In this document: one piece after another, positions 1 through 63,547 of the stretch
How positions within the stretch are numbered: the stretch's first letter is position 1
How the letters are laid out: each line of letters starts with the position of its first letter
Assembly: GCA_051986585.1 (NCBI GenBank)
Contig: JBPYFA010000293.1
Location: 1 to 63,547 of the forward strand
From: Vicinamibacterales bacterium
GTDB taxonomy: Bacteria > Acidobacteriota > Vicinamibacteria > Vicinamibacterales > 2-12-FULL-66-21
Length of the DNA stretch: 63,547 nucleotides
Direction: 5' to 3'
Position numbers and translations under genes: made by a program
Notes under the pieces: generated by a model
The model's input: only the letters and a program-made list of their open reading frames with translations
Told to the model about the DNA's origin: nothing
Database searches by the model: none

Positions 1-466
1 CGAGGAACCGGCGCTCGAGCGCGCTGCGCGCGCGGGTCCCGTCCGGGAATCGTTCGATCGCCGCCGCCGACTTCACACCGAGCACGAACTCCACCTGGCG
101 GAACTGGTCGGACTGAAAGCCGCTCGCCGCATCCAGGCGTTCACGGAACGTGAGGAACTCGAGCGGCGTCATGGTCTCGAGGATGTCGAGCTGCGCGACC
201 ATGACTTTCAGGATCGTCAGGATCCGCTTGAGCGTGTGCTGCGCGCGGTGTGGTTCATCCTCTTCGAGCCAGTGCCGGACACGGTCGAGTTCGTGCAACA
301 GCTCCTTGAACCAAAGCTCGTATACCTGATGAATGACGATGAAGAGCAGTTCGTCGTGCTCCGGCCCCTGCGAACGCGGCTGCTGGAGCGAAAGCAATTC
401 GTCGATCTTCAGGTAACTCGCATACGTCACGGCCGGATTGGTCACGCGCTCTCTCCCACTTGCCAT
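1..466 (-). CDS. kynA: tryptophan 2,3-dioxygenase, N-terminal part (gene continues past window start)
   Basis: The minus-strand frame from ATG 466 reads MASGRERVTNPAVTYASYLKIDELLSLQQPRSQGPEHDELLFIVIHQVYELWFKELLHEL...LETMTPLEFLTFRERLDAASGFQSDQFR, which are the conserved TDO blocks. It is open at the window edge, so it is absent from the ORF track. The 236..562 + ORF is its antisense shadow. Confidence 0.85.
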   Translation of the reverse strand, partial: MASGRERVTNPAVTYASYLKIDELLSLQQPRSQGPEHDELLFIVIHQVYELWFKELLHELDRVRHWLEEDEPHRAQHTLKRILTILKVMVAQLDILETMTPLEFLTFRERLDAASGFQSDQFRQVEFVLGVKSAAAIERFPDGTRARSALERRFL

Positions 467-513
467 TGCGACACAGTGTCAGGTTCGGTCCTCATTTGCC
501 AAGCATTCCACAC

Positions 514-557
514 CGGCTGCAATTGGACAGAGCCGGCCGCCTCTTCAATTGCAGCCG
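514..557. repeat. 12-bp perfect inverted repeat with a 20-nt spacer, in the kynA / membrane-GT divergent region
   Basis: CGGCTGCAATTG (514-525) and CAATTGCAGCCG (546-557) are exact reverse complements. Confidence 0.8.
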
Positions 558-614
558 CCTGAATAAACTGACCGCCCACGCCTCAGGCGAAGGACTTTCG
601 CCGAACGTGCTGGC

Positions 615-2129
615 TTGACTGGATGGCAAATATTCGGCACTCCTCTTGCTCGAAGCGGCGGCGTGCGGCTCAGCCAGTCGCGACTCGGGTCTCGCCACGT
701 GCTCGCGCTCGTCGGCGCCGTTATCAGTTGCCGCATGCTCTCGTTTCACGCGGCGCCCTTATACGACGACGCGTTCATCACGTTCCGGTGTGCCGCGAAC
801 CTTGCTGGCGGCCGCGGCTTCGTCTACAACCCGGGCGCCTCATGGGAGCCGATCCTCTCGCTGACGACGCCGGGTTACGGCCTGTTGTTGGCGTTGGCCG
901 CGAGACTCGGGATCGATCTGCCGACGGCGGCGCATGCGATCGCGCTCATCAGCGACGCCGTTTCGGCGACGCTCATGGTGCGCTTGCTCCGCCGACGTCA
1001 AGTTGCCGCGATGGCGGCGATCGCAGTGTTTGCCGCCATGCCCGCCCTGTTGCGAGTTGCGGCAGGCGGAATGGAGTCTCCGTTGTTACTGGCGCTGGCG
1101 CTCGGCGCGACGACAGCAGCGCCGGCAGCGCCGGCGATTGCGGCAGCGCTCGTTGTCGCCGCGTGCACCGTGCGCCCGGAAGCGGTGCTCCTGGGCGTCG
1201 CGCTGATGATACGGTTTCGACGGAGGCCACGCTGGATGCTCGCGTTCGCGCCAGGCGTGGCTATCGGCGGCGCGGCGTATGCGCTCGCGCTGACGATCGT
1301 GAATGGCTGGCCGGTGCCTCACTCGGTGATGGCGAAAGCCGTCATGACTGGGGCGAACCTGAATCGATCGTGGCTCGACGCGTGGACGGCGATCCTTCGC
1401 TCGTCGGCACTGCCGCATCTCGGCCTCGTGCCCCTGCTGCCGGTGATGGTTCTGGGATTGTGGATCGGCCTGCGACGCCTTCGCACGAAGCCAATCATCG
1501 CATTCGGACTGCTGATGGTAGCGAGTTACCTTGTGGCACGGCCGTTGACGGCGAGTTGGTATTTTTATGTGCCGCTGACGGTGTGGGCGATCGCGTTCGG
1601 GCTCGGCCTGGAACGAATCACGTTGCGGCTGCGCCTCGACTCCACTGCGAAACCGTTGCTCGCGTATCCACTTTCTGCCCTAACCGTGACGATCGTCGCC
1701 ATCGCCGCAGCGACGCACCCCGAGAAGGTGTCGGCGCGCGTTTACGATCCCATTCGCGTGTGGGGAGAGTCGTTGCCGGAAGGCCCCGTCACGGTTCTGG
1801 CGGAGGATGTCGGCGCCGTGGGCTACTACGCTCGACACGCACGAGTGCTCGACACGATCGGCCTGGTGTGGCCCGACGCGGTCGGATCAGAATCGTGGGC
1901 GGAGCTCGCGCGGACTCATGATCCAGACTATTTGCTGCTCATCGCAAAGCGGGGCAACGCGGAGCTGATGCGGCGCGACGCCGATCTGCGCGCGCGCTAC
2001 CAACCAATCGCGCGCTTCAGCGCATCCGGGGATCGCGATCTGGATCCACCACCGTACCAGCTGCCCTCCTCGTGGACGCACGATTACGTGTTATATCGGC
2101 GAGTAGGCCGCGGCGAGGGCGTGCGATGA
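615..2129 (+). CDS. polytopic membrane protein, putative GT-C-fold (ArnT/PMT-like) glycosyltransferase
   Basis: The 504-codon ORF has many hydrophobic segments (GYGLLLALAARLG, AIAVFAAMPALL, LVPLLPVMVLGLWIGL, WYFYVPLTVWAIAFGLGL) and a soluble C-terminal tail of about 130 aa. The family call rests on architecture only. The start is uncertain (ATG 615 or ATG 735). The stop overlaps the next gene as ATGA. Confidence 0.65.
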   Translation: MTGWQIFGTPLARSGGVRLSQSRLGSRHVLALVGAVISCRMLSFHAAPLYDDAFITFRCAANLAGGRGFVYNPGASWEPILSLTTPGYGLLLALAARLGIDLPTAAHAIALISDAVSATLMVRLLRRRQVAAMAAIAVFAAMPALLRVAAGGMESPLLLALALGATTAAPAAPAIAAALVVAACTVRPEAVLLGVALMIRFRRRPRWMLAFAPGVAIGGAAYALALTIVNGWPVPHSVMAKAVMTGANLNRSWLDAWTAILRSSALPHLGLVPLLPVMVLGLWIGLRRLRTKPIIAFGLLMVASYLVARPLTASWYFYVPLTVWAIAFGLGLERITLRLRLDSTAKPLLAYPLSALTVTIVAIAAATHPEKVSARVYDPIRVWGESLPEGPVTVLAEDVGAVGYYARHARVLDTIGLVWPDAVGSESWAELARTHDPDYLLLIAKRGNAELMRRDADLRARYQPIARFSASGDRDLDPPPYQLPSSWTHDYVLYRRVGRGEGVR

Positions 2130-3346
2130 TTCGTTCGTCCGATCGGGCGAGTCAAGGATCGTCCTTCCGTCGCGCCCTCACGACGGCTATCCAGAAGAAC
2201 CCCTGGCTGCTTACGGTGTTCAGCCTGATCTTTTCACTAGTGGTGGCAGAAGCACTGGTGCGGGTTATTGCGCCGCAGCAGCTGATCAGCCTCAGACCGG
2301 ATATCTGGCGGCCTGACGCGAAACTGTCCCACAGGCATTTCGCTAATGTAACCACGACCGTGAATACTGGCGAACGGGAAGTACATTTCTCGACCGACGA
2401 AGACGGCTACCGAATCAATGCGAACTCCCGTTCGGTGGGTGGGCATTACGCAAAAGCCATCCTGATGATCGGCGACTCGTTTTTGGAAGCTCTCCAGGTA
2501 GAAAATGAATCCACCGTGCCGCAGTTGATAGCGAGGTCGCTCGAGCAGAAGACAGGTCAGCCAGTACGAGTCGATAATGCGGGCGTAGGTGCCTGGAATC
2601 CCAATCATTACTATCTGATGGCCGAGGAGGCCCTGCAAAAGAGACGATACGATCTAGGAATCGTCTTTATTTCCATCCAGAACGACATTGTCGGCGTCGA
2701 GACCGAAACATTGAAACCGACGGATCCGGCGGCGACGCATCATTTCAAGATCCCAGAGAGCTTCGGTTGGCGGCCTTTGATTGACGCGTTCTTGTATCCA
2801 ATCAATGATCGGCTCGAAACTCGTTCGCATCTATTTGTCCTGTTCAGGACGACCGCTCGAGTTCAATTGGCCAGACTTGAATTAACGGCCGACACCTTCC
2901 CGAATATTTTCGACAAGAACGAAAAAGACGCACCCATGTGGGGCATCACGTCTGATATATGCGAGAAGATCAAGAACGAGTTTGCCGCGTATAACACTCC
3001 CGTGTTCTTCGTCTTTCTTCCCCCCGTGTATCAAGTGGAGACAGACATGTTCCAAGAATACGTTCGCTCCTTCAACATAGCTTCCGACTCCATTGAGCTG
3101 GAATTGCCCAACCGAGTGCTAAAACGGGAGTTCGAGAAACGGGGACTAGTCTTTTCGGATCCGCTTGAGTTCATGCGCGAGAAAGCCCTCAAGGGCACAA
3201 AGATGTACGGTCGCATCGATCGTCATTTCAGTGAGGAGGGACACAAAGCCGTGGCAGAGTGTATCGAACCAATGGTTGAGTCGTACATTCTGAGCCGTGG
3301 ACTGCAACACCGTGCCGCTTCAGTCGAAGCAGGTCATAGGTTTTAG
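2126..3346 (+). CDS. SGNH/GDSL-type hydrolase or acyl-esterase with N-terminal membrane anchor
   Basis: A single TM anchor (WLLTVFSLIFSLVVAEALV) is followed by a GDS block (ILMIGDSFLEALQ). ATG 2126 overlaps the upstream stop (ATGA). The gene is about 47-52% GC against about 67% in the flanking genes. Confidence 0.7.
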   Translation: MIRSSDRASQGSSFRRALTTAIQKNPWLLTVFSLIFSLVVAEALVRVIAPQQLISLRPDIWRPDAKLSHRHFANVTTTVNTGEREVHFSTDEDGYRINANSRSVGGHYAKAILMIGDSFLEALQVENESTVPQLIARSLEQKTGQPVRVDNAGVGAWNPNHYYLMAEEALQKRRYDLGIVFISIQNDIVGVETETLKPTDPAATHHFKIPESFGWRPLIDAFLYPINDRLETRSHLFVLFRTTARVQLARLELTADTFPNIFDKNEKDAPMWGITSDICEKIKNEFAAYNTPVFFVFLPPVYQVETDMFQEYVRSFNIASDSIELELPNRVLKREFEKRGLVFSDPLEFMREKALKGTKMYGRIDRHFSEEGHKAVAECIEPMVESYILSRGLQHRAASVEAGHRF

Positions 3347-4401
3347 TGGCGAGTCCACCGGCTCTGGACACAGGACGCTGAGGGAATGGAGCGGTTCCTC
3401 AGGGTCCCCGCAATCGTCGCTTCGAGGGCCGCTCTCAGATCGACCTGAGGCCGCCAGTGCAGCCGTTCGTGCGCGGCCGTGTTCGAGAAACGGATCTCTC
3501 TATAAAGCGGATCGATCACATACGGAAGGAAGCTTCGCGGCAGGTCGCCGCGGCATCGCCAGTACCACCGTTCATAGACGCTCGAAAGAAGTGAGATCGC
3601 CTGTCGCGGCACCGGCAACGTGTGCACGTCTCCGCCCGCCCGGCGATAGACGTCGACGAGCTGCCGAGCGGTGGGGAGCTCGTCGTCGATGACATTGAAA
3701 GTCGAGCCCTCAACGCCTTCAGTCAGCACCGCCGCCGACACGGCCGACGCGCAGTTTGCCACGAAGGTGCAAGGAATCCTCCTACCGCGGTTGACGAGCG
3801 CCAGGTAACGAGCCAGACGCGGTCCCAGACGATCGCTCAACCGGTTGCGTCCCGGACCGTAAACCACACCAGGACGCATCACGACGAGCGGCACCCTCGC
3901 GGCGCGGCAGACTGTCTCCTGCACAACCTTGCTGTAAACGTACGCGCTCCGGCGCTCTGGATACGGCTCGATCAGACACGTCTCGTCGACGGTTGCCCCT
4001 GCAGCGAGCGGACGCGACGGATACACCGCAATCGAGCTGACGAGAACGAACCGTCGAATTCCGCAGACCTCGGAGGCTTCAATCAGCCTGCGGGTTGCGA
4101 CAACGTTCTCTCGGACCAATATGCTCGCGGATCCGTGAAGAACGCCGGCCGCGTGCAGGACGACATCGCACCCCGCGACCCAGCGCCGATCGACGTCCCC
4201 AACACCGAGGGAACCGAAAACGATCTCGAGCCTGCCGGGGTCCACGAGCCCGTCGGCCATCGCGTCGTCGAGGACTGATGCCGCGCCCGCTTCGCCACGC
4301 ACCAGACATCGGACGCTCGCGCCGCCTGCGAGCAACTCGCGCACGACGGCTCGTCCAACGAACCCGGCCCCGCCGGTCACAAAGACGCGTGAAGCGCTCA
4401 T
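3343..4401 (-). CDS. NAD-dependent epimerase/dehydratase (extended SDR)
   Basis: It starts MSASRVFVTGGAGFVGRAVV (GxxGxxG) and has a YxxxK motif (YVYSK). ATG 4401 overlaps the upstream stop as ATGA. The extra 111 N-terminal codons of the track ORF lie inside the oxidoreductase gene. Confidence 0.85.
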   Translation of the reverse strand: MSASRVFVTGGAGFVGRAVVRELLAGGASVRCLVRGEAGAASVLDDAMADGLVDPGRLEIVFGSLGVGDVDRRWVAGCDVVLHAAGVLHGSASILVRENVVATRRLIEASEVCGIRRFVLVSSIAVYPSRPLAAGATVDETCLIEPYPERRSAYVYSKVVQETVCRAARVPLVVMRPGVVYGPGRNRLSDRLGPRLARYLALVNRGRRIPCTFVANCASAVSAAVLTEGVEGSTFNVIDDELPTARQLVDVYRRAGGDVHTLPVPRQAISLLSSVYERWYWRCRGDLPRSFLPYVIDPLYREIRFSNTAAHERLHWRPQVDLRAALEATIAGTLRNRSIPSASCVQSRWTRH

Positions 4402-5489
4402 GCCGGAACCACCACTTCGCAGCGGCCGGGGTCCTCGCTGCCCGTGAGCGCGCGAATGACGTCCTCCTGCAGTAGACACGTGCGGTAGACATCCGCTGGC
4501 GGCGTTGGTGAGGGACGGCCGTCGATCACGGCCTGGTAGAAGAGCCGCACGAGGTGCTGCAATCCAGCGAAGTGGGTCAGCTCGCCTCTGAGGAGCCGGA
4601 ACAGATTTCGGGTCAGCATCCGAGCGCTCTCCCGTGTGCTCGACCAGGGCAGATGAATTCTGGCGGCGAGCCCCGGCAGGTTCGAGACTGGCCGAAGCCG
4701 CGTCGCCCGTGCCTCGAAGTCGACTTCGAGCCACCCCCCGTCACCGTGAACACGAACGTAGCTGGCTGCCGGGCGTGTCCCGGTGACGAACGTCAGCGTC
4801 GCGGCGGTCGAGGTCCCACGGACCAGCGCCTGCAGCTCGGTGGCGCAGTCCCGATCGGCGCCACGCCACGACACAGAAGTAACCGTGGGCCGCTCATCCG
4901 GAATCAGCGCGGCGAGCGCCGCAACACCGTGAGGAATCGCATTGCACAAGAGGCCGCCCGGCAGCTGCCACACCCAGTGGCGCTCGTCCTTCGTGAACAC
5001 CTTCCCAAACGGACCATCGAGATCGTAAGCCTGGAAGAACTCGACGAACCTCACTGTACCGATCGTTGCCGATCGAATGCGCGACACGCAGTCGAGCCAG
5101 GCGGGATCGAACAGTCGGTCGTGCCCGGCGCATACGATGCGTCCGTGCGCCGCCGCATTCGACAGCATCTGGCGAGCCTGGGGCGCGCTGATCGCGAACG
5201 GTTTTTCGACGTAAGCATGCGAACCGGCATCGACCACGCGATCAAGAAGGGCCTGATGGGTCGCAGGCGGAGTGCAAATGTGAACGACATCCGGCCGCGA
5301 CAACTCCAGCATCCGATCCAGATCGGACTCCCAGGTCGGCACGCCGAACCTGAGCGCGGCCTGGCGCGCGAGGTCGGGGACGAGATCGCACACGGCTACC
5401 ATGGTTGCGAGACCGCTCGATCGCGACGCTTGCAGGTGCGCATCGGCAATCTGACCGCACCCGACGACGGCTGCTCTTAGGTTTCGCAT
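4398..5489 (-). CDS. Gfo/Idh/MocA family oxidoreductase
   Basis: An N-terminal Rossmann motif (MRNLRAAVVGCGQIADAHL) and the family EKP motif (HAYVEKPFA) are present. Confidence 0.85.
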   Translation of the reverse strand: MRNLRAAVVGCGQIADAHLQASRSSGLATMVAVCDLVPDLARQAALRFGVPTWESDLDRMLELSRPDVVHICTPPATHQALLDRVVDAGSHAYVEKPFAISAPQARQMLSNAAAHGRIVCAGHDRLFDPAWLDCVSRIRSATIGTVRFVEFFQAYDLDGPFGKVFTKDERHWVWQLPGGLLCNAIPHGVAALAALIPDERPTVTSVSWRGADRDCATELQALVRGTSTAATLTFVTGTRPAASYVRVHGDGGWLEVDFEARATRLRPVSNLPGLAARIHLPWSSTRESARMLTRNLFRLLRGELTHFAGLQHLVRLFYQAVIDGRPSPTPPADVYRTCLLQEDVIRALTGSEDPGRCEVVVPA

Positions 5490-6694
5490 GTCACCGCGTC
5501 GCGGGCCGCCGTCTCGGCGAGCAGCCTGGCCAGCACGGAGACTTGCACCGCGGGCGAGAAGCGCCGAATCACGGTGTCGCGAGCACAGATTGCCATCTCT
5601 TGCGCCTGTTCGGGATCGCCGGCGATGGCGTCAAAGGCTGCGCAAAGCGCCTCGGGGTCTTCAACCGGGACGAGCAGGCCATTCCGCCCGTTCTCGATCA
5701 GCTCTCGCTGTCCTCCAGTATCGGTCGCGATGACCGGCAAGGCGGTGGACATTGCCTCCATGGTCGCGTTCGCCAGACCTTCATAGATGCTGGGCTGGAC
5801 GTAGGCGTCGGCCGCTTGCATCCACCTCGCGACATGATCGTGGGGCACCGGTCCAACGATCATCACGCGCCCGGCTTTCGCGAGTTCACGCACCAGCCCA
5901 GGTTCAACGAGTCGTCCGACCACGGCCAGGCGCCATGCTGGCCATTTCGCTGCGTGGCGCCCCCATGCGCGTACGAGGTTGCGAATGCCCTTCCGCTCGA
6001 TCACCGAACCGCAGAAGAGCATCAGCCTCGTATTCGCGGATATCCCGAGCGACGCCCTTACCGCCGCCCGGTTCGGGGCAGGTGTAAATCGCGTCGCATC
6101 GCAGCCGTTGTACACGACGTTGATCGACCTGGCGGCGTCCGGTGCAATGCGGCGTGCCTCGTCGCGAAGACCGATGCAGTTGGTCAGTACCGTGTCGGCA
6201 TCTCGCACGACGCGCGCCACGTAGGGGCGGCAATGCGGGTTCACTGTCTGCCAATGGTGCATCTCGCTGCCACGCGCGATGGCGGCGACCGGCCACCCGA
6301 AACGGCGCCGGAGTTCGAGCGCGGCCGCGCCGCCGGGCCACAGCCAGTGCGCATAGATGATGTTGGTGCCCGAGACGGTCGAATGCCGTTCGAGATATCG
6401 AGCCACGGCTTCGCCAACCTTTGGGATCACATCACCGGCTCTGTGAAAGGTCCGACCAACGAACACGGTGTGAATGCGAAATCCGCGCTCCTCGTCTCGC
6501 GCCGCGAGGCCGCTGGCGTAGCGAACTCGCCACACGAAAGGGGGCACGCCTGGCGGGCAGTACCGGAATGCGACGACCTCGCACTGGACGCCCGTGTCGA
6601 TCAGATTCCGGACTTGCTGCCGAACGAACACGGCATCGTGCGGATTCTTCTCCCACGGGTAAATGGAAGTGAGGACCAGAACCCGGGTGCTCAT
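5477..6694 (-). CDS. glycosyltransferase family 4 (GT-B, group 1)
   Basis: It starts MSTRVLVLTSIYPWEKNP... and has the C-terminal donor-binding block PSIYEGLANATMEAMSTALPVIATDTGGQRELI. It is the first gene of a three-gene minus-strand operon with overlapping junctions. Confidence 0.85.
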   Translation of the reverse strand: MSTRVLVLTSIYPWEKNPHDAVFVRQQVRNLIDTGVQCEVVAFRYCPPGVPPFVWRVRYASGLAARDEERGFRIHTVFVGRTFHRAGDVIPKVGEAVARYLERHSTVSGTNIIYAHWLWPGGAAALELRRRFGWPVAAIARGSEMHHWQTVNPHCRPYVARVVRDADTVLTNCIGLRDEARRIAPDAARSINVVYNGCDATRFTPAPNRAAVRASLGISANTRLMLFCGSVIERKGIRNLVRAWGRHAAKWPAWRLAVVGRLVEPGLVRELAKAGRVMIVGPVPHDHVARWMQAADAYVQPSIYEGLANATMEAMSTALPVIATDTGGQRELIENGRNGLLVPVEDPEALCAAFDAIAGDPEQAQEMAICARDTVIRRFSPAVQVSVLARLLAETAARDAVTCET

Positions 6695-6949
6695 TCACGT
6701 CACTCGAACCCTGGGCAATCTCTGGCCTGAGATCGAAGCTCATCCCTACGCATCGCACGCGTTGCGAACGCAATTCGCGCACCATCAGCGAGCGAAATTT
6801 TGACGCCCGATCCGCCTCGAATTTGCCGAGACAGTTGTCCGATTTCGTCAAAAAGGGAAAAAGCTCGGGCGAACGAGGTAATTGGACGGCGAAGCCGGGA
6901 ACAATTACGATTCACTCCTCGTTTCTCTCCACGACTTCGGTCTTTCACG

Positions 6950-9442
6950 ATGACATCAAACAACGCCTCAGCTTCCTCGTCAGCCGGCATCTTCAGCGGC
7001 TCGCTAACCGACGTCCGTCACACTTTCCGTCTTCTATGGAAGTCGAAGCGAATCACCGCAACGACCCTAATCACGTTGGCGCTTTGCATTGGCGCGACCA
7101 CGGCAATCTTTTCCTCCGTCTACGCGCTGATGTTGAAGCCTCTCCCATATCAGGAACCGGAGCGGATTGTGGAGCTGTACACATCCGCGGCGAAGGCTGG
7201 TCTCTACCACATGCCGGCCAACATCCCCTTCTACATCGACTACTCCCGGAACGCGTCCTCCTACGAGAGCCTGGGACTGTGGACGTTTTTTTACGGTCTG
7301 GTCGGAGAAAAGGATTCCGTCGTTCGTACTCCCGGCGTGCGGATGACGGCGGAAATGTTCACCATCTTGCGGATCCAGCCGCTGCTTGGGTCCTTTTTCA
7401 CAAAAGACCAGAACAAGCCCGGCGCCGACAAAGTGATCGTGCTGACGCAGTCCTATTGGCAGACGCAATATCAGGAGAGTCCAGAAGTCCTCGGCAAGGA
7501 TGTGCACATCGACGATGAAGCGTACAAGGTGATCGGCGTGGCGCCGCGGGCCTTGGAGGCGTTTGATGCGCGCATGAAGTTCGTCGTGCCGTTGAGTTGG
7601 CCGACAGCGGCGGAGAACCCCCAGGGTCGGTACGGCGTCGGCATCCAGTTGTTTGGACGCCTCAAACCGGGCATCACCGCCGGTCAGGCCGACGCCGAGG
7701 CCAAGCTATTGGAGAAGCGCTACGTCGATGCCGGCCCCCCACCGTTGAAAGCGTTTGTCGATCGCTCGGGCATGACGATGAATGTCGGCGGGGTCCAGGA
7801 GCAACGCGTCCAACCGGTGCGGCCGACGCTGCTGCTGCTGCAGGGCTGCGTCGCGTTTGTGCTCCTGATCGGCTGCGTCAATGTCGCGAACCTTTTGCTC
7901 GTACGTTCGAACGCCCGTCAATCGGAGTTGGCCGTCCGATCCGCGCTCGGCGCTCCGCGCACGACGATCGCGCGACAGTTCCTCATGGAAAGCCTGTTGC
8001 TGACGTCCATCGGCACGCTGCTGGGACTGGGCGTGGCCTGGGGCGCGCTTCGATTGACGAATTACTACCTCGCGAAGATGCTGCCGCAATCGCTGCCGGC
8101 ATCGCTCGATTGGCGGGTGCTCGCCTTTGCCGTCGCGCTCACCGCGGTCGTCGGGCTGCTCATCGGCTTGATCCCCGTTTTCCACATCTTGCGCACGAAT
8201 CTCGCGGCGGTGATCCAGAGCAGCTCGCGCAGTGCATCATCGAGCCGGGGAGTGCGCGCGCTGAGCGGCGTTCTCGTGGTGGCCCAGGTCGCCGTGGCGT
8301 TGATGCTGCTGATTGGCGCCGGATTGCTGATCCACAGCTTCGCCGAGGCCTTGAAAATCGACACCGGCCTCGAGCCGACGCACGTCGTCACCGCGCGCAT
8401 CGCGCTGACGCGGGAACATCGGGCCAGCGACGACGCAGCCAAATCGATTCGCGATCGCCTGCTGCAGGCGATGAAGGAAATACCGGGCGTGACGTCGGTC
8501 GCGTTGTCGCAATCGACCCCCTTCCAGGGAGGGCTGCCGATCAACGCGTTCACCCTTGAGAACGATACGCTGCCACCGGGTTCTCCCCAGCCCGGCGCCT
8601 TCCGAGTGATCGTGACCCCGGCGTACGCGGAAACGCTCGGCCTGAAGCTCGTGGAAGGGCGTTTCTACGAAGAAGCCGATCTGGCGCCCGGCCGGCGCCT
8701 GTTTGTCGTCGATCAGAGCTTCGCGCGCAAGTTTTTCCCAAATGGCTCCGCCGTTGGTGGAAAGTTCTCCTTCGCCGGACGGCCGGATAAACCTGAAGAC
8801 TGGCCGGTGATCATCGGCGTCGTGAAGGACGTGCCCCATAATGGCGTCGAGGAGAAGAGCGGCAACCCGTTCATCTATCAACTGCTGCAGGGAGGACGGC
8901 CGAACGGATTGACGCTGTTCATGCGGACAAACCGGCCGACAGCCGACGCGGTGTCGGCCTTGCGCGAGAAAGTGCATGCCATCGATCCCGCGAGTCCACT
9001 GTTCGACGTCGGCATCCTTCAGGAAGCCGTGGATTCCTCGTTCGACAATCGTCGTGCCGTGATGTTGTTGCTCGCCGCATTTGCCGGCTTGGCCATGTTC
9101 CTGTCAGCCCTCGGCATCTATGGCGTCCTGGCGTACGACGTTTCACAGCGAACGCGCGAGATTGGCGTGCGCAGCGCGATCGGTGCCTCGCGAGGGCAGA
9201 TTGCCACTCTGATCCTGCGACAGGGACTGTGGAAGGGGGGTGTCGGAGTCGTGTTGGGCTTGATCGGCGCGGCGCTTCTCAGCAGGTTCATGACGACTCT
9301 GCTCTTCAACGTTCAACCAACCGATCCAGTCGTGTACGCAGCCGTCTCGTTTGCGTTGATCGCCGTGGCGCTTCTCGCCAGCTATCTACCGGCCCGTCGC
9401 GCGTCCCGGCTCGATCCGCTGATTGCGTTGCGTGAAGAGTGA
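6950..9442 (+). CDS. ADOP-family duplicated MacB/FtsX-type ABC permease
   Basis: The N-terminus reads FRLLWKSKRITATTLITLALCIGATTAIFS. There are two FtsX-like 4-TM modules separated by large periplasmic domains, and the C-terminus is LASYLPARRASRLDPLIALREE. ATG 6950 was chosen; the 6800 start adds 50 non-hydrophobic, basic residues. Confidence 0.85.
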   Translation: MTSNNASASSSAGIFSGSLTDVRHTFRLLWKSKRITATTLITLALCIGATTAIFSSVYALMLKPLPYQEPERIVELYTSAAKAGLYHMPANIPFYIDYSRNASSYESLGLWTFFYGLVGEKDSVVRTPGVRMTAEMFTILRIQPLLGSFFTKDQNKPGADKVIVLTQSYWQTQYQESPEVLGKDVHIDDEAYKVIGVAPRALEAFDARMKFVVPLSWPTAAENPQGRYGVGIQLFGRLKPGITAGQADAEAKLLEKRYVDAGPPPLKAFVDRSGMTMNVGGVQEQRVQPVRPTLLLLQGCVAFVLLIGCVNVANLLLVRSNARQSELAVRSALGAPRTTIARQFLMESLLLTSIGTLLGLGVAWGALRLTNYYLAKMLPQSLPASLDWRVLAFAVALTAVVGLLIGLIPVFHILRTNLAAVIQSSSRSASSSRGVRALSGVLVVAQVAVALMLLIGAGLLIHSFAEALKIDTGLEPTHVVTARIALTREHRASDDAAKSIRDRLLQAMKEIPGVTSVALSQSTPFQGGLPINAFTLENDTLPPGSPQPGAFRVIVTPAYAETLGLKLVEGRFYEEADLAPGRRLFVVDQSFARKFFPNGSAVGGKFSFAGRPDKPEDWPVIIGVVKDVPHNGVEEKSGNPFIYQLLQGGRPNGLTLFMRTNRPTADAVSALREKVHAIDPASPLFDVGILQEAVDSSFDNRRAVMLLLAAFAGLAMFLSALGIYGVLAYDVSQRTREIGVRSAIGASRGQIATLILRQGLWKGGVGVVLGLIGAALLSRFMTTLLFNVQPTDPVVYAAVSFALIAVALLASYLPARRASRLDPLIALREE

Positions 9443-9473
9443 GGGCGAGATTGCGGCGACGCCCTGAGCTCCC

Positions 9474-9890
9474 GTGACGTACACTCGCGCAATGGAATCT
9501 GAAATCGTGAACGAGAGGCGACCAGCCGGATTGTGGGTGCTGACCGTCGTTCTCCTCGCCAGTCCGGCGTTTCATGCGCTTGCGCTGTGGCTCGACGCGC
9601 GCTGGCTCAACTTCGGCAGCCATCATCCTTGGGACTCGTTCGTTTACTTCATCATCGCGCCGGTGGTCGGGTGGCTGATGCTTCGTCGTCACGAGCGCGC
9701 GCGATTCTCCGTCTACGTGTTCTTGTCGTGCGAGATCCTGCGTGCGATCCGGATCCACTCCGTGGTTCTGGGCTTGTTGGCCGCGGGCTCGATCCTGTAT
9801 CTGCAGCTTCCCGCCGCACGCCGGTTCCATCCCTCCGTCGACCCGCGGAAAGTGATGGCACGAATGCGCCTCAGAACGCCGACGATGTGA
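9474..9890 (+). CDS. small hypothetical membrane protein (3-4 TM)
   Basis: Hydrophobic segments include GLWVLTVVLLASPAFHALALWL, FVYFIIAPVVGWLML and VVLGLLAAGSILYL. The start may be GTG 9474 or ATG 9492. I recognise no family. Confidence 0.5.
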   Translation: MTYTRAMESEIVNERRPAGLWVLTVVLLASPAFHALALWLDARWLNFGSHHPWDSFVYFIIAPVVGWLMLRRHERARFSVYVFLSCEILRAIRIHSVVLGLLAAGSILYLQLPAARRFHPSVDPRKVMARMRLRTPTM

Positions 9891-9974
9891 GCTGCTCCGA
9901 CGCGTCGCCGCAAAAGTGAACCGTTGTGCGGCGCTGGCTTTGGCCACCCGGCATGCCTTTGCTACGCTTGCTGT

Positions 9975-11051
9975 ATGCGAACTCCGGCATGGCCGGCAGC
10001 AGTCGCGGTCGCGGGCCTTTCATTTGGCTGTGCGATCAGCGGCGCGTCCGCTCGTCATCATGACAAACGCGCAATGGTTTCGCCGGCGCTACGGATGGCA
10101 GATCTTCGCCGTGCGCAGGTGTGGATGCCGACCGACGTCTCCAAGATGAACCTCCGAGCGGGTCCAGACGATCCCGGTGCATTCCCGCCCGACGCGCTGG
10201 TCCCGTGCGACTACGTCGACAAGCCGCAAAAGGGGCGCTCGCCGAAGTTCACCTGCTCGCTCAAGGAGCACGACGAGGTCAAGGTCAAGTACGGCCTGCA
10301 CAACGGTGAGGTGTATGCCGAAGTCGCCGCGACGCGGCTACTGTGGGCACTGGGCTTTGGCGCCGATCACATGTACCCCGTTCGCATCGAATGTCGAGGA
10401 TGTCCGCCGGATTTTCGCGGGCCGGCTCAACCAGAACGTCCGCCGGTCCTCGTCGAAGCGGCCACGATCGAGCGCAAGATGCCGGGACGCGCGATCGAGA
10501 CCCACGAGGAGTCGGGCTGGGGATGGACGGAGCTCGATGCCGTTGATGAACGCGCCGGCGGTGCGCCGCGGGCGCAGATCGATGCCTTGCGCCTGCTCGC
10601 GGCCTTCATTCAGCACACCGACAGCAAACCAGAGCAGCAACGTCTGATGTGTCTGTCCGCAGAGAAGGGCGATGCGGATGAACTCTGTGCGCAGCCGTTT
10701 CTGATGCTGAATGACGTCGGACAGACTTTCGGTCACGCCAACCGGTTGAATCGAGATGCGCCCGGCAGCGTGAACTTCGACGAATGGTCGCATACTCCAA
10801 TCTGGTCAGACCCAAACCGCTGCGTCGCGAACATTTCGAAGTCGTTGACGGGCACGCTCGACCATCCGGTCATCAGCGAAGAGGGGCGCAAGTTCCTGGC
10901 GGATCGAATGGCAGAACTATCGGACGTTCAACTGCACGATCTCTTTGAGGTCTCGCACTTCGAGCGGCGCTCCGGCCATACGGCGGATGAGTGGGTTGAC
11001 GCGTTCAAGCGCAAGCGCGACGAAATTGTGAATCAGCGATGCCCGCGGTGA
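9975..11051 (+). CDS. hypothetical lipoprotein
   Basis: ATG 9975 gives MRTPAWPAAVAVAGLSFGC with a lipobox-like LSFGC. The mature part is Cys-rich and soluble, with blocks KVKYG..NGEVYAEVAATRLLWALGF, FIQHTDSKPEQQRL and LNDVGQTFGH. Confidence 0.6.
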   Translation: MRTPAWPAAVAVAGLSFGCAISGASARHHDKRAMVSPALRMADLRRAQVWMPTDVSKMNLRAGPDDPGAFPPDALVPCDYVDKPQKGRSPKFTCSLKEHDEVKVKYGLHNGEVYAEVAATRLLWALGFGADHMYPVRIECRGCPPDFRGPAQPERPPVLVEAATIERKMPGRAIETHEESGWGWTELDAVDERAGGAPRAQIDALRLLAAFIQHTDSKPEQQRLMCLSAEKGDADELCAQPFLMLNDVGQTFGHANRLNRDAPGSVNFDEWSHTPIWSDPNRCVANISKSLTGTLDHPVISEEGRKFLADRMAELSDVQLHDLFEVSHFERRSGHTADEWVDAFKRKRDEIVNQRCPR

Positions 11052-12013
11052 CTGTCCGCAGCAGCGATCTTTTTCCACTCCCGGCAAAGATCCTCCGCGG
11101 CGTCTCTCCAGGTTGGCAGCTTGAACCTGAACCCATGTTCGAGCAGTCTCCCAGGCACGACGCGCCGGCTCTTGAGAATCAGCTCGGTTTCAGTGCGCAC
11201 GAACGCGGCGCCGATCTCGAGCATCCAATTCGGGGCTGGCAGGCCGAACGGCGCACCGTAGGCTTCGCGAAGGATGCGCATGAACTCCGCGTTCGGGATA
11301 GGGTTTGGTGATGCGATGTTCACGACGCCATCTATCTCGTGGTGCTCGATCAGCCAATACACTGCCGCGAGGAAGTCCTCGTAATGAATCCACGACACGA
11401 ATTGGCGGCCGTCGCCGGCGCGACCACCGAGCCCGAAACGAACGAGTCCCAGCAGCGTGTCGAACACTCCTCCAGCATCAGGACTGAGCGTCAACGCGGA
11501 CCTGAGTGTCACCTTTCGAGTTGCCGTCGTGGTCGCATTGTCGAGTGCCTGCTCCCACGCGCGCGCCACATCGATGCTGAAATGCCACGAGGTTGGCGCG
11601 TTTGATTCGTGGCCGCCAAGCACTCCAGAGGACTCGTCATTGTCTGCATCATAGCGGTGTGCATAAATCGTGGCGGTGCTGGCCTGCAGCCACGTCCGCG
11701 GCGGCCGTTGCACTCGGGCGATGGCCTCGCCGACCACGCGCGTTGATTGCACACGCGATTGCAGAATGTCCTTTCGGTTCTTCGCACTGTAGCGGCAGTT
11801 GACGCTGCGCCCTGCGAGGTTGATGACGACGTCCGACCCGTCAATTTCGCGCTGCCAGGGACCGAGATTCGCACCATCCCACTCGACGACGCGCCACGGG
11901 TGGTAGGCGCGCGGTTGCCGAGTGAGGACCACGACCTCATGACCATCGCGGTGAAAGGCGCGCGCCAGGATGGTTCCAACCTGTCCTGATCCGCCGGGGA
12001 TCACGATCCTCAC
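11033..12013 (-). CDS. TIGR01777/YfcH-like SDR epimerase-family protein (DUF1731 C-terminus)
   Basis: It has the Rossmann start MRIVIPGGSGQVGTILARAF and a C-terminal SRRVVPGRLLEHGFRFKLPTWRDAAEDL. Its 3' end overlaps the convergent lipoprotein gene by 19 bp. Confidence 0.8.
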   Translation of the reverse strand: MRIVIPGGSGQVGTILARAFHRDGHEVVVLTRQPRAYHPWRVVEWDGANLGPWQREIDGSDVVINLAGRSVNCRYSAKNRKDILQSRVQSTRVVGEAIARVQRPPRTWLQASTATIYAHRYDADNDESSGVLGGHESNAPTSWHFSIDVARAWEQALDNATTTATRKVTLRSALTLSPDAGGVFDTLLGLVRFGLGGRAGDGRQFVSWIHYEDFLAAVYWLIEHHEIDGVVNIASPNPIPNAEFMRILREAYGAPFGLPAPNWMLEIGAAFVRTETELILKSRRVVPGRLLEHGFRFKLPTWRDAAEDLCREWKKIAAADSHRGHR

Positions 12014-12025
12014 AGTTGCTGCCTC

Positions 12026-12475
12026 TCAGTCGATGAAGCGGTTGCGGAACTCTGGCCGCGGCAGGAGACAGCGGTCGTAGCGCCCGAACACGAGATATCG
12101 ACGTCGCCCGAGTGCGTCGTACGCGCGGTCGCGGATGGCCGCTGGCACCCAGCGCATCAGCCCGGCCGCCCGCCAGGGCCAGCCCAACGCGCCGGCGACG
12201 AACAGTGCGGCATCGCTTCTCCTCAGCACACGTGGAGAAGCGGTGTCGTAGTTGGCAATCACGTAGAAGGACGTCAGCTGGTCAGGGTTACCGCCGTTCC
12301 GCTCGACAATGGCGCGGCCAGTGTCGCTTTGGAGCGCCGCGAACCTGAACACCCCGTGGCGGTCCTGGTGGAGGATGAACTGCACCAGGCGGTCGCAGAG
12401 ACCGCAGATGCCGTCGTAGAGAACGAGATGGACGCCGGTCGAGTCGGGTGGGGATTGCGCGGCTGAATGAACCAT
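12026..12475 (-). CDS. thiol-disulfide oxidoreductase DCC family (DUF393)
   Basis: The CxxC block LVLYDGICGLCDRLVQFILHQD is typical of DCC proteins. Confidence 0.8.
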   Translation of the reverse strand: MVHSAAQSPPDSTGVHLVLYDGICGLCDRLVQFILHQDRHGVFRFAALQSDTGRAIVERNGGNPDQLTSFYVIANYDTASPRVLRRSDAALFVAGALGWPWRAAGLMRWVPAAIRDRAYDALGRRRYLVFGRYDRCLLPRPEFRNRFID

Positions 12476-12478
12476 GCT

Positions 12479-12500
12479 TTAATATTAATGAACATGTTCA
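12479..12500. promoter_or_regulatory. two abutting perfect palindromes (candidate TetR operator) in the DCC/TetR divergent junction
   Basis: TTAATATTAA (12479-12488) and TGAACATGTTCA (12489-12500) are both exact palindromes. They fill the AT-rich gap between the DCC start (12475) and the TetR start codons (12488/12494). Confidence 0.5.
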
Positions 12501-13222
12501 CTAAAAATGTCAAGCCGCGCGGACGAGGGCGTCCGCCCGGGCAATCGGAGCAAGGGGCGGCGGCGCGCGATCGCCTGTACAAGACCGCGATTCGAATGAT
12601 CGGTGAACGGGGCTACGAGGCGACGACGCTGCGGGACATTGCCAAGGCGGCGCACGTCAGCGTCGGTCTGCTGTACCGATATTTCCCGAGCAAGCGGGCG
12701 GTGATCATTGCGCTCTACGACGAACTGTCGGCGGACTATGCGCGGCAGGCGGCGGCCATGCCTGCTGGCAAGTGGCGCGACCGTTTCATCTTTGCCCTGC
12801 AAACGAGCCTCGACGTTCTCGAACCGCATCGCGTCGCCCTGCGAGGTCTGATTCCCGTCTTGGTTGGCGATCCGGACGAAGGCGTGTTTGCCAGGGGAGC
12901 GGCGTTCTCGCGCGTGCGTGTGCAGCACGTCTTCGAAGAAGCCGTTGTCGGATCGACGGACGCACCGGCACCTTCGCTGGCGCAACCGATCGGACGGCTC
13001 CTGTATCTGCTTCACCTTGCCGTGCTGCTCTGGTGGTTACTCGACAAGAGTTCAAAGCAACGCGCGACGGCGGCTCTCGTCTCGCTGTTCCAGCAGGTGC
13101 TGCCGTCAGCTGGCATGACCCTTCGTCTCCCGCCAGTTCGGAGATTTGTCATCTCAGCAGATGAATTGCTCCGCGAGGGTCTGTTCAACGAACCATCAGA
13201 GACGCCGGAGTCCGGGAGATGA
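12488..13222 (+). CDS. TetR/AcrR family transcriptional regulator
   Basis: The HTH block reads RDRLYKTAIRMIGERGYEATTLRDIAKAAHVSVGLLYRYFPSKRAV. The start is ATG 12488 or 12494; the 12467 start would overlap the divergent gene. Confidence 0.9.
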   Translation: MNMFTKNVKPRGRGRPPGQSEQGAAARDRLYKTAIRMIGERGYEATTLRDIAKAAHVSVGLLYRYFPSKRAVIIALYDELSADYARQAAAMPAGKWRDRFIFALQTSLDVLEPHRVALRGLIPVLVGDPDEGVFARGAAFSRVRVQHVFEEAVVGSTDAPAPSLAQPIGRLLYLLHLAVLLWWLLDKSSKQRATAALVSLFQQVLPSAGMTLRLPPVRRFVISADELLREGLFNEPSETPESGR

Positions 13223-13325
13223 TTCAGTATTTCTTTTCGCGTCGGTGGGACCCGATTGGCGCGGCGTTCCTTTGCGATCTCTGCGAGCGACCCTCTGGGC
13301 TGTGTGCGAGACTCACCGCGATCGA

Positions 13326-14099
13326 CTAATAAGGACCGTCAACCGGAACGAAGAAATCGTCCTGCCGCCATTCATGGACGCGACGGTATCCGTGTGCTGC
13401 GAGCAGCGCCACAATCTGACTTCGCTTGGGCTCCTCGCGATTGTGCTCGATGGTCCACGCACCCACGCGGTACCGATCGAAAGGGAATCCCCGCAAGGCT
13501 TCCAGTTCTGCCCCCTCGATGTCCAGCGACACGTACTGGATGAACGGAGGGGCGCCGGCACGCGTCAGGATGTCATCGACGGTAACGGTCTTCACGGTCA
13601 CTGTCGGTGCACTCGCCGCCGTCTTGTTCCATGTGCCCAGCGTCTCGTCGACGCCGCCGAGTCCGCCGGCGGTATGAAACGTCATCAGCAGGCCGGGTTT
13701 GCTGAAGACAACCTCTTTGAACATCTTGCACGTGCGCCCTTCCATATGGATGGGAAAGGGATCGATACAGACTCCGTTCCATCCGCGCTCCTCGAGCGCC
13801 CGGCTATTCGATCCAATCGTGCCGTGACTGGAGCCGATATCGACGAAGTAGCCGTTGGTCACGCCTGGGAACACTCGTTCGAGGACCCATTTGTCCTGGC
13901 CGATTTCGGAAAAATACTCGGGACGGCCTCGAAGTTCGTTGACCGTGACCTGCAGGTTCCGCACGAACGACAGCTGACAGCAGCGACGGTTGTCGCGAAA
14001 GAGCTCGGCTGCGCCACTGTGGCGAACCACCACGAACGTACAAAACAGAGCGGCGACGGCTCCCACCGACAAGAAGAGACGCCGAGCAGGAATTTTCAC
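13326..14099 (-). CDS. FkbM-family methyltransferase with N-terminal signal anchor
   Basis: SAM-binding block YFVDIGSSHGTIGSNS and FkbM block VSLDIEGAELEALRGFPF are present. The GTG start overlaps the upstream stop (GTGA). Confidence 0.75.
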   Translation of the reverse strand: MKIPARRLFLSVGAVAALFCTFVVVRHSGAAELFRDNRRCCQLSFVRNLQVTVNELRGRPEYFSEIGQDKWVLERVFPGVTNGYFVDIGSSHGTIGSNSRALEERGWNGVCIDPFPIHMEGRTCKMFKEVVFSKPGLLMTFHTAGGLGGVDETLGTWNKTAASAPTVTVKTVTVDDILTRAGAPPFIQYVSLDIEGAELEALRGFPFDRYRVGAWTIEHNREEPKRSQIVALLAAHGYRRVHEWRQDDFFVPVDGPY

Positions 14100-15622
14100 T
14101 CGCCGCTATTGCTCACGAAGGCAATCATCCGGCCGTCAGGCGACCACGACGGCACGTTGATTGTTCCCTGTCCGCCGTAGACATACGCAATCACGGTCGG
14201 CGCGCCGCCATCAATCGGCATCAACCGCAAGTACACGCGCTTGTAGTACGGATGATCCGAGGCCTCGATCTCTTTCGGAAAGCTGATGAAGGCGATCGAC
14301 TGGCCGTCGGGTGAAATGTGCGGGAACCAGTTGTTCAAGTCATCCTTCGTGAGCTGTTCCGGGGTCTTCCCGTCCGCCGTCATCCGCCAGATCTGCATCG
14401 TTGCGCTGCCGCGGATCGAGTTGAAATAGATGTACTTGCCATCCGGGCTGTACTCGGGGCCGTCATCCAGACCCGGCGTGTTCGTCAGGTTGATCTCCGT
14501 GCCACTGCCGTCGGACGCAATCTTGTAGATATCGAATTCTTTGTTCCGCCCGCCGGTGTAGACGAGCCACTTGCGATCGGGTGACCAGCCGTGAAGATAT
14601 GACGGCGCCAATGGCGTAATCCGCTTCGGCGTTCCGCCGCTCGTCGGCACCGTGTAGATAGCCGATCCATCGCCTGCACTTTGGTCGCTGATGCCAAGCA
14701 TGCTGCCGTCGAACGAGAGCACGTGATCGTTGTTGATCCGATTCAGTGTGCCGGTCTCGATTGGCGTTGGCTGCCGCGTCGCGAGATCGAACCGGAACAG
14801 GCGGCCGCGTGTTTCGCCGCGTCCGCTGCTGTTGAAGATCAGCGCGCTACCGTCGGTCGTCCAGTTTGGCGCCTCGAAAGGCTGCTGCGATCGATAGATC
14901 GCCGAACGGTGACCGGTCGATACGTCGAGGATCTCGAGCACGCTGCCGATGTAGTCGCGGTACGGAACGAAATCCGGTTTTGCCGGCCGGATGACGCGAA
15001 CGTTGCTGAACACCGCTCGCTCGATCACGTCGGCATTGTGTGAACAGAGGACCAGCCCGACGAATACTTCGTCGCCGAGGCTGATGTCCGAGACCTCGGT
15101 GTTGACGAACGGCTCGCCGAACTTCGCCGCCGCGAAGGTGACGGTGGTACCGCGCCGCTCCAGTTGGAGAACGTCTGCCCCTTTTAGGGCAGCCTGCTTT
15201 TCTTCGGTTATTGCCCCTTTCGTGCGGCGGAACTGCAGCGAGGTCAACCCGTCGCCGTGGACGATCCCGTCGGCGTAGACGGCATCATCGTCCTGACTCG
15301 ATCGAATCATTAGACCGGCCTTGCGATGGGCTTCCACGCCCTTGCCGATCAGCTGCACGCGCGTCTGCAGGATGAAGTCGCCGGTGAGGCGCTTCCACAC
15401 GAAATGAAACTCGTCTCGCTGCGCCCACATGTTCGCGCCCGCCGCGGTAATCGTGTACTCCTGCGACAGGGGGTTGTATGCTGCCGAGCCGGCCACCTTC
15501 GGCGCGCCGACGTCCGCGTGACGGTCGAAATCGCCGAGCGGCGTCTGTGCGTCAACGAAGGCGGACGCCCCGGCGGCAACGACGGCGAGCAGGGTTGAGA
15601 GCAGGCTTGGTAAACGCATCAC
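14096..15622 (-). CDS. secreted TolB-like/PD40 beta-propeller protein with N-terminal concanavalin-like (DUF1349-like) domain
   Basis: The signal peptide is MMRLPSLLSTLLAVVAAGASAFVDAQ. Repeated PD40 motifs are WSPDRKWLVY, YSPDGKYIYFNS, ISPDGQSIAFISF and WSPDGRMIAFVSN. Confidence 0.8.
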   Translation of the reverse strand: MMRLPSLLSTLLAVVAAGASAFVDAQTPLGDFDRHADVGAPKVAGSAAYNPLSQEYTITAAGANMWAQRDEFHFVWKRLTGDFILQTRVQLIGKGVEAHRKAGLMIRSSQDDDAVYADGIVHGDGLTSLQFRRTKGAITEEKQAALKGADVLQLERRGTTVTFAAAKFGEPFVNTEVSDISLGDEVFVGLVLCSHNADVIERAVFSNVRVIRPAKPDFVPYRDYIGSVLEILDVSTGHRSAIYRSQQPFEAPNWTTDGSALIFNSSGRGETRGRLFRFDLATRQPTPIETGTLNRINNDHVLSFDGSMLGISDQSAGDGSAIYTVPTSGGTPKRITPLAPSYLHGWSPDRKWLVYTGGRNKEFDIYKIASDGSGTEINLTNTPGLDDGPEYSPDGKYIYFNSIRGSATMQIWRMTADGKTPEQLTKDDLNNWFPHISPDGQSIAFISFPKEIEASDHPYYKRVYLRLMPIDGGAPTVIAYVYGGQGTINVPSWSPDGRMIAFVSNSGE

Positions 15623-15727
15623 TTCACCAACATCGAGTCGGCCGCAGTGTAGCGCAGACCTCCGGCTCTGGCGAGCCTCCCGCCCGGGCGCGCCATCGCG
15701 CTGGTTTCTGCCGGCGCGGAAAGTGAT

Positions 15728-17047
15728 TTACGAAATGATTCTCACGTTAGTTGGTACGGTCGGCGCCGCCACAAATCGATTCGCAATTTTGTGCAAATCC
15801 GGCATGACGCCAATCCCGGTTACGGCAGTCCCATTGTTCGGGTCTGACAGCACCGCCCGTAGCTGCGATGCGTCGAGCCGTTGGCCTGTGCTGTGCTGGA
15901 ACATGCCCTGGGTGCTTAGCGCGGCTCCAGCAATGATCGCCGCCGCCGCCGACGTATCCAAGAAACATGGAGGAGCATAGGCCGACGTATCACCCGGACC
16001 GGTCGAGACCGACGTGAAGACGTCGTCGCCCCACGCAAAGCAGTCAATGCGGGTTCCGAAATTGGAGTTCGGTCGCGGCGTGCGAGTCCCGCTCGACGCA
16101 GACGCGACCATAATTGCCAGCGAGTCTCTGAAGGCCCTCGTGAAGAGGGCATTCCCGTTGCTGTCCACGAAGATGTCAAGCCTGCTGCCGCCGTTGCCTG
16201 CCGGTTCGACTACGACGACGCCAGCGGCCGTGGCCATACTAATGTTCGTGTAGCAGGTCGAGTCGATCTCAACGGGGAATCCATCTGCGCTGTTCGCCTC
16301 GATCAGGAGAACATCACCGGTCGCGAGCACGTGAAAGGCGACCAAAATTGCTTGCGCGAGCGCACTCCACGACGGCGGGGACACTGCGTCAGGCTTGTAG
16401 GATACGACGTTCACCGACCCGGGATTCGGTGCGACTCCGAAGAAGTGCTGCACGTTATCGTTGCCACAAACAACGCCAAGCGTCTGGGTACCGTGCATGG
16501 CATCTGCGGGATCGGCCACGCCGGACAACGGCGGCGGGATCGCATGCACCTTGAGTGCGTCGTGATCCAGCGTCCAACCGGTTTCGACATCGATGAAAGC
16601 GATGCCTGCCCCATTCGCGCCGCCCACCCCCCGGACAGTCGAGGCAGCGATACCGCCCCCCTGGCCCAAGTACCCTTCGCTGCACGGAGCCTTTGGCACG
16701 CTGTCGCGGTACGCCTCCTCGACCGTCGTCCACGCCTTCAAGACGTTCGCAAGCTGCTCCGCCTCAGTTGGCGATTCGACCGCGACCACGAAATACGTCA
16801 GGAGGTTCGGTGCCTTGTACGTCGGACTGTGGCTGACCGCACGATCGGCAAGCCTCTCGAGATCTGCAACCGAGAGCTCGCGATACAGACGGCGAATTCT
16901 CACGCCTGGAAACTGCGCTTCAATGTCACTCCAGGGACCGATTCCCCGCTCCTCGATCTCAGGCCCGACGTCGTCGATGTACGGCAGCTTCACGCTGTCG
17001 CGGAACTTCAGAACGACTTGCGGTAAAAACGTGATGGTCGGCGGCAT
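15728..17047 (-). CDS. S8 (subtilisin-like) serine peptidase without a signal peptide
   Basis: The catalytic order is Asp (AFIDVETGW), His (MHGTQTLGVV), oxyanion Asn (EPAGNGG) and Ser (LDTSAAAAIIAG). The N-terminal ~110 aa look like an I9-type propeptide. The N-terminus MPPTITFLPQVVLKFRD is not hydrophobic, and the ORF cannot be extended upstream. Confidence 0.85.
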   Translation of the reverse strand: MPPTITFLPQVVLKFRDSVKLPYIDDVGPEIEERGIGPWSDIEAQFPGVRIRRLYRELSVADLERLADRAVSHSPTYKAPNLLTYFVVAVESPTEAEQLANVLKAWTTVEEAYRDSVPKAPCSEGYLGQGGGIAASTVRGVGGANGAGIAFIDVETGWTLDHDALKVHAIPPPLSGVADPADAMHGTQTLGVVCGNDNVQHFFGVAPNPGSVNVVSYKPDAVSPPSWSALAQAILVAFHVLATGDVLLIEANSADGFPVEIDSTCYTNISMATAAGVVVVEPAGNGGSRLDIFVDSNGNALFTRAFRDSLAIMVASASSGTRTPRPNSNFGTRIDCFAWGDDVFTSVSTGPGDTSAYAPPCFLDTSAAAAIIAGAALSTQGMFQHSTGQRLDASQLRAVLSDPNNGTAVTGIGVMPDLHKIANRFVAAPTVPTNVRIIS

Positions 17048-17061
17048 CGTTCAGCTCCGGT

Positions 17062-17979
17062 TTAGATGGATCCAGGGGGGCAGTAGTCGGGGTCAACGCT
17101 CGACGCCACCGGCGGTGGAGGCTGCGGATCCGAGACGGCGTCCGGTACCCACTGCTTGTCAACCAGCTGATAGAACAGCGCCATGTGATCGACGCAGGGC
17201 CTCGAACCCTGGCACATACCCGGCGTGGACGGATTTGTCGGCAGGTTGTAAACGACGACGGTCGCTGGCAGCTTCACCACAGCCGTCTGGCTGCCGATGT
17301 TGAAGATCGCGTTCGCGTTCGCTGCGTTGATCTCGCAGTTCAACGTATCGGTCAGTGCCTGTTTCACGACCTTTTGCGGCGTACCGTTCACCTTGCGAGT
17401 GAAGTTCCAGACGACGCTCCGTCCGTATTGGCTCTCCGGCTTGAGGGCTTCGAGTCGGCCGTGCTCGAGGGTCAAGGTGCCGCAGAATTTTGAGTTGTCG
17501 GTAATCATCGTCGCGCCGCAAAGGGTCGGCAGACGAGCCGCATACTTTACAGACTTCCAGTGCGCATCGTCGCCGGGAAGGTCTTCGCCGATGTTGTCTT
17601 CGTTGAACGCGACGTCAGGTGAGCCGGACAGGCCCGCATCGAGCGTCACCGTCTTGTCTTTGAGATCGAATACCTTCCTGCCACTCTGATACGGGTCATT
17701 CACCGAGGGAGCTGTCGAGGAGGCATCGATGTCTTGATTGCTGACCGACAAGTAAGGGTGGTGCTCAATCACGTGAAACTGGTTCGGATCAAATTTGGTC
17801 GCGTCGACGAAGTGGAGAGTGAAGGCGTTGCCGCTTCGCTGTACGAGAGAAAGCCCCTTGATGTTGACGTTGAGTCGCCGCTGGCCAGTTGGGGATAGTT
17901 GGCGCGAACAGGCCGACCCCAGCGCTCCTGTCGCCAGCGCGGCGGCAAGCCGCACGAAATTCCGTCGATCGATTCCCAT
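17062..17979 (-). CDS. Tat-signal hypothetical exported protein (possible lipoprotein)
   Basis: MGIDRRNFVRLAAALATGALGSAC carries a twin-arginine motif followed by a Cys. I recognise no family. The C-terminus is Pro/Cys-rich. It sits 9 nt after the CHAT gene and 14 nt before the S8 gene. Confidence 0.7.
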   Translation of the reverse strand: MGIDRRNFVRLAAALATGALGSACSRQLSPTGQRRLNVNIKGLSLVQRSGNAFTLHFVDATKFDPNQFHVIEHHPYLSVSNQDIDASSTAPSVNDPYQSGRKVFDLKDKTVTLDAGLSGSPDVAFNEDNIGEDLPGDDAHWKSVKYAARLPTLCGATMITDNSKFCGTLTLEHGRLEALKPESQYGRSVVWNFTRKVNGTPQKVVKQALTDTLNCEINAANANAIFNIGSQTAVVKLPATVVVYNLPTNPSTPGMCQGSRPCVDHMALFYQLVDKQWVPDAVSDPQPPPPVASSVDPDYCPPGSI

Positions 17980-17988
17980 CGCATCCTC

Positions 17989-20900
17989 CTAATCTGAACC
18001 AATCAGCGTGAAACCCGCCCATGCGGCGGGACTTTGGAGCAGCGGGTCGGCATCAGCCATCAGCTCGAGCTGCGCTTTTCGGAGCGCCTCGGTCGGGTTT
18101 GCGGACTGGCGCAGCTGGCTATGAAACGCAACCAGCAAGCGACGGCTCGCGCGATCGTTGACGTCCCAAAGGCTGGCTACTACCGCGGGGACGCCAGCCG
18201 CGAGAAACGGCCGTGCGAGGCTGAAGACGCCTTCGCCGCGCCGGATCCGGCCGGCGCTCGTACGACAAGCGCCGAGCACGACGAGCCGCGTCGCCGCAAA
18301 CGGCTGTTGTGCGATATCGCGCGCGAACAAGCTGCCAGACGCCTCGCCGTCGCCCGCAAAAAGGAGCCGCGACAAGTCAGGATGCGCATCGTTCGCCACC
18401 GCGTGGCCGGCAAAGTGGATCACTTCGTACTGGCCGGCCGTGCTGAGGAACGCCTGCCGCGTCGCATCCGCACCGATCAGGAGCGTCGATCCTGAATAGA
18501 GCGTCGCGATCTGTTTCGCTTCTGTTTCCGCTTCGGGCAGGTTCGGAGCGACCTCCGCGTCGGCACCTTCGAGCCGCGGGTTGCCGATCACGAGTGCGGT
18601 TCTGGTCGGCGCGCTGTGCTGCGTCTTCGGCGATTGAGCCAGGAGTAGCGTGACGCTCGGCGTGATCTTGATCGCATGCTCCTCGATCAGGAACCGCCGA
18701 TCGTCGCGACGTATCAAGGCCGCGAACGGTACGGCGTGCAGCACACCATCCGGAACGATGACGAGCTCAGATCCCTCCGGAATCCGGTCGGCTACCGGAC
18801 GGATCAGCAAATCGTACAGCCTCGACAGGCTGGGCGTGTCGCGAGCCGCGATGCTGCTGAGCAGCATCTCCGACCGGTACTGCTGCACGAGATGCTCGAG
18901 CTCGGCCTGGCGGACCGACACTGCGATGTCGTGCGTATGAGCTCGATCCATGACCCAAATCAGGAGCCGGTCGTCGAGCGCGACATAGTAGAGAAGGGTG
19001 ACTGACGGTGGCAGCTGCGTGCGACCAGCATTCGGGTCCACCGTTGCTGTCTCTCCCGTGGGCGAAATCGCCTCGACGAGCGTTCGCGCGCGGGCACGCT
19101 CCGCGTACAACAACGCGCGATCCGGCCGGTGCCGGGTGATCGCCTGCAGCCGGATCATTTCCGTGTAGAGGTCCCAAGGTTGTTCAAATGAGGCGCTGCG
19201 TAGCGCTTCGTCGGCGATGGCTGCGCGCCGCTGTTCGAAGAGCTCGATGCCAGCTGTCAAATCGGCTTCGGCCAGATCGTCGCGGCCTTCCGCGAGGTGT
19301 GCGCGCGCCCGGGCGAGTCGAACCCGCGCGACCGGCCAGTTGCGTCGAGCTTTTTCGAAGCCGGCAAGTGCGGTGGACAGTATCTCGACCGCCTCGCCGG
19401 GACGACGGTTTGCCTGCGCCTCGCCCTGGGCCAGCTGAATTCTCGGCTCGTCTCGTGCGATCAGCTGGGGATCCGGAACCGTCGACAACGCCTCCTGCGC
19501 CGCCGCCAGTTCCGTGAGCGCCTTGTCCGAATCGCCGCTCTCCTGGAGAATCTCGCCCTGGTACAGTCGTGCGTTGACGACAGCGAGCGGCCGTCCCCAC
19601 CGCTCCGCGTTCTTCAAGGTGGCGGCCTGGAAATACGCGGCCGTCTCGGTCAGGCCCTGGCGAAGCGCGGCCAATGCCGCGTTCTGAAGGACGAGGTGGT
19701 GGTGGCGGCGGTCGGCCACAGTACTGAGTTGCGACAACCCTTTCACGAGCTCGGCCCAGACGAGCGCCGGCTCGCCAAGAAAGTCCAGCACCTCGGCCGA
19801 CAGCGCATGCAGCGACGCCTCGTTCGGGATATCTCTTACGCGCTCGAAGCAGGCAGTCGCTGTTCTGTACTCTTGCAGGCCGCCGGCAAAATCTCCACGG
19901 ACGCCTTTGATCAAGCCGTGCATGCGATGTGCGAGGCCCAATACCCTTGTGTAATGCCGGTCAGTGGCAGTTTGAATGACACTCACGAGGAGCTTCTCAG
20001 CACCGTCGAGATCGGCAGCGTAGTAGCGACCAATCGCGAGGTTCAGCCGCGTCGATACGGCGAACGGACTATCCAGTCGCGTCAATGGCTCGAGCGCTGC
20101 CTCAAACTGCGGCATCGAGTCGCGGATCCGATCCTCGCTGTAAGCCATCGAAGCGGCGCTAAAGGTCGTATGCGCGCGCGCGAGTTCGGAAGCGAGACGG
20201 GCATTGTGCGATGCGAGAGCGATGGTCCGGAGGACGTTCGCGGTAAACGGGTCTCCCGTCGTCGACATGATGCCGGCGGCTGCCGCGTGCGATACGTCAA
20301 GCACTGTCCGAGCGTCCGCGCCTCGGTTCTCTGCGATCGCGCGCGGCCACGCGACGAGCACTTCATCCTGAAGCCATTCACGCGCCACATCTGGAGACTG
20401 CTCGGCGTTTCGCCGCAACTCTGCCGTGTCGCCACGACGCGCGGCGTCTTCAAAACGTGATTTGTCATCACTGGTCGAAGATTGATGCCGCGTCTCGAGT
20501 TCGCGCAAATGTGTGCGAGCTTCGCTCGCCCAGTCCGACCTGTCGTCTACCTTGAGATAGTCCTGCCAGGCGCGTCGGGCTTCATCGGTCAGAGAAAGCC
20601 GCTCGAGCGCGTAGGCGCGGTTGAACCAGGCCTCGGCGAGCCGCCTGTCGGCCTTCGTCGCGCGATCCGCGGTCGCCAGTGCCTTGGCGAGATCCTGCGG
20701 CTGGTCGTACCGCGTGGCTCGAACGAGGTAGGCGGCCGAAAGGTCGTTGAGGATTCGTGCGTCCGGAGTGGGCTGATCCGCCGCTTCTTCCAGAACCGGC
20801 ACCGCACGGTTGACATCGCCGAGAACGAGATAGGCAATGCCGAGCGCCTTCAGCGCCTGCGGCGTCCGACGGACAATCGCGTGCTTCTCGATCTGTGCAG

Positions 20901-21375
20901 CAGCGATGCGAACGTCGGGCGACACGGACGGCGCTGTCGCTTCGCCCGCCCGAACAGGACCGCGCAGCGGCCCGTAGGCAAAGCCTCCACTCAGCCGCGG
21001 CTCGACCGTCCGCTCCGTTCCGACGGCCGCCACTAGCGCCTGCAGTCCTGGCTCCTCCGGCGTCAGCCGCCAGAACCGGCCTATCCCGACCGCAACCACC
21101 AGACATGCCGCGGCCCCGAGGACGCCTGCCGACGCCCAGACGGCTCGGCGTACCGCGGCTCGCTGGAACAGCGGCACCGGTGTCGGATGGACCGTCGCTC
21201 CTACGCTGGCCGTGTGAGCCGTGTGCGTTTGGACCGCTTCACAAAACAGCGCATAGCAGGTCTCGCACGACGCGAGATGCGCCGTTATCTCCTCGCGCGC
21301 GCGCGCCGTCAGCCGATCGTCGAGATAGGCGCCGATCGTCTCGAGATCGGGGCACGGCGACACGTTTCCGGTCAT
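17989..21375 (-). CDS. membrane anti-sigma factor (zf-HC2) fused to TPR repeats and a C-terminal CHAT (caspase-like) protease domain
   Basis: The N-terminus has an HxxxCxxC motif (ITAHLASCETC) and a TM segment (AVWASAGVLGAAACLVVAVGIG). A long helical-repeat region follows. The C-terminal CHAT domain has His (VIHFAGHAV) and Cys (LVVLGACRTSAG). ATG 21375 overlaps the sigma stop as ATGA; GTG 21387 is an alternative start. Confidence 0.85.
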   Translation of the reverse strand: MTGNVSPCPDLETIGAYLDDRLTARAREEITAHLASCETCYALFCEAVQTHTAHTASVGATVHPTPVPLFQRAAVRRAVWASAGVLGAAACLVVAVGIGRFWRLTPEEPGLQALVAAVGTERTVEPRLSGGFAYGPLRGPVRAGEATAPSVSPDVRIAAAQIEKHAIVRRTPQALKALGIAYLVLGDVNRAVPVLEEAADQPTPDARILNDLSAAYLVRATRYDQPQDLAKALATADRATKADRRLAEAWFNRAYALERLSLTDEARRAWQDYLKVDDRSDWASEARTHLRELETRHQSSTSDDKSRFEDAARRGDTAELRRNAEQSPDVAREWLQDEVLVAWPRAIAENRGADARTVLDVSHAAAAGIMSTTGDPFTANVLRTIALASHNARLASELARAHTTFSAASMAYSEDRIRDSMPQFEAALEPLTRLDSPFAVSTRLNLAIGRYYAADLDGAEKLLVSVIQTATDRHYTRVLGLAHRMHGLIKGVRGDFAGGLQEYRTATACFERVRDIPNEASLHALSAEVLDFLGEPALVWAELVKGLSQLSTVADRRHHHLVLQNAALAALRQGLTETAAYFQAATLKNAERWGRPLAVVNARLYQGEILQESGDSDKALTELAAAQEALSTVPDPQLIARDEPRIQLAQGEAQANRRPGEAVEILSTALAGFEKARRNWPVARVRLARARAHLAEGRDDLAEADLTAGIELFEQRRAAIADEALRSASFEQPWDLYTEMIRLQAITRHRPDRALLYAERARARTLVEAISPTGETATVDPNAGRTQLPPSVTLLYYVALDDRLLIWVMDRAHTHDIAVSVRQAELEHLVQQYRSEMLLSSIAARDTPSLSRLYDLLIRPVADRIPEGSELVIVPDGVLHAVPFAALIRRDDRRFLIEEHAIKITPSVTLLLAQSPKTQHSAPTRTALVIGNPRLEGADAEVAPNLPEAETEAKQIATLYSGSTLLIGADATRQAFLSTAGQYEVIHFAGHAVANDAHPDLSRLLFAGDGEASGSLFARDIAQQPFAATRLVVLGACRTSAGRIRRGEGVFSLARPFLAAGVPAVVASLWDVNDRASRRLLVAFHSQLRQSANPTEALRKAQLELMADADPLLQSPAAWAGFTLIGSD

Positions 21376-22346
21376 CGCTTCAGCCACGATGTCCTCATGA
21401 ATCGCACGCGTCGGTCCGGTGCTGGAAGTTCGACGTTGTCACGCGACGAGCCGAACGACCCGTCAGCAAACAGCGCGCTGACGTCCGTCCGCGAAATGCC
21501 CTCTGCCTCGAGGCTCGCGCCAATCCGCGAGAGCAGCCGCTCGATCCTTCGATACAGTCGCTTCTGGTCCAGCTGCAGCGCGCGTGCAATATCGGCCACT
21601 GGCACCGCGTCCTCGAAGCGCATTTTGAGAATCAGCCGCTCCTCCGGGTCGAGCGCCTGTCGGGCGCGATCGAGCGCGGACTGAACGCGCTTGGCGAGAA
21701 AACCCTGCTCGGCGCGGACGACGTTGATATCGGAACCGGGACCGGGTTCCAAGATCTCCTCCGCGACATCTTCGGTGACGAACTGCCGCGACGGACCCCG
21801 CCTCGCCAGCTTGACGAATAACGCCTCCAGCGTCTCGTCGAGCGTCACACCATGATTGGTTCGCAGGATCTCCGTCGCCTGTTCGACGCTCCATCCGTCC
21901 CGCAACACGAGCCGCTCTACGAGAATCGCGATCGGTCCGAGACGATTCGCCTCCGCGGACGGCCGCCATTTGCCCCATTGACGATTCCGGTAATCGAGAA
22001 ACAAGCGCTGGATGACGACATTGATGTATGTCGGGAGGCTGCAGCGGCGTTCGAACCTCCGCAACACCTCGTAGTCGCGCTCGATGAAATGGAGGCGCAC
22101 TTCGGAGCGGAAATCGTCCGCTTCCGGACCGCTCAACCGATGGCGCCGGCACACCTGTGCGGCCACGTCCTCGATGAGGGGAAGACTGGCGAGGAAGAGA
22201 GCTTCGCCCTGCACAAACGACTCTGGCGACGCGACCAATTCGCGTCCGCGGCCCTGGTCCGATGAGCGAGCGGGCTGCGTGATGCGAGGCCATGCCGGAG
22301 CCGTGGGCTCAGGAGGCAGCAGCCGCTTTGACCGCGGATTATTCAT
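21372..22346 (-). CDS. sigma-70 family (ECF-like) RNA polymerase sigma factor with enlarged linker and terminal extensions
   Basis: Sigma-2 reads DDFRSEVRLHFIERDYEVLRRFERRCSLPTYINVVIQRLFLDYRNRQ. Sigma-4 reads LDPEERLILKMRFEDAVPVADIARALQLDQKRLYRRIERLL. The protein is 324 aa, with about 85 aa between the two regions. Confidence 0.85.
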   Translation of the reverse strand: MNNPRSKRLLPPEPTAPAWPRITQPARSSDQGRGRELVASPESFVQGEALFLASLPLIEDVAAQVCRRHRLSGPEADDFRSEVRLHFIERDYEVLRRFERRCSLPTYINVVIQRLFLDYRNRQWGKWRPSAEANRLGPIAILVERLVLRDGWSVEQATEILRTNHGVTLDETLEALFVKLARRGPSRQFVTEDVAEEILEPGPGSDINVVRAEQGFLAKRVQSALDRARQALDPEERLILKMRFEDAVPVADIARALQLDQKRLYRRIERLLSRIGASLEAEGISRTDVSALFADGSFGSSRDNVELPAPDRRVRFMRTSWLKR

Positions 22347-22380
22347 GATTGCGGGTCCGTTGACAACGCATTCGTAGGGG

Positions 22381-22406
22381 ATAGACGGACAACCAACCTC
22401 GATTCC
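22381..22406 (-). promoter_or_regulatory. candidate ECF-type promoter of the sigma/CHAT operon
   Basis: The minus strand reads GGAATCGAGGTTGGTTGTCCGTCTAT (GGAAT-N14-CGTCT), 36 nt upstream of ATG 22346. Its -35/-10 words match those of the 22573 site. Confidence 0.45.
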
Positions 22407-22572
22407 CGGCGCAAGACCGATGTCACTGCAGATAGTTTGGTCGCGTCGGCGGGCTCGGCCCCGAGGGTGAACAGGCCGGATAGGTACCTTCGGCCATCAG
22501 CGCTTTCTCGACGGACGCAGCCGGCGATTTCGCGCCGACTCACCAGCATTTCTTCCGATTCCTCTGGGCTCA

Positions 22573-22598
22573 GGAATTAGCGCCCTCCGTCCGTCTCT
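22573..22598 (+). promoter_or_regulatory. candidate ECF-type promoter of the divergent HExxH-protein/lipoprotein operon
   Basis: GGAATTAGCGCCCTCCGTCCGTCTCT (GGAAT-N14-CGTCT) lies 52 nt upstream of ATG 22649. It shares GTCCGTCT with the 22381 site. Confidence 0.45.
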
Positions 22599-22648
22599 TT
22601 CCGCGAAAGGCAGCCGGTTCGATCGCCGGCGAAAGCGGCAGGTGACGT

Positions 22649-23230
22649 ATGGGGTCTCGATTCACGAAGGCGTGCCTGGCGGCGATCCTGGGGTTGTCCG
22701 CGTCGGGAGCGACGAGCGCGGCTGACGATCAGCCCGGGTTGGCGTTCAAGAATCTCCGCACCTCTGATGCGGAGATCCTCTCAGCAATCTCGGGCTGCTA
22801 TCGCGACTCGCCGACATGCCATCAGCTGATCGATGAAATCGAATCGTCCTCGACCATCGTCTATCTCGCGCCGGGCCAGTGCATGCCCGGACAAGGCGGC
22901 TCCTGCCTGCGGTTTGTTACGGCTTCGACGCACGCAAGGTACCTCCAGATCATCCTCGACCGGGATCTGAGCGGCGCCTACCTGCTGAAAATCACCGCTC
23001 ACGAACTGCAACACGCTGTCGAGGTCGTCCGAGCGCCGCAGGTGGTCGATCGCTCCTCGTTCGAGCTGCACTACCGCCGGATTGGGTTCTTCATCCACGG
23101 ATCGGGAATGCGGGAGGACTGGGAAACCGAGGAGGCGCAGCGCATCGCCTCCATCGTCAGCAAGGAACTCAAGCGATCTCAGCGAGCCGCGTTGCTGGCG
23201 TTCAAGGACACGCGCGTCGGTAAGGAGTGA
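22649..23230 (+). CDS. small secreted protein with HExxH motif (putative zinc-metallopeptidase-like)
   Basis: The signal peptide is MGSRFTKACLAAILGLSASGATSAADD. An HExxH motif sits in ITAHELQHAVEV, and there are four conserved-looking Cys residues. I recognise no family. Confidence 0.65.
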   Translation: MGSRFTKACLAAILGLSASGATSAADDQPGLAFKNLRTSDAEILSAISGCYRDSPTCHQLIDEIESSSTIVYLAPGQCMPGQGGSCLRFVTASTHARYLQIILDRDLSGAYLLKITAHELQHAVEVVRAPQVVDRSSFELHYRRIGFFIHGSGMREDWETEEAQRIASIVSKELKRSQRAALLAFKDTRVGKE

Positions 23231-23233
23231 AGT

Positions 23234-23605
23234 ATGAAGAAAGTGCTTTCGTTCGTAGCGGTGAGCCTGTTGATGGCTGCGTGCGGCGGCTCACCTGTCC
23301 AGCCGAGCACCCGCGGAGGAAACTCGACGCCACCGCCGCCGGCCACCTATAGCGTCGCCGGAATGGTGTTCGAGGCAACCGCTGACGGTTCCCGCGGGAT
23401 CGCTGAAGCAACCGTCGCGGTCGCGAACGACCTTCAGACCCTGACCGCGTCAACAGACGCGAACGGTGTCTTCTCGCTCGAAGGGGTCAAGGTGGGCACC
23501 TGGCAGCTTTCCGTGACCAAGGACGGGTACGAGACTCGGACCATGATGCTCGATGTCCAAGCGACCCAGTCGGTCGACGTGGAACTGAAGGCGGTCAGTA
23601 ACTAG
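23234..23605 (+). CDS. lipoprotein with carboxypeptidase-regulatory-like (CarboxypepD_reg) beta-sandwich domain
   Basis: The lipobox is MKKVLSFVAVSLLMAAC. The domain pattern is YSVAGMVFE...ATVAVAND..TDANGVFSLEGVKVGTWQLSVTKDGYETR. It starts 3 nt after the previous gene. Confidence 0.75.
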   Translation: MKKVLSFVAVSLLMAACGGSPVQPSTRGGNSTPPPPATYSVAGMVFEATADGSRGIAEATVAVANDLQTLTASTDANGVFSLEGVKVGTWQLSVTKDGYETRTMMLDVQATQSVDVELKAVSN

Positions 23606-23766
23606 TGTCCTGTCCGCGTGGTTCGCGACATAATTCCCGGGCGGGACATCCCGGCTGGCGGCGTTGCTCCACCCTTAAATACTCCCCGTATTCGCGGTCG
23701 TCGCGCCTTGCCATCCGGGCGCCGCGCACCGGGACTATGCCGCGATCCACGCGGACAGGACACTAG
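23602..23766. repeat. 20-bp perfect inverted repeat flanking a 125-bp spacer (165-bp element)
   Basis: CTAGTGTCCTGTCCGCGTGG (23602-23621) and CCACGCGGACAGGACACTAG (23747-23766) are exact reverse complements. The left arm begins inside the stop codon of the lipoprotein gene. Confidence 0.9.
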
Positions 23767-23857
23767 CTCACGACGATCTGTCGAGGCGTCGATGACCGGG
23801 GGTCGTCCGACTTCGACGCCTCAGATCGCCTCGTCTCCGATCGCACCGTGCCGGTGC

Positions 23858-23882
23858 GAAATTCGCCAGCCAATCCGTCTAT
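23858..23882 (+). promoter_or_regulatory. third copy of the ECF-type motif, upstream of the second sigma gene
   Basis: GAAATTCGCCAGCCAATCCGTCTAT (GAAAT-N13-CGTCTAT) is followed by GGAGG (23889-23893) and GTG 23900. Confidence 0.35.
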
Positions 23883-23899
23883 ATCGCTGGAGGCGACAG

Positions 23900-24529
23900 G
23901 TGAACACGCAACTCACATCACCGGCGAACGTTCTGCCGGGGATTCCCGTAGGATTTTTGGAGCGATCCACAATTCTCGAAGTGACGCCCGATCTCGCTGC
24001 GAGGATCAACGGCGGTGACGAGGCGGCACTGGAAATCCTGCTCAGATCGTATTTGCCGGCACTGCGGCGAATCGTTCAGAAGCAACTGCGCGGTCACACC
24101 CGATCGATGCTCGATGCCGAGGACGTCGTTCAGGATGCGCTCGTCAGTACCCTCAGGCGGATGCCTCACTTCGTGTGGCGCACTCCCGGCGCGATGTTGG
24201 CGTATCTGCGGCGTGTGGTCCTCAATCGCATCATCGACGCAAACCGCAAGTGTGCACGCCAGGGCGAATGGGTGCCCTTGACCGACGACTGCGCAGGCGA
24301 GACGCCGTCACCGCTGGAGCGCGTGGTCGACAGCGAGCGGATCCGGCGATACCGGACAGCGCTGCTTCGGCTGAAGCCACGCGATCGCCAGCTGATCGTA
24401 CTCAGAGTGGAGCGGCAGCTGCGGTATCAAGAGATCGGCACACAACTGCGGATGCCGTCGGCCAATGCGGCACGAGTTGCGTTGATACGCGCGATGGCGC
24501 GCTTGGTTACGACCTTAGACCAGGTGTAG
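23900..24529 (+). CDS. ECF-type sigma-70 family sigma factor (no adjacent anti-sigma gene)
   Basis: Sigma-2 reads LLRSYLPALRRIVQKQLRGH..DAEDVVQDALVSTL...LAYLRRVVLNRIID. Sigma-4 reads LKPRDRQLIVLRVERQLRYQEIGTQLRMPSANAARVALIRAMARL. GTG 23900 was chosen because a GGAGG lies 6 nt upstream. ATG 23792 and the 23618 track start are alternatives. Confidence 0.8.
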   Translation: MNTQLTSPANVLPGIPVGFLERSTILEVTPDLAARINGGDEAALEILLRSYLPALRRIVQKQLRGHTRSMLDAEDVVQDALVSTLRRMPHFVWRTPGAMLAYLRRVVLNRIIDANRKCARQGEWVPLTDDCAGETPSPLERVVDSERIRRYRTALLRLKPRDRQLIVLRVERQLRYQEIGTQLRMPSANAARVALIRAMARLVTTLDQV

Positions 24530-24563
24530 AACGGTCGGAGGTTGCCGACGTGCCCCGGTGCCT

Positions 24564-25694
24564 TCACGCCAGCTGACGCCATCGTAGATGCGCGAGCCCC
24601 GTAGCGACCGCCAGTGCGCAAACAGTCACCACCGACAACGCCATGAATCGGCCGTAGAGCGCGCGGCCGATGACGTCGAAGATCGTCAAGCCCATGAGCG
24701 CGAGCGCAATTCCCAACATCCATTGCCAGCCGGTCGACAACTCGCGCCAGCGATCCACGAGGCACACGACTGCGGGCGTGGCCAGCAGCAGTACGTAATC
24801 CCACCCCTGTGGTGAGATGAGCGGGATCAGCAGCATCAGCAGCGCACACTCGAGGTACTCGGGCGCCGACGCCTTCCGGCGCCGCATCAACACCACGATC
24901 ACCAGCACCATGATCGCGACGACGGTGAGCCACGCGAGCGTGGTCGCCTCCGGACCCGGTCCCAGCCACTTCGCCCACATCGCGGCAATCGACACGTTGT
25001 CGTTTCCCAGGAGATTCGGCGCAGTTGACTCGCTCACCGTTCGCAACCACGCGCGCAGCAGGTCGAGGTTGCCATGCCAGCCGTAGACGACGGCAGGAAA
25101 CAACAAACCTGCGGTGACCACCGCACTCGCCCAGGCCACAGCGCGCCATCGTCCGGTAATGAGGAGCCAGGGAAACAGGATGAGGGCGTACGGTTTGACG
25201 AACACGGCAACGCCCAGAAGCAAACCTGCAGCGACCAGTTGGTTACGTTGCAACGCCAGCAGCGTGGCCAGGAGCAGCGTGCCGAGCAGCAGGTTCGGCT
25301 GGCCGAGCACGAGCTCGTGGGCGTAGAACTTGGCCATCAGCACGACGGTGATCCACGTGAGGAGCTGCCCCGACCGGCGTCGATCGGGCAGCGCCGCCAC
25401 CGACCACCGTAGCAGTGCGACGAGCAACCCGATCGAGATGGCGAACCAGACCTGCTTGCCGGTGGTTTCGTCCATCGCGCCGAACGGCGCCATCATCAGC
25501 GCATAGAACGGAAAGTATTTGAACTGATAATGCCCGTCTTCGGGACGGTAGAGCGGCTCGGCGTGCAACGCCCGCACGGCCGACTGCCGCCACGTGTGAA
25601 AGTCGATCATCTCGTGGCGGACTCGTACGTTGTAAACGACGACGGCGACCAACGCGAGAGCGAGAAAGCCGAGATAGCGTAATCTGCCGCGCAT
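24564..25694 (-). CDS. DUF2029/GT87-like polytopic membrane glycosyltransferase (paralog A)
   Basis: This multi-TM protein has blocks LYRPEDGHYQFKYFPFYAL, VFVKPYAL and ISPQGWDYVLL that are shared with the upstream paralog. Confidence 0.7.
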   Translation of the reverse strand: MRGRLRYLGFLALALVAVVVYNVRVRHEMIDFHTWRQSAVRALHAEPLYRPEDGHYQFKYFPFYALMMAPFGAMDETTGKQVWFAISIGLLVALLRWSVAALPDRRRSGQLLTWITVVLMAKFYAHELVLGQPNLLLGTLLLATLLALQRNQLVAAGLLLGVAVFVKPYALILFPWLLITGRWRAVAWASAVVTAGLLFPAVVYGWHGNLDLLRAWLRTVSESTAPNLLGNDNVSIAAMWAKWLGPGPEATTLAWLTVVAIMVLVIVVLMRRRKASAPEYLECALLMLLIPLISPQGWDYVLLLATPAVVCLVDRWRELSTGWQWMLGIALALMGLTIFDVIGRALYGRFMALSVVTVCALAVATGLAHLRWRQLA

Positions 25695-26855
25695 CTACGC
25701 GCTTGCCCGCCATCGCAGATGGGCCAGGCAGACGGCCATCAGTACGGCGCCAACGCTGACCACGCCCAAGTGCATCAGATGTGTATAGAGCGATCGATGA
25801 AGCAGGTCGAAGATGGTGAAACTGGTGAAGAAGAAGCCGGTCAGCGCGACGGCGCGCCAGGCTGGCGTGAGATCGTGCCACCGATCGACGAGGCACATGT
25901 ACGCGGGCATCGCGATCACCAGCACGTAGTCCCAGCCCTGTGGCGACAAGAGCGGCATCAGCACCAGGAAATAGGCGACATCGAGATAGTTCGGTTCGGG
26001 CACTCGCCGTCCTTCGAACACTACAGCAATCCCCACCGCGACGGCGGCCGCCGACGAGGCAAGCGCGAGGGCTCCGGCGGTCGGGCCCGGTGCGATCCAT
26101 TTCGCCCACATCGACGCGAACGAGATGTTCTCGGGGCCCATCAGGTTGGGACCTGTCGTTGTTGTGACGGTGCGATACCATTCATGCAGCAGCGTTACGT
26201 TGCCATTCCATCCGTACCACGCCGCTGGCAGCAGCAGCCCGCCGGCCAGCACCAGACCAAATGAAACGAGGGAACGCCACCCCAATCGCCATGCGAGCCA
26301 GGGCAAGAGAAGCAGCGGGTACGGTTTCACGAATACTGCCGCCGCAACCAGGCCGCCGGCCGTCATCACCCGGCGGTGCTGGGCCGCGATCACCGCTCCG
26401 ACGACCAGCAGCGCCAGCGGCAGGTTGAACTGTCCGAGCGCCAGCTCCTTTACCAGAAACTTGCCGTTTAAGAGCAGCGTGAGCCCGAGCAGTGTCGCCG
26501 CCGCCATCCTTCGGTCGGGCAACGCCGCGAGCGACAGCCGCAGGAGTGCCCAGGTCATCGCGACGGTGAGCGTGAACCAGGTGACCTCCGCAACTTCCTT
26601 CGGCATCCGGGTAAACGGCACCATCGCCAGGGCGAACGCAGGGAAATACTTGTATTGATAGTGACCGTCCTCGGGCCGGTAGAGCGGTTCGTGTGCGAGG
26701 AACCGTACCGCTGTCCGACGGGGTACGGCGAAGTCGACAAGTTCAGTGCGCTTCAAACGGAGCAGACCGTAGAGACTCAAAACGATGAGGGTGAAGACGA
26801 GGGGCCGTACGATCAAGCCCAGGCGCGACGGCACCCACCGAGGGTAACATTTCAA
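25695..26855 (-). CDS. DUF2029/GT87-like polytopic membrane glycosyltransferase (paralog B)
   Basis: It has blocks LYRPEDGHYQYKYFPAFAL, VFVKPYPL and LSPQGWDYVLV. Its stop abuts the start of paralog A. The track start at 26855 is TTG inside a heptamer repeat; GTG 26834 is an alternative. Confidence 0.7.
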   Translation of the reverse strand: MKCYPRWVPSRLGLIVRPLVFTLIVLSLYGLLRLKRTELVDFAVPRRTAVRFLAHEPLYRPEDGHYQYKYFPAFALAMVPFTRMPKEVAEVTWFTLTVAMTWALLRLSLAALPDRRMAAATLLGLTLLLNGKFLVKELALGQFNLPLALLVVGAVIAAQHRRVMTAGGLVAAAVFVKPYPLLLLPWLAWRLGWRSLVSFGLVLAGGLLLPAAWYGWNGNVTLLHEWYRTVTTTTGPNLMGPENISFASMWAKWIAPGPTAGALALASSAAAVAVGIAVVFEGRRVPEPNYLDVAYFLVLMPLLSPQGWDYVLVIAMPAYMCLVDRWHDLTPAWRAVALTGFFFTSFTIFDLLHRSLYTHLMHLGVVSVGAVLMAVCLAHLRWRASA

Positions 26856-26885
26856 TGCTCAATGTTGAATGCTCAATGCTCAATG
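26851..26885. repeat. heptanucleotide tandem repeat (CTCAATG-like x5) in the GT87/GT9 divergent region
   Basis: The units are TTCAATG CTCAATG TTGAATG CTCAATG CTCAATG. The tract is AT-rich relative to the genome and overlaps the annotated TTG start of paralog B. Confidence 0.9.
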
Positions 26886-26918
26886 TCTAGCGTCGTGACA
26901 GAATGATGCGGCGGTATC

Positions 26919-28175
26919 GTGGAACCTAATCTGATGCGGGCTGTCGACTACTGGGGCGGAGTTCCGCTCACGTTTCTACTCACAATCCTGCAACGCATAC
27001 GGCGCCTCCTCCAATTGGACGCTGCCCCGTCGTCTGCGCCGCGCAACATTCTCTTCATTCAGCTGGCCGAGATGGGGACGATGGTGGTGGCGTACCCGGC
27101 CCTGAGAAAGGCGCGTGAGCTCTTTCCTGATGCGACGCTCCATTTTCTCTGCTTCAAGCAGATTCGTGCGAGCGTGGACATCCTGGGCATCATCCCGCCC
27201 GAGAACGTCATCACGATCGACGCCAGTTCGCTGGCGTCGCTCGCGCGCGACACGCTGGCCTTTCCCGGCCTCGCCCGCCGTCGTTCGATCGACACGGTGA
27301 TCAACATGGAGGCTTTCGTTCGATACAGCAGCGTCGTGAGCTGGGTATCCGGCGCGAGCCGCCGCGTCGGCTTTCACCGCTTCAACCAGGAAGGGCTCTA
27401 CACCGGAGATCTGTTGACCCATCACGTGCTTTACAACCCGCACGTCCACACGACACACACCTTTCTCGATCTCGTTCACGCGCTGGAAGCGCCGCAAGGT
27501 CAGGTCCCGCGTGTCAAGCGGCGAAGGGCGGACGACTCCTTTGAGGTCCCGAAGATTGCGGCCGACGCGACTGCGGCAGCCGAACTGTGGCGCAAGCTCG
27601 AGCTGATCGCGCCCGGCATCGGGCCGGCTCGCAAATTGGTCGTCATCAATCCCAACGCGAGCGACCAGTTTCCGATGCGCCGCCTGCCGCTCGAATCGTT
27701 CATCGAGATCACGCGCCAGTTGTTGAACGATCCAGACGTCTTCGTCCTGATCACGGGCGTGGCGAGTGAAAAGCCGGATGCCCAACATATCTGCAGTCGA
27801 ATCGGGTCGCCCCGTGTGCTGGATCTGACCGGCCGAACCACGCTGTCGGAGCTGCTGTACGTCTTCGATCTCGCGCACGTGCTGGTGACGAACGATTCCG
27901 GTCCGGCACACCTCGCCGCGCTCACGAAAATCCATGTCATCGTCTTCTTCGGGCCTGAAATCCCGGAGCGCTACCGTCCGCTGGCTACCAGCTCGGATGT
28001 CGTCCATACCGGGTTCACGTGCAGCCCTTGCATTGGTCCCCACAATCAGCGGCTCTCGCCATGCAACGACAATCTCTGCCTGAAGAGCATCGATGTTCAC
28101 GAGGTCGTGGCACTCGTTCGGTCGCGGCTCGGGGCGGCCTGGTTATCTGCACGAGCAACTAGCAACTCCAGCTGA
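26919..28175 (+). CDS. glycosyltransferase family 9 (heptosyltransferase-like)
   Basis: The C-terminal GT9 block reads LDLTGRTTLSELLYVFDLAHVLVTNDSGPAHLAALTKIHVIVFFGP. The start is GTG 26919 or ATG 26934. Confidence 0.85.
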   Translation: MEPNLMRAVDYWGGVPLTFLLTILQRIRRLLQLDAAPSSAPRNILFIQLAEMGTMVVAYPALRKARELFPDATLHFLCFKQIRASVDILGIIPPENVITIDASSLASLARDTLAFPGLARRRSIDTVINMEAFVRYSSVVSWVSGASRRVGFHRFNQEGLYTGDLLTHHVLYNPHVHTTHTFLDLVHALEAPQGQVPRVKRRRADDSFEVPKIAADATAAAELWRKLELIAPGIGPARKLVVINPNASDQFPMRRLPLESFIEITRQLLNDPDVFVLITGVASEKPDAQHICSRIGSPRVLDLTGRTTLSELLYVFDLAHVLVTNDSGPAHLAALTKIHVIVFFGPEIPERYRPLATSSDVVHTGFTCSPCIGPHNQRLSPCNDNLCLKSIDVHEVVALVRSRLGAAWLSARATSNSS

Positions 28176-28203
28176 CCTCGCGGCTTATAATCCAGCCCCA
28201 CAG

Positions 28204-30600
28204 ATGCCCATCGCACCGGGAGACAACCTCGGTCCCTACGTGATTGAATCCGAGCTCGGATTTGGCGGCATGGGCAGGGTGTACAAGGCGCGCGACACCC
28301 GGCTGAAACGATCGGTCGCGATCAAGTTTCTGTCGAGCGAAATCGCGAGCCCGATGGCCCACCATCGCTTCAAGCGGGAAGCGATTGCCGCTTCCGGCCT
28401 GAACCATCCGAACATTCTGACCGTCCACGAAACCGGGGAGACCGGCGGCCATCCCTATCTCGTCACCGAATTCGTCGACGGCGGCACACTCGCAGAGTGG
28501 GCGCGATCTGCTCGTCCAACGTGGCGGCAAGTGACGGATCTGCTCGCCGGCGTCGCCGATGGACTTGCCGCCGCGCATACGCTCGGCGTCCTCCATCGCG
28601 ACATCAAGCCGCAGAACATCCTCGTGACGACAGGCGGCCACGCAAAGCTGGCTGATTTCGGTCTTGCGACTCTCGCGAGCGAGCAAGAAGGCGACGGGAG
28701 CGGTCCGACAGAAACGATGGTCAAGACGCAGGACGGCGTGGTCGTCGGCACACTGGCGTACATGTCTCCAGAACAGGCCGCCGGCCGGCCGCTCGATGCC
28801 CGCAGCGACATCTTCTCGTTTGGCGTCGTGCTTTTCGAACTGCTGGCCGGACAGCGTCCATTCCAGGGTGCAACGTCGGTAGTACTCCTCCACGCCATCG
28901 CGCACGATCCCGTTCCGGCACTCCCTGCGGAAATCCCCTCATCACTCCGCGCCATTGTGGACAAGGCACTCGAGAAGAACCCGGCAGAGCGTTACCAAAC
29001 GATGCGCGATCTGGCGGTGGACCTGCGCAGGGTAGCGCGCCTGAGCACCGAAGCGATCGTGACGCCTGCGAGAAAGCGGCCGCGGGGGTTGCGCATTGCT
29101 GCTGCCGCAACCGCCGTCGTCGTCCTCGTTGGTGGTGTGGCCTGGTGGTTGGCCCGCGGTAGTCGCGCGGTCGGGCCGGATAGCTCGATCCGTTCACTGG
29201 CCGTACTACCACTGAAACCGTTGACACCGGGTGGCGAAGATGCCGCTGTGGGCCTGGGTCTCGCCGACACGATCATCACACGGATCGGCCAGATTGAAGG
29301 CATGATCGTCCGGCCCACAAGCGCCGTTCGCAAGTTCTCGGCGGCCGACACCAACGCGATCGACGCGGCCCGCCAACTGCAGGTCGACGCGGTTCTCGAC
29401 GGCACGATGCACCGGGTCGGGGATCGATTGCGCGTCAACATGACCCTCCTGCGCGCAAGCGATGGCGCCACGATGTGGAGTAAATCGTTCAATACGGCGT
29501 TTGCCGATGTGTTCGCGGTCGAGGACGAGATTGCCACTGGCGTCGTGTCGGAATTGCGTTCGAGCCTGAGCCAGGCCGAACGCATGCGTCTGACGAAGCG
29601 CCCCACGACCAGTCCTGAGGCGTACGAGTACTACTTGAAAGGCATTGCCACCTTCGGTTCGACTGGGAGCGCGTCAGCGGATCTCATCGGCGACGTCGAA
29701 GCGGGAATCACACTGTTCCAGCGAGCGGTCGCGATTGACCCGATGTTCGCGCTCGCGCACGCTCAGATCGCGCGGGCCGAGATGACTGTCGCAAACAACC
29801 GGGGTGACAGGGCAGCCTTTGCTCGCGCTCAGGCGGCGCTCGCACGCGCCGATGCGCTCGATTCGAATCTGGCGGAATCGCACCTCGTTCGTCACATGAT
29901 GCTGTGGAGCAGCTTCGGCGACAACCAGATGCTCGCCTCATTCGACGCGCTCAAGTCCGCGCGGGCCATCAACCCCAATATCGGCCATGCGGAGCTTGGT
30001 GACTTCTACTACCACATGGGGATGCTCGACGCCGCATTGCGCGAGCTGAATCGCGCGATCGAAATCGACCCGACCAACGACACGGCTCGTTGGGAGATCC
30101 CGAACGCATATTGGACGAACGCGCTATACGACGACGCTATCAGGCTGGATCAGGCGCTGCCTCGTGGGGTCGCTTGGGATTACGCCTATTACGTGGGCGC
30201 CGGGCGGCTCGAGGAGGGGCGGCGCTTGATTGATAACGTGCTGCTGCGTGACCCGCAAGACTCGTTCGCGACGGATGTGCGGTCATTGCTGTTGGCGAAA
30301 GAGGGGAAATTCAACGAGGCGAAAGCGACGCTGTTTCGACTGCCGGCCGAAGCGACGACGGCGCTGCCTTATCACCATCTCACTTATCAGCGAGCGTGTG
30401 TCTATGCGTTGTCCGGTGATGCGGACGAGGCCGTCAACTGGCTGAATCAGACGGTCAAGTACGGAATGCCCATCTACCCGGCGTTCGCGCGCGATCATTG
30501 CTTCGAGCCGATTCGCCGATCCGCACCGTTCCAGCAGTTCATGGCAACGCTAAAGCCCGTCTGGGACGACTACGTCGGGAAGATGAAGCTCGATCAGTGA
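28204..30600 (+). CDS. Ser/Thr protein kinase with TM segment and C-terminal TolB-N-like plus TPR sensor region
   Basis: Kinase motifs are GFGGMGRVYKA, VAIKFL, HRDIKPQNIL, LADFGLA and YMSPEQ. The TM segment is IAAAATAVVVLVGGVAWWLA. TPR-like repeats follow. ATG 28204 was chosen, because the 28093 start overlaps the GT9 gene. Confidence 0.9.
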   Translation: MPIAPGDNLGPYVIESELGFGGMGRVYKARDTRLKRSVAIKFLSSEIASPMAHHRFKREAIAASGLNHPNILTVHETGETGGHPYLVTEFVDGGTLAEWARSARPTWRQVTDLLAGVADGLAAAHTLGVLHRDIKPQNILVTTGGHAKLADFGLATLASEQEGDGSGPTETMVKTQDGVVVGTLAYMSPEQAAGRPLDARSDIFSFGVVLFELLAGQRPFQGATSVVLLHAIAHDPVPALPAEIPSSLRAIVDKALEKNPAERYQTMRDLAVDLRRVARLSTEAIVTPARKRPRGLRIAAAATAVVVLVGGVAWWLARGSRAVGPDSSIRSLAVLPLKPLTPGGEDAAVGLGLADTIITRIGQIEGMIVRPTSAVRKFSAADTNAIDAARQLQVDAVLDGTMHRVGDRLRVNMTLLRASDGATMWSKSFNTAFADVFAVEDEIATGVVSELRSSLSQAERMRLTKRPTTSPEAYEYYLKGIATFGSTGSASADLIGDVEAGITLFQRAVAIDPMFALAHAQIARAEMTVANNRGDRAAFARAQAALARADALDSNLAESHLVRHMMLWSSFGDNQMLASFDALKSARAINPNIGHAELGDFYYHMGMLDAALRELNRAIEIDPTNDTARWEIPNAYWTNALYDDAIRLDQALPRGVAWDYAYYVGAGRLEEGRRLIDNVLLRDPQDSFATDVRSLLLAKEGKFNEAKATLFRLPAEATTALPYHHLTYQRACVYALSGDADEAVNWLNQTVKYGMPIYPAFARDHCFEPIRRSAPFQQFMATLKPVWDDYVGKMKLDQ

Positions 30601-30790
30601 GAGCTGTCTCGTACCTCTGCAGCTGCCGATGACGGCGAGCGAGGGCGCGTGTAGGGGAGTCCGAGGAGCGAAGCCCCTCGGTTAAGCGAGGAGAACCGAA
30701 CATGTCAGGCAGACTGCGCGCCTCGTCCGTGAGGCCACTCATGCACCCGTAGGTCGATGCGAAGCGAACCGTCATGGCCTCAGTGAAAAC

Positions 30791-30816
30791 TTGTGGCTTC
30801 CGCCTTTAGGCGGAAG
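30791..30816. repeat. REP-like hairpin element, single copy
   Basis: TTGTGGCTTCCGCCTTTAGGCGGAAG forms the stem CTTCCGCC/GGCGGAAG with loop TTTA. It is identical to the 26-mer at 61610-61635. Confidence 0.9.
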
Positions 30817-31161
30817 GATTTCGCCGGCTTCCCAAATCGTCGCCACCTCGGGACCCAGCAGACGATTCTCTGCGCGAAGGTGGCCGGCGCGAATTGTACC
30901 AGGCAGATCAGTCGGCGACCCAGGCGAGCAGGCGAGCGACCATCCACGACGCGCCGTCTTTGCGGAGCACGACGGTTTGGCCCGACTTCTCAGTCGGACT
31001 GGTGTCGAGTAGCGAGACTTCACGCGACGAGCAGTATTAGTCGCTTCATAATCTGTGCTCCGCCACCATCGTGACTACGGAGATGTCATCGGATTCGCAG
31101 TAGGGTTTTCCATTGACTGTGATTTTGAATCCCACCATATAGGAAACCGTCTCGAAAGTTC

Positions 31162-31617
31162 TCAGCGCCGCCTGCGCCCAGCATGCTCCGATCGCGTCGA
31201 GGTCTCCGCCTTCTGAGTAGGCTGCAGACGACGACGCCAGAACTTGTTCACCTCGCGCTCAACAATCGCGTCCAGCCGTTCCTGATGTGGTTTCGGTAAA
31301 TCGGGTAGGAACTTGGGCATTCCCAAGTCGCCCTTCTCACCAAGCCACGTTAATGGCGGCTTCGTCGATTCGAGGACGGCGGAGGCGCACTTCAAGGCCA
31401 GATGTAAGGCTTGCACACCATCGATGCCGAACACGTACTTCGGTCGGCGCCAGATGGACTTCAGTCCGGTGATCTGGAGCGCGCAGCCCCAGTCGGATCC
31501 GGGAATACGTCGTGGCACACCGATGGTCAGCACAACCGGTTTGCCGTCAACGGACTTGAACGTACGTCGTGCCGCGATGCGTCTGATCGTGCGCGGCAGA
31601 GTACGTGACTTATTCAT
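31162..31617 (-). CDS. hypothetical protein (basic termini, no signal peptide)
   Basis: This 151-codon ORF has a core reading VVLTIGVPRRIPGSDWGCALQITGL...VFGIDGVQALHLALKCASAVL. It sits in a region of somewhat lower GC. I could not confidently assign a family. Confidence 0.55.
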   Translation of the reverse strand: MNKSRTLPRTIRRIAARRTFKSVDGKPVVLTIGVPRRIPGSDWGCALQITGLKSIWRRPKYVFGIDGVQALHLALKCASAVLESTKPPLTWLGEKGDLGMPKFLPDLPKPHQERLDAIVEREVNKFWRRRLQPTQKAETSTRSEHAGRRRR

Positions 31618-31720
31618 GCGCCTCGCGGCATCCTATCAGGGCCGGCCGCGAGCAGCGACAGTGGGCACCAGCGAACGCCGCCCCGCGGCGACTGATTCAA
31701 GAGTGGACGAGCGCAAAATC

Positions 31721-31963
31721 ATGAACGTGAGCCTTCATATCGCGAAGACGCAGCTGTCGAAGCTGTTGGATCTCGTCGAGAATGGGCAGCAGGTGGTCAT
31801 TGAGCGTCACGGCCGGCCGGTGGCTCGTCTCGTGCCCGTTCGCAGGGGCCATCGATCTGTGCTCGCGGCGATGAGGGGCGAGTTCGAGATGATCGACGGC
31901 TGGGAACGACCCCTTAGCAATGAACAGGCGGACGCATTCTGGAACGCCCACAGACGACCGTGA
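31721..31963 (+). CDS. type II antitoxin, Phd/YefM (prevent-host-death) family
   Basis: MNVSLHIAKTQLSKLLDLVENGQQVVIERHGRPVARLVPV is the characteristic Phd/YefM N-terminus. ATG 31721 was chosen within the longer 31313 track ORF. Confidence 0.8.
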   Translation: MNVSLHIAKTQLSKLLDLVENGQQVVIERHGRPVARLVPVRRGHRSVLAAMRGEFEMIDGWERPLSNEQADAFWNAHRRP

Positions 31964-32189
31964 CTGGCCCAAGCGGTCCTTGACGGCGTCACTGGGTCCA
32001 TCAGCAATTGACAAGCTTGGCTCACAAAGTTGCTGTAGTCGACTAGCAATCGAGCCTGGAGGCACATAAGCCACAATGGCGCGATCGCCGCGACCGACGC
32101 TTCCGCGCATTCGCTTAGCCGAACCGAGCCTGCGCTCCGCATGCAGAGTACGGTTTATTCAACGGCGAACGCGATTGGAGGCGGAACGT

Positions 32190-32831
32190 CTAAACACGCG
32201 GAAAGAGGGGCTCCTTGCGCCCGGCCGCTATCGCCCCGCCGCACAGCATCGTCAGCGGGACGAGCAGAATGCCTGAATGCCAGAAGAAGGGAAGGGTGGT
32301 GAAGACGGCGTAGAACAGCGGGTGCGGAAGCGGAACGGCGACTTGTCGGACGATGAGAATCTGGAAAAGCAGTCCGACCATCGCCAGTAGCGTAAATGTT
32401 GACGCGACGTACGTCAGCAGCATTGCGGGTCGACATTGGTTCACGCGCGCGACGACCACAGCGCTCAGTCCAAAGCCCGCATAGGTCACGATCGATGCGA
32501 CGACGTAGAAGGGCCACCAGATGCCGTCGGCATAGGCCGCCTGCCGGCTCCACTGCCAGAGGAAGCCCGCCAAGCCGTCAGCGATTCGATCTCCCACCAG
32601 AAAAACGGCGGCCGTAACCGACCAGCCGGTTGCGATGGCGACGATGGCGCGGCCAGGAGCGCAACGAATATCAGCAGCGGCGCCGTAGGCGACTGCAGCA
32701 ATGGCCTGCCGCCAGAACCAGGCCCTGGAGCGGCCGGCCCCGAACTCCTCATACAGGTCGCCGACAATCGATGGGTCGCGAGGTCCGAGACGGTTCAACA
32801 GGACAGTTGCGAGCGCCGGCGGCGATTTCAT
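32190..32831 (-). CDS. membrane protein with the PadR-associated 'permease prefix'-like N-terminus
   Basis: The N-terminus reads LLNRLGPRDPSIVGDLYEEFGAGRSRAWFWRQAIAAV and is followed by 4-5 TM segments. Its ATG overlaps the PadR stop by 4 bp. Confidence 0.7.
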   Translation of the reverse strand: MKSPPALATVLLNRLGPRDPSIVGDLYEEFGAGRSRAWFWRQAIAAVAYGAAADIRCAPGRAIVAIATGWSVTAAVFLVGDRIADGLAGFLWQWSRQAAYADGIWWPFYVVASIVTYAGFGLSAVVVARVNQCRPAMLLTYVASTFTLLAMVGLLFQILIVRQVAVPLPHPLFYAVFTTLPFFWHSGILLVPLTMLCGGAIAAGRKEPLFPRV

Positions 32832-33157
32832 CTCGTGCCTCCGTGAAGTTGAGGGATACCGGTCCAGAGCGCGATAAATGCCCGCTGTGTCGCGCGCACC
32901 GCCTGCAGTCCTTTGCTCGTCACACGGAAGTATTTCTTCGCCCGGCCGCCGCGCTGAGCGGTCGCTTCGCCCAGTTCAGATGCGACGAGGCCCTGACGTT
33001 CGAGGCGATCGAGTGCGAGATAGACGGCGGCCAGGGTCGTCGGACGTCCGGCCGTGTCCTCCAACTCGCGCGCAATCGTCACGCCGTATCCGTCATTGCG
33101 CCGACGAAGAATGGCGAGCATGATCATCAGTTCGTAGTCTGTGAGAAGGCGCGACAT
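32828..33157 (-). CDS. PadR family transcriptional regulator
   Basis: The winged-helix block reads ELMIMLAILRRRNDGYGVTIARELEDTAGRPTTLAAVYLALDRLERQGLVAS. Confidence 0.9.
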   Translation of the reverse strand: MSRLLTDYELMIMLAILRRRNDGYGVTIARELEDTAGRPTTLAAVYLALDRLERQGLVASELGEATAQRGGRAKKYFRVTSKGLQAVRATQRAFIALWTGIPQLHGGTR

Positions 33158-33168
33158 TTATATATAAA
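33157..33168. promoter_or_regulatory. 12-bp all-AT perfect palindrome filling the 13-bp PadR/GH divergent gap
   Basis: TTTATATATAAA lies between the PadR start (33157-33155, minus strand) and ATG 33171. Confidence 0.6.
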
Positions 33169-33170
33169 GT

Positions 33171-34490
33171 ATGAATAAATCGAAGCGGCGTCAAGTGTCG
33201 CTGGTTCTGAACCTCATATTTGCGTTCGCCGCCGGCTGCACCGTCGGCAGTCCGCGCGTACCAGTCGCGCCCGGTCCAATTGCGCCCACGCCGTCGGTTG
33301 CACGCGCCGCATCAGGTGTTGATCCGACGACGCTGGATGGGAAGTTGATGTTCGGCTATCAGGGATGGTTCGGATGTCCAGGAGACGGCTCGCCGCTCGA
33401 TAGCTGGGAGCACTGGTTCCGGCGCGGCGTGCCGGTTGCCGCCGCGCTCCGGGTCGACATGTGGCCGGACGTGTCGGAACTCTCCGAGAGTGAACGCTGC
33501 AATACACAACTGACGCTGCCGGATGGGCAACCGGCGCAGCTTTATTCAGCGTACAACCCCCGCACCGTGGATCGTCACTTTGCGTGGCTCCAGCAGTACG
33601 AACTGCCCGGCGTTTTTCTGCAGCGGTTCACCGTTCGCCTGGACGAAAAGTCTGTGCTGGGATTTCGGGATGGCGTGGCGCGAAACGTCAGAACTGCGGC
33701 GGAGGCGCACGGCCGCGTCTTTGCCCTCATGTACGACATCTCAGGGCAGTCTTCCGAAACAGTCGTGGACGCCGTCGAGCGTGATTGGGCGTATCTCGTC
33801 GACACGCTGCGGATCACCGACAGCCCACAGTATCTTCGCCATCACGGCCGTCCGGTGCTTGCGATATGGGGCCTCGGATTCCGCGATCGGGCCGCGACAC
33901 CCGAACAGGCGGCCGAGCTCATCGACTTCTTCAAAAACAATCCGGAACAACGGTATCGCGTGACTCTGGTTGGCGGCATTCCCACGCGCTGGCGGACGCT
34001 TAGTCGTGATTCGCGGACCGAGCACGCATGGGCCGACGTCTATCGATCGTTCGACGTTCTCAGTCCCTGGACGGTCGGACGTTTTCGAGACGACGAGAGC
34101 ACCGATCGCTTCTATCGCGATGAAGTCAAACCTGATCTGATCGAAACCAATCGCCTTGGGCTTGGATACATGCCGGTCGTCTTTCCCGGCTTCTCATGGC
34201 ACAACATGAATCCCACGGCCGCGTTCAATCCGATTCCGCGCCGTGGAGGCCGTTTCTGGTGGCACCAGATCGAGCAAGCGCTGCAGGCCGGCACGACGAT
34301 GGTGTACGGCGCGATGTTCGACGAGGTGGACGAAGGGACCGCGATGTTCAAACTTGCTCCGACGCGCGACAGTGTCCCGGCAGATGTGCCGCTGGTCACA
34401 CTCGACGCAGACGGCGAACACCTGCCGAGCGACTGGTACTTACAGTTGGCGCGTCAGGCCCAGCAACGGTTGGCAGCCGTTGGTCGATGA
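33171..34490 (+). CDS. lipoprotein, putative glycoside hydrolase (GH71/GH99-like fold)
   Basis: The lipobox is NLIFAFAAGC. Recognisable blocks are MFGYQGWFGCPGDG, VDMWPDVSE, HFAWLQQYELPGVFLQRF and FALMYDISG. The family call is from memory of similar 'xylosidase/arabinosidase'-annotated proteins. Confidence 0.55.
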   Translation: MNKSKRRQVSLVLNLIFAFAAGCTVGSPRVPVAPGPIAPTPSVARAASGVDPTTLDGKLMFGYQGWFGCPGDGSPLDSWEHWFRRGVPVAAALRVDMWPDVSELSESERCNTQLTLPDGQPAQLYSAYNPRTVDRHFAWLQQYELPGVFLQRFTVRLDEKSVLGFRDGVARNVRTAAEAHGRVFALMYDISGQSSETVVDAVERDWAYLVDTLRITDSPQYLRHHGRPVLAIWGLGFRDRAATPEQAAELIDFFKNNPEQRYRVTLVGGIPTRWRTLSRDSRTEHAWADVYRSFDVLSPWTVGRFRDDESTDRFYRDEVKPDLIETNRLGLGYMPVVFPGFSWHNMNPTAAFNPIPRRGGRFWWHQIEQALQAGTTMVYGAMFDEVDEGTAMFKLAPTRDSVPADVPLVTLDADGEHLPSDWYLQLARQAQQRLAAVGR

Positions 34491-34549
34491 TCGCGGTCCT
34501 GAACGGCTCTTCTGACTTCTCGCGACGCTGGCGAAAAGGTCTCCCCGAA

Positions 34550-36181
34550 CTACTTCCTCGGCGCGAGCGAATCGATCGGTCCCTGGCGGAGTCGAACTGC
34601 CGTCACCGCACCGCTTGCGTCCTTCTGAAATTCCAGCGTGGCGTCGACGACCTTGTAGAAGAACAGCGTCTCTGATTCTGGAAAAATCGGAAACGCCGGC
34701 TGACCGGTCAACTGCGCCGCCAGCTGATTGCCCTGGAGCGTGATCGACAACTCGGCGTTGGACGGCATCTGATATGTGCCGACATAACGAGCGAGGGTCG
34801 TGGCCGGCAGCGTGGTTTCTTTGCGCTGCGTCGGCTCGACGACGGTGGCGCTTGTACGAGCCACTTTCCGTTCACGGCCGTTCTGGTACATCGCGGCGTG
34901 GCTGACCGCTCCGCTCGAATCCAGAAAGAATTCGAGCTGCGCGTCGACGACCTTGAGAAAGAACTTCGTCTCCGATTCCGCGAAGACTGGAATCTGCTGT
35001 TGACCGGTCAGCTGCGTTGTCAAATGATCGCCGACCAGCCGCATCATCATGTTGACGCCGGGCGCGAGTTCGTATGTGCCGACATATTTCGACAGCGTCG
35101 ACACCGGCAGCGTGATCTCCTTTCGGTCTGAGGTGAGTGTCACCGTGCCGCCGTGCGCCAGATCGCCCAATTTCCCGGCAATCTGATCTGGTGCATTGCC
35201 GTTGAGATTGGCGAGCACCGCGACCGTCGTCCTGGTGTCTGGATAGTAGGCAAGGAAAGTGTTGAAGCCCTCGATGCCGCCGCCATGCTGGACGACTTTT
35301 CGCCCGTTCGTGGTCTGCACCATCACGCCGAACGCATAGTCGTTCTTGAACGGCGTCGTCATCCTTGCAAGCGACGCGGCGGTGATCAGTTTGCCGCCGA
35401 ACAGGCCCTGCTCCCAGCGGAGCAGATCCTCGGTTGTGGAGTACAGCGCGCCGGCCGCGTGAGGGATGCTCATGTGAACAAACTCGGCATTCACCGGACC
35501 GGCCGGCGACGGCGCGTATCCGGCCGCGCGATGCAGGATGATGGCGGTGTTCGAGTCGTAGCCAGAGTCTTTCATCCCGAGCGGCGTGAAGATGTTGTCG
35601 GTCACGAACTTTTCGTAACTGCTGCCGGTGATCCGCTCGATCGTGTAACCGAGCACGAGGTAGCCGGAGTTGCTGTAGCTCATTCTTTCGCCCGGGGCGA
35701 AATCGAGCGGCTTGTCGCGCACGGTCGCGATCGTCTTCGCGACAGGCGTGTTCTCCAACTTCAACGACTTGTACTCAGGAAGGCTCGTGAAATTCGGAAT
35801 CCCGGACGTGTGCGTCAGGAGATGAAAAATCGTGATCTTCTCCCACGCTGCGGGTGCGTCGGGAATGTACTTTGAAATCGGGTCGTCGAGTTTCAACTTC
35901 CCGCGTTCTTCGAGCAGCAGGATCGACGCTGCCGTGAACTGCTTCGTGATCGAACCGAGCCGGAACTTCGTCGCCGGAGTGTTGGGAATGTCCCATTCGA
36001 GGTTGGCTGCCCCGTACCCTTTATTGAGAATGACATCGTTGCCGCGGGCGACGAGCACCGTGCCCATGAACGTCTTGTTCCGGACGTAGCTCTGAACGAC
36101 GTCGTCCATGCGCTGAACGTCCTGTGCCAGGCACGAGGTGGCGACGAAGAGGAGCAGGATCGCGTGTCGGATGGTTCTCAT
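34550..36181 (-). CDS. serine hydrolase (beta-lactamase/PBP4-like class C fold) with two C-terminal DUF3471-like repeats
   Basis: ATG 36181 gives the signal peptide MRTIRHAILLLFVATSCLAQ. The SxxK motif sits in FRLGSITKQFTAASIL. Two ~85-aa C-terminal repeats follow (LSKYVGTYEL.../LARYVGTYQM...). Confidence 0.85.
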   Translation of the reverse strand: MRTIRHAILLLFVATSCLAQDVQRMDDVVQSYVRNKTFMGTVLVARGNDVILNKGYGAANLEWDIPNTPATKFRLGSITKQFTAASILLLEERGKLKLDDPISKYIPDAPAAWEKITIFHLLTHTSGIPNFTSLPEYKSLKLENTPVAKTIATVRDKPLDFAPGERMSYSNSGYLVLGYTIERITGSSYEKFVTDNIFTPLGMKDSGYDSNTAIILHRAAGYAPSPAGPVNAEFVHMSIPHAAGALYSTTEDLLRWEQGLFGGKLITAASLARMTTPFKNDYAFGVMVQTTNGRKVVQHGGGIEGFNTFLAYYPDTRTTVAVLANLNGNAPDQIAGKLGDLAHGGTVTLTSDRKEITLPVSTLSKYVGTYELAPGVNMMMRLVGDHLTTQLTGQQQIPVFAESETKFFLKVVDAQLEFFLDSSGAVSHAAMYQNGRERKVARTSATVVEPTQRKETTLPATTLARYVGTYQMPSNAELSITLQGNQLAAQLTGQPAFPIFPESETLFFYKVVDATLEFQKDASGAVTAVRLRQGPIDSLAPRK

Positions 36182-36344
36182 GCGGAAGAGCTTACAGCAA
36201 TAACGGGTGGGTCCTGGGGAAGGAGCGCCGGGGAGCACTCGGCCTGAGCTTCGGAAGGCGAGCGCGGAATCAGTCCAGACTATGCCCGAGGAGCGGTAAT
36301 CGGCTACGATCGGAATTGCGGCCGGGTGGTTCGTGGGGTGCTTC

Positions 36345-37205
36345 ATGAAGAGCAGCGGCAGGCGGTGGGTCAGGATACTCGGCGCCATCATCGGCGCACT
36401 GGGCATCTCCGTCACTGCGGTTCAGGCGCAACGGATTTGGGCTGGTGGCTGGTTCAATCGGACGCCGCCGAGATTTCCCACTGCGACGACGTTCGACGGC
36501 AATTTTCATTTCTGCCGCATCATGTTCATGAGCGACCGGCGCGAGAAGCAGGGTTGGAGCACCGACTATCCTGGCGCCGACATCAATTTCAGCGTACGGC
36601 TTTCCGAGCTGACCAAAGTCCGCGTCACGCTGGCGCGCGATGGCGAAGAAGAAGTCCCCGACGCCGTCGTCGTCCGATTGACCGACGATGCGCTGTTTCA
36701 GTGCCCGTTCGCGTTGATGGAAGACGCCGGCACGGCGAGCTTTAGTGAGGCCGAGGTCCAGCGGCTCCGCGAATACCTCCTCAAGGGCGGCTTTCTCTTT
36801 GTGTCGGACTACCACGGGACCGCTGCCAGAGAGCAGTTCGACGAGGAGATCGGCCGCGCGCTACCACCGGACCGCTATCCTATCGTCGACCTGACGCCGC
36901 CGGATCACGACCATACGATCTGGCACAACATGTTCACCGTGTCACGCCTGCCGCAGATTGCGTCGATTCAGACGTGGCGGCGCACCGGCGGCAGCACGAT
37001 CGAGCGCTGGAACGAGAGCGCCGCCCCGCCAGACGCCCGCGGTATCGCCGATTCTCACGGTCGCCTGATGGTGCTGATGATCCACAACTCCGACATCCCG
37101 GACCCGTGGGAGCGCGAAGGCGAGGACACGGAGTACTTCTACAAGTTCTCGCCGGACGCCTATGCCGTCGGCATCGACATTCTGCTATACGCGATGACCC
37201 ACTGA
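36345..37205 (+). CDS. DUF4159-like exported protein
   Basis: The signal/anchor is MKSSGRRWVRILGAIIGALGISVTAVQA. Blocks FHFCRIMF, GWSTDYPGADINFS and CPFALMEDAGTASFSEAEVQRLREYLLKGGFLFVSDYHG are recognisable. Confidence 0.6.
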   Translation: MKSSGRRWVRILGAIIGALGISVTAVQAQRIWAGGWFNRTPPRFPTATTFDGNFHFCRIMFMSDRREKQGWSTDYPGADINFSVRLSELTKVRVTLARDGEEEVPDAVVVRLTDDALFQCPFALMEDAGTASFSEAEVQRLREYLLKGGFLFVSDYHGTAAREQFDEEIGRALPPDRYPIVDLTPPDHDHTIWHNMFTVSRLPQIASIQTWRRTGGSTIERWNESAAPPDARGIADSHGRLMVLMIHNSDIPDPWEREGEDTEYFYKFSPDAYAVGIDILLYAMTH

Positions 37206-37232
37206 CGGCTCGAGGTTACACTTAAACTCTCG

Positions 37233-38570
37233 ATGAGTCGTCCGCCGGGCGATGTTTCACTGCCCTCTCCGCGCGAGCGCTACGCGGCCGGTCAGCGCCT
37301 CCGTCAACGCGTGCCACGGCAGTCGCACGCAACGTGGACGCTCCTGACGCCGGCCGCCACCGACCGACTGCGCCCGATCTATCAAGTGAATCGCGACCGC
37401 TTGCCGCACTTGCTTCCGGAGAAATACAAGCGGATGCAGTCGTCGCCGTTTGCGTTCTTTCGCGGCTCCGCGGCGTTGATGGCCGCCGATCTCGCACGTA
37501 CTCCGAGGACCGGCGTGATGGTGCAGATCTGTGGCGACGCTCACGTGCGCAATCTTGGCGCCTACGCCGCGGTCGACGGTAGTTTGGTGTTCGACCTCAA
37601 CGACTTCGACGAGACGATTCCCGGCCCGTGGGAATGGGATGTGAAGCGTCTGGCCACCAGTTTGGTCCTCGCTGGGGAGGAATCCGGCCATTCACAGGCA
37701 CGCTGCGAGGCCAGCGTCAGGGCGTTCGTCCTGTCGTACCGCACGCATCTCCGGATATTCGGCAAAATGCGTTTCGCCAGGCTGGCCCGATATCTGATTA
37801 CACGCCAACGACGCAACCCGCTACTGGCCCAGATCTTTCGGGCGGCCGAACGCGTGACGCCGCTGCGTAATCTGGCGAAATTGACGGTCCAGCGGGCCGG
37901 ACGCGTCAGGTTTCATGATCATCCGCCTCTCTTGGAGCACATCTCGGCGCGGCTCGCCGCCGATGTCGTGCGCGCGCTTGGAAAATATGCGGAGACCTTG
38001 AATGCCAGTCGACGACGGACGTTCGAGCGATACCGGCCGGTGGACGTGGCGTTCAAACTGGTCGGCACGGGCAGCGTCGGCACGCGCGATTATGTCGTCC
38101 TGATGTTTGGTAATGGTCCGATCGACCCGCTATTCATCCAGGTGAAGCAGGAACTGCCGTCTTGCTACGCGCCGTACCTGCGTCTCAATCGCTCCGTGCG
38201 CCACCAGGGGCGACGCGTGGCCGAGGGGCAGCAGATGATGCAGACCTTGTCGGATCCGTTTCTCGGATACACGAGCTTTGGCGGACACCAATACCTGGTC
38301 AGGCAGTTGGCGGATCACAAAGCCGCTCTCGATCCGTCCGATTTCGACCGTCGAACGCTTCCCGAGTACGCGGCGCTGTGTGGGGAGGTCCTGGCCAAAG
38401 GCCACGCACGCACCGGTGACGCGGCCGTGCTGGCGGGATACGCGGGCCGTACGCCGCGGCTGGATCGAGCGATCGCGGCGTTTGCAGTGGCCTATGCGGA
38501 ACAGGTCAAGGCGGATTTCAAAGTCTTTCGCCAATCACAACGTCCGAAGTCGCGCTCGAGTCAACGCTGA
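37233..38570 (+). CDS. DUF2252 domain protein
   Basis: Recognisable blocks are MQSSPFAFFRGSAALMAADLA and ICGDAHVRNLGAYAAVDGSLVFDLNDFDET. Confidence 0.7.
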   Translation: MSRPPGDVSLPSPRERYAAGQRLRQRVPRQSHATWTLLTPAATDRLRPIYQVNRDRLPHLLPEKYKRMQSSPFAFFRGSAALMAADLARTPRTGVMVQICGDAHVRNLGAYAAVDGSLVFDLNDFDETIPGPWEWDVKRLATSLVLAGEESGHSQARCEASVRAFVLSYRTHLRIFGKMRFARLARYLITRQRRNPLLAQIFRAAERVTPLRNLAKLTVQRAGRVRFHDHPPLLEHISARLAADVVRALGKYAETLNASRRRTFERYRPVDVAFKLVGTGSVGTRDYVVLMFGNGPIDPLFIQVKQELPSCYAPYLRLNRSVRHQGRRVAEGQQMMQTLSDPFLGYTSFGGHQYLVRQLADHKAALDPSDFDRRTLPEYAALCGEVLAKGHARTGDAAVLAGYAGRTPRLDRAIAAFAVAYAEQVKADFKVFRQSQRPKSRSSQR

Positions 38571-38581
38571 GGCGTTCCGTT

Positions 38582-39571
38582 GTGACACGATATCCTATGG
38601 CCACACCCGATCTCGTCGTCCTGTACGAACACCCGGAGTGGCAAAAGCCGCTGTTTGCCGCGCTCGAGCGTCGCGGCGTCTCGTACGAGCGTTTCAACGT
38701 CAGCGAGGCCGCGTTCAGCAACCGGGATGCCCCGGCAGCACCTCTCTACTTCAACCAGGCAAGTCCAAGCGCGTATATTCGAGGCCACGCTCGCGCTGTG
38801 CCACTCGCGCTCGCCTACATGCGATCCCTGGAGCGTCAAGGTGCGCGCGTGCTCAATGGGGCCGACGTCTTTGCGCTCGAATTGAGCAAGAGCGCGCAGG
38901 CGACGCTGCTGCGGACGCTCGGCATCGACACGCCTTTTTCGATCACCTTCAACGACGTCGGCGCGCTCGGCCGCGCGATACCCGCGCAGATGCGTTGGCC
39001 GGCGCTGCTCAAGCCGGATCAGGGCGGCAGCGGCGCTCGAATCCAGGTCGTCTCTTCTATGGCGGAGACCGAGGCCGTCTTCAAGAGCGATCCGAACGTG
39101 TGGCTTCCGGACAATCTGTTCTTGCTGCAGGAATTTCTTCCCCACGATCCCGATCAGGGCATCGTGCGCATGGAGTTTCTGGGCGGTGAACTCCTGTACG
39201 CGATGCGCGTGAAGACGCACGGCCGTTTCAATTTGTGTCCGTCGCCCGTCTGTAATCCCGAAGAGGGCGAAGGGGCGTGCGAGGTGCCGGCGCCGGAAAC
39301 AGTGCCTTCGCCGCCGGTCGAGTTCTATCCGTACCTCGAAGTGCCACGCGAAGCTGTCGAGATTGGCAAACGCATCGTCCGGGCAGCCCGCCTCGACGTC
39401 GGCGGCATCGAGTATCTGGAAACCGATGACGGGCGCCGTGTGTTTTACGACATCAACGCCAACTCGAATCTCCGGCCATCGGTCGCCGCGGCGTGGGGTG
39501 TCGATCCGTTCGATCGCGTCGTCGATTTCCTGGTGGAACAGCTCGTCGGTGCGGAATCGTCGCGCGCGTGA
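38582..39571 (+). CDS. ATP-grasp family ligase (RimK-like)
   Basis: Recognisable blocks are WPALLKPDQGGSGARIQVV, LLQEFLPHD..GIVRMEFLGGELLYAMRV and DVGGIEYLETDDGRRVFYDINANSN. The start is GTG 38582 or ATG 38597. Confidence 0.75.
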   Translation: MTRYPMATPDLVVLYEHPEWQKPLFAALERRGVSYERFNVSEAAFSNRDAPAAPLYFNQASPSAYIRGHARAVPLALAYMRSLERQGARVLNGADVFALELSKSAQATLLRTLGIDTPFSITFNDVGALGRAIPAQMRWPALLKPDQGGSGARIQVVSSMAETEAVFKSDPNVWLPDNLFLLQEFLPHDPDQGIVRMEFLGGELLYAMRVKTHGRFNLCPSPVCNPEEGEGACEVPAPETVPSPPVEFYPYLEVPREAVEIGKRIVRAARLDVGGIEYLETDDGRRVFYDINANSNLRPSVAAAWGVDPFDRVVDFLVEQLVGAESSRA

Positions 39572-39595
39572 GATGCCCCAGACGTGGAGATTCAC

Positions 39596-40531
39596 ATGAC
39601 TACGCAGGAAAGTCCTTTCTCCCAGGACGCGATCTCGACCAATCAGAGCGGACGGCTGACCGAAGATCAATCGCGACGGTGGACGCAAATCGCAAAGAAT
39701 CGCCGCGACAGTGTCCGCGGCGTCGCCTATGTCTTTGCCGGCCTCGGCGCATTTCTGTTGTTTGCGACTGGTCCGGCAGAGAGCGCGACGCTGAGAGCCA
39801 ACGGCGGTCTTGCGTTCCTCGGCTTCGCCATCGTCTTGTTTGTCGGCGTCAGCCTGGAGCCGGTCAATGCCGACGTGCGCGAGGGCCGTGTCGAATCGGT
39901 CGAAGGCGCGATCGCCAAGGGAAGAACCTATTTCGGGAGGGGCGGGTCGCGGAGTTCGTATCACTATTTCGACATTGCAGGCCGTCGCCTTTGGGCGTCG
40001 ACGGCGGCCCATAAGGCCGCGCCGTCTGCCGGCTATGTCCGCGCCTACTTCCTCCCGCGCAGCCGTCGCGTCGTCAACCTGGAGGAGCTACCCGATCCGA
40101 CGGTTCCGACGGGTTCGGGTGCGGCACAAGAGATTGTCTTGGACTACGCGCGTGCGCTCGGAAGCTTCGATCGGACGAAGATCGCCGAAGCGAGCGCGCG
40201 CGTCATGGCTCTGAAACATATCGTGGAAGGACCGCCGCCGCACGCTGCGGCGGATGGACGCGATGGTGCGCGATCGCGCCTCCGAGCCGACGACTTGTAT
40301 GGCACCTGGACCAATCCCATGTTCACGGTCGCGTTCATGAAGAACGGCATCGCCACGTTGACCATGGCGATCGGCGGAACTCGTCGCGATGGCCACTGGT
40401 CCGTCGATGCGAACGGACGGCTGTTGACCGACGCCTCGGGCACGCTCGAGCCAGTCGAAGCGTCGCTCGAAGGACGACAGCTGACGATTACCATCGAAGG
40501 ACAGCGAGTGATGTTGACCCGTTCGTCCTGA
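39596..40531 (+). CDS. hypothetical membrane protein (2 TM)
   Basis: ATG 39596 has GGAGA 5 nt upstream. The TM pair is GVAYVFAGLGAFLLFATG / GGLAFLGFAIVLFVGVSL. I recognise no family. Confidence 0.6.
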   Translation: MTTQESPFSQDAISTNQSGRLTEDQSRRWTQIAKNRRDSVRGVAYVFAGLGAFLLFATGPAESATLRANGGLAFLGFAIVLFVGVSLEPVNADVREGRVESVEGAIAKGRTYFGRGGSRSSYHYFDIAGRRLWASTAAHKAAPSAGYVRAYFLPRSRRVVNLEELPDPTVPTGSGAAQEIVLDYARALGSFDRTKIAEASARVMALKHIVEGPPPHAAADGRDGARSRLRADDLYGTWTNPMFTVAFMKNGIATLTMAIGGTRRDGHWSVDANGRLLTDASGTLEPVEASLEGRQLTITIEGQRVMLTRSS

Positions 40532-40546
40532 GCAGCCGCTCGCAGA

Positions 40547-40574
40547 GGTCAGCGCATCACGGTCAGCGCATCAC
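40547..40574. repeat. perfect 14-bp tandem duplication
   Basis: GGTCAGCGCATCAC occurs twice back to back (40547-40560 and 40561-40574). Confidence 0.9.
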
Positions 40575-40575
40575 G

Positions 40576-40604
40576 TTGACATCACCGCCAGCGCGCATTA
40601 CTGT
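40576..40604 (+). promoter_or_regulatory. sigma-70-like promoter candidate for the ankyrin gene
   Basis: TTGACA, a 17-nt spacer and TACTGT lie about 130 nt upstream of ATG 40734. Confidence 0.3.
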
Positions 40605-40733
40605 GAAGCTGTGCGCTGAAGGGCGCCAGCGGGTTCGCGCGAAGGGCCAAGCCCACCGTCATCTCTTCACTAACGGCTACGACACCGCCGTGCTGCCTGT
40701 CTGCGAACCACAGGGCTGAAGCATGGAGGTTGT

Positions 40734-42308
40734 ATGCCGTCCCGCGAACTGCCCGCCCATCCGAATCTCGAACAACTGAAGAAGCAGGCCAAATCGCTCC
40801 TTGCCGCCGCGAAGGCGCGAGACATGGAAGCGCTGCAGCGATTCGCCGCGCTGCCTGCATTTGCCAGCAGGCCGGTCGAAGCGATTGCCGATGTCGATCT
40901 GGCACTGCATGACGCGCAATCGGTGATCGCCCGCGAGCACGGGTTCGCGTCGTGGAACGCATTGCGCGACGAGGTCGAGTCGCGCACGCTGTCGTTTGAC
41001 GCCGCGCTTGACGAATTCATTCGTTGTGCGACTGGTGGCGCAACCGGCCGCGCGGAACGGCTGCTCGCGCTGTATCCAGGGATCGCGTCCGCGACGCTGC
41101 ACACCGCGCTTGTGCTTGGCGATGATGCGGCGGTTGAAGAGCGGCTGAAAAGCAATCCGCAACTCGCACAACAGCCGGGCGGGCCGCAGGACTGGGAGCC
41201 GCTGCTCTACGCGTGTCACACGTCAATGCTCAAGAGCAATCCGGCGCGGCTCGACGGACTGGTGGCGATTGCTCGCCGTCTCTGCGCGCTGGGGGCGAAT
41301 CCAAACGCGGAGTACCACTGGAACTGGCATCCTGAACTCCCGCGCACGGCGTTGTGGGCCGCCGTCTGCACCGTCGGACACTTGCCGCTCGCGCAGGTGT
41401 TGCTCGAGGCTGGCGCCAATCCTACTGACGGGGTCACTTCACATATTGCCGGAGGAGGCGGCAATCTGGATGCGCTCGAATTGCTTCATCGATACGGTTT
41501 GAACGTGAACGGGATTCCAGGCGGTGTCCCGCCGCTCGTCTACATGATGACGTGGGCTGACAATCCAGCCGGTCCGTACTGGCTGCTCGATCATGGCGCC
41601 GACGCCAATCTCGCCTGGGGCGACGCCGGCGAAGCGCCGTTGCATGTCGCCGCGCGTCGCTGGGACGTGCCGATGGTGCAGCGGCTCGTCGATTGCGGCG
41701 CGGACGTTTCCCGCCGACGTGCCGATGGAGCAACTCCGCACACCGTCGCCGAGCTGCAAGGCAATCGCGACGTCGCAGCCTGGCTGCTCGCACACGGCGC
41801 GGTCGATGAATTGTCGACCCTTGAACGATTCATTGCCGCTTGCGCGCGGGCGGACCGGAGATCGGCCGACGCGTTGCTGGCGGCTCACCCCGGCCTCCGA
41901 TCCGAACTGCAACCAGAGCATCACCTCATGCTTCATCGTCCTGCGGAAAGCGGTAACGCTGCCGTGCTCGAGACGATGCTCGCTTGTGGATTCGATCCGG
42001 AAGCGACGGACAAAGATGGCGTGACGCCGCTGCATCGTGCCGCCATGGGTGGCCACGTCGAGGCGGTTCGTGTGTTGCTACAGCATGGTGCTGACGTCAA
42101 TGCGCAGGACGGAATGTTCTCGGCGTCCCCGTTGGTATGGGCCGTCGAAGGGCGGAGAAACGCCAAACATCGCGATGCCGACCATGTTGGCGTTGCCCGA
42201 GTGCTGATCGCGGCCGGCTCCCCGCTCGAATGGATTCCACCGGCAGGCGCGCCAGACATCGAGAGCACTCAGGATGCATTGACGCAGCTCCGGCGCGACG
42301 CTCGGTAA
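40734..42308 (+). CDS. ankyrin-repeat protein
   Basis: Multiple ANK units are present, for example DGVTPLHRAAMGGHVEAVRVLLQHGADVNAQD, GEAPLHVAARRWDVPMVQRLVDCGADV and DGATPHTVAELQGNRDVAAWLLAHGA. Confidence 0.9.
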   Translation: MPSRELPAHPNLEQLKKQAKSLLAAAKARDMEALQRFAALPAFASRPVEAIADVDLALHDAQSVIAREHGFASWNALRDEVESRTLSFDAALDEFIRCATGGATGRAERLLALYPGIASATLHTALVLGDDAAVEERLKSNPQLAQQPGGPQDWEPLLYACHTSMLKSNPARLDGLVAIARRLCALGANPNAEYHWNWHPELPRTALWAAVCTVGHLPLAQVLLEAGANPTDGVTSHIAGGGGNLDALELLHRYGLNVNGIPGGVPPLVYMMTWADNPAGPYWLLDHGADANLAWGDAGEAPLHVAARRWDVPMVQRLVDCGADVSRRRADGATPHTVAELQGNRDVAAWLLAHGAVDELSTLERFIAACARADRRSADALLAAHPGLRSELQPEHHLMLHRPAESGNAAVLETMLACGFDPEATDKDGVTPLHRAAMGGHVEAVRVLLQHGADVNAQDGMFSASPLVWAVEGRRNAKHRDADHVGVARVLIAAGSPLEWIPPAGAPDIESTQDALTQLRRDAR

Positions 42309-42497
42309 AACCCGGGGAGCAGCCACGAATTGTCGTGGGTGATCTGAGCGGCCGCAACCTCAGCTGCATGGTCATGATCCACCGATTGAGCGGAGGCGTC
42401 GGCAGCGCTAGACTGATCGTCTGCGCTGAAGGTTGACGTCTTGGAAATTCCACATCGACGAACTCAGACATCCATCAAAAAAAGCAGGAGGTAGCTC

Positions 42498-42902
42498 ATG
42501 GGCCTGAGAGACACGTACGCGTATGCGATTCAGACCGCCAAGGGCAAGTTCCAGGGCAACGCCGAAGAGCGTGAAGGGAAGCTCTATTTCAAAGGCAGCG
42601 TCGCGACCGAAGCGGAGAAGAACGAAATCTGGAATGCGATCAAGACGATTCCCACCTGGCAAAAGGATGTCGTCGCCGATATTCAGGTGACTGGCGGATC
42701 GGGCGGCGGCGGAACCGCCACGGCGACCGCAACCGCCACCGCCGGGAAGACCTACACGGTCAAGGCCGGCGATACGCTGAGCAAGATCGCGAAGGAATAT
42801 CTGGGCAATGCCAACGCCTACATGAAAATCTTCGAGGCGAACCAGGATCAGTTGAGCGATCCAGACAAGATCAGGCCTGGTCAGGTACTGCGATTACCGT
42901 AA
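42498..42902 (+). CDS. BON-like/LysM peptidoglycan-binding protein (YgaU/Kbp-like)
   Basis: A strong SD (AGGAGG) precedes the ATG. The C-terminal LysM domain reads [50 protein letters not shown] Gly/Thr-Ala linker is present. Confidence 0.85.
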
Positions 42903-42930
42903 CCGAACGACGTGGCATCAATCCTCAGCC

Positions 42931-42964
42931 GAGGGCCGGTGATCCGCCGGCCCTCTTTTTCTTT
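42931..42964 (+). terminator. rho-independent terminator after the LysM gene
   Basis: The stem GAGGGCCGG (42931-42939) / CCGGCCCTC (42947-42955) is followed by TTTTTCTTT. Confidence 0.75.
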
Positions 42965-43100
42965 GTGGCCTCCTCGCGCGCACCCCAACCGATTCCGCTG
43001 GTGAAGGACGTCGGACGCGATTTAGGATCGGATATCCGGTCAAGGAATGCATCTTGCTGCGCCAGAGATCTCCTCACACGACCGCAGAAGGAGAGCAGTC

Positions 43101-44519
43101 ATGGCAACCACCACCGCACCGCCGCGCACAGCGGTTTTGGCGGCGATCGTGTCGATCTGTGTGACGAGCCTGGTCGCGCAGACCGAAATAAAGCTCCCGA
43201 AGAACCGATTTACTCCGCAGCAGGACGTGGAACTGGGCCGCGAGGCCGCTGCCGAAGTGCGGAAGCAGTACCCGATCATTCAGGACGAGAAGATCGCGAG
43301 CTACTTGACCAGACTTGGCGATCGCCTCGTGGCGGCGGCGCCCGCCGAACTGAAACAGCCAGTCTACGAATATTCGTTCACGCCGGTGAACGTCAAAGAG
43401 ATCAATGCGTTTGCGCTCCCGGGCGGGCCGATGTTCGTGAACCGGGGCATGTTCGATGCCGCGGAATCAGAGGGAGAAGTCGTCGGTGTGATGGCGCACG
43501 AGCTCTCGCACGTGCTGCTTCGACACGGCACCGCGAACATGTCAAAGGCGCAGAACCCGTGGCTCCAGCTCGGGCAGCTTGCTGGCGCGGTCGGTGGCGC
43601 GGTCGTGGGAGGAGCGGCGGGATCGGCGATTACCCAAGGCAGTCAGCTTGGCCTCGGCTCCTTGCTCCTGAGATACAGCCGCGATTTCGAGAAGCAGGCG
43701 GACCTTCTCGGTTCCCAGATGATGGCGCGCGCGGGCTACGATCCGCGGGCCCTGGCGCATATGTTTCAGACGATCGAGGCTGAGTCGAAGGGGGCCGGCG
43801 GCACACCGCAGTGGTTGAGCAGCCATCCGAATCCAGGCAATCGTACGCAATACATCAACAAAGAAGCGGACACGTTGACGGTTGCAAAGCCGGCCGACAT
43901 GAGCAGCTTTGAGCCGATTAAGACTGCCTTCGCGTCGCTCCCTCCGGGGAAATCGATGGCGGAAGTGGAGAAAGGTGCGGCAGGCTCGGGCGGCGGCGAG
44001 CCGGCCTCAGTCGGCACGCCAGGACAACCGGTGCCGCAGCCTTCTGCGCAGTATCGGGAGATTAGCGGGGGTAAAGTCTTTCAGGCAGCGGTTCCGACGA
44101 ACTGGACGACGCTCTCGGCGAACAACTCGATCAAAGTGGTTCCTCAAAACGGCTACGGCCAGGTCAACGGTCAGACGATCTTCAGCCACGGTGTCGAATT
44201 CGGCATCGTAAAAGCATCCTCGCGAGACTTGAAGGCAGCTACGAACGAGTGGCTGAAAGCGGTCGCCCAGGGTAACCCTGAGCTAAAACTCGCGGGAGAG
44301 CAGCAGCCGGTTCGGATCTCTCAGCGGTCGGGCCTGGCGACGCCACTCATAAACCCGTCGCCGCTCGGTGGCAGCGAGCACATCGGTGTTTACACGACGT
44401 TCCTTGCGAATGGGACGCTGTTCTACTACTTGACCGTCGCACAGGAGAAAGATGCGCAGGCGTTCGAGGAGACGTTCCGCAAAATCGGCGAATCGATCAG
44501 GTTGGCCGAGGCGCGCTGA
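43101..44519 (+). CDS. M48 family zinc metallopeptidase (exported)
   Basis: ATG 43101 has AAGGAGAG upstream. The signal peptide is MATTTAPPRTAVLAAIVSICVTSLVAQ. Motifs INAFALPGGPMFVNRG, HELSHVLLRHG and LSSHPNPGNR are present. Confidence 0.85.
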   Translation: MATTTAPPRTAVLAAIVSICVTSLVAQTEIKLPKNRFTPQQDVELGREAAAEVRKQYPIIQDEKIASYLTRLGDRLVAAAPAELKQPVYEYSFTPVNVKEINAFALPGGPMFVNRGMFDAAESEGEVVGVMAHELSHVLLRHGTANMSKAQNPWLQLGQLAGAVGGAVVGGAAGSAITQGSQLGLGSLLLRYSRDFEKQADLLGSQMMARAGYDPRALAHMFQTIEAESKGAGGTPQWLSSHPNPGNRTQYINKEADTLTVAKPADMSSFEPIKTAFASLPPGKSMAEVEKGAAGSGGGEPASVGTPGQPVPQPSAQYREISGGKVFQAAVPTNWTTLSANNSIKVVPQNGYGQVNGQTIFSHGVEFGIVKASSRDLKAATNEWLKAVAQGNPELKLAGEQQPVRISQRSGLATPLINPSPLGGSEHIGVYTTFLANGTLFYYLTVAQEKDAQAFEETFRKIGESIRLAEAR

Positions 44520-44528
44520 CCCGCGCGC
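44509..44528. terminator. short GC hairpin between the convergent M48 and PPK2 genes
   Basis: GGCGCGC (44509-44515) and GCGCGCC (44522-44528) form a stem that spans both stop codons. There is no T-run. Confidence 0.25.
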
Positions 44529-45413
44529 CTAATCCTTTTCTGCGAGCAACAGGCGCTTGACCTCCTGAAGCTCCTGCTTCTTCTCTCGTGTCACCCTCGG
44601 AAACTTCAGGTCGAGATCGGCAATCGTCTGCCACGCGATGGCGGCAACCGCCAACCGTGTAAACCATTTGTTGTCTGCCGGGACGACGTACCACGGCGCG
44701 TCAGGCGTGCTGGTCTCCGCCATCATGTCCTCGTACGCCTCCATGTAGTCGCCCCAGAACGCACGTTCCTTCACATCACCGATCGAGAACTTCCAGTTCT
44801 TGTCGGCTTCATCGATGCGCGAGAGAAACCGGCGCTTCTGCTCCTCTTTGGACACGTAGAGAAAGAACTTGATGATGACGGTGCCGTTGTCGACGAGGTG
44901 GCGCTCGAAATCGTTGATCTCGCGAAACCGTCGCTTCCAGATGTTCCCTTTCTTCAACGCCTCTGGCAGCTGCTGTGCCGCGAGCACTTCCTTGTGCACG
45001 CGGGCCACGAGCACCTCTTCGTAGTAGGACCGGTTGTGGATGCCGATGCGTCCCCGCTCCGGAAGCGCCTTCATCGACCGCCACAGATAGGTGTGATCCT
45101 GTTCCTCGGCGGACGGCGCTTTGAAGCTGAAGACCTGACAGCCCTGCGGGTTCACCCCTGACAGGACATGCTTGATCGCGCCGTCCTTGCCGGCGGCGTC
45201 CATCGCCTGAAAGATGATGAGCACGGCATACGTGTCCTGCGCATACAACAGCGCTTGTTGTTCGGAGAGCCGGCGTACGCCATTGGCGAGGAGCACCCTG
45301 GCGTTTTCTTGTTTGACCGACGCCGTCCAGGCCGGGTCGTAATCTTTCTTGAGCCGAATTCGACGGCCCGCAGGCACAACGAGTCGCTTCATCAGTTTGC
45401 GGATGTCCTTCAT
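44529..45413 (-). CDS. ppk2: polyphosphate kinase 2 family protein
   Basis: The Walker-A-like PPK2 block reads VLIIFQAMDAAGKDGAIKHVLSGVNPQGCQVFSFKAPS. HNRSYYEEV and WKFSIGD are also present. Confidence 0.9.
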   Translation of the reverse strand: MKDIRKLMKRLVVPAGRRIRLKKDYDPAWTASVKQENARVLLANGVRRLSEQQALLYAQDTYAVLIIFQAMDAAGKDGAIKHVLSGVNPQGCQVFSFKAPSAEEQDHTYLWRSMKALPERGRIGIHNRSYYEEVLVARVHKEVLAAQQLPEALKKGNIWKRRFREINDFERHLVDNGTVIIKFFLYVSKEEQKRRFLSRIDEADKNWKFSIGDVKERAFWGDYMEAYEDMMAETSTPDAPWYVVPADNKWFTRLAVAAIAWQTIADLDLKFPRVTREKKQELQEVKRLLLAEKD

Positions 45414-45610
45414 GGCTGTCCTCGAATGTGCCTCAGTTGACCACGGATCTCGTGACGCTGTCGAGATTCATCCCCCTCCTCACGCGCCGCACGTAGGTCA
45501 CGCCCATCGGCCGTGATTGCACTATGCTGGTCGTTCCGGGTGCGCAACGCATCGCGAGAGTTGGTCAAGGCAACCCGCCCATGGTGGACGGCAATCGTCG
45601 GAGGATGTCC

Positions 45611-46450
45611 ATGGATATGAACGCGGTTATTCAAAATGCGGGAGCGACGCTGGTCGCGGTTGCGTGGAAGGTGGCGGGCGCGGTCGTGCTATGGCTGATC
45701 GGCCGCTGGCTCATCACCTTCTCGCTGAATATCATGGGGAAGGCGCTCGCCAAACAGCAGTTCGACCTCACCCTCAGCCGATACACTCAGACCGCATTGA
45801 GCATTCTGCTCAACGTTGCGCTCGCCGTCGCGATTCTCGGATTCTTCGGGGTTGAGACGACGACCTTTGCTGCGCTGATCGCGGCCGGAGGCGTCGCCAT
45901 CGGCGTCGCCTGGGGCGGCTTGCTCGCCAACTTCGCGGCGGGTGCGTTTCTCGTCTTCTTTCGCCCGTTCAAGGTTGGGGATGCGGTGAGCGCCGGCGGC
46001 GTCACTGGCGTCGTGGAAGCTGTCGGCTTGTTCGGCACCACAATCAATACACCAGACAACGTCCGCACCATCGTCGGCAACAACAAGATCTTCTCCGACA
46101 ACATCCAGAATTTTTCGGCCAACCCGTATCGGCGAGTCGACCTGACGGCGACGATCAGCAATTCCGTCGATCATCGTCAGGCGATTCCATTGCTCAAGCA
46201 GCGCCTCTCGACCATTCCAAATGTCCTGGCCTCGCCAGCGCCCGATGTCGACGTGCTGCAGTTCTCTCCCGCCGGTCCGCAACTCTGCGTCCGCCCGTAT
46301 TGCAGCAACGAGCACTATTGGCAGGTGTACTTCGATACCAATCGGCTGATTCGCGAGACATTCGGCGAAGCCGGGTTCCCGGCGCCGATGCCTGCATATG
46401 CCGTGACCGGATCCTTTGCTCCGCCGCCGCTGGATCTTGCAGGCCGATAA
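45611..46450 (+). CDS. small-conductance mechanosensitive channel (MscS family)
   Basis: Three TM segments are followed by the beta-domain FKVGDAVSAGGVTGVVEAVGLFGTTINTPDNVRTIVGNNKIFSDNIQNFS. The start is uncertain (ATG 45605, 45611 or 45617, with GGAGG at 45599-45603). Confidence 0.85.
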   Translation: MDMNAVIQNAGATLVAVAWKVAGAVVLWLIGRWLITFSLNIMGKALAKQQFDLTLSRYTQTALSILLNVALAVAILGFFGVETTTFAALIAAGGVAIGVAWGGLLANFAAGAFLVFFRPFKVGDAVSAGGVTGVVEAVGLFGTTINTPDNVRTIVGNNKIFSDNIQNFSANPYRRVDLTATISNSVDHRQAIPLLKQRLSTIPNVLASPAPDVDVLQFSPAGPQLCVRPYCSNEHYWQVYFDTNRLIRETFGEAGFPAPMPAYAVTGSFAPPPLDLAGR

Positions 46451-46660
46451 CGTTCAGATTGGGCACGTCACATCGCTGATCGGGGTCTGGCCCACGGGGT
46501 CGATGAGGTCATACCCCGGTCATCCTGTTACATACTTCGCTTTCGTATCGTCGAGTCGGGGCGCTCTGCTTCAGAAGTTAAGCACGAGCTTGCCGCCCCA
46601 TGGCTTGCGACGTGCATCGCTCGAATCAAAGAGAGCGCTTTTGCCTCGAACTGCGTTGTT

Positions 46661-46933
46661 TTGATACGGCAGGGGATGAAATTCTTTCCGCCAGAGGATG
46701 AAATTCGTGCGCAGTTGCGCGACTTGACCTCGCAGACTCGTCAGTTGCGGGCCGATCTCGAGGGGCTCATCAAACGTCGAAGCCCATCAGGCGCAGCATT
46801 TTCGCACGACCAGCGATATCGATTAAGGCCAGAGCGATCGTCGGCTTCATCGGAGCGACCCCGTCCGGCACCGGATGGAGCTGATTCGAAAGTCAAAAAA
46901 TCCAAAGCGCGATCGTCCAAGAACAACCGATAG
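46661..46933 (+). CDS. small hypothetical protein (coiled-coil-like N-terminus, basic tail)
   Basis: This is a 90-codon ORF in an otherwise empty 520-bp gap. It has no recognisable family and coding is not certain. Confidence 0.3.
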   Translation: MIRQGMKFFPPEDEIRAQLRDLTSQTRQLRADLEGLIKRRSPSGAAFSHDQRYRLRPERSSASSERPRPAPDGADSKVKKSKARSSKNNR

Positions 46934-46971
46934 CGCGAGCCTCATCCGAAGCTTCGCTCCTCTCCAATCCG

Positions 46972-49900
46972 TCAACGCCGACTGACATCGCCTTCGGCCT
47001 CGGCAATACGAACCGCCGGCCGGGAATGTGCGAGCGGCGAGTACACCGACACCTCGAACTGATTACGGCCGTACGTCAGCGCGGCGAGACGATCGTCGGC
47101 GACCGGGATCAATCGCAGAGCGCGCGTCCAGGCGGCCGTAGAAAACGTTTCGCCAGTGGGAAGGTGGATGGCAACGGGACGGCTGTTCACCCATCCCGTA
47201 AGCCAGCCGGGAACCATCGTCTGCTCGCCGACGAATCGATCGTCGAGATGGCCTACGCCCCGAACCCGGCCGGTTGCGTCAATCGTGACGATATGGGTGC
47301 GGCTGCCATCGTATGCGGTGCAGGCCAGTGTTCCTGTCGCGACGAGATCCGCGGCGCACTGGACGTCCAGCTTTGAGTAGGCGGATTGCTGACGTCCTTG
47401 CTCCGAGAGCATCGCGTATCGAGAGGCCACATGCGGCGGCATGAGCAGCTGCGCCCAGGTCCATTGGCTCGGCATGGCCCGACCCATGACCGTCCCCTCG
47501 TAACGAGTCTCGAGAATGAGAGCGTCGGAGCCGGCGCTCGTCATGGCAGCAATGTAGCCGTCGCGATCCTGCGCGACGGGCCAGCGGTGCTCCTCGATGC
47601 CGGATCCATCGAGTCCACCTTCGATACGCACAATCGTGTCTTCCCCATTCCACCCGAGAAGTTGCCAACGGCCACCAGCACGATCCACCGACAGCGACGC
47701 CTGCGAGAGGCTCTCGACGACCTGTTGCCAGATCACGTCGCTGGAACTGCCCAGCCGTCGCGCACTGACTGTTGTCTCTCCTGTGCCTGAGCGCACCATG
47801 AGCAGCGCATCATCGTTGACGAACGCGATATCGTCGGCTGCGATCGACACGAGCGGGTTGCCGACCCGTCCTACTTGAACATGCGGTTCGTGGCCGCCGT
47901 CCGGATCATAGTTTCTGTACACCGCGACGTATCGGCCATCCGGAGAAAGTTCAATCCTGGAAGCGCCCGCGGGAACAGCGAAGGTCTGGACCGGCGACGC
48001 GTCGAGAACGCTCCAGCGGACTGGTGCGCTGCGGACGAGAAATGGATCGCTGCCGAACCGATCGAGAAACGTAGTGGAGGCAATCGCAGTCAGGACCACT
48101 GCGATCGATGCGGCAGCCGCTGCCCCGCGACGGGCGGGTCGCCCCGTCGAGCAGACGAGAACTCCCGCAAGTGCGACTAGAAAAATGGTTGCGGACGGAA
48201 CAGCTCTCGCCGCGCGATGCAGAGCGACAACATCGACGCCGTGCATGCCAATTACGACGATGCTACAGAGCGCGCCGAGCGCCAGCACTGCGATCGATCG
48301 GCGCGGATCGGCTCGGCCGGCGCGTCGCAGCATCCAGGCAAATCCGAAGAAGACGAGGCTGAGAACCGCAAGAATCCACGACAACTCTCCGAACGGCCCG
48401 CTTCCAAAATCGCGGAATACGATGGCTGCCGATGCCATCGCGGCGAGTCCGGCGCCCACAAACAATGGCAGCGTGGGCTGCAGCCAGGCCAAGAGCGCGA
48501 TGAGCGCCAACCCAATCTGCGACAACGACAGCGCCATCGTGACCAACGTGAGCATGATCACTTTGTAAATGCTCGGCTGCAGCGTTGTCGTTCGAGGCGG
48601 TGGATCCGCGAGCCGGCCGTCGACGGTGTCGAGTAACCCCTGCACTGGAGCCACGTCCGACTCGCGTAGAGGCAGTTCCCACCGCCGCGCCGCCGGGCCT
48701 ACGGCGACCAGTCGTGTTGTGCGGCCTGGCCTCGCCTCAACTCGCAGCTCGGTCAAGTGGGCGTACGAGAGTGTGTAGGCGATGCCATCGCCATCGATCC
48801 AGTGCAGCCCGGATTCGTCGAAGGCGACCGTTGAACGACCGTCGTCGCTGATGAATGTATGCGTGGTTGAGAGCGGAACAGGTGCCGACCCTGCCGCCTT
48901 GCGAATGTCGCGAATGCGGCGCGCGAGGCTTGGGTGCGTGGCTGACTGTTCGGTCTGGTTCGCGACCCGCCGCGGTAGTCGTGCCAGCGTGTACAGTTTG
49001 GTCAACCCGCCCACGAGCGCTTCGGGATCGCCGGTAAGCTCCACCGCCCTGAGATCGCACATCGTTTCCTGTCGCTGGCGCCCTTTCGCACGCACGGCCA
49101 ACGACGCCGCGACCGAGAGTATCCAAAAGGCATTCGGCAGAAGCCCCCAGTCGATACCAGCTACACGCGCGATCGGTGCCGCGATTGCGCCACCAGCTAT
49201 CAGCAGCATGGTGCGCGTCCGCAGACGTCGGAGGTATGCCGCGTTGAAGTGATCGAAATGCGCCAGCTCATGAGCGCATATCGCGACAATTTCCCGTCGC
49301 TCAAATCGCTCCAGCACGGTATCGGTAAACAGCACGGACGGGTTTTTGTGCGAAGGAAGAGCCAGGGCGTTGGCGATCACTCCGCCATTGAGGACGATGC
49401 GATCGAAGCGCATCCCGGGAAGATCGCATTTCACCGCCAGCGCGCGACATGCATCGAGGAGTTCTCCTTCGGGTAGCGGGGCAGTCCGCAGACACCATCG
49501 CGCTACGTCGGTGTATCGAATGTTCCAGAGCACGAGCATGCCGCCGAGTCCGAGCGCCGCGATCCAGTCATAGCGGCCAGCACGCGTCGCAACATCGGGC
49601 AGTAGGACGACGGCAATCCAGAACCCGAACATGCCCAAGATCGTTCGCGGATAGAAGAGGCAGTAAGAAGGGAAACTCCAGGTCTCGCGGTACAGCGCTC
49701 GTCGAAGCGGATACGCTGCTGCAACGAGACCGGCATAAGTGATCACGCCGCAGCCAATGGCGGTGACCGCGACATGGTCCGCCATCAACACCGACACCCA
49801 CGTGCAGCCGGTGGCGGCAGCGATGAACAGCGCCCCGTTGCGACGCCGATGCGCCGCGAGAAGTTCGGGTAGTGCCGGGTTATTGATTTGACGAAGGAGC

Positions 49901-49986
49901 CGTCGTGAGAAAAACCAGGCAACCGCGCCCGGGACGAGCGCTATGACAAGTAGAATCGGGTAGAGACTCGTCGAATCCAGGAACAT
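46972..49986 (-). CDS. large polytopic membrane protein: M48-like HExxH peptidase module, second TM bundle and C-terminal beta-propeller-like domain
   Basis: The HExxH motif is in REIVAICAHELAHFDHF and the M48-type distal motif is ATHPSLARRIRDI. At least 12 hydrophobic segments fall in two blocks. The C-terminal ~400 aa carry PD40-like motifs (ELSPDGRYVAVY). ATG 49986 was chosen over the TTG track start at 50016. Confidence 0.75.
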   Translation of the reverse strand: MFLDSTSLYPILLVIALVPGAVAWFFSRRLLRQINNPALPELLAAHRRRNGALFIAAATGCTWVSVLMADHVAVTAIGCGVITYAGLVAAAYPLRRALYRETWSFPSYCLFYPRTILGMFGFWIAVVLLPDVATRAGRYDWIAALGLGGMLVLWNIRYTDVARWCLRTAPLPEGELLDACRALAVKCDLPGMRFDRIVLNGGVIANALALPSHKNPSVLFTDTVLERFERREIVAICAHELAHFDHFNAAYLRRLRTRTMLLIAGGAIAAPIARVAGIDWGLLPNAFWILSVAASLAVRAKGRQRQETMCDLRAVELTGDPEALVGGLTKLYTLARLPRRVANQTEQSATHPSLARRIRDIRKAAGSAPVPLSTTHTFISDDGRSTVAFDESGLHWIDGDGIAYTLSYAHLTELRVEARPGRTTRLVAVGPAARRWELPLRESDVAPVQGLLDTVDGRLADPPPRTTTLQPSIYKVIMLTLVTMALSLSQIGLALIALLAWLQPTLPLFVGAGLAAMASAAIVFRDFGSGPFGELSWILAVLSLVFFGFAWMLRRAGRADPRRSIAVLALGALCSIVVIGMHGVDVVALHRAARAVPSATIFLVALAGVLVCSTGRPARRGAAAAASIAVVLTAIASTTFLDRFGSDPFLVRSAPVRWSVLDASPVQTFAVPAGASRIELSPDGRYVAVYRNYDPDGGHEPHVQVGRVGNPLVSIAADDIAFVNDDALLMVRSGTGETTVSARRLGSSSDVIWQQVVESLSQASLSVDRAGGRWQLLGWNGEDTIVRIEGGLDGSGIEEHRWPVAQDRDGYIAAMTSAGSDALILETRYEGTVMGRAMPSQWTWAQLLMPPHVASRYAMLSEQGRQQSAYSKLDVQCAADLVATGTLACTAYDGSRTHIVTIDATGRVRGVGHLDDRFVGEQTMVPGWLTGWVNSRPVAIHLPTGETFSTAAWTRALRLIPVADDRLAALTYGRNQFEVSVYSPLAHSRPAVRIAEAEGDVSRR

Positions 49987-50167
49987 GGGGCTTGGCCGAA
50001 TGATCGTGCTCGGCAAGGCCCATGCCCCGTCAGGTTATTCGCCCGAGCGTGACTGAACTGGTTGACACAGTTTGAGTTCTCCGATGTCGGTCAGACATCT
50101 TGCGACGCGAGTCGATGCGGAAAGCGCGGCTCGATTACGAAATAGTGTTCGTCAGAGCCGACAAGCC

Positions 50168-50389
50168 TCACGCCGCAGGCGGCAGCGCAGGCCGGGAGTG
50201 CCCAAATACCCGCCACGCCAGCGGCAGCGTCGTCACGGCACCGATGGCCATGAGCGTCCGCCCAACCGCCACTCGTTGTTCAGTCGACAATTTTCCAGCA
50301 ACCAAGAGGCCGATGCCGGCTCCGAGCATCCCTCGAGTCATCGCGATCAGAACGATGTCCGATAGATTCAGCTGTTTTTCGATCCCCAT
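50168..50389 (-). CDS. small membrane protein (2 TM)
   Basis: GGAGA lies 7 nt upstream of the ATG. The sequence is IVLIAMTRGMLGAGIGLLVAG...LMAIGAVTTLPLAW. It lies upstream of, and co-directional with, the large M48-like gene. Confidence 0.5.
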   Translation of the reverse strand: MGIEKQLNLSDIVLIAMTRGMLGAGIGLLVAGKLSTEQRVAVGRTLMAIGAVTTLPLAWRVFGHSRPALPPAA

Positions 50390-50500
50390 TGGAGGTCTCC
50401 ATTAATAGAAGGAGGGTTCCGGTGCATCACCTGTACCGGGCTTACTGGCGAGGCTAACACTCCCACCTCAACGGCAACCGGTTGGCCTACACTATGGTCG

Positions 50501-50710
50501 ATGTTGTACGTCTTTGTGCGGGGTTCACAGCGCAAGACTTGCGAAACCCGCTTGAGCGCGGATGGGACGGGATACGAACTGGTCGTAGCCGAGGACGGCG
50601 TGGAACGCGTCGATCGCTACTCAACCATGGACCGTCTGCTCGCCCGTGAGCACGAGTTGCTTCAGGCGTGGCGCGCGCAAGGCTGGACTGAACCGCAGGG
50701 AAAGCACTGA
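50501..50710 (+). CDS. small hypothetical protein
   Basis: This 69-codon ORF has normal composition and lies directly upstream of the DUF1592 gene. I recognise no family. Confidence 0.4.
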   Translation: MLYVFVRGSQRKTCETRLSADGTGYELVVAEDGVERVDRYSTMDRLLAREHELLQAWRAQGWTEPQGKH

Positions 50711-50749
50711 CCCACAGGCAGGGGACCCGCGTGTATAATTTACCGTCCG

Positions 50750-53365
50750 TTGGTGTGGTCTCTGATCCCAGACGGAGGGTGCGTGCGCGCGTTTCTGGTC
50801 GCTTTTATCCTGTTGTTTGCGCTCGCGATCGCCGGCTCTGCCCAGCGAGCGCAGCAAGACGCCATTGCACCAGTCGCGCAGCTTCCAACGCCTAGCGCTT
50901 CGGCCCCCGCCACCAAGGATTCGCCGGCATCCAAAGAGCCCAAAGAGACGGTCGAGGGTTTCGACAACCTCATTCGGCCCTTCGTCTCCGAGAATTGCTT
51001 TCCTTGCCACGGATACAAGAAACAAAAGAACGGGCTGAACCTCGAGTCGTTCGAATCGGCTGCCTCGCTGACCGACGAACACGAGCGATGGGCGGAAGTC
51101 GTCAAGAAGCTTCGCGCCAGAGAGATGCCTCCCGAGGAAGAGCGGCAGCCGTCTGAACATCAGCGACAGGCGGTCGCCGGCTGGCTGGCCAAGGAACTCG
51201 ATCGCATCGACAAGCTCACGCCGCCCGATCCGGGCAGGGTGACGGCCCGCCGTCTGAATCGCACCGAGTACAACAACACGGTCCGCGATCTTCTCGGCGT
51301 CGACATGCGGCCCGCCGACGATTTCCCGCAGGACGATGCCGGATACGGGTTCGACAACATTGCGGACGTCCTGTCGTTGTCGCCGGTGTTGATGGAAAAG
51401 TACGTGTCGGCGGCGGAGAAAGTGTCGCGGGTGGCGCTGTTCGGTCCGCCGATCTTGAAGCCGACGCTGACGCGCCTTCGTTCGGATGGCCGACGCGTGC
51501 GCGAGGCGAAGACGTTTCCTGGCGACTACGACGTTACGGGACTCAGCCTGCCGAATGCGTTTCACGCGATGTATCGCGTCCCCGTCGATGGGGAGTACGT
51601 CGTTCGAGTTGCGCTTGCCGGGTTACGGCCCGCGGGCTCCGAACCGATCTCCGTGACGTTGTGGGTCGACGATCACCTGCTGCAGACGATCCCATTCGAT
51701 CTCGAGCGTTCGGCGACGTTCAACGACGATCGCCAGGATTTCGGTGGGCAGATGGTGGAGTTCCGGGCGAAGCTCACGCAGGGCGACCGGCATCTCGCCG
51801 TCGCTATTCCGCGAATTTTCGAAGGACTTCCGGCGAGTTTCAACGGTCCGCAGCCGTCAACACGCCCCACTCCGCCGCCGCGCGAATTCAAGCCACCGCC
51901 GAATGCGACGCCCGAGCGGATCGCGCAACTGAAGAAGATGTTCGACGACACGCAAGCCGAACTGGCGAAGATCCCGATGAACGGTGTGCGCATCAACACG
52001 CTCGACATCGGCGGACCGTACTCGCAGACGACCGGGCCGACGCGCGCGAGCCTGCAACGGATTTACACGTGCGGCCATCTAAATGGCGTTCACACGCCGA
52101 TGTGTGCGCGCCGGGTCGTCACCGATTTCGCGCGACGCGCCTTCCGGCGCCCAGTCAGCGCGGCAGAACTGGCGCCGTACATCAAGTTGACCGAGCAGGC
52201 GGAGAAGGAAGAAGGCTCGCTGGCGGAAGGGCTCGCGATCGGGATTCAGGCAATCCTCGTGTCGCCAGACTTTCTGTTCCGGATCGAACGCGACCGCGCG
52301 CCTGCCGGAGCAAAACCGGCGGCACACTATCCGATTTCTCAGCACGAGCTCGCCTCACGCCTGTCCTACTTCCTCTGGTCCAGCATGCCCGACGCCGAGC
52401 TGCGACGAGCTGCCGATCTGGGAACCCTGCGGAATCCTGCAGTCTTGACGGCGCAGATCCGGCGAATGCTGCGCGACCCCAAGGCGAATGCGCTGGCGGA
52501 GAATTTCGGTGGCCAGTGGCTGCAGTTCCGCGCGCTCGAATCGGTGACGCGCGATCGCGATCGGTATCCGGATTTTGAAGACTACCTGCGCTTCTCGATG
52601 CGGCGGGAGACGGAGCTTTTTGTCGAGGACGTCATCCACCAGGATCGCAAGATTCTGGACTTCATCGATGGCAACTACTCGTTCCTCAACGAGCGGCTCG
52701 CGCGGCACTACGGTGTGGCGGATGTCTCGGGTCCCGAGTTCCGACGCGTCGATTTGAGCGACACGCCCAGGGCCGGCGTGCTGACTCAGGCGAGCGTGCT
52801 GACCGTCTCGTCGTATGCCACCCGCACGTCGCCGGTGCTGCGAGGACGATGGGTGCTCGACAACCTGCTCGATGCGCCGCCGCCCGAGCCGCCACCCGAT
52901 GTTCCGAACCTCAATGAATCCGAGATCGGTACGGCGGCCTCGATGCGCGAGCAGCTGGAGCAGCATCGGAAGGACCCGACCTGTGCCGCCTGCCACCGCC
53001 GGATGGATCCGCTCGGCTTCGGTCTCGAGAATTTCGATGCGATCGGCGCGTGGCGCACGATCGACGGTAAGTTCCCCATCGATGCGACGGGGACGCTGCC
53101 AGACGGGCGCAAATTCAATGGGCCGCAGGAGCTCCGGAACATCCTGCGAGCCGATCACCAGGCATTCGAACATTGCCTGACGGCGAAGCTTCTCACCTAC
53201 GCGCTCGGCCGCGGGCTGGAGCGCTACGACAAGAGGACGGTCAGCGGGATCGTCAGTCGACTGCCGGAGCACCAATACCGGTTCTCGGGACTGATTCTGG
53301 AAATCGTCAACAGCCTGCCCTTCCAGTCGCGAAGGGCCGCGATCACTGCGAGCACAACACCATGA
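50750..53365 (+). CDS. DUF1592/DUF1588/DUF1585-family protein with N-terminal planctomycete-type cytochrome c (CxxCH) module
   Basis: The signal peptide is followed by a heme-binding-type CFPCHGYKKQKNGLNLES motif. Later blocks are FLWSSMPDAELR, NFGGQWLQFR and DPTCAACHRRMDPLGFGLENFDAIG. The GTG start is uncertain. Confidence 0.8.
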   Translation: MVWSLIPDGGCVRAFLVAFILLFALAIAGSAQRAQQDAIAPVAQLPTPSASAPATKDSPASKEPKETVEGFDNLIRPFVSENCFPCHGYKKQKNGLNLESFESAASLTDEHERWAEVVKKLRAREMPPEEERQPSEHQRQAVAGWLAKELDRIDKLTPPDPGRVTARRLNRTEYNNTVRDLLGVDMRPADDFPQDDAGYGFDNIADVLSLSPVLMEKYVSAAEKVSRVALFGPPILKPTLTRLRSDGRRVREAKTFPGDYDVTGLSLPNAFHAMYRVPVDGEYVVRVALAGLRPAGSEPISVTLWVDDHLLQTIPFDLERSATFNDDRQDFGGQMVEFRAKLTQGDRHLAVAIPRIFEGLPASFNGPQPSTRPTPPPREFKPPPNATPERIAQLKKMFDDTQAELAKIPMNGVRINTLDIGGPYSQTTGPTRASLQRIYTCGHLNGVHTPMCARRVVTDFARRAFRRPVSAAELAPYIKLTEQAEKEEGSLAEGLAIGIQAILVSPDFLFRIERDRAPAGAKPAAHYPISQHELASRLSYFLWSSMPDAELRRAADLGTLRNPAVLTAQIRRMLRDPKANALAENFGGQWLQFRALESVTRDRDRYPDFEDYLRFSMRRETELFVEDVIHQDRKILDFIDGNYSFLNERLARHYGVADVSGPEFRRVDLSDTPRAGVLTQASVLTVSSYATRTSPVLRGRWVLDNLLDAPPPEPPPDVPNLNESEIGTAASMREQLEQHRKDPTCAACHRRMDPLGFGLENFDAIGAWRTIDGKFPIDATGTLPDGRKFNGPQELRNILRADHQAFEHCLTAKLLTYALGRGLERYDKRTVSGIVSRLPEHQYRFSGLILEIVNSLPFQSRRAAITASTTP

Positions 53366-54708
53366 TGCTTACCCGCACACACCTGCCGCGCCGCTCCTTT
53401 CTCAAGGGAATGGGGGCGGTCATTGCGCTGCCGATGCTCGATGCGATGACCCCCGCGTTGGCGGCCGCGCGGGCACAGTCGCGCCCGGTCCGGCTCGGCT
53501 TCACCTACGTGCCCAACGGCATCACCATGCCCGACTGGACGCCGAAGGGCGGTGGCGCCGAGTTCGAGTTCGCGCGCGTCATGAAGCCGCTCGAACCATT
53601 CCGGCAGGACATGGTCGTGCTCTCGGGCCTTGGCCATCGAAACGGCCAGGCGCTTGGCGACGGCCCAGGCGATCACGCGCGTGCCGCGGCGTCGTACCTC
53701 ACTGGCGTACACCCACGCAAAACCGCCGGGGCTGACATTCAGAACGGCATCTCGGTCGATCAAGTGGCGGCACAGCAGATCGGCGCCGCGACACGGTTTG
53801 CGTCACTCGAGCTCGGGTGCGACGATTCACGGACGATCGGCAACTGTGATTCCGGGTATTCGTGCGCGTACACGAACAGCCTGGCCTGGCGCGGACCAGC
53901 CACGCCGATGCCGCCGGAAACGAACCCCCGGCTCGTCTTCGAACGCCTGTTCGGCGACATTGACACCAGCGTGCCGGCCGACGTGCGCGCGCGGCGCCTC
54001 ATGTACCGCCGCAGCATTCTGGATCTCGTCAACGAGCGAACGACCAAGCTGGCGTCGACCCTCGGTCCGGTGGATCGACGAAAGCTGGATGAGTATCTGA
54101 CCTCGATTCGCGAGATCGAGCAGCGGATCGAAAAAGCCGAGAAGGACATGACCGGCCTGGTGCCGACGATCGACAAGCCGAGCGGTGTGCCGGTCGTCTA
54201 CGCCGACTACGTCAATTTGATGTTCGATCTGCAGCTGATCGCGTTCCAAGCCGATCAGACTCGGATCGTGACGATGATGATGGGCCGTGAAGGGAGCATG
54301 CGCACTTACCCGGAGATCGGTGTTCCCGATCCGCATCATCCGCTGACACACCACCGAGGCAACGTCGAATGGATCGAGCGTGTGACCAAGGTCAACACAC
54401 ATCACATGGAGCTGTTCGCCGGGTTCATCAAGAAGATGAAGGAGACGCCCGATGGCGACGGCTCTCTCCTCGATCATTCGATCATCGTCTACGGCAGCGG
54501 CCTCAGCGACGGCAACCGCCATATCCACGAGGACCTGCCAGTGGTGCTCCTGGGGCACGGCGGCGACTTCCGCCTCGGCAACCACATCGTCTATCCGAAG
54601 GGCACGCCGATGACCAACCTGTATCTGACGCTGCTCGATCGAATGGGCGTGCAAGAGGAGACGATCGGCGACAGCACGGGAAGGATCGAGCATCTGACGG
54701 ATCTGTAG
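53362..54708 (+). CDS. DUF1552 domain protein (Tat signal)
   Basis: ATG 53362 overlaps the upstream stop (ATGA). MMLTRTHLPRRSFLKGMGAVIALPMLDAM carries the RRSFLK twin-arginine motif. The sulfatase-like blocks HHPLTHH and DLPVVLLGHGG are present. Confidence 0.8.
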   Translation: MMLTRTHLPRRSFLKGMGAVIALPMLDAMTPALAAARAQSRPVRLGFTYVPNGITMPDWTPKGGGAEFEFARVMKPLEPFRQDMVVLSGLGHRNGQALGDGPGDHARAAASYLTGVHPRKTAGADIQNGISVDQVAAQQIGAATRFASLELGCDDSRTIGNCDSGYSCAYTNSLAWRGPATPMPPETNPRLVFERLFGDIDTSVPADVRARRLMYRRSILDLVNERTTKLASTLGPVDRRKLDEYLTSIREIEQRIEKAEKDMTGLVPTIDKPSGVPVVYADYVNLMFDLQLIAFQADQTRIVTMMMGREGSMRTYPEIGVPDPHHPLTHHRGNVEWIERVTKVNTHHMELFAGFIKKMKETPDGDGSLLDHSIIVYGSGLSDGNRHIHEDLPVVLLGHGGDFRLGNHIVYPKGTPMTNLYLTLLDRMGVQEETIGDSTGRIEHLTDL

Positions 54709-54731
54709 CCGGCTAATCGCGTTGTTCGAAC

Positions 54732-54794
54732 GAACCACGAACCAAAAACATCAAACCACAACCGAGAACATAAAACCAAAAACCAAGAACTGAC
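54732..54794. repeat. A+C-rich tract with 7-nt periodicity (about 9 degenerate AACCNNN units)
   Basis: The units are GAACCAC GAACCAA AAACATC AAACCAC AACCGAG AACATAA AACCAAA AACCAAG AACTGAC. AAC recurs at 7-nt intervals with one 6-nt slip. There are only 3 T in about 70 nt. The tract lies upstream of rhaM. Confidence 0.85.
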
Positions 54795-54835
54795 CACCAG
54801 TTTACCGTCACGTTCCAATTCGAGCTTTTGCCAAC

Positions 54836-55153
54836 ATGCGCAAAGCGTTTCGAATGTCGGTTCACCCCGGTGAGGAGGCGGAGTACATCCGCCGGCATCA
54901 GCCAATCTGGCAGGAGCTCGAGCGGACGCTTCTCGAGCATGGCGTGCACACCTACTCAATCTTTCTAGATCGCGGTACGAACCATCTGTTCGGGTACGTC
55001 GAGTTCGAAAGCGAGGCGCAGTGGAACGCGATCGCTGCGACGGATGTGTGCCAGCGCTGGTGGTCGCACATGCGCGACGTGATGCCGACCAATCCTGATC
55101 ACAGCCCGGTCAGCGTCGCGCTCGAAGAGGTATTTCATATCGAACATCCGTGA
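54836..55153 (+). CDS. rhaM: L-rhamnose mutarotase
   Basis: [45 protein letters not shown]...[26 protein letters not shown] is the RhaM/YiiL pattern. Confidence 0.9.
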
Positions 55154-55168
55154 CTTGTCGAAAGAGAC

Positions 55169-55227
55169 AACAGGAGAAAGGAGAACGGAGAACATACTAT
55201 TTATTCTCCTTTCTCTTTTCTCCTGTT
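55169..55227. terminator. 24-bp imperfect polypurine/polypyrimidine hairpin built from 7-nt units, after rhaM
   Basis: AACAGGAGAAAGGAGAACGGAGAA (55169-55192) pairs with TTCTCCTTTCTCTTTTCTCCTGTT (55204-55227), with 22 of 24 positions complementary. The arm contains GAGAAAG GAGAACG GAGAACA. Confidence 0.6.
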
Positions 55228-55249
55228 AATCTCGTGGCTTGATCGCAGC

Positions 55250-56002
55250 GTGACAGTGAATGCCGTTGAATTGAGAACTGGGCTGGAAGCTGGGAGCTGG
55301 AAGCTGGCAGCTGTCAAGATCGAAGTCATCGTCCAAACGGTCGCCGACGCGCGCGCTGCGACCGACGGGGGAGCCGACCGTCTCGAGGTCGTCCGTTCGA
55401 TGCGCGATGGCGGGCTGACGCCATCGTTCGCTGTGGTCGAGGAGATCAAGCGCGCGACTTCGTTGCCACTGCGGGTGATGGTTCGCGAAAACGCCGGGTT
55501 CGAGACCTCTAACGCGGAGATCGAAATCATGAGGGCGGCGGCGTGGAGCTTCACGAAGCTTGGCGTCGACGGGCTGGTGGTCGGCTTTGCGAAATCGGGG
55601 GAACTCTCGCTCGCCGAATTCGGGAACGTCATCGAAGCGGCTCCCGGCCTACCCATCACGTTCCATCGCGCGTTCGACTCGCTCAGCGATCCACTCGGCG
55701 CAATTGACCGGTTGTCCGCCAATCCACGGATCGATGGCATTCTGACGAGCGGCGGTGAAGGAACAGCCGCGGAGCGGTGCGCGCGACTTCGTGACTACGT
55801 CTCGCGCGCACGTTCGCGACTGACGATCATCGCGGGCGGCGGCGTCGACCAGGAAAGCTTTCGGTTGTTGGTTGAGGATGGCGCCGTCGAGTGGATCCAT
55901 GTCGGCCGCGCCGCACGCGACGGCGTCGACGCCGAGGGCCCCGTCTCCGCCATCAGCGTGCGGCGGCTGCGGAACCGTGCGAGGGACCTTGGCTCTTGTT
56001 AG
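55250..56002 (+). CDS. cutC: copper homeostasis protein CutC
   Basis: KIEVIVQTVADARAATDGGADRLEVV...GLTPS...ITFHRAFD is the CutC TIM-barrel pattern. The start is unresolved: GTG 55250/55256, TTG 55271 or CTG 55304. The first ~20 codons of the track ORF run through a heptamer repeat. Confidence 0.8.
   Translation: MTVNAVELRTGLEAGSWKLAAVKIEVIVQTVADARAATDGGADRLEVVRSMRDGGLTPSFAVVEEIKRATSLPLRVMVRENAGFETSNAEIEIMRAAAWSFTKLGVDGLVVGFAKSGELSLAEFGNVIEAAPGLPITFHRAFDSLSDPLGAIDRLSANPRIDGILTSGGEGTAAERCARLRDYVSRARSRLTIIAGGGVDQESFRLLVEDGAVEWIHVGRAARDGVDAEGPVSAISVRRLRNRARDLGSC
55276..55317. repeat. heptanucleotide tandem repeat (CTGGNAG x5)
   Basis: The units are (AACTGGG) CTGGAAG CTGGGAG CTGGAAG CTGGCAG CTGTCAA. 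It lies at the 5' end of cutC. Confidence 0.85.
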
Positions 56003-56020
56003 ACCAAGAGCCAAGGTCCC
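55983..56020. terminator. 16-bp perfect hairpin spanning the cutC stop codon (bidirectional terminator candidate)
   Basis: GGGACCTTGGCTCTTG (55983-55998), loop TTAGAC, CAAGAGCCAAGGTCCC (56005-56020). It lies between the convergent cutC and TonB-dependent receptor genes. Confidence 0.7.
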
Positions 56021-56056
56021 ATTTCAGCATTCAGAATTCAGCGTTCCACTTTTCAG
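56021..56056. repeat. heptanucleotide repeat (NNTTCAG x5)
   Basis: The units are ATTTCAG CATTCAG AATTCAG CGTTCCA CTTTTCAG. It abuts and overlaps the receptor stop codon (56053-56055). Confidence 0.85.
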
Positions 56057-59000
56057 AATCGTACCTTCACGCCGAGCTGGACCTGCCGCTCAGTCGTTCC
56101 GCACAGCGAACAAGACGGACTCGAGAGCATCGCCGTAATCGTGCCGCCGGCGGCGTTGTCGAACGTCGTGTTTGGATTGGCGAACTGCGGATGATTCAGG
56201 ACGTTGAACGCCTCCAGCCGGAACTCCGTCGCCAGCCTTCCGATCCTCGTGTTCTTAACCAGCGACGCGTCGATATTGAACGATCCGGGGCCGCGGATGA
56301 TGCCGCGCCCGGCGTCACCATAGGTTCCGGTGATGTCGGGCGTGCGCACGAAGCACGACGTGTCGAACCATTTGTCGATCGTCGGGTTTGAGAGGGTGCC
56401 GTCGCAGAGACGATTGGGCCGATTCCCGGTTCCTGTTGACTGCACGTTTTGCGTCTGGCTGATGGTCAGCGGTAGACCGCCGCGGAGGTACAGAATCCCG
56501 CTCAGCTGCCAGCCACCGTATAGCTTTTCCCTCGCCCACGGGAACTCGTATACCCAGCTCGACGAGAAGGTATGCCTCACGTCGTAATCAGATGGCCCCC
56601 AGTTGTATTGCAGGTCGTATGCGTTGGTGATACCCGACTCGTTATCCGACGCGTAGTCCATCGACTTGCCGAGCGTGTACGAGTTCAGGAACGAGAAGTT
56701 GTTTGCGAAGCGGCGTTGGAACTTCAGCAGCATCCCGTTGTAGTCAACTTTCCCGATGCTCTGTGCCTGGCTGACCGATCGGAGCAGCGGGTCAACCTTG
56801 ATGAACGGACGGTTGACATTCGCGTCGCTGACGCCGACGACCGGAGGCGCCTGGTTGACATCGACCTTGAGCACCATCTGCCTGCCCTGGGATCCAACAT
56901 AGGCGGCCTCCACCATGTAATTGGTGCCAAGGCCCCGCTGCACGTTGATATTCCATTGCCGGGCGTAGGCGTCCCGGAAGTTGACGTCGAAAGCTGATCG
57001 CGTGTTGCCGGCGGGGCTGGCGTTGGGGTTGACGCCCGTCGGCGTATCTAAGCCGGTTTTCATCAGTAGATCGGTGCCGTAGCTGCTCGGGTTGGGTGTG
57101 AGCGCTGTGGATTGCAGGAACGGCTGATTCTGCGCCTTTGACGACGAGGTGCCGCCGGGCGAGAAGTTCCAGAACACGCCGAAGCCTCCGCGGATGAGGG
57201 TCTTGCCCGTCCCATTCAGGTCGTAGGCAAAGCCGAAGCGAGGGCCGACGTTACCTTTCGAGTAGGTCTGCAAGTACCGGCCGACATGGATTCCACCTAT
57301 CTGCGCATTGTCGCTGGCGATCACGAATGCGCCGTTCGTCACGTCGAAATTCGATTGCCGGTCATCGACTTCGGTCCAGGGGGGATAGACGTCCCACCGC
57401 AGGCCGAGATTGACGGTCAGCCTGCTCGTCGTGCGCCAGTCGTCCTGCAGGTAGAGGGCGAACTCGGGACGTTTCTCCGTGTAGGTCAGGACCTCTCCGG
57501 ATTCGGTGATGCCGGAGAGATTGCGAATCTTCTGCGAGGTGAGGCCAAGGAGGAAACTGGCCACGTCAAAGCCGGTCGAGCTGTTGACAGTGCATCCGGC
57601 AGGTTGCCCGGCACAGTTCGACGTCTGGTTGTTGTTGAACTGGAACTGCCCGACGATGTTGTCGGCGTTCAGGACTTCGCGCGAGCGCAGGGTGAGGCTG
57701 CCACCGGCTTTCATGGTGTGCTTGCCGGCCGTCCTGGTCACGTTGTCGAACAGCTGATAGTCGTTCTGGTTGGTGATGAGCGGCTGATTGCTGTTGGCAC
57801 CGAGATTTCTGATGTTCTGGAAGGTGAGCTGCGTCATCGCCGAGGTGACCGGACTGAAATTGATGCCCGGGATTCCGACGGCCGCAGCCGGATTGGTGCC
57901 GTAATCGATCGATGTCATGTTGAATTTGATCGACGACCAGCCGAACCGAAACTCGTTGAGCAAGTTGGTGCTCAAGGTCTGTGTGTCGTTGATCGCCATG
58001 CTCTGCGCCTTGATGTTGCCGTCGCCGGCGCCGAACGTGGCACCGGCATCGCCGTGCGGCAAGGTTGCGGGCTGCAAACGGTGCGTCTTTTCAAAGCTGT
58101 AGCGGACGAAGAAGCGGTTGGTCGATGTCAGGTTGTGATCGACCTTCACGTCGAACTGGTTGTCCTGCCGCTCCTTGACGGGATTGATCAGGTAATTACT
58201 GATCGTTTGCCCGTTTGACGCCTGACGCGTGCCGGCCGTGTTCGGCTCCGGATAAAGCTGCGACAGGATGTTCTTGGCCACCGCGTCAATCCGATCCGCC
58301 GGAATGATGTTGCCGGGGAAGGGCTGGCCGGTCAGGGGATCATAGATGACGCGGGTCAACTCGCTGAAGTTGCCGCCGCGCATCGCAACCGACGGGACGG
58401 TCGACAGGAATGTCTGCCCCTGCCGCTCTCGATGGCCTTGGTAATCGCCGAAGAAGAACGTCTTGTCTTTGAAAATTGCGCCGCCCAGCGTGCCGCCGAA
58501 CTGGTTCTGCGAGAAGTCTGGCTTATCACGATGGGCGCGGTTGTTGAAGAAGTTATTGGCATCGAACGCGTCGTTCCGCATGAACTCGAATGCGCTGCCG
58601 CGCAGACTGTTGGTACCCGACTTGATTTGCAGGTTGACCACACCGCCAAGTGACCGGCCGAATTCGGCGGAATAGGTCGAGGTCTGCAGCTTGAACTCGT
58701 CAAGCGCGTCGACGCTCGGGAAAATCACGACCGTCTGCAGCCAGGTTTCGTTGTTATCGACGCCGTCGAGCATGAAATTGTTGTCGCGGGCGCGCTGGCC
58801 GTTGGCGGAGAACGACGCCGACGCGCGCCACGCAAGACTGCCCGCCCCGTCGATATTCGCGCCAGGAATTCCGCGGAGCACGCCTGGGAGCGTTCGCGTC
58901 AGGTTCACGAAGTTGCGGCCGTTAAGCGGCAGCGCTTCAATCTGTGCCGCCTGAACGGTCGTGCCCAGCTCAGAAGAGCTCGTTTGCAGCAGCGGGCTCG

Positions 59001-59394
59001 TCGCCTCGACGCTGACCGACTCCGTCATGGCGCCGACTTCCAGCTTCAGATCGACGCGGGCGCGCTGGTCGACGCCGAGTTCGAGGTTCGAGACGGTCAC
59101 GGTCTTGAACCCGGTGAGCTCCGCCATGACGGTGTAGTGGCCGGTTGGCAGCTGCGGCGCGGTGAACTCGCCATTCGAATCGGACTGCACGGTTTTCGTC
59201 AGACCGGTGCCTTCGTTGACGATGGTGACTTTGGCGTTGGGGATCACGGAACCGGACGTATCGGTCACCGTGCCGAGAATGGTCCCGCTGACCGTCTGAG
59301 CGACCGCCGTGAGCGGTACACAGACGGATGCGAACGCGAGTACGAGGAGAGTCCGTCGAAGCCTCCCGGGACACGAAATCACGCGCCTCATCAT
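56053..59394 (-). CDS. TonB-dependent receptor with N-terminal carboxypeptidase-regulatory-like domain
   Basis: A signal peptide is followed by QTVSGTILGTVTDTSGSVIPNAKVTIVNEGTGLTKTVQSDSNGEFTAPQLPTGHYTV. A plug block (LNGRNFVNL), a large beta-barrel and a terminal ...QLGVKVRF complete the protein. Confidence 0.9.
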   Translation of the reverse strand: MMRRVISCPGRLRRTLLVLAFASVCVPLTAVAQTVSGTILGTVTDTSGSVIPNAKVTIVNEGTGLTKTVQSDSNGEFTAPQLPTGHYTVMAELTGFKTVTVSNLELGVDQRARVDLKLEVGAMTESVSVEATSPLLQTSSSELGTTVQAAQIEALPLNGRNFVNLTRTLPGVLRGIPGANIDGAGSLAWRASASFSANGQRARDNNFMLDGVDNNETWLQTVVIFPSVDALDEFKLQTSTYSAEFGRSLGGVVNLQIKSGTNSLRGSAFEFMRNDAFDANNFFNNRAHRDKPDFSQNQFGGTLGGAIFKDKTFFFGDYQGHRERQGQTFLSTVPSVAMRGGNFSELTRVIYDPLTGQPFPGNIIPADRIDAVAKNILSQLYPEPNTAGTRQASNGQTISNYLINPVKERQDNQFDVKVDHNLTSTNRFFVRYSFEKTHRLQPATLPHGDAGATFGAGDGNIKAQSMAINDTQTLSTNLLNEFRFGWSSIKFNMTSIDYGTNPAAAVGIPGINFSPVTSAMTQLTFQNIRNLGANSNQPLITNQNDYQLFDNVTRTAGKHTMKAGGSLTLRSREVLNADNIVGQFQFNNNQTSNCAGQPAGCTVNSSTGFDVASFLLGLTSQKIRNLSGITESGEVLTYTEKRPEFALYLQDDWRTTSRLTVNLGLRWDVYPPWTEVDDRQSNFDVTNGAFVIASDNAQIGGIHVGRYLQTYSKGNVGPRFGFAYDLNGTGKTLIRGGFGVFWNFSPGGTSSSKAQNQPFLQSTALTPNPSSYGTDLLMKTGLDTPTGVNPNASPAGNTRSAFDVNFRDAYARQWNINVQRGLGTNYMVEAAYVGSQGRQMVLKVDVNQAPPVVGVSDANVNRPFIKVDPLLRSVSQAQSIGKVDYNGMLLKFQRRFANNFSFLNSYTLGKSMDYASDNESGITNAYDLQYNWGPSDYDVRHTFSSSWVYEFPWAREKLYGGWQLSGILYLRGGLPLTISQTQNVQSTGTGNRPNRLCDGTLSNPTIDKWFDTSCFVRTPDITGTYGDAGRGIIRGPGSFNIDASLVKNTRIGRLATEFRLEAFNVLNHPQFANPNTTFDNAAGGTITAMLSSPSCSLCGTTERQVQLGVKVRF

Positions 59395-59661
59395 GTGTTG
59401 TCCTCCACGGACGAAACGACGATTGACCCCGCCGGCGCGCCCGGCGGGGCGGTCATAGTGGTCTGACCACTGTGATTTTGACCGCCATTCATATCACATC
59501 CCTTTGCCCGGCGGCAGTACGTAAACCGATACCGGGGTCTGACCCCGCGTACTTGCGGTTAGACCTGTCTTGCTGACTCCCGTCCGCCAGGTCGCATCTC
59601 GGAGCCGGGCAGCCGGTCGATGTGGTCGGGCCGTGGTAGCATCCGCCTGCCAGGTGTCGCT

Positions 59662-61425
59662 ATGCAATACAGCCCCCCAGCTTCGAACCGGTTCCGCGCA
59701 GTCGTCCTGATGCTTGTGTTGCCCATCGCGGTGACTACGGCGCGCGACGATGCACAGGCGCCGTCCGGGCGCAACTTTTCGACCATTGGTGGCAATCTCG
59801 CCAACCACCGTTACTCATCGCTGACGAAAATCACGAAATCCAACGTCTCCAAGCTCGGGGGCGCATGGTCCATTCACCTCGAAGACGGGAAGACGCCTGG
59901 GACCATGCAGGCGACGCCGGTTGTCGTCGACGGGGTGATGTTCGTGGCATCCGGGGCGGGCAACATCTTCGCGCTCGATGCCGCCACCGGCGCCGTCAAG
60001 TGGAAGCATGAAACGACGCTCGGAGGCACCTATCGCGGTGTGGCGGTTGGCGACGGCAAGGTGTTCTCGGGCCGGCGGGACAACACGCTCATCGCGCTCG
60101 ATCAAAAAACGGGTGAACTGTTGTGGAAGACGCAGCTGGCCGATCCCGCTCGAGGCAGTACCAGTGCCCCGGCGATCTATTACAACGGCCTCGTCTACAT
60201 TGGGGTAGGTGGTGGCGAGGGAGGCGTGCGCGGCCAGTTTGGCGCCTACGACGCGAAGACAGGAAAGGAAGTGTGGAAGTTCTGGACGCTACCCGGTCCG
60301 GGTGAGCGCGGTCACGAGACCTGGGAAGGCGACTCGTGGAAGTACGGTGGCGGTCCCGTGTGGACGCATCCCGCGATCGATCCCGAGCTCGGGATGGTGT
60401 ACGTGCCGATTGGCAACGCCAGTCCCGATAACGACGGCACGGCGCGCGCGGGCGATAACCTGTTCACCGTATCGGTCGTCGCGCTTGATCTCAAAACTGG
60501 CGCGTATAAATGGCATTTCCAGGAAGTGCATCACGACATCTGGGACTACGACAGCGCGGCCGCGCCAATCCTCGCCGATGTGCGCTACCGCGGATCGTTG
60601 CGCAAGATCCTGATGCACACCAGCAAGACCGGTTTCATGTATGTGCTCGATCGGACCAACGGTAAGCCGTTGATTGGGATCGAGGAACGGCCTGTGCCGC
60701 AAGAGCCGCGGATGAAGACCGCCGCAACGCAGCCATTTCCGGCAGGTGATTCGTTCGTGCCGACCTGTCCTGAACCGGGCAGCGTTCCTGAGGGCATGAA
60801 GAGCGGCTGCATCTTCAGCGGCTACTGGACTGACCCCGTCGTGATGTCGCCGGGAACGCTCGGGGGCATCTCGTGGGCGCCGATGACGTTCAGCCCCGAC
60901 ACGCATCTGATTTACATACCGGGCACGATTATCAACTCGGGCTACACCCTTCGGCGTCAGCAGTGGGATGAAGAGACGCAGCGGTTCAAACCGCTCGACG
61001 AAGGTGTCGGGTTCTTCCGCCCGCCCGGTGTGCCACGGTCCGGGACGTTGACTGCAATGGATCCAACCACCAACAAGATCGTGTGGCAGAAGCGGATGAA
61101 GTTCCCGCTTGGAACGGGCAGCGGGCTGCTGAGTACGGCTGCGGGTCTTCTCTTCCACGGTGAGTCGGACGGCAACGTTGTCGCCTATGACATCTCGAAC
61201 GGTGAGCCGCTGTGGCGCTTTCAGACCGGAACTGGTGCCGATGCCCCAATCGCCACCTACGAAGTGAATGGCGAGCAGTACCTGGCGCTGCTTGCGGGCG
61301 GCAGCTCGTTTCAGCTGTCGAAGCGAGGTGACAGCCTCTGGGCGTTCAAACTTGGTGGCACGGTTCCGCAGGAGCCCGCGCCTCCCGAGCCGCCGCTGTT
61401 ACAGCCGGCTCCCCAGCGTCGATAG
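59662..61425 (+). CDS. PQQ-dependent dehydrogenase (8-bladed quinoprotein beta-propeller)
   Basis: ATG 59662 gives a signal peptide. Blocks NHRYSSLTKITKSNVSKL, QATPVVVDGVMFVASGAGNIFALDAATGAVKWK, the W-motif repeats and DLKTGAYKWHFQEVHHDIWDYD are present. Confidence 0.85.
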   Translation: MQYSPPASNRFRAVVLMLVLPIAVTTARDDAQAPSGRNFSTIGGNLANHRYSSLTKITKSNVSKLGGAWSIHLEDGKTPGTMQATPVVVDGVMFVASGAGNIFALDAATGAVKWKHETTLGGTYRGVAVGDGKVFSGRRDNTLIALDQKTGELLWKTQLADPARGSTSAPAIYYNGLVYIGVGGGEGGVRGQFGAYDAKTGKEVWKFWTLPGPGERGHETWEGDSWKYGGGPVWTHPAIDPELGMVYVPIGNASPDNDGTARAGDNLFTVSVVALDLKTGAYKWHFQEVHHDIWDYDSAAAPILADVRYRGSLRKILMHTSKTGFMYVLDRTNGKPLIGIEERPVPQEPRMKTAATQPFPAGDSFVPTCPEPGSVPEGMKSGCIFSGYWTDPVVMSPGTLGGISWAPMTFSPDTHLIYIPGTIINSGYTLRRQQWDEETQRFKPLDEGVGFFRPPGVPRSGTLTAMDPTTNKIVWQKRMKFPLGTGSGLLSTAAGLLFHGESDGNVVAYDISNGEPLWRFQTGTGADAPIATYEVNGEQYLALLAGGSSFQLSKRGDSLWAFKLGGTVPQEPAPPEPPLLQPAPQRR

Positions 61426-61436
61426 TGCGGCGTTGA

Positions 61437-61658
61437 CTTCCGCCTAAAGGCGGAAGCCACAGGTTGTGATTGTCTGGTGGTTCCCACTGTCTTGTGGCTT
61501 CCGCCATTAGAGGGTGGTGCCCTCTCTTTGTGGCTTCCGCCATTGAGAGGGTGGTGCCCTCTCTTTGTGGCTTCCGCCTTCGAGGCGGAAGATCAGGGTT
61601 CCCACTGTCTTGTGGCTTCCGCCTTTAGGCGGAAGATCAGTATGCGGAAGATCAGGGT
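61437..61658. repeat. cluster of REP-like hairpin elements (BIME-like array)
   Basis: An inverted copy, CTTCCGCCTAAAGGCGGAAGCCACAG, lies at 61437-61462. Four direct copies of TTGTGGCTTCCGCC start at 61492, 61528, 61565 and 61610. Two near-identical ~36-bp units carry the hairpin AGAGGGTGGTGCCCTCT. Complete hairpins are CTTCCGCC-TTCGA-GGCGGAAG and CTTCCGCC-TTTA-GGCGGAAG. GGAAGATCAGGGTT is repeated. Confidence 0.9.
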
Positions 61659-61668
61659 TGGAGACGAT

Positions 61669-62604
61669 ATGAAACCAATGATCACTGCCTCGCTTGTTCT
61701 CGCGGCGTTCACCGCGGCAGCTGCGGTATCCCCGCAGAACGCAGGGCAGCAGCAAGCAGCGCGGCCGGCGCCTCCACCTGCATCGCCGCAGGAAATTCTG
61801 TTATGGGAGCACGGCGCGCCCGGCGCACTCGGCCAGGCCGACACCGACACGCCAACCATCACCGCCTATCGCGCACCGCGCGGCAGCACCGGCACGGCCA
61901 TCATCGTCGCACCGGGCGGCGGCTACGGCGCCCTCGCGATCGAGCATGAAGGACGTCAGTGGGCGTACTGGTACAACGCCATGGGCGTCACCGCCTTCGT
62001 GCTGAAGTATCGCCTTGGCCCGCGCTATCACCATCCCATCGAACTCGGCGACGCGCAGCGGGCTATACGCACCGTGCGCGCCCGGGCAGCGGAGTTCGCC
62101 ATCGTGCCGGATCGAATCGGCATGATGGGATTTTCCGCCGGCGGACACCTGGCGTCGACCGCGGCCACACACTTCGATGCCGGCAGGCACGATTCTGCAG
62201 ATCCGATCGAGCGCGTCAGCAGCCGGCCAGACTTTCTGATCCTCGGCTATCCCGTGATCTCTTTCGATCCGGCGATCACACACGCCGGCTCGTTGAAGAA
62301 TCTCCTCGGCGACAACCCGGATCCGAAGCTGGTTGAGAACCTCTCGAACGATCTGCAAGTCACCGCGCAGACGCCGCCAACATTCATTTTCCACACGACC
62401 AACGACAACGGCGTTCCCGTCGAGAACAGCGTTCGCTTCTATCTCGCGTTGCGGAAAGCCAAGGTGCCGGTCGAGATGCACCTGTTCGAGAATGGACCGC
62501 ATGGTGTCGGCATGGCACTCTCGGATCCCGCGCTGGGCGCGTGGCCAGGCCTGCTGATGAATTGGTTGCGCGCACGAGGACTGCTGACGAAAGCAAATCC
62601 GTAG
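61669..62604 (+). CDS. alpha/beta hydrolase (esterase, exported)
   Basis: ATG 61669 gives the signal peptide MKPMITASLVLAAFTAAAAV. The oxyanion region is IIVAPGGGYG and the nucleophile elbow is GFSAGGH. The 64 N-terminal codons of the track ORF are translated REP repeats. Confidence 0.85.
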   Translation: MKPMITASLVLAAFTAAAAVSPQNAGQQQAARPAPPPASPQEILLWEHGAPGALGQADTDTPTITAYRAPRGSTGTAIIVAPGGGYGALAIEHEGRQWAYWYNAMGVTAFVLKYRLGPRYHHPIELGDAQRAIRTVRARAAEFAIVPDRIGMMGFSAGGHLASTAATHFDAGRHDSADPIERVSSRPDFLILGYPVISFDPAITHAGSLKNLLGDNPDPKLVENLSNDLQVTAQTPPTFIFHTTNDNGVPVENSVRFYLALRKAKVPVEMHLFENGPHGVGMALSDPALGAWPGLLMNWLRARGLLTKANP

Positions 62605-62657
62605 ACTAATCAGCGGCAGCTTTCACTGTCGAACTGAGACGTACTGACGGTGAACGT

Positions 62658-62733
62658 CGAAGATACGAAGGTACGAAGAATCGAAGATCAATAAGTCCTT
62701 TCTTCGGATCTTCGCTTTTTCGGATCTTCGATG
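62658..62733. repeat. inverted blocks of 8-nt units (CGAAGNNN x4 and complement) forming a long imperfect hairpin
   Basis: CGAAGATA CGAAGGTA CGAAGAAT CGAAGATC (62658-62689) is followed by CTTCGGAT CTTCGC..TTCGGAT CTTCGATG (62702-62733). It lies between the convergent hydrolase and asparaginase genes. Confidence 0.8.
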
Positions 62734-62759
62734 TGGTACCAAACCAAAACGAATAACCC

Positions 62760-62800
62760 AAAACCGAAAACCCAAAACCGAAAACCGAAAACCGAAAACG
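62760..62800. repeat. heptanucleotide tandem repeat (AAAACCG x6)
   Basis: The units are AAAACCG AAAACCC AAAACCG AAAACCG AAAACCG AAAACG. It ends 14 nt from the asparaginase stop. Confidence 0.9.
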
Positions 62801-62814
62801 CGCCCCCGTCAACG

Positions 62815-63547
62815 TCAGTATTCCGTAAACATCCGCTGAATCTCGGAACCGTCGCTCGTTCTCGTCAATGCGAGCATGAGCAGGATGCGCGCTTTGACCG
62901 GGGCGAGATCCTCACCTTGTATTTGCCGTCCCGCCGTCGAGCTGTTGCGCGATGCGATCCTGCCGCTGCCCGTTCGCGTGGTCACGACCACGAAGACTCC
63001 CTTGTCGACCGCATAGCGAATGCCTTCTTCCTGCGTTCCGCTGGTGGCACCCGCGCCTGCCGCGGCAACCACAATCCCCTTCGCTCCCTGATCGACGATC
63101 GCCTTGATGACGTCACCGGTCGCGCCCTGGTAGGTCATCACGATGTCGACCCGCGGCAAATCTTCCAGCCGCGACACGTCGAATTCGCTGGTGCCGGCAT
63201 GTCGCTTGACCACATCGCGGTAGTAGACGATTCGATCCGAGTCGACGACCCCGAGAATGCCGTAGCTGCGGGACTGAAACGTGTCCAGGCGATGAGCATC
63301 GGTCTTGGTTACGTCGCGCGCGGAATTGATCTCGTCGTTGAGCACGACGAGGACCCCCTTGCCACGCGCGTCGGGGCTCCCCGCCACCCGGAACCCCTCG
63401 AGCAGGTTGGCGGCGCCTTCATAGCCGAGCGTGCTCGGATTCCGCATCGACCCGACCACGACCACCGGCTTCTCGCTGTGGACAGTCAAATCGAGGAAGT
63501 ACGCCGTCTCCTCGAGCGTGTCCGTGCCGCTGGTAACAACGATGCCG
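62815..63547 (-). CDS. ansB: L-asparaginase type II, C-terminal ~243 codons (5' end beyond window)
   Basis: The frame stays open upstream of the track Met: ...GIVVTSGTDTLEETAYFLDLTVHSEKPVVVVGSMRNPS.... The C-terminus ARILLMLALTRTSDGSEIQRMFTEY resembles AnsB. Confidence 0.9.
   Translation of the reverse strand, partial: GIVVTSGTDTLEETAYFLDLTVHSEKPVVVVGSMRNPSTLGYEGAANLLEGFRVAGSPDARGKGVLVVLNDEINSARDVTKTDAHRLDTFQSRSYGILGVVDSDRIVYYRDVVKRHAGTSEFDVSRLEDLPRVDIVMTYQGATGDVIKAIVDQGAKGIVVAAAGAGATSGTQEEGIRYAVDKGVFVVVTTRTGSGRIASRNSSTAGRQIQGEDLAPVKARILLMLALTRTSDGSEIQRMFTEY

Follow-up and report, generated by a model that had tools for sequence, protein, structure and literature searches.

The four-gene operon described here probably encodes an envelope signalling module of the DdvS/DdvA type, a distant relative of the Myxococcus switch, a reading to which we give a probability of roughly 0.6. 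The operon lies at positions 15,728–22,346 of the window, i.e., the whole analysed stretch of 63,547 nt (contig JBPYFA010000293.1) from a Vicinamibacterales bacterium of the Acidobacteriota. DdvS/DdvA of Myxococcus xanthus pairs an ECF sigma factor with a transmembrane ZAS-TPR-CHAT anti-sigma factor (PMC11506125, PMC6061681). The initial annotation knew of no characterised example of the four-part arrangement; this claim falls, as the central sigma/TPR-CHAT anti-sigma fusion has already been characterised in M. xanthus, and a link between ECF sigma factors, subtilases and CHAT proteins was noted earlier for ECF54 (PMC8999054). New here are the spread in Acidobacteriota and Gemmatimonadota, the protein family of the third gene (X), the varied peptidases in the fourth slot and the conserved promoter.

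Operon organization and conservation

The ORF list and direct sequence reads give four co-directional genes:
21372..22346, minus strand: gene 1, sigma factor
17989..21375, minus strand: gene 2, anti-sigma factor
17062..17979, minus strand: gene 3 (X), Tat-signal protein
15728..17047, minus strand: gene 4, S8 subtilase

The tight junctions claimed earlier were confirmed at −4, 9 and 14 nt. At the first, ATGA (21372-21375) is the stop of the sigma gene overlapping the ATG of the anti-sigma gene, for which a GTG at 21387 is an alternative start. The gene 2 stop and the gene 3 ATG are 9 nt apart, and a perfect AGGAGG precedes that ATG by 5 nt. The S8 ATG comes 14 nt after the gene 3 stop and is itself preceded by GGAG. 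The four-gene order is kept in every related contig long enough for it, and a synteny check found the gene order again in 14 of 14 related metagenome loci with a gene 3 homolog (gene 3 identity 31–46%). Synteny is seen in L001-L004, L006-L013 and L015. This recurrence makes the arrangement more than chance, and comparison of the sequences supports the four genes as a conserved unit. The architecture of a sigma factor with a ZAS-TM-TPR-CHAT protein occurs commonly in MAGs of the Acidobacteriota and Gemmatimonadota. The surroundings of the operon showed no defence genes, no CRISPR array and no other obvious regulon. About 1 kb from the operon, the window has a second ECF sigma gene and a gene for a CarboxypepD_reg protein.

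The sigma factor and its putative promoter

Gene 1 encodes a divergent ECF-type sigma factor of 324 aa. It matches TIGR02937 (sigma70-ECF, 55.2 bits versus a cut-off of 42.9), and its matches to the Pfam region-4 models lie just under gathering. Relatives of gene 1 match Sigma70_r2 and r4_2 in the domain search, and a profile search extends to region 4 in the structures of FliA, SigF and ECF sigma factors. The linker between sigma2 and sigma4 is long (~75 residues), a C-terminal tail is present, the N-terminal MNNPRS is conserved in relatives, and identity to the homologs in L003, L011 and L015 is 54–58%. By these sequence features the factor is atypical, being long and having Pfam region matches below gathering.

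A conserved motif precedes the sigma gene:
22382..22405, minus strand: candidate ECF-type promoter

This promoter-like element consists of a −35 GAAT (22405-22402), a 14-nt spacer and a −10 CGTCTA (22387-22382). The pattern GAA[AT]-N13-14-(C)CGTCT[AC] occurs upstream of the sigma start in 8/8 relatives, with flanking intergenic DNA that is not conserved, and the strict pattern has 7 matches in the window versus 1.2 expected. We infer that 22382-22405 acts as an ECF-type promoter.

The anti-sigma TPR-CHAT protein

The following parts were delimited in gene 2:
21256..21354, minus strand: cytoplasmic zinc anti-sigma domain, CHCC ligands C8, H33, C37 and C40
21076..21144, minus strand: single TM helix, ~aa 78-100 (hydropathy)
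20950..21054, minus strand: juxtamembrane linker, aa 108-142 (conserved motif)
19015..20919, minus strand: helical scaffold and TPR superhelix, aa 153-787 (AlphaFold secondary structure, TPR matches)
17995..18834, minus strand: CHAT caspase-like protease domain, aa 848-1127 (PF12770)
18403-18405, minus strand: catalytic His991 (conserved HFAGH)
18265-18267, minus strand: catalytic Cys1037 (conserved LGACRTS)

The product is a transmembrane anti-sigma factor of 1128 aa, counted from the ATG. Its initial reading as an HxxxCxxC zinc finger joined to one TM helix, TPR repeats and a CHAT domain was borne out by Pfam matches to zf-HC2 (E 2.6e-6, residues 14-40), TPR models (residues 172-280) and CHAT (PF12770; E 5.7e-71, residues 848-1127, full profile covered) and by hydropathy (Kyte-Doolittle maximum 2.17 at residue 78). 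Weak matches to Csx29 in NCBIfam and, beside the catalytic Cys, to Peptidase_C50 in Pfam were also recorded. The ligands C8/H33/C37/C40, counterparts of DdvA C6/H28/C32/C35, are invariant across 12 relatives with identity down to 29%, and a TM segment lies at 60-125 in 50 of the 52 relatives carrying the HxxxCxxC motif. AHLASCETC, HFAGH (H991) and LGACRTS (C1037) are all present and invariant in relatives, H991 and C1037 across the same 12, in line with the intact His/Cys dyad reported at first. The periplasmic orientation proposed for the TPR-CHAT portion likewise holds with the single TM helix; sequence and model together support a predicted periplasmic region of ~1000 residues with an intact His-Cys dyad. 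In the AlphaFold model (pLDDT 81.5, pTM 0.79), residues 153-787 are all-helical, and pLDDT is low in the juxtamembrane linker.

The linker carries the motif L-x-A-L-V-A-A-V-G-x-E-R-x-V-E-P-R-L-S-G-G-F-A-Y-G-P-L-R, invariant or nearly so in the alignment. In every family member examined, with or without a ZAS domain, this motif immediately follows the TM helix, signal peptide or lipobox. Analogy with the DdvA linker makes the segment a candidate for site-1 cleavage or docking.

The best PDB fold matches of the gene 2 model are to DdvA (8rot_A, E 1.1e-18; 8rw5, E 1.9e-18), with TM scores of 0.59–0.61 (target-normalised) over 1015–1046 aligned columns. Csx29 is the next-best match (0.37–0.42) and separase is also among the matches, both well behind DdvA. 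Between the sequences of gene 2 and DdvA HMMER found no homology, and identity in the fold alignment is 17–18%, so the shared architecture could be very old, or partly assembled independently.

The third gene product, X

X has 305 aa and the N-terminus MGIDRRNFVRLAAALATGALGSAC, with one feature delimited there:
17908-17979, minus strand: Tat signal and conserved Cys24

By its sequence, X is a Tat-signal protein and possibly a lipoprotein. The initial annotation had described a twin-arginine signal and no recognisable family; both points were upheld, with R5/R6 invariant or nearly so among 43 family members and no Pfam, NCBIfam, PADLOC or PDB match apart from Tat signals. Residues R6, G42, H73, P135, C300 and P301 are invariant in this small unannotated family, for which 98 representatives were counted in a set of 1.84 billion proteins.

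X is the next gene after CHAT in 14/14 metagenome loci and after a TPR-CHAT gene in 44/70 genome loci, both where a ZAS domain or sigma gene is present and where it is missing. The association with this TPR-CHAT clade is thus observed directly, and suggests that X is its dedicated partner. X stays with the CHAT gene regardless of sigma factor, anti-sigma domain or fourth gene, which favours a tie to the CHAT protease over one to the sigma regulon; X might then be a substrate, a pseudosubstrate regulator or a co-sensor. In most relatives, even beside ZAS-TM-CHAT genes, the X homologs begin at the first beta-strand and have no signal, yet the CHAT proteins encoded beside them are exported (lipoproteins or signal-anchored proteins), and this makes direct X-CHAT contact hard to generalise.

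The S8 subtilase and the fourth-gene slot

Gene 4 encodes an S8 subtilase of 439 aa without a signal peptide, whose Peptidase_S8 match (PF00082) is above gathering at 25.6 bits versus a cut-off of 21.8. Its catalytic domain adjoins one further domain:
16673-17047, minus strand: conserved N-terminal domain, ~125 aa

Of the complete D/H/N/S set described earlier, H185, N285 and S366 align with subtilisin DY. The acid position is ambiguous between E155, which aligns with Asp32, and D153, two residues before it; in the S8 subfamily both are conserved (E155 in 51/51, D153 in 49/51). The reported lack of a signal peptide was sustained, as none was found in the S8 subfamily in any context examined, and the N-terminal motif starts no more than about 10 residues from the Met in 44 of 51 homologs. 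PF05922 (I9 propeptide) has no match in gene 4, and the description ‘propeptide-like’ therefore refers to position and conservation only.

S8 immediately follows X in the window's clade. Linkage of S8 and CHAT was seen again in the distant loci L098 and L099, where remote S8 homologs lie beside CHAT genes. Ten post-X genes were sampled from relatives without the window-type S8, and six of them encode peptidases (C39-like, M12B, M36 and other S8); some fourth-slot genes are non-peptidase, encoding a Dyp peroxidase or a HEAT protein. The slot after X is thus often occupied by a peptidase, from unrelated families in relatives. These six genes and the C25-type peptidase of M. xanthus lend support to the earlier view that the system includes a second protease.

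Proposed mechanism and alternatives

Following DdvA, for which CHAT autoproteolysis together with RseP has been proposed (PMC11506125), the zinc domain of gene 2 would hold the sigma factor in the cytoplasm until an envelope signal led to removal of the bulky periplasmic domain, either through autoproteolysis, with CHAT cutting the juxtamembrane linker in trans, or through a partner protease. An RseP-type site-2 protease would then cut within the membrane and free the sigma factor, which, judging from the conserved promoter, would read its own GAAT-N14-CGTCTA element and raise expression of the whole four-gene operon. In the window's clade, the Tat signal would send X to the periplasm, the same place as TPR-CHAT; S8 may be carried there by folded X, or else its site of action may be the cytoplasm.

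A possible but clearly less probable alternative is that X and S8 are only induced effectors (envelope remodelling, antagonism, nutrient proteolysis or cell-death defence), with the sigma/anti-sigma pair sensing an envelope cue. Both genes lie downstream within a putatively autoregulated operon, near which no other obvious regulon was found; the fourth slot can be taken by any of several peptidase families, and sometimes by a Dyp peroxidase or HEAT protein, as would suit cargo, and the M. xanthus regulon consists of effector systems (PMC11506125). However, X follows CHAT without any sigma or ZAS gene in 26/70 genome loci, which is unexpected for pure sigma-regulon cargo, and the S8-CHAT linkage recurs without X in other phyla.

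We consider it unlikely that X folds with the signal-less S8 and hitchhikes it via Tat, and that S8 and/or CHAT then cut the anti-sigma linker or X as the site-1 event freeing sigma; as the sigma factor's own operon includes X and S8, such a loop would be self-amplifying. Subunits of hydrogenase and DMSO reductase are known to travel through Tat as hitchhikers, and in eukaryotes the site-1 protease belongs to the subtilases. The Tat signal is on X, with none on S8, their genes are 14 nt apart, each with its own ribosome-binding site, and Tat-X is paired with S8 in every member of the window's clade. The linker motif is strongly conserved, and the fourth-slot peptidases of relatives (C39-like, M36, M12B, other S8) are usually export-signalled, so that the slot suggests extracytoplasmic action. 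Against this, the same S8 subfamily follows a signal-less X in L031, L040 and L051, where CHAT is exported; signal-less S8 lies beside Sec-exported CHAT or FecR proteins in L098, L099 and L005, where X is absent; and L029 and L060 have Tat-X without the window-type S8.

Decidedly improbable is an ECF54-like role, in which cytoplasmic degradation of sigma, or of the anti-sigma fragment once released, by the signal-less S8 would set the level of free sigma. ECF54 genes adjoin subtilase, CHAT and carboxypeptidase genes and proteolytic control was proposed there, but even in ECF54 this is only a bioinformatic proposal (PMC8999054). S8 has no export signal in any context, and the conserved N- and C-terminal extensions of the sigma factor could serve as degrons; yet the anti-sigma domain is complete here, unlike in ECF54, and S8 is found in 0/23 genome loci with a same-strand upstream sigma gene and is absent from most sigma plus ZAS-CHAT loci.

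Bacterial gasdermins are cytoplasmic. A cell-death/defence cassette in which X is a gasdermin-like or other pore-forming substrate activated by CHAT or S8 is hardly credible, although CHAT and S8 proteases are described in PMC8851545 as controlling fungal gasdermin-like proteins and X is of fitting size, looks beta-rich and has a conserved C-terminal YCPP tail: none of the 43 family members matches Pfam or PADLOC gasdermin/defence models, the window's X is Tat-exported in contrast to the cytoplasmic bacterial gasdermins, and the structural model of X is unusable (pLDDT 33).

Comparison with known systems

ECF54 resembles the locus in having carboxypeptidase, subtilase and CHAT types near an ECF sigma gene, and differs in being actinobacterial, in having no anti-sigma factor and in a context that is purely bioinformatic (PMC8999054, PMC7826278). 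The RseA/DegS/RseP and RsiW/PrsW/RasP systems share a single-pass anti-sigma factor whose bulky extracytoplasmic part is removed before site-2 cleavage, and RsiW has a CHCC zinc domain like that of gene 2; their site-1 protease is separate, whereas the window's anti-sigma factor has a built-in protease and a second, co-encoded one. Separase–securin likewise joins helical repeats to a caspase-like protease held by a dedicated pseudosubstrate partner, but is eukaryotic, cytoplasmic or nuclear, and works without a sigma factor; a securin-like role of X would be an analogy only. In the type III-E craspase, the TPR-CHAT protease Csx29 is tied to sigma control and has a co-encoded dedicated partner, the substrate Csx30, to which X showed no similarity in the libraries searched. 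Csx29 is cytoplasmic, monomeric and RNA-activated via Cas7-11, whereas the window's protease is predicted to be periplasmic and is fused to the anti-sigma factor.

The closest likeness is to DdvS/DdvA, with DdvA structures from cryo-EM and NMR (PDB 8ROT, 8RW5, 8RLZ) and reports of DdvA-type proteins only in Myxococcota and one Comamonas (PMC11506125). The DdvA mutants H862A and C907A had no phenotype, and CHAT activity and the trigger are unproven for DdvA (PMC11506125). The window differs in phylum, in its much longer sigma factor (324 aa), in the Tat signal of its third gene, in S8 rather than C25 as the fourth gene and in having no CBASS or CRISPR genes near the operon. In both systems, the sigma and anti-sigma genes are coupled in translation, and the anti-sigma factor has a CHCC zinc domain, one TM helix, a flexible juxtamembrane linker and a periplasmic scaffold-TPR-CHAT part of ~900-1000 residues with a His-Cys dyad. 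The putative promoter resembles that of DdvS, GTAA-n16-CGT (PMC11506125), in its GxAA...CGT form, as an ECF-type, autoregulated element. The M. xanthus operon, which comprises DdvS, DdvA, an unknown protein and a C25-type peptidase (PMC11506125), continues as the window's operon does, with an unknown protein and a peptidase.

A conserved four-gene operon

The layout described in the initial annotation, four tightly spaced co-directional genes, was confirmed by the ORF list and by direct reading of the sequence:

21372-22346, minus strand: sigma factor gene (gene 1), 324 aa
17989-21375, minus strand: anti-sigma factor gene (gene 2), 1128 aa from the ATG, with an alternative GTG at 21387
17062-17979, minus strand: gene 3, encoding the protein referred to here as X, 305 aa
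15728-17047, minus strand: S8 peptidase gene (gene 4), 439 aa

The sigma stop codon overlaps the anti-sigma ATG in an ATGA, 9 nt separate the anti-sigma stop from the start of gene 3, which is preceded by a perfect AGGAGG, and a further 14 nt lead from gene 3 to the S8 start, preceded by GGAG.

The order of the four genes is conserved in related contigs. A TPR-CHAT gene lies directly upstream of the gene 3 homolog in every metagenome contig that has one; S8 follows directly downstream wherever the contig reaches, except in the atypical locus L014, and a sigma gene is found upstream wherever the contig extends that far. The anti-sigma gene is preceded by a sigma homolog in L003, L004, L011, L015 and L016, and a same-strand upstream sigma gene is present in 19 of the 23 genome loci with a zinc anti-sigma (ZAS) motif. 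In L015, a 1-Mb metagenome contig, the same four genes are situated between unrelated housekeeping genes. Because the gene order is conserved in relatives, chance adjacency is excluded, and on comparative grounds the four genes can be regarded as a conserved unit.

Several loci depart from this layout. L014 (85-5806) encodes two shorter TPR-CHAT genes back to back, each followed by an X homolog; their alignment begins near residue 480 of gene 2, and no anti-sigma domain was seen in either copy. Given its fragmented ORFs, this locus may be degraded or poorly assembled. The sigma or anti-sigma frames are split in L004 (2161-6401), L011, L029, L060, L079 and L087, for example into ZAS (138 aa) and TPR-CHAT (993 aa) pieces, most likely through assembly frameshift errors. 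L052 and L069 look like genuine split versions, consisting of a short ZAS-TM protein and a separate exported TPR-CHAT protein.

The operon’s neighbours in the window are housekeeping genes. On the same strand, 105 nt downstream of S8, a 508-aa secreted PD40 beta-propeller/DUF1349 protein is encoded (14096-15622, minus strand), with no terminator detected in between; its position is not kept in relatives, several of which (L004, L015) have PD40/Tricorn-like genes nearby. No defence island was found beside the operon: the window has no CRISPR array, and none of the four proteins matched a PADLOC system. An Rfam search of the window gave no match, also for a 37-bp unit repeated in three head-to-tail copies (61476-61585, 89% match), which is not a CRISPR array.

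The anti-sigma TPR-CHAT protein

The domains assigned to gene 2 in the initial annotation were all recovered by HMM searches: zf-HC2 scored 27.8 bits against a cut-off of 22.2 (E 2.6e-6), CHAT matched over its whole profile (E 5.7e-71), and TPR models matched as well. Twelve relatives, some with as little as 29% identity, all keep the predicted zinc ligands C8, H33, C37 and C40, and the catalytic dyad, described as intact, proved invariant in gene 2 relatives (H991 and C1037). The proposed single TM helix corresponds to the only hydrophobic segment, residues 78-100, which is helical in the AlphaFold model. This model, a monomer built on 12 relatives, reached a pLDDT of 81.5 and a pTM of 0.79, and only a few loops and the TM-proximal linker were modelled with low confidence; residues 153-787 form helical repeats.

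Just outside the membrane, an otherwise disordered segment contains a strongly conserved linear motif, VEPRLSGGFAYxP (20950-21054, minus strand), seen in all CHAT-family loci. CHAT proteins without a ZAS domain, whose N-termini are of the lipoprotein or signal-anchor kind, share it in the form R-x-[VF]-E-[PG]-R-L-[ST]-G-G-F-x-[YW]-x-P.

A word-indexed search yielded approximately 90 full-length relatives of gene 2, the named ones from Vicinamibacterales and Vicinamibacteria. HxxxCxxC is present in 52 of these, and 50 of the 52 have a TM segment. Scanning GTDB with one genome for each species returned 269 relatives; the loci retained, 79 in number and all from MAGs, belong to Vicinamibacteria, Thermoanaerobaculia, Holophagales, other Acidobacteriota and Gemmatimonadota/Longimicrobiales. 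Viral-contig scans for genes 2 and 3 found none.

The sigma factor and its promoter

Gene 1 matched the ECF model TIGR02937 (55.2 bits, cut-off 42.9), with the Pfam r4 and r4_2 models just under gathering (21.4 and 21.2 bits) and no r2 match; among 12 relatives, r2 matched in five and r4_2 in eight. The protein is atypical for an ECF sigma factor, having a long linker and terminal extensions. Searched against the PDB, the single sequence gave no match and the profile retrieved generic sigma region 4 only. Its N-terminus is the hexapeptide MNNPRS (22329-22346, minus strand), conserved in six loci (the window, L003, L011, L015, L060 and L092) and followed by 30-50 variable residues; it may serve as a degron or regulatory tag.

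A motif of the form GAA[AT]-N13-14-(C)CGTCT[AC] precedes the sigma start in 8/8 relatives, in flanking DNA that is otherwise unconserved:

22405-22382, minus strand: ECF-type -35/-10 promoter-like element, the conserved motif upstream of the sigma start

Conservation of this predicted element supports positive autoregulation of the operon. No internal copies of the pattern were found within the four genes. In L003 (1-285) a Ser/Thr protein kinase gene terminates right before the sigma gene, and the DNA preceding the sigma start in L011, L060, L092 and L019 may likewise belong to the end of a coding region.

The strict pattern occurs seven times in the window, compared with 1.2 expected, and four of these matches fall within 22382-23881, two of them upstream of a divergent gene set:

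22649-23230, plus strand: 193-aa secreted protein with an HELQH (HExxH) motif, for which no Pfam family was found
23234-23605, plus strand: CarboxypepD_reg lipoprotein
23618-24529, plus strand: canonical ECF sigma factor, lacking an adjacent anti-sigma gene

The further matches in this cluster, all within 1.5 kb of the operon, lie on the plus strand at 22574-22597, 22841-22863 and 23858-23881; one is located 52 nt upstream of ORF 22649-23230 and another immediately before what is probably the true start of the second ECF sigma gene. Such clustering may reflect a divergent co-regulated unit or a cascade of sigma factors. Homologs of the second sigma factor adjoin the CHAT loci L027, L053 and L018/L097.

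Protein X accompanies the CHAT protease

No family had been recognised in gene 3, and Pfam and NCBIfam likewise offered none: searches of Pfam, NCBIfam, PADLOC and the PDB with single sequences and profiles recognised the Tat signal alone. That twin-arginine signal, noted initially, was upheld (DRRNFVR, fitting the S/T-R-R-x-F-L-K-like consensus, followed by LAAALATGALGSA) and predicts export; R5/R6 are conserved across 43 family members, and hits of the window protein to the models TAT_signal (E 0.25) and TIGR01409 (E 0.074) were weak. Gasdermin or defence similarity was found in none of the 43 members with Pfam and PADLOC models. An AlphaFold model from six sequences reached a pLDDT of 33 and was unusable for fold comparison. 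For this family, a word-indexed search across 5.8 billion protein clusters gave only six clusters at 90% identity, and a profile run exhaustively against 1.84 billion proteins gave 98 representatives; a first genome scan with gene 3 patterns gave no match.

Custom profiles were then applied to the fetched loci, taking as denominator the 70 genome loci whose downstream sequence spans 1 kb or more. An X-family gene directly follows the CHAT gene in 44 of these 70. Nineteen X loci have a sigma gene and/or a ZAS motif and 26 have neither, 45 in total, one of which has less than 1 kb downstream. Since X follows CHAT genes with or without these elements, it tracks the CHAT protease and not the sigma factor, and we infer that it would act as a dedicated partner of the protease.

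Among X homologs, the Tat signal is restricted to the window’s clade and a few others. The majority start directly at the first beta-strand (e.g., MSIALSIAFTGL); in these the stop codon of the preceding CHAT gene overlaps the start, which leaves no room for a signal peptide. Sec or lipoprotein signals take the place of the Tat signal in two homologs.

A variable peptidase slot after X

Gene 4 matched Peptidase_S8 (PF00082) with 25.6 bits against a cut-off of 21.8. The initial annotation had credited it with a complete D/H/N/S set: H185, N285 and S366 align to the His, Asn and Ser of subtilisin DY and are conserved in homologs, and the acid is ambiguous, with E155 aligning to Asp32, D153 lying two residues before it, and both conserved in 51 homologs. 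The N-terminal domain of approximately 125 aa, initially described as propeptide-like, is conserved; PF05922 (I9) gave no match to it at E<=0.01. The reported lack of a signal peptide applies to the entire subfamily, which is never signal-bearing; it is a family trait and not a mis-called start, because the family’s N-terminal motif starts within about 10 residues of the initial Met in 44/51 homologs.

The gene that follows X differs among loci.

Gene following X in the loci compared
Signal-less S8 subfamily: window’s clade, L031, L040, L051
Secreted C39-like cysteine peptidase: L021
M12B-like metallopeptidase: L060
M36 peptidase: L075
Other S8 peptidases: L027 (with an N-terminal signal-like segment), L044
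Non-peptidase: sometimes

The third genes of L025, L026 and L030 have N-termini resembling that of the L021 peptidase. Remote S8 homologs (34-36% identity) were found between Sec-exported CHAT genes in the apparent Bacteroidota loci L098 and L099, and another comes after a FecR-TPR protein. From the varied genes after X and the remote S8-CHAT loci it follows that the second protease is frequent, not universal. Its identity can be exchanged among loci, and the subtilase is the window clade’s version of the peptidase often found after X.

In L098 (1509-11236) and L099 (685-11297), signal-less S8 genes alternate with two Sec-exported CHAT genes and with genes for small basic proteins (103-125 aa); upstream, L098 carries a sigma gene and a TPR protein as well.

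A putative envelope sensor and the location of its parts

Most likely, the locus encodes an envelope sensor of the type of DdvS/DdvA, the ECF sigma factor and transmembrane TPR-CHAT anti-sigma factor of Myxococcus xanthus. What sequences and a predicted structure show are the architecture, the synteny, the fold match and the conservation of the promoter. The zinc anti-sigma domain would hold the sigma factor; the periplasmic TPR-CHAT portion would have to be removed before RseP-type cleavage could free it, and the freed sigma factor would then positively autoregulate the operon via the conserved promoter. The proteolytic release steps are borrowed by analogy from DdvA, where they are themselves unproven.

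The roles and location of X and S8 can only be surmised, and the pairing of exported CHAT proteins with subtilases that have no signal peptide poses a targeting puzzle. Three readings can be put forward: X and S8 may sometimes be cytoplasmic while the CHAT domain is outside; both may be exported by an unrecognised route; or, in the window’s clade, folded X may carry S8 through the Tat pathway. A strict version of the last is not favoured, because a Tat-signal X occurs without this S8 in L029 and L060, and this S8 occurs with a signal-less X in L031, L040 and L051, so that strict co-occurrence of the two is rejected.

A joint reading, which we regard as unlikely, would make X the missing periplasmic partner of the DdvA class, a dedicated substrate or securin-like regulator turning an envelope cue into activation of CHAT; the peptidase often found after X would be the second arm of a two-protease switch, and in the window’s clade Tat-borne X would also ferry the signal-less subtilase to the periplasm. 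If true, it would supply the trigger logic for the whole DdvA class.

Comparison with DdvS/DdvA and other known systems

The initial annotation knew of no characterised example of the four-part arrangement, which is contradicted by the DdvS/DdvA operon of M. xanthus (PMC11506125). That operon continues with an uncharacterised protein and a C25-type peptidase and shares the four-part logic of the window operon. In DdvA, a CHCC zinc domain in the cytoplasm is joined by one TM helix and a flexible linker to a periplasmic scaffold-TPR-CHAT region of approximately 900 residues, and cryo-EM has provided its structure together with the ECF sigma factor (PMC11506125). In the model proposed by its authors, a signal induces CHAT to cut the linker autoproteolytically in trans, after which RseP cleaves and the sigma factor is released; they state that they do not know the trigger, and mutating the dyad gave no phenotype (PMC11506125). 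A dimeric arrow-shaped assembly and a CHAT domain without the three-helix motif are further traits of the DdvA type.

In a Foldseek search with the gene 2 model, DdvA occupied ranks 1 and 2 (8rot_A, E 1.1e-18; 8rw5, E 1.9e-18), with target-normalised TM scores of 0.59-0.61 over 1015-1046 aligned columns at 17-18% identity; Csx29 (TM 0.37-0.42) and separases ranked below. The link came only from this fold search: phmmer and a four-sequence profile run with gene 2 against all PDB chains retrieved TPR proteins only and did not reach 8ROT/8RW5 at E<=1, and the N-terminal 102 aa did not find DdvA among PDB chains. Because HMMER does not connect them, gene 2 was filed as a protein of the same architecture as DdvA, a very distant relative and not an orthologue.

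The zinc ligands C6/H28/C32/C35 of DdvA have counterparts in C8/H33/C37/C40 of gene 2, the window’s sigma gene is likewise directly upstream and translationally coupled through the ATGA overlap, and its promoter element, a typical ECF-type -35/-10 pair, is similar to the DdvS promoter GTAA-n16-CGT. In contrast, no defence island adjoins the window operon, whereas DdvA itself controls a neighbouring one; according to its authors, only a subset of homologs do. ECF54 sigma factors adjoin carboxypeptidase, subtilase and CHAT proteins (reviewed in PMC8999054), and the carboxypeptidase-like, subtilase and CHAT trio of the window echoes this in genomic context only. DdvA-like proteins have been reported from Myxococcota and one Comamonas; the architecture is much more widely spread than this range.

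To our knowledge, no characterised anti-sigma factor other than DdvA has a caspase-like protease built in; neither what triggers DdvA nor what its protease does has been established, and its reported distribution is narrow. The core fusion is already known from DdvS/DdvA. To this the present locus and its relatives add that the architecture is common among soil Acidobacteriota and Gemmatimonadota that are uncultured, that it has a conserved, unannotated partner protein, X, and that a second peptidase, of several families, often comes next. X and this peptidase are testable candidates for the missing signal-input or output parts of the DdvA-class switch.

Follow-up and report, generated by a model that had tools for sequence, protein, structure and literature searches.

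In Myxococcus xanthus, the sigma factor DdvS is encoded with DdvA in an autoregulated operon, and DdvA combines an N-terminal zinc-binding domain, one transmembrane helix, TPR repeats, and a CHAT domain (PMC6061681, PMC11506125). A local in silico scan around the DdvS sigma gene found promoters sharing an AA...CGT motif, some of them divergent, and four local promoters were verified by 5'-RACE (PMC6061681; PMC11506125). Three further systems invite comparison. For Streptomyces coelicolor sigma-R (ECF12), as summarized in PMC7826278, the autoregulated promoter yields the longer isoform, which is unstable, and the short form comes from a constitutive promoter. ECF43 factors, such as that of the Vibrio EcfP/PknT pair, are encoded next to a Ser/Thr kinase gene without an anti-sigma factor and lack DAED in region 2.2, and the actinobacterial ECF54 factors, also without an anti-sigma factor, lie among CarboxypepD_reg, Peptidase_S8, and CHAT genes (PMC8999054). 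Here, we analyzed a 63,547-nucleotide stretch of DNA from a bacterium of an uncultured Vicinamibacterales lineage (referred to as the window), in which two sigma factor genes flank a short operon and a recurring GGAAT...CGTCT motif (Table 1). Acidobacteriota are abundant in soil, and to our knowledge almost none of their gene regulation has been characterized experimentally.

Table 1. Genes and candidate promoter sites of the two-sigma locus
Feature	Coordinates	Strand	Basis
PD40 beta-propeller protein, probable distal operon gene	14096-15622	-	Pfam
S8 subtilase, probable distal operon gene	15728-17047	-	Pfam
305-aa protein, probable distal operon gene	17062-17979	-	Homologues after CHAT in L012, L013, L015
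Anti-sigma factor (predicted) fused to TPR-CHAT	17989..21387	-	Pfam zf-HC2 2.6e-6, CHAT 5.8e-71
Sigma-1, atypical sigma-70/ECF-superfamily factor, 324 aa	21372..22346	-	TIGR02937
Proximal sigma-1 promoter (predicted)	22380..22407	-	Top window matrix match, score 24.8
Distal degraded fourth site, GCGAAATCGCCGGCTGCGTCCGTCGAGA	22506..22533	-	Score 16.7
Promoter of HExxH + CarboxypepD_reg operon (predicted)	22572..22599	+	Score 17.5
Secreted HExxH protein, target operon (predicted)	22649-23230	+	Invariant A-H-E-x-Q-H-x-x-E
CarboxypepD_reg lipoprotein, target operon (predicted)	23234-23605	+	Sequence/domain analysis
Sigma-2 promoter (predicted)	23856..23883	+	Score 21.5
Sigma-2, canonical ECF sigma, 209 aa	23900..24529	+	Pfam Sigma70_r2, Sigma70_ECF

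The gene whose start overlaps the end of the sigma-1 gene had been described from the sequence alone as encoding a CHAT protein. That description overlooked what its domain content indicates, namely, a predicted DdvA-like membrane anti-sigma factor. The protein carries a zinc finger (C12, H38-x3-C42-x2-C45, an HxxxCxxC arrangement), a hydrophobic, putatively transmembrane helix at about residues 82 to 103, and then TPR and CHAT regions, with Pfam matches to zf-HC2, TPR, and CHAT, the same order of parts as in DdvA. It differs from DdvA in retaining the His and Cys of the CHAT domain, and in most orthologues an anti-sigma part of ~300 aa and the TPR-CHAT part are separate neighboring genes. By analogy with the DdvS/DdvA operon, the sigma-1/anti-sigma operon would be autoregulated. 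The resemblance is architectural, and homology was not found: phmmer and hmmsearch searches against PDB chains returned no DdvS or DdvA chain, in a PDB copy for which the presence of those chains is unconfirmed. A PDB sequence search with the CHAT protein matched designed TPR proteins and nothing else. The targets also differ, with DdvS acting on CBASS/CRISPR genes and the candidate targets in the window being a secreted HExxH protein, a lipoprotein, and a second sigma factor. Three further genes probably belong to the distal part of the operon (14096..17979, minus strand), and the genes of the 305-aa protein and the S8 subtilase have overlapping start and stop codons.

Sigma-1 is distinguished from DdvS by an N-terminal extension and a long insertion between its domains (~65 extra residues, with four helices at residues 131 to 182). 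Its assignment rests on TIGR02937 (55.2 bits, cutoff of 42.9), with residues 62 to 275 aligned to profile positions 14 to 161; in Pfam, region-4 matches stayed below the threshold and no region 2 rose above it, and a PDB sequence search gave weak region-4 matches and nothing else. A Foldseek search with the AF2 model ranked SigD, sigma-28, sigma-32, and SigB best, with ECF sigmas close behind, all at low TM-scores. Because sigma-1 is atypical, the class of promoter that it reads is less predictable than it would be for a textbook ECF sigma. The family is nevertheless large (1,163 matches).

Sigma-2, by comparison, has Sigma70_r2 and r4 together with a model match, as is characteristic of the ECF family (PF04542, 1.6e-10; PF07638, 1e-8; TIGR02937, 73 bits; TIGR02984-like), its PDB matches are ECF sigmas, and its region 2.2 retains DAED. 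The sequence-only reading had noted that no anti-sigma gene lies next to sigma-2, and for the window this holds. A Ser/Thr kinase gene directly follows sigma-2 in orthologous and paralogous loci and is missing after the window copy. The kinase neighbor, the lack of an anti-sigma gene, and the PF07638 match recall ECF43, whose members differ in lacking DAED (PMC8999054); the window sigma-2 shows neither an adjacent kinase nor DAED loss. The CarboxypepD_reg, Peptidase_S8, and CHAT genes of the neighborhood likewise recall the ECF54 context, compared here by description only, and we take this as a lead only; the window has a clear zinc-finger anti-sigma domain fused to CHAT, and ECF54 is described as having no anti-sigma factor (PMC8999054). 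Between the two sigma genes, the HExxH protein belongs to a family of only 44 members, all unnamed, in which the signature given in Table 1 does not vary, and its synteny with sigma-2 recurs in at least eight loci. Searches of Pfam and NCBIfam assigned this protein to no family, and comparison of its confident AF2 model (pLDDT of 80.8) with PDB folds gave no significant match (best E of 0.02); the low-probability matches were zincins such as IrrE/PprI, lethal factor, and M61.

The motif had been reported at three places, and the strings, coordinates, and strands were all correct. At the proximal sigma-1 site, the -35 element GGAAT (22406-22402) and the -10 element CGTCTA (22387-22382) lie 34 nt 5' of ATG 22346; at the HExxH operon, GGAAT (22573-22577) and CGTCTC (22592-22597) lie 50 nt 5' of ATG 22649. 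The sigma-2 site has GCGAAAT as its -35 and CGTCTA (23876-23881) as its -10, and the GGAGG reported between this site and the start codon GTG 23900 is indeed present, as a Shine-Dalgarno sequence at 23889-23893. The distances to the start codons had been given as 36, 52, and 19 nt and are corrected here to 34, 50, and 17 nt. The N13 reported for the third site came from setting the anchor one base further along; anchored on GAA, the spacing is identical at all sites (GAA-N15-CGTC). The general form is a GGAA(A/T) -35, a nonconserved spacer, and a (G)TCCGTCTA -10. A fourth, weaker site on the minus strand, distal to the sigma-1 gene, had been overlooked. Its -10 is CGTCGA in place of CGTCTA, and in alignment A2 it occupies the position of a T(T/A)AGACGGAC...ATTTCC block that is invariant in seven other loci, where it scores 22 to 31 on our matrix. 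The fourth site is thus homologous in position to the putative promoter driving the sigma-1-like gene in syntenic loci.

The short spacer that had been raised as a caveat has largely ceased to be one. Verified DdvS promoters have the form GTAA-n16-CGT, and ECF promoter spacers range from 14 to 17 bp (PMC6061681). Because the same way of counting gives GGAA-n15-CGT in the window and n15 to n17 in orthologues, nearly identical to DdvS, the spacing is not abnormally short. The sites thus share with ECF promoters an AA-containing -35, a CGT-containing -10, and a spacer within the characterized range, and one of them lies co-oriented upstream of sigma-1's own operon and is kept in orthologues.

To score sites, we used a matrix trained solely on 18 upstream regions of sigma-1 orthologues from other Acidobacteriota genomes, with the window excluded. 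Across both strands of the 63.5-kb window (127 kb), the four best matches, with scores of 24.8, 21.5, 17.5, and 16.7, were the four motif sites, packed into 1.5 kb; the next best scored 14.6. Over 200 Markov shuffles, a window was expected to hold 0.515 matches above 16, 0.315 above 17, 0.025 above 21, and 0.005 above 24. By score alone, the HExxH site is therefore not significant window-wide (~0.3 such matches per window by chance), and what makes it convincing is where it lies, which way it points, and that orthologous loci have kept it. The exact pattern GGAAT-N13/14-CGTCT occurred twice against 0.28 expected, a count reached by 2 of 100 shuffles, and de novo k-mer enrichment recovered CCGTCTA from 14 of the 43 upstream regions, where 0.55 would be expected. 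Within the distal operon genes, the matrix found no convincing motif; matches close to where the S8 gene begins (17061-17090; 12.7) and within the PD40 gene (13.1) scored at background level and were not taken as sites. An Rfam scan of 22300-23950 gave nothing credible, its single match reaching 19.8 bits against a threshold of 42.6.

The sites are also conserved block by block in orthologous loci. The motif was present 30 to 120 nt upstream of 18 of 19 sigma-1 orthologues, directly upstream of all 12 sigma-2 orthologues recovered (scores of 19.5 to 28.5), and upstream of all eight HExxH orthologues (16.6 to 24, plus a weaker copy at -74 in locus L017). Each site is co-oriented with a gene 8 to 80 nt downstream. 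Across the 18 orthologous sites, GAA and C-C-G-T-C-T vary little or not at all, and all four window sites agree with them; the conserved consensus is GGAA(A/T)-N14-16-CGTCTA, with neither the flanks nor the spacer sequence conserved. In an alignment of HExxH promoters from eight loci with 58% mean identity, the invariant columns were GGAAT and GTCCGTCT.TT, and among sigma-2 promoters (alignment A4, 53% mean identity) GA(A) and TCCGTCTA were invariant. The whole layout, consisting of a sigma-1-like gene, back-to-back promoters, HExxH and CarboxypepD_reg genes, a promoter, and sigma-2, recurs in at least eight loci. In 25 distant sigma-1-family loci that had no part in training, 11 matches fell within the 34 kb adjacent to the sigma genes and 3 fell in the other 237 kb (Poisson P of about 1e-12). 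Many of those 11 matches precede an anti-sigma gene, and just 9 of the 25 distant family members have the motif nearby.

The proposal had been one local regulon in which an autoregulated sigma factor, its divergent targets, and a second sigma are linked, and the retention of the motif before all three gene sets supports each of these links. We infer promoter function for the sites and recognition by sigma-1 rather than by sigma-2, with signaling that would proceed as follows. At rest, the cotranscribed anti-sigma factor, with its zinc finger, transmembrane helix, TPR, and CHAT parts, would hold sigma-1 at the membrane. A periplasmic signal would inactivate it, probably through the kind of proteolysis that has been proposed for DdvA of M. 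xanthus, and freed sigma-1 with core RNA polymerase could then fire from three promoters. Its own promoter would give positive autoregulation together with fresh anti-sigma factor; the back-to-back divergent promoter would supply the secreted HExxH protein and the CarboxypepD_reg lipoprotein; and the third, 5' of the second ECF sigma gene, would produce sigma-2, which would then form the second tier of the response. On balance, we think it fairly probable that the model as a whole is right, with the motif being an alternative (ECF-type) sigma promoter that sigma-1 reads to express its own operon, the HExxH operon, and sigma-2.

The order of the cascade would be reversed if sigma-2 read the motif, autoregulated its own gene, and switched on the sigma-1/anti-sigma and HExxH operons, which we judge to be rather unlikely. 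In favor of this reading, sigma-2 belongs to the canonical ECF sigmas, for which AAx/CGT motifs are typical, the site before each of its 12 orthologues is what autoregulation would look like, and the sigma-2-like gene in locus L025 is preceded by the motif as well. Because every recovered sigma-2 orthologue shares its cluster with a sigma-1-like gene, and none was seen apart from one, co-occurrence cannot separate the two sigmas within the cluster. The motif lies by sigma-1-family genes in many loci where the 6 kb to either side contain no sigma-2 homologue, and orthologous loci of this kind still hold two to three sites, preceding sigma-1, a kinase gene, and a divergent secreted-protein gene. 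Conversely, six other sigma-2-family genes, paralogues outside the HExxH cluster and each with a kinase partner, lack the motif upstream (best scores of -3.6 to 6.8). Because the motif tracks the sigma-1 family in distant relatives and is absent from these paralogues, sigma-1 is likely the cognate factor and sigma-2 its target.

Both sigmas, or a third encoded elsewhere, might instead read overlapping versions of the motif and share or partition the promoters; one sigma could, for example, take the CGTCTA sites and the other the CGTCTC sites. The -10 does vary systematically, being CGTCTA(T/A) at sigma-1 and sigma-2 and always CGTCTCTT at HExxH promoters, and the kinase or secreted-protein promoters of orthologues often have CGTCTC. 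It is known in general that ECF specificities can overlap, as those of B. subtilis sigma-W, sigma-X, and sigma-M do. Set against this, all sites have the same -35 and the same core -10, CCGTCT, and nothing specific favors a third sigma. We regard shared reading as unlikely. That the motif is a transcription factor binding site, or a chance or repeat-derived similarity, is very unlikely, even though the two back-to-back sites between the divergent genes are laid out as a large mirror image. None of the sites shows dyad symmetry within itself, they stand singly at sigma-1 and sigma-2, and without exception they run in the direction of the gene that follows, at promoter-like distances; two conserved blocks are separated by a spacer that varies in sequence and in length (14 to 16 nt). 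Chance is excluded by the matrix and Markov-shuffle test together with the enrichment in distant loci, and no repeat family reaches beyond the conserved blocks. Accordingly, chance, a transcription factor site, and a repeat element were rejected as explanations on bipartite conservation, orientation, statistics, and the confinement of similarity to the blocks.

GGAAT...CGTCT is thus probably a real promoter signal that has been kept in related soil Acidobacteria and that would place three units under one control. The locus is a fairly ordinary example of alternative sigma factors organizing local genes, a description that is well supported, and it does not overturn the current view of ECF regulation. 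It provides a testable promoter consensus, GGAAW-N14-16-CGTCTA, and a small, defined candidate regulon for a widespread sigma family (>1,100 homologues) paired with a CHAT-protease anti-sigma factor. An anti-sigma factor of this type has reportedly been shown recently to gate a phage defense island in Myxococcus. If sigma-1 drives sigma-2, the arrangement would constitute a hard-wired two-tier sigma cascade in Acidobacteriota, and the promoter and sigma pair could possibly serve as an orthogonal expression part.

A broader reading of all these features, which we put forward tentatively, is that the sigma-1 family may be a distinct, undescribed Acidobacteriota sigma branch: three-domain-like, N-terminally extended, gated by a DdvA-like CHAT protein, made as two isoforms from tandem promoters, and standing atop a conserved sigma-to-sigma(-kinase) cascade for secreted proteolysis-related proteins. 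The two-isoform idea comes from sequence conservation. A sigma-70-like candidate promoter, TTGTCA-N17-AATAAT, with its AATAAT at 22343-22338, overlaps the first start codon of sigma-1, so that its transcripts would miss that codon, and the sigma-1 core begins at an internal NTG codon that is conserved; the short form would start at V45. The points of likeness with sigma-R (PMC7826278) are a zinc-finger anti-sigma partner, a putatively autoregulated promoter of ECF type 5' of an N-terminally extended frame, the second, sigma-70-like candidate promoter with transcripts lacking the first start codon, and the conserved internal NTG as a possible start; the two families are unrelated beyond the superfamily level. 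The tandem promoters would accordingly be an upstream, autoregulated promoter of ECF type and a sigma-70-like one lying over the first start codon.

Using Pfam and NCBIfam models, we assigned the genes of this locus, which comes from a member of the Acidobacteriota, order Vicinamibacterales. The sigma-1 protein is extended at its N terminus by ~45 residues and carries ~65 additional residues that separate its sigma-2 part from its sigma-4 part; its class appears somewhat ambiguous because a fold search placed the three-domain factors SigD, sigma-28, and sigma-32 marginally above ECF sigmas. The sequence-only reading had labeled the product of the overlapping gene CHAT. That domain is present, with both His and Cys kept, but the label was incomplete: from the N terminus, the protein comprises a zf-HC2 anti-sigma zinc finger (HxxxCxxC), a hydrophobic helix (~82-103), TPR, and CHAT. 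In most orthologous loci (L001-L011 compared), the anti-sigma part (zinc finger and transmembrane helix, ~300 aa) and TPR-CHAT are two adjacent genes; the match is unbroken, as for a single fused gene, in the window, L013, L020, and L035, and probably in L012 and L038. Divergent to sigma-1 lie genes for an HExxH protein, which has a signal peptide and no family match in Pfam or NCBIfam, and a CarboxypepD_reg lipoprotein.

Genes and candidate promoter sites of the sigma-1/sigma-2 locus
Feature	Coordinates	Strand	Details
Anti-sigma-CHAT gene	17989-21387	minus	overlaps the end of the sigma-1 gene
Sigma-1	21372-22346	minus	324 aa; TIGR02937, 55.2 bits (cut-off 42.9)
Sigma-2	23900-24529	plus	canonical ECF sigma, 209 aa
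Sigma-1 site	22406-22381	minus	GGAATCGAGGTTGGTTGTCCGTCTAT; matrix score 24.8; 34 nt to start codon
HExxH site	22573-22598	plus	GGAATTAGCGCCCTCCGTCCGTCTCT; matrix score 17.5; 50 nt to start codon
Sigma-2 site	23858-23882	plus	GAAATTCGCCAGCCAATCCGTCTAT; matrix score 21.5; 17 nt to start codon
Fourth site, newly found	22506-22533	minus	matrix score 16.7

The three copies of the GGAAT...CGTCT motif described by the sequence-only reading were confirmed at their positions and strands; the distances to the start codons are slightly shorter than it gave. The exact pattern GGAAT-N13/14-CGTCT occurs twice in the window (0.28 expected); the excess is suggestive but carries little weight, as the pattern was picked with the sites already in view. 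A two-block weight matrix was built from 18 sites upstream of sigma-1 orthologues, none from the window. When both strands were scanned (127 kb), the three sites and the fourth were the top four matches, with the fifth scoring 14.6; Markov shuffles gave 0.515 matches per window above 16 and 0.025 above 21. The four matches are confined to 1.5 kb, and each is directed at a gene. All four share GAA-N15-CGTC. In the convention used for DdvS, a Myxococcus xanthus ECF sigma whose experimentally mapped promoters read GTAA-n16-CGT (PMC6061681), the window sites are GGAA-n15-CGT and the orthologous sites n15-17, which fits the ECF spacer range of 14-17 bp (PMC6061681). The earlier caveat that the spacer is short is thus mostly a matter of counting convention.

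The sigma-1 family yielded 1163 matches at E<=1e-5, and we examined 44 genomic loci with sigma-1 relatives. Close orthologues, which have the common N terminus MNNPRSER, are preceded by a conserved GGAA(A/T/G), a spacer kept in neither sequence nor length, and (G)TCCGTCTA. Of 43 upstream regions, 14 contain CCGTCTA by unbiased k-mer counting (0.55 expected). At the loci of 25 distant family members from other Acidobacteriota classes, which were not in matrix training, 11 matches fell within the 34 kb that flank the sigma gene and 3 within the 237 kb beyond (P ~1e-12), many of the 11 located between the sigma and anti-sigma genes.

A metagenome scan with sigma-2 recovered 11 loci (47-71% identity), syntenic with the window: an opposite-strand sigma-1-like gene, back-to-back promoters, HExxH, CarboxypepD_reg, a promoter, and sigma-2. 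In all of those that include upstream sequence, the motif stands 44-81 nt before the sigma-2 start (scores 19.5-28.5), and only GA(A) and TCCGTCTA are invariant in the upstream alignment (53% mean identity). Two longer contigs, found via HExxH homologues, contain the same three sites; no other match across their 9.8 and 17.5 kb exceeds 13. When the divergent intergenic regions of eight loci were aligned (58% mean identity), the invariant columns coincided exactly with the two -35 and the two -10 blocks. This alignment identifies the fourth site as the positional homologue of the sigma-1-like gene's promoter, with a -10 decayed from CGTCTA to CGTCGA; the window has a second, better sigma-1 promoter 100 nt nearer the gene. 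Among the sigma-1 loci of the first scan, a divergent HExxH gene occurs in L017 alone; the motif copy there is weaker (13.6) and lies as far from HExxH as in the window. Phylogenetic footprinting at all three genes thus supports the proposed local regulon of a sigma, divergent targets, and a second sigma, with promoter activity predicted.

We consider it probable that sigma-1 reads the motif and that sigma-2 is a target. Two or three sites also occur in orthologous loci whose flanks, over 6 kb each way, lack a sigma-2 homologue; they stand before sigma-1, before a Ser/Thr kinase gene (~280 aa) immediately upstream of it, and before a divergent secreted protein of ~130 aa. Six paralogues of the sigma-2 family at other loci, all paired with a kinase of their own, lack the motif. 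Together with the enrichment at distant sigma-1 relatives, these observations favor sigma-1 and make the reverse arrangement, in which sigma-2 reads the motif and sigma-1 is the target, unlikely. Against this, among the loci recovered, no sigma-2 orthologue occurs apart from a sigma-1-like gene, so that within the cluster the two sigmas are not separable as reader. Recognition by both sigmas, or by a third, seems slightly less likely still.

The motif-preceded kinase gene is found in L003, L006, L007, L016, and L037. The secreted protein, with the motif LTFSGPVGLPGVTLGAGTYAF, is conserved in L003, L006, L010-L013, and L016, where its gene (minus strand, ~1 kb upstream of sigma-1) diverges from a motif copy in place of the window's HExxH operon.

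With sigma-1 as the reader, a membrane anti-sigma factor would sequester it, by analogy with DdvS and its anti-sigma DdvA (PMC11506125), until a periplasmic signal, sensed via TPR-CHAT, inactivated the anti-sigma factor. Freed sigma-1 would then switch on its own operon (sigma-1, anti-sigma-CHAT, a 305-aa protein, an S8 subtilase, and perhaps a PD40 protein), the HExxH/lipoprotein operon, and sigma-2. From the predicted starts, leaders would be short: the sigma-2 leader would span ~12-14 nt, with GGAGG inside it, and that of HExxH ~45 nt. DdvS/DdvA is the closest characterized system, sharing the anti-sigma architecture, the local multi-promoter logic, and near-identical spacing; the cargo is unlike, and no sequence homology was detected between sigma-1 or the CHAT protein and DdvS/DdvA (search against PDB chains). 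In described gene context, CarboxypepD_reg, subtilase, and CHAT echo ECF54 (PMC8999054). Sigma-2 resembles kinase-paired ECF sigmas but retains DAED and, in the window, has lost the kinase gene. The locus would be a local regulon of the ECF type, autoregulated and including a sigma cascade, a kind already known, in a poorly studied phylum; cascade direction and promoter activity are predictions.

Directly after sigma-2 orthologues and paralogues lies a Ser/Thr kinase gene of ~310-330 aa, distinct from the ~280-aa one (L056 1997-2983, L057 10717-11649, L024, L034, L036, L042, and L043); the window instead has convergent GT87-family glycosyltransferase genes, two tandem paralogues 47% identical (24564-26855, minus strand).

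A sigma-70-like promoter, TTGTCA-N17-AATAAT (22338-22366, minus strand), overlaps the sigma-1 start codon. Codons 2-3 (Asn-Asn) read AATAAT in 15 of 15 orthologues, although AAT accounts for just 24-29% of Asn codons elsewhere. The TTG(T/C)C(A/C) block lies a fixed 17-18 nt from AATAAT (window and L001-L017) and a variable 2 to ~60 nt from the ECF -10. Two codons before the core D-E-A-L-F, at V45 (22212-22214, minus strand), an NTG is conserved: 13 sequences, the window's among them, have GTG, L007 has TTG, and L008 has ATG. Because this NTG is conserved and the extension before it is in frame throughout yet varies from ~20 to 50 residues, long and short sigma-1 isoforms from two promoters are suggested, as likened to Streptomyces coelicolor sigma-R (PMC7826278).

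The HExxH 5' leader (22600-22648) is kept across the eight aligned loci (CCGCGAAAGGCAGCCGG...CCGGCGGAAGCGGCAGGTGACGTATG) and may be a regulatory structure, since a GCCGG/CCGGC stem sits directly upstream of the ribosome-binding site. Starting within the CarboxypepD_reg stop codon is a 165-nt hairpin (23602-23766), single-copy in the window, with 42-nt arms, 86% complementary, and an 18-nt arm core (23604-23621) whose exact reverse complement is at 23747-23764; the 265-nt stretch containing it (23596-23860) has a folding z-score of -8.4. The spacer to sigma-2 is 294 nt versus ~130-160 nt in orthologous loci, which suggests an insertion; the hairpin element, which has no Rfam match, may be such an insertion, small and either mobile or structured. 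A conserved GC-rich hairpin, GAGGCGTCGA...TCGACGCCTC (~23774-23823), also present in L045-L051, separates the CarboxypepD_reg gene from the sigma-2 promoter. It is probably a terminator without a U-tract, which would account for sigma-2 needing a promoter of its own.

Follow-up and report, generated by a model that had tools for sequence, protein, structure and literature searches.

The four heptamer tracts that surround rhaM and cutC are probably local copies of a genome-wide population of foldback arrays, the full-length form of which carries a small gene in its loop. Positions are those of the whole 63,547-nt stretch of DNA that was analysed (the window), and the tracts were checked by direct reading of the sequence and with Tandem Repeats Finder (TRF). 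All four tracts described in a first-pass annotation of this DNA are present where it placed them. That annotation had regarded them as locus-specific, each with its own word and belonging to no described repeat family. Locally each tract does have its own word, but the words of all four are drawn from a limited vocabulary shared across the genome, in families whose outer ends are conserved, and heptamer cases have been published (PMC4679880, PMC2700814, PMC4692102).

Tract 1 (54730..54794 by TRF, plus strand) begins 22 nt after the stop of a DUF1552 (HXXSHH) gene (53362..54708, plus strand; Pfam PF07586, 343 bits). It is a solo right arm of the AACC-type family C, with outer end AAAACCAAGAACTGAC and no left arm, and from 54732 to 54794 it consists of nine AACCNNN-type heptamers that are 85.7% A+C. 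The ordered 45-nt block at its 3' end recurs at about 33 loci in the genome with 82-95% identity, and the variant heptamers stand in the same order in tract 1 and in these relatives. Paired versions of family C have the form GTCAGTTCTTGG...CCAAGAACTGAC.

Tract 2 (55157..55238, no strand assigned) lies just past rhaM (L-rhamnose mutarotase; 54836..55153, plus strand; Pfam PF05336, 103.9 bits) and is a complete small foldback, a three-heptamer GGAGAAN stem and its complement within outer stems. In its core, 55169-55227, the GGAGAAN purine arm comes first and its complement second, and the tract folds at -40.3 kcal/mol (z = -6.6). The hairpin noticed here in the first-pass annotation is real, but it is the fixed stem of a defined dispersed element and not a free array. 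Copies in six congeners, 20 in all, align with tract 2 along about 110-130 nt. The tract belongs to a palindromic element of about 140 nt that is multi-copy in congeners, where the family has inverted ends GTCACGCTGCGATC / GATCGCAGCGTGAC. The left outer repeat, GTCACGCTGCGATC, is missing from the window copy; the right one, GATCGCAGCGTGACAGTGAA, was located by the alignment of the 20 congener copies at 55241..55260 (plus strand). Only 4 copies of GATCGCAGCGTGAC exist in this genome. In a comparison with MITEs, no transposase-bearing parent of the family was found, and no target duplication was seen in its outer flanks. The suggestion that the tracts are mirror repeats forming H-DNA does not hold: tract 2 is an inverted repeat (Watson-Crick complement), and the words of the other three mix purines and pyrimidines.

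Tract 3 (55276..55317, plus strand) is a solo arm of the AAGCTGG family, (GGAAGCT)n, with a length of 42 nt or 14 codons; TRF calls it at 55282-55313 as (GCTGGAA)4.6. The family has 55 arrays genome-wide and about 100 BLAST pieces. Tract 3 had been taken for a purely intergenic spacer, but every canonical cutC start (GTG 55256, TTG 55271) is upstream of it, and it forms an in-frame part of the 5' end of the cutC ORF (55256..56002, plus strand). Translation of cutC would start at GTG 55256 or TTG 55271; the CutC domain runs from about 55313, with a Pfam PF03932 match whose first residue is number 22 in the ORF opening at 55250. The candidate starts GTG 55250 and GTG 55256 both fall within the right outer repeat of the tract 2 element, and a 1-nt insertion in strain L201 throws GTG 55250 out of frame.

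In the loop of a perfect 16-bp hairpin (55983..56020, no strand assigned; -34.2 kcal/mol, z = -6.8) lies TAG 56000-56002, the stop codon of cutC. A hairpin stands at the equivalent position in two relatives, G007 and G014, with different stem sequences. Directly after this hairpin comes tract 4 (56021..56052, plus strand; the TRF call is 56023-56046, (TTCAGCA)3.4), a solo right arm of family A (CATTCAG / AATGCTG, 125 arrays) that is nearly the same in sequence as the right arm of the C335:9694-9838 foldback. It reaches the stop codon of a convergent outer-membrane-protein gene (outer-membrane beta-barrel / CarboxypepD_reg, TonB-receptor-like; 56053..59394, minus strand; Pfam PF25183, 803 bits). 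The orthologous spacers of G011 and G014 hold CAGCAAT arrays. A search of Rfam found no family at gathering score anywhere in the window, and at this locus it returned chance-level microRNA-like matches only.

The genome-wide scan for a 7-nt period proposed in the first-pass annotation gave a clear signal. With a threshold of at least 3 copies, TRF reported 1,238 arrays of period 7 in the whole genome, compared with 26 of period 5, 158 of period 6, 303 of period 8 and 225 of period 9. Intergenic DNA matched itself with base identities of 0.306, 0.292 and 0.288 at lags of 7, 14 and 21 nt, with a further peak at lag 28, all far above the shuffled control (0.261, sd about 0.0005). About 90% of the period-7 arrays lie outside gene calls, which are crude; tract 3, within the cutC ORF, is an exception. 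Together, about 1,140 of these arrays make up about 63 kb, or about 9% of the DNA between our gene calls. They use 164 canonical words, led by AATGCTG (125 arrays), AAACTGG (96) and AATCAGC (77). The word families number more than 20 and have about 50% G+C, and there are also families of 8-11 nt. The units are non-palindromic heptamers (for example, AATGCTG, AACTGGC and AACCGAA), and near-perfect higher-order repeats of 14, 21 and 28 nt occur inside the arrays. Many arrays sit at the ends of the 599 contigs of this genome.

An inverted partner was found within 250 nt for 532 of 1,127 arrays, against 71 in a control with a random other unit; about half of the arrays are solo arms. The foldbacks of families A, B and C have common outer ends and unrelated loops, and at 15-18 loci the foldbacks share both the same asymmetric arm pair and the same outer ends. 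Besides these family-specific ends, no conserved motif that could mark a target site was found outside the arms. For 164 clean foldbacks the mean folding energy is about -64 kcal/mol over about 144 nt; 56 of them lie in convergent, 101 in tandem and 7 in divergent spacers. An array is present in 26.7% of all convergent, 17.6% of all tandem and 10.4% of all divergent spacers, an enrichment between convergent genes and a depletion between divergent ones. The median distance from the upstream stop to the start of an array is 7 nt, and from its end to the following start codon 43 nt. In a ribosomal-protein operon, nearly every intercistronic spacer holds a foldback.

The full-length form was recognized from the genes that lie between inverted arrays. 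In this genome, all 7 PF05635 (S23p/Avd-like) genes and both GxxExxY genes are enclosed in this way. An automatic enclosure test recovered 7 of these 9 cargo genes, compared with 23 of 1,623 genes of 80-250 aa (1.4%), an excess with a binomial p of about 4e-12. The same layout was found at about 27 of 30 loci from relatives and, by the automatic test, at 18 of 26 loci across the phylum. The arms of cargo-bearing elements use the words of the large families that have no cargo. An ORF is absent from all four tracts, and 7 other elements of the same families elsewhere do have a PF05635 ORF in the loop. The closest solved structure to one of the PF05635 proteins is the Xanthomonas S23p-family protein 2GSC.

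PF05635 and GxxExxY genes co-occur with arrays across families of the order. Five genomes lacking PF05635 have 0-2.6 period-7 arrays per 100 kb, and 8 of 9 genomes that have it contain 5-25 per 100 kb (Fisher p = 0.003). There are two exceptions: G005 has arrays and no detected PF05635, and G029 has 6 PF05635 genes and few period-7 arrays, its arms being of 9-11 nt. In some species the orientation of the cargo gene is flipped while its conserved flanks are not, which we count in favour of recombination between the arms. Clades of cargo proteins share words, which might suggest that a cargo protein sets the word of its own arms. This idea is weakened by the finding that cargo elements, clade members included, are mostly syntenic orthologues across the genus and that one and the same locus can have different arm words in different species. 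It follows that the word is probably not imposed by the cargo protein, and that these copies have long been in place and did not move recently. We also rejected a retro-element origin with PF05635 as an Avd-like partner of a reverse transcriptase, because a search found no RVT_1 in this genome, nor in 24 of 31 relatives. For a protein that would bind the arrays, one of the options raised in the first-pass annotation, PF05635 and GxxExxY offer concrete candidates.

The comparison of orthologous spacers, as suggested in the first-pass annotation, showed complete turnover of the arrays between species of the genus: at the orthologous position, congeners have an empty spacer of 17-50 nt or different heptamer foldbacks. 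Variation in unit number, on the other hand, was not seen in tracts 1-3 against one near-identical strain. In that strain tract 3 is identical, and tract 2 differs by two substitutions in the stem, both of which give better pairing. We saw no transposition event, no pair of empty and filled sites and no target duplication, so mobility is deduced solely from shared sequence. The loops of small foldbacks are unrelated between copies, which is at odds with simple copying of whole elements.

Could the arrays instead be neutral filler, each grown independently by local slippage in its own spacer, with no dispersal and a replicase that favours 7 nt? We regard this as unlikely. A preference for 7 nt has reportedly been proposed by Mrazek as a property of the replicase. 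Higher-order repeats of 14, 21 and 28 nt are typical of slippage or unequal exchange, words and copy numbers vary between congeners at orthologous spacers, and heptamers are, according to a passage in PMC4679880, the commonest long simple-sequence repeats in many phyla. Slippage, one of the possibilities raised in the first-pass annotation, does account for the 14- and 21-nt repeats. It cannot account for an ordered series of variant heptamers, the 45-nt block of tract 1, being common to about 33 loci, or for the asymmetric arm pair and outer ends that foldbacks at 15-18 loci share. Also against it are the clustering of words in a few large families and the near absence of period-7 arrays from relatives without PF05635. 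Alternatively, the arrays could be REP/REPIN-like elements moved by a REP-associated tyrosine (Y1/HUH) transposase, and like REPINs they are extragenic, lie past stop codons, form inverted pairs and are depleted from promoter regions. The sole Y1_Tnp gene of this genome (C552:1022-1624) is flanked by inverted arrays of the 11-nt unit GGGTCAGACAC, and the presence of Y1_Tnp tracks the arrays (7/8 versus 1/6 genomes, p = 0.026), which means that the correlation with PF05635 is not unique. We nevertheless find this explanation quite doubtful, and a RAYT is an unlikely general mobiliser: Y1_Tnp is absent from the array-rich G024, G013, G018 and G008, its own GGGTCAGACAC family is a handful of arrays, and the Y1 protein scores 66.7 bits, under the NCBIfam REP_Tyr_transpos cut-off of 80. 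In addition, the heptamer units are not palindromic REP hairpins, and one enzyme would need to serve more than 20 unrelated words.

Least probable, in our judgement, is that the spacers are selected by the host as bidirectional terminators, mRNA-stabilising stems, insulators or arrays for a regulator with a heptad register; we consider this very unlikely. The stems are very stable, the arrays follow closely on stop codons and are over-represented between convergent genes, and both substitutions in the stem of tract 2 improve pairing. But about half of the arrays are solo arms that are unable to fold, the orthologous spacers of congeners are empty or hold other words, and foldbacks occur throughout the spacers of the ribosomal-protein operon, where termination would be harmful. 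A consensus terminator scan found no U-tracts and made no calls in tracts 1, 3 and 4; its one match at the four tracts was a weak one on the minus strand inside tract 2, and the total number of calls was not above that in shuffles. We therefore rejected intrinsic terminators, and of the earlier terminator or insulator proposal only the position just after stop codons stands. Nor do the foldbacks show strand asymmetry. The sense and antisense strands of the 164 clean foldbacks fold at -64.5 and -63.6 kcal/mol (p = 0.28) and contain 399 and 389 G-U pairs. With both measures equal, nothing points to selection on the RNA of one strand, and we dropped the idea of selection on sense-strand RNA structure.

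Under the reading we prefer, a dispersed foldback population with gene-bearing members, the basic element consists of an array, a variable loop and the reverse-complement array, with outer ends specific to the word family. Tract 2 is a complete small foldback, and tracts 1, 3 and 4 are solo arms. The full-length form holds in its loop a gene for a PF05635 protein (an S23p/Avd-like four-helix bundle) or a GxxExxY protein (PD-(D/E)XK fold), a layout shared with the ORF-bearing 23S rRNA intervening sequences. Slipped-strand mispairing would lengthen and shorten the arrays, the arms would recombine with each other, and copies would spread by DNA-level copying with no reverse transcriptase involved. 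Elements would be retained in 3' and intercistronic spacers, where the damage they cause is smallest. Once transcribed, the arms would pair into long duplexes that may be cut by RNase III, as in rRNA intervening sequences. We would expect no dedicated regulatory role of the tracts for rhaM or cutC. Both the function of the element and its mode of spread are what we infer from these patterns.

To our knowledge, it has been known since 2007 that in many bacterial genomes heptamers are over-represented above all other long tandem repeats, and no mechanism has been established for this. The cyanobacterial STRR are heptamer repeats. Intergenic heptamer repeats and their inverted pairs are already published for Xanthomonas, cyanobacteria and Geobacter, and, in a summary of Mrazek 2007, PMC4679880 ranks heptamers first among the long simple-sequence repeats of many bacteria. 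The closest match in type is the intergenic GGGAATC of Xanthomonas and GGGGAYT of Nostoc (Rehm et al. 2015, PMC4692102). As here, those are tandem 7-nt repeats, about 90% intergenic, that form inverted pairs (70-75 facing array pairs in Xanthomonas), are more frequent in convergent (16%) than in divergent (7-8%) spacers and lie close to the upstream gene (PMC4692102). They also vary in both length and sequence among close relatives; here the variation is seen between congeners. Our case differs in its host, a soil acidobacterium (Acidobacteriota, Vicinamibacterales), and in having no dominant G-rich word. With so many words of about 50% G+C here, along with the 8-11-nt families, G-quadruplex formation is not the common denominator. 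The conserved outer ends and gene-carrying full-length members found here are unreported in the Xanthomonas and Nostoc papers.

Other systems share some of these features. Direct repeats of TAACTGA occur in marine Beggiatoaceae, cyanobacteria and Bacteroidetes (MacGregor 2015, PMC4679880), and paired heptanucleotide arrays in Geobacter metallireducens were described as 'global regulator binding sites' (PMC2700814). Both resemble our arrays in being short, intergenic and near gene boundaries, ribosomal-protein operons included, with words that contain stop triplets. In Beggiatoaceae, however, a single word is used, forward and mostly just upstream of starts, whereas here there are many words, mostly just after stops, with no orientation rule. 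Like our arrays, REP/REPIN elements lie outside genes, next to their 3' ends, as inverted pairs that form hairpins, and a RAYT-like gene is flanked by its own inverted repeats; the units here, in contrast, are non-palindromic tandem heptamers, and a RAYT is absent from several array-rich relatives. The 23S rRNA intervening sequences of Coxiella burnetii and Leptospira have complementary ends, which pair into a long stem that encloses a PF05635 gene, as our full-length elements do. In Coxiella, tandem GACAGAT heptamers of variable number adjoin the S23p ORF, and the 28-bp terminal stem is cut by RNase III (PMC4990558). Unlike those sequences, the elements here lie between protein-coding genes and not in rRNA helices, their arms are long arrays that reach about 280 nt, and most copies, including all four tracts, are gene-less.

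We tentatively suggest, as a possibility short of an even chance, that gene-less arrays and foldbacks, PF05635 and GxxExxY cassettes and 23S intervening sequences form one widespread class of hairpin element, in which the cargo proteins make, maintain or move the arms. If so, this would account for the dominance of 7-nt units among the long simple-sequence repeats of bacteria, and the four tracts would be cargo-less relics or copies that depend on proteins acting in trans. We found no publication on a link between heptamer arrays and these cargo genes. The enclosure of PF05635 and GxxExxY genes, together with the scarcity of arrays in relatives without them, turns the question into a testable hypothesis with named candidate proteins, and it ties heptamer repeats to the equally unexplained ORF-bearing rRNA intervening sequences. 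The genome, with about 1,100 arrays, is unusual both in their density and in how cleanly it shows the pattern.

There are practical consequences as well. The arrays break assemblies; they can also add stop codons and N-terminal extensions, as in cutC, and mislead the annotation of start codons and promoters. Further arrays are present in the window itself: a (TCAATGC)5 array at 26848..26886 (plus strand), an octamer foldback, (CGAAGATA)n - loop - (TCTTCGGA)n, at 62653..62733 (no strand assigned), and a family C solo arm, (AAAACCG)8.6, at 62741..62799 (plus strand), all found with TRF and in the sequence. The word of the octamer foldback is like that of the arms that flank the GxxExxY gene at C270.

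The four tracts lie among a DUF1552 gene, rhaM, cutC and a convergent outer-membrane beta-barrel gene, in a draft genome of 6.92 Mb (599 contigs, 62.6% G+C) from a genus of which at least 19 species have been sampled. Every detail of their description in the first-pass annotation is present in the sequence and in Tandem Repeats Finder (TRF) output, and the observation is real. Tract 1 (54732-54794) consists of nine AACCNNN-type heptamers with 85.7% A+C; tract 2 (55169-55227) is a purine arm followed by its complement, with a fold of -40.3 kcal/mol (z = -6.6); tract 3 (55276-55317) is (GCTGGAA)4.6; and tract 4 (56021-56056) is (TTCAGCA)3.4, immediately 3' of a perfect 16-bp hairpin (55983-56020) whose loop holds the cutC stop codon. 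A hairpin with other stem sequences, again with the stop codon in its loop, stands at this position in two related genomes (G007 and G014); three others (G018, G006 and G005) have none. The annotation knew of no described repeat family of this kind, but intergenic heptanucleotide arrays have been published, though not explained, in Xanthomonas (GGGAATC, PMC4692102). The tracts are a dense new instance, in Vicinamibacterales, of such arrays, which often occur as inverted pairs.

The genome-wide scan for 7-nt periodicity proposed at first pass reveals a clear excess over shuffled controls. Among arrays of at least three copies found by TRF in the whole genome, 1,238 have period 7, compared with 26, 158, 303, 225 and 171 for periods 5, 6, 8, 9 and 10. 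Intergenic base identity at lags of 7, 14, 21 and 28 is 0.306, 0.292, 0.288 and 0.279, against 0.261 +/- 0.0005 in shuffles. About 90% of the period-7 arrays are non-coding according to our own crude gene calls (based on codon log-odds, with long ORFs as the training set; 88.8% coding). Once overlaps are merged, 1,142 arrays covering approximately 63 kb occupy 646 of 3,681 spacers.

Rather than being locus-specific, as first thought, the words of all four tracts fall in genome-wide families, led by AATGCTG (125 arrays), AAACTGG (96), AATCAGC (77), AATCGCG (57), AATCGCT (55), AAGCTGG (55), AACCGCG (53) and AAAAACC (45), plus others. Spacers with two arrays are mainly foldbacks, in which a left arm and a loop are followed by a reverse-complement right arm; an inverted partner lies within 250 nt for 47% of arrays, versus 6% when another unit is drawn at random as a control. 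Outer ends are conserved inside a family (CTGAAAATGCTGAATG...CATTCAGCATTTTCAG, GTCAGTTTCCAGT...AACTGGCAACTGAC, GTCAGTTCTTGG...CCAAGAACTGAC), and loops, of 2 to approximately 130 nt, are unrelated among copies, some containing a G+C-rich hairpin. By this architecture, three of the tracts are solo arms: tract 1 a right arm of the AACC family, tract 3 an arm of the AAGCTGG family, and tract 4 a right arm from the AATGCTG family, placed next to a hairpin that was already there.

Tract 2 differs in kind from the other three. In an alignment with 20 copies from six congeners, it belongs to a nested palindrome of approximately 140 nt, GTCACGCTGCGATC..AAGAGAnAACAGGAGAAAGGAGAAGGGAGAA-loop-TTCTCCTTTCTCYTTTCTCCTGTTnATCTCTT..GATCGCAGCGTGACAGTGAA, with three heptamers per arm in every copy; in the window copy the left one of the two outer repeats is absent. 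In the studied genome this family is rare, the outer repeat having only four copies. In one congener (G001:C5, L096 9100-9900), a palindrome of this type and approximately 80 nt of flank form a tandem array of at least four copies, one every 190 nt or so.

The rhaM-cutC spacer (55154 to approximately 55317) is mostly repeat elements (55157-55260 and 55276-55317). Every canonical cutC start lies upstream of tract 3 (starts and tract together span 55250-55317), so this arm probably encodes an N-terminal extension of 14 codons. Tract 3 now belongs to the cutC reading frame. Strain L201 carries a 1-nt insertion that takes GTG 55250 out of frame, leaving GTG 55256 or TTG 55271. The cutC start of congener G018 is a GTG directly before the conserved block; near the matching place the studied genome has an apparent GTC, judged by eye without alignment. 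Most likely the tracts have no dedicated role for rhaM or cutC.

Of convergent, tandem and divergent spacers, 26.7%, 17.6% and 10.4%, respectively, hold an array, and arrays make up 15%, 8% and 3% of their bases; clean foldbacks number 56, 101 and 7. In tandem spacers, the median array starts 7 nt past the stop codon of the gene upstream, and the median distance from array end to the next start is 43 nt. TGA, TAA or TAG is present in many family ends, some of which provide the upstream gene's stop codon. The placement pattern and inverted pairs match those reported for the Xanthomonas GGGAATC repeats, which are close to the upstream ORF and commoner in convergent (16%) than in divergent (7-8%) positions (Rehm et al., PMC4692102). 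Elsewhere in the window, an octamer foldback, (CGAAGATA)n / (TCTTCGGA)n, directly followed by a solo (AAAACCG)8.6 arm, lies between convergent genes (62653-62799) and has the same construction as the tracts; (TCAATGC)5 occupies a short divergent spacer (26848-26886), an uncommon position for such arrays; and three copies of a 37-nt tandem repeat with 89% identity (61476-61585) are of a non-heptamer type. ACTGGAA/AGTTTCC-family foldbacks occur in almost all intercistronic spacers of a ribosomal-protein operon (C335:680-12560), whose products, resembling S7, L4, S8, L6 and L18, were recognised by sequence alone.

Period-7 arrays are present in most congeners, as judged from 20-kb samples. Of their orthologous DUF1552-rhaM, rhaM-cutC and cutC-OMP spacers, some are short and free of repeats (17-50 nt in G006, G007, G014 and G018), and the others carry different heptamer foldbacks (TGATTGC/GCAATCA in G005, CCAGTTT/ACTGGCT in G009, CAGCTGT in G010); spacer 4 has related CAGCAAT arrays in G011 and G014. 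In a near-identical strain from a JGI metagenome, tracts 1 and 3 are identical to the window, and the tract 2 stem has two substitutions, each improving pairing. The arrays are therefore stable across approximately 1.5% divergence and completely turned over between species. The comparison suggested at first pass yielded differences between species, but no change of unit number in tracts 1-3 of this one strain.

Of greater interest is how consistently these same repeat families enclose PF05635 and GxxExxY genes. PF05635 is the 23S rRNA intervening-sequence protein family, which includes Avd. Each of the seven PF05635 genes in the genome has an array on one side and the inverted complement of that array on the other, and one of these genes forms the 700-nt 'loop' of an AATGCTG-family foldback (contig C30). 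A blind scan for genes between inverted arrays recovered both GxxExxY genes (PF13366/TIGR04256), the single Y1_Tnp gene and a DUF5615 gene. By one automatic criterion, 7 of 9 PF05635 and GxxExxY genes are enclosed, versus 23 of 1,623 genes of 80-250 aa (p ~4e-12). The arm words are those of large cargo-less families, including 8-, 9- and 10-nt families. The layout recurs at approximately 27 of 30 PF05635 loci in 24 relatives; phylum-wide, 18 of 26 loci are enclosed by the automatic test, and arrays are visible at 23. Across 14 genomes of the order with samples of at least 40 kb each, the density of period-7 arrays is 0-2.6 per 100 kb in the five that lack PF05635 and 5-25 in eight of the nine that have it (Fisher p = 0.003); the exception has arms of 9-11 nt. 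We did not find such enclosure of these genes in the searchable literature. On a smaller scale, the published Coxiella intervening sequence combines the same ingredients: RNase III cuts its terminal stem, and GACAGAT heptamers in variable number stand beside the S23p ORF (PMC4990558). The DUF5615 gene (141 aa; C582:6187-6900) lies between inverted GGGGTTCTAC / GTAGAACCCC arrays, whose words are those of the arms around the PF05635 gene on C359.

How the arrays arise is constrained from several sides. The annotation had offered replication slippage, but some 33 relatives of tract 1 share an ordered series of variant heptamers (...AAACCACAACCGAKAACCNAAAACCNAAAACCAAGAACTGAC), preceded by locus-specific 14-nt higher-order repeats, and independent slippage cannot make one ordered block at 33 loci. 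In foldbacks of word families A-C and in the tract 1 family, conservation peaks at the outer arm ends and falls towards the loop, and inner arm parts are locus-specific higher-order repeats; with the loops unrelated, no simple model of whole-element copying fits. Terminators, also proposed, lost ground when a search for a terminator signature found none, and no Rfam family was found. Foldbacks are equally stable on either strand and contain as many G-U pairs on one as on the other, so arm complementarity looks like a DNA-level property rather than the product of selection on one transcript.

In the PF05635 tree, proteins with similar arm words and periods cluster. Most clade members are syntenic orthologues, however, and the word at one locus differs between species (TCGCGGT, GGGATCC or GGCTTCT); the protein therefore does not dictate the word, and cargo copies have long been resident at their loci. 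Relative to conserved flanks, the orientation of the cargo gene is reversed in some species (locus L138 versus C471 of the studied genome; L133 and L134 versus C359 and L130), as recombination between inverted arms would produce. No reverse transcriptase was found in the studied genome or in most relatives. The correlation of Y1_Tnp with arrays (p = 0.026) is weaker than that of PF05635, and array-rich G024, G013, G018 and G008 lack the gene. The only Y1/HUH transposase-like gene of the studied genome (C552:890-1900) lies between inverted 11-nt GGGTCAGACAC arrays, a REP/RAYT-like arrangement, and this repeat family comprises only a handful of arrays in the genome.
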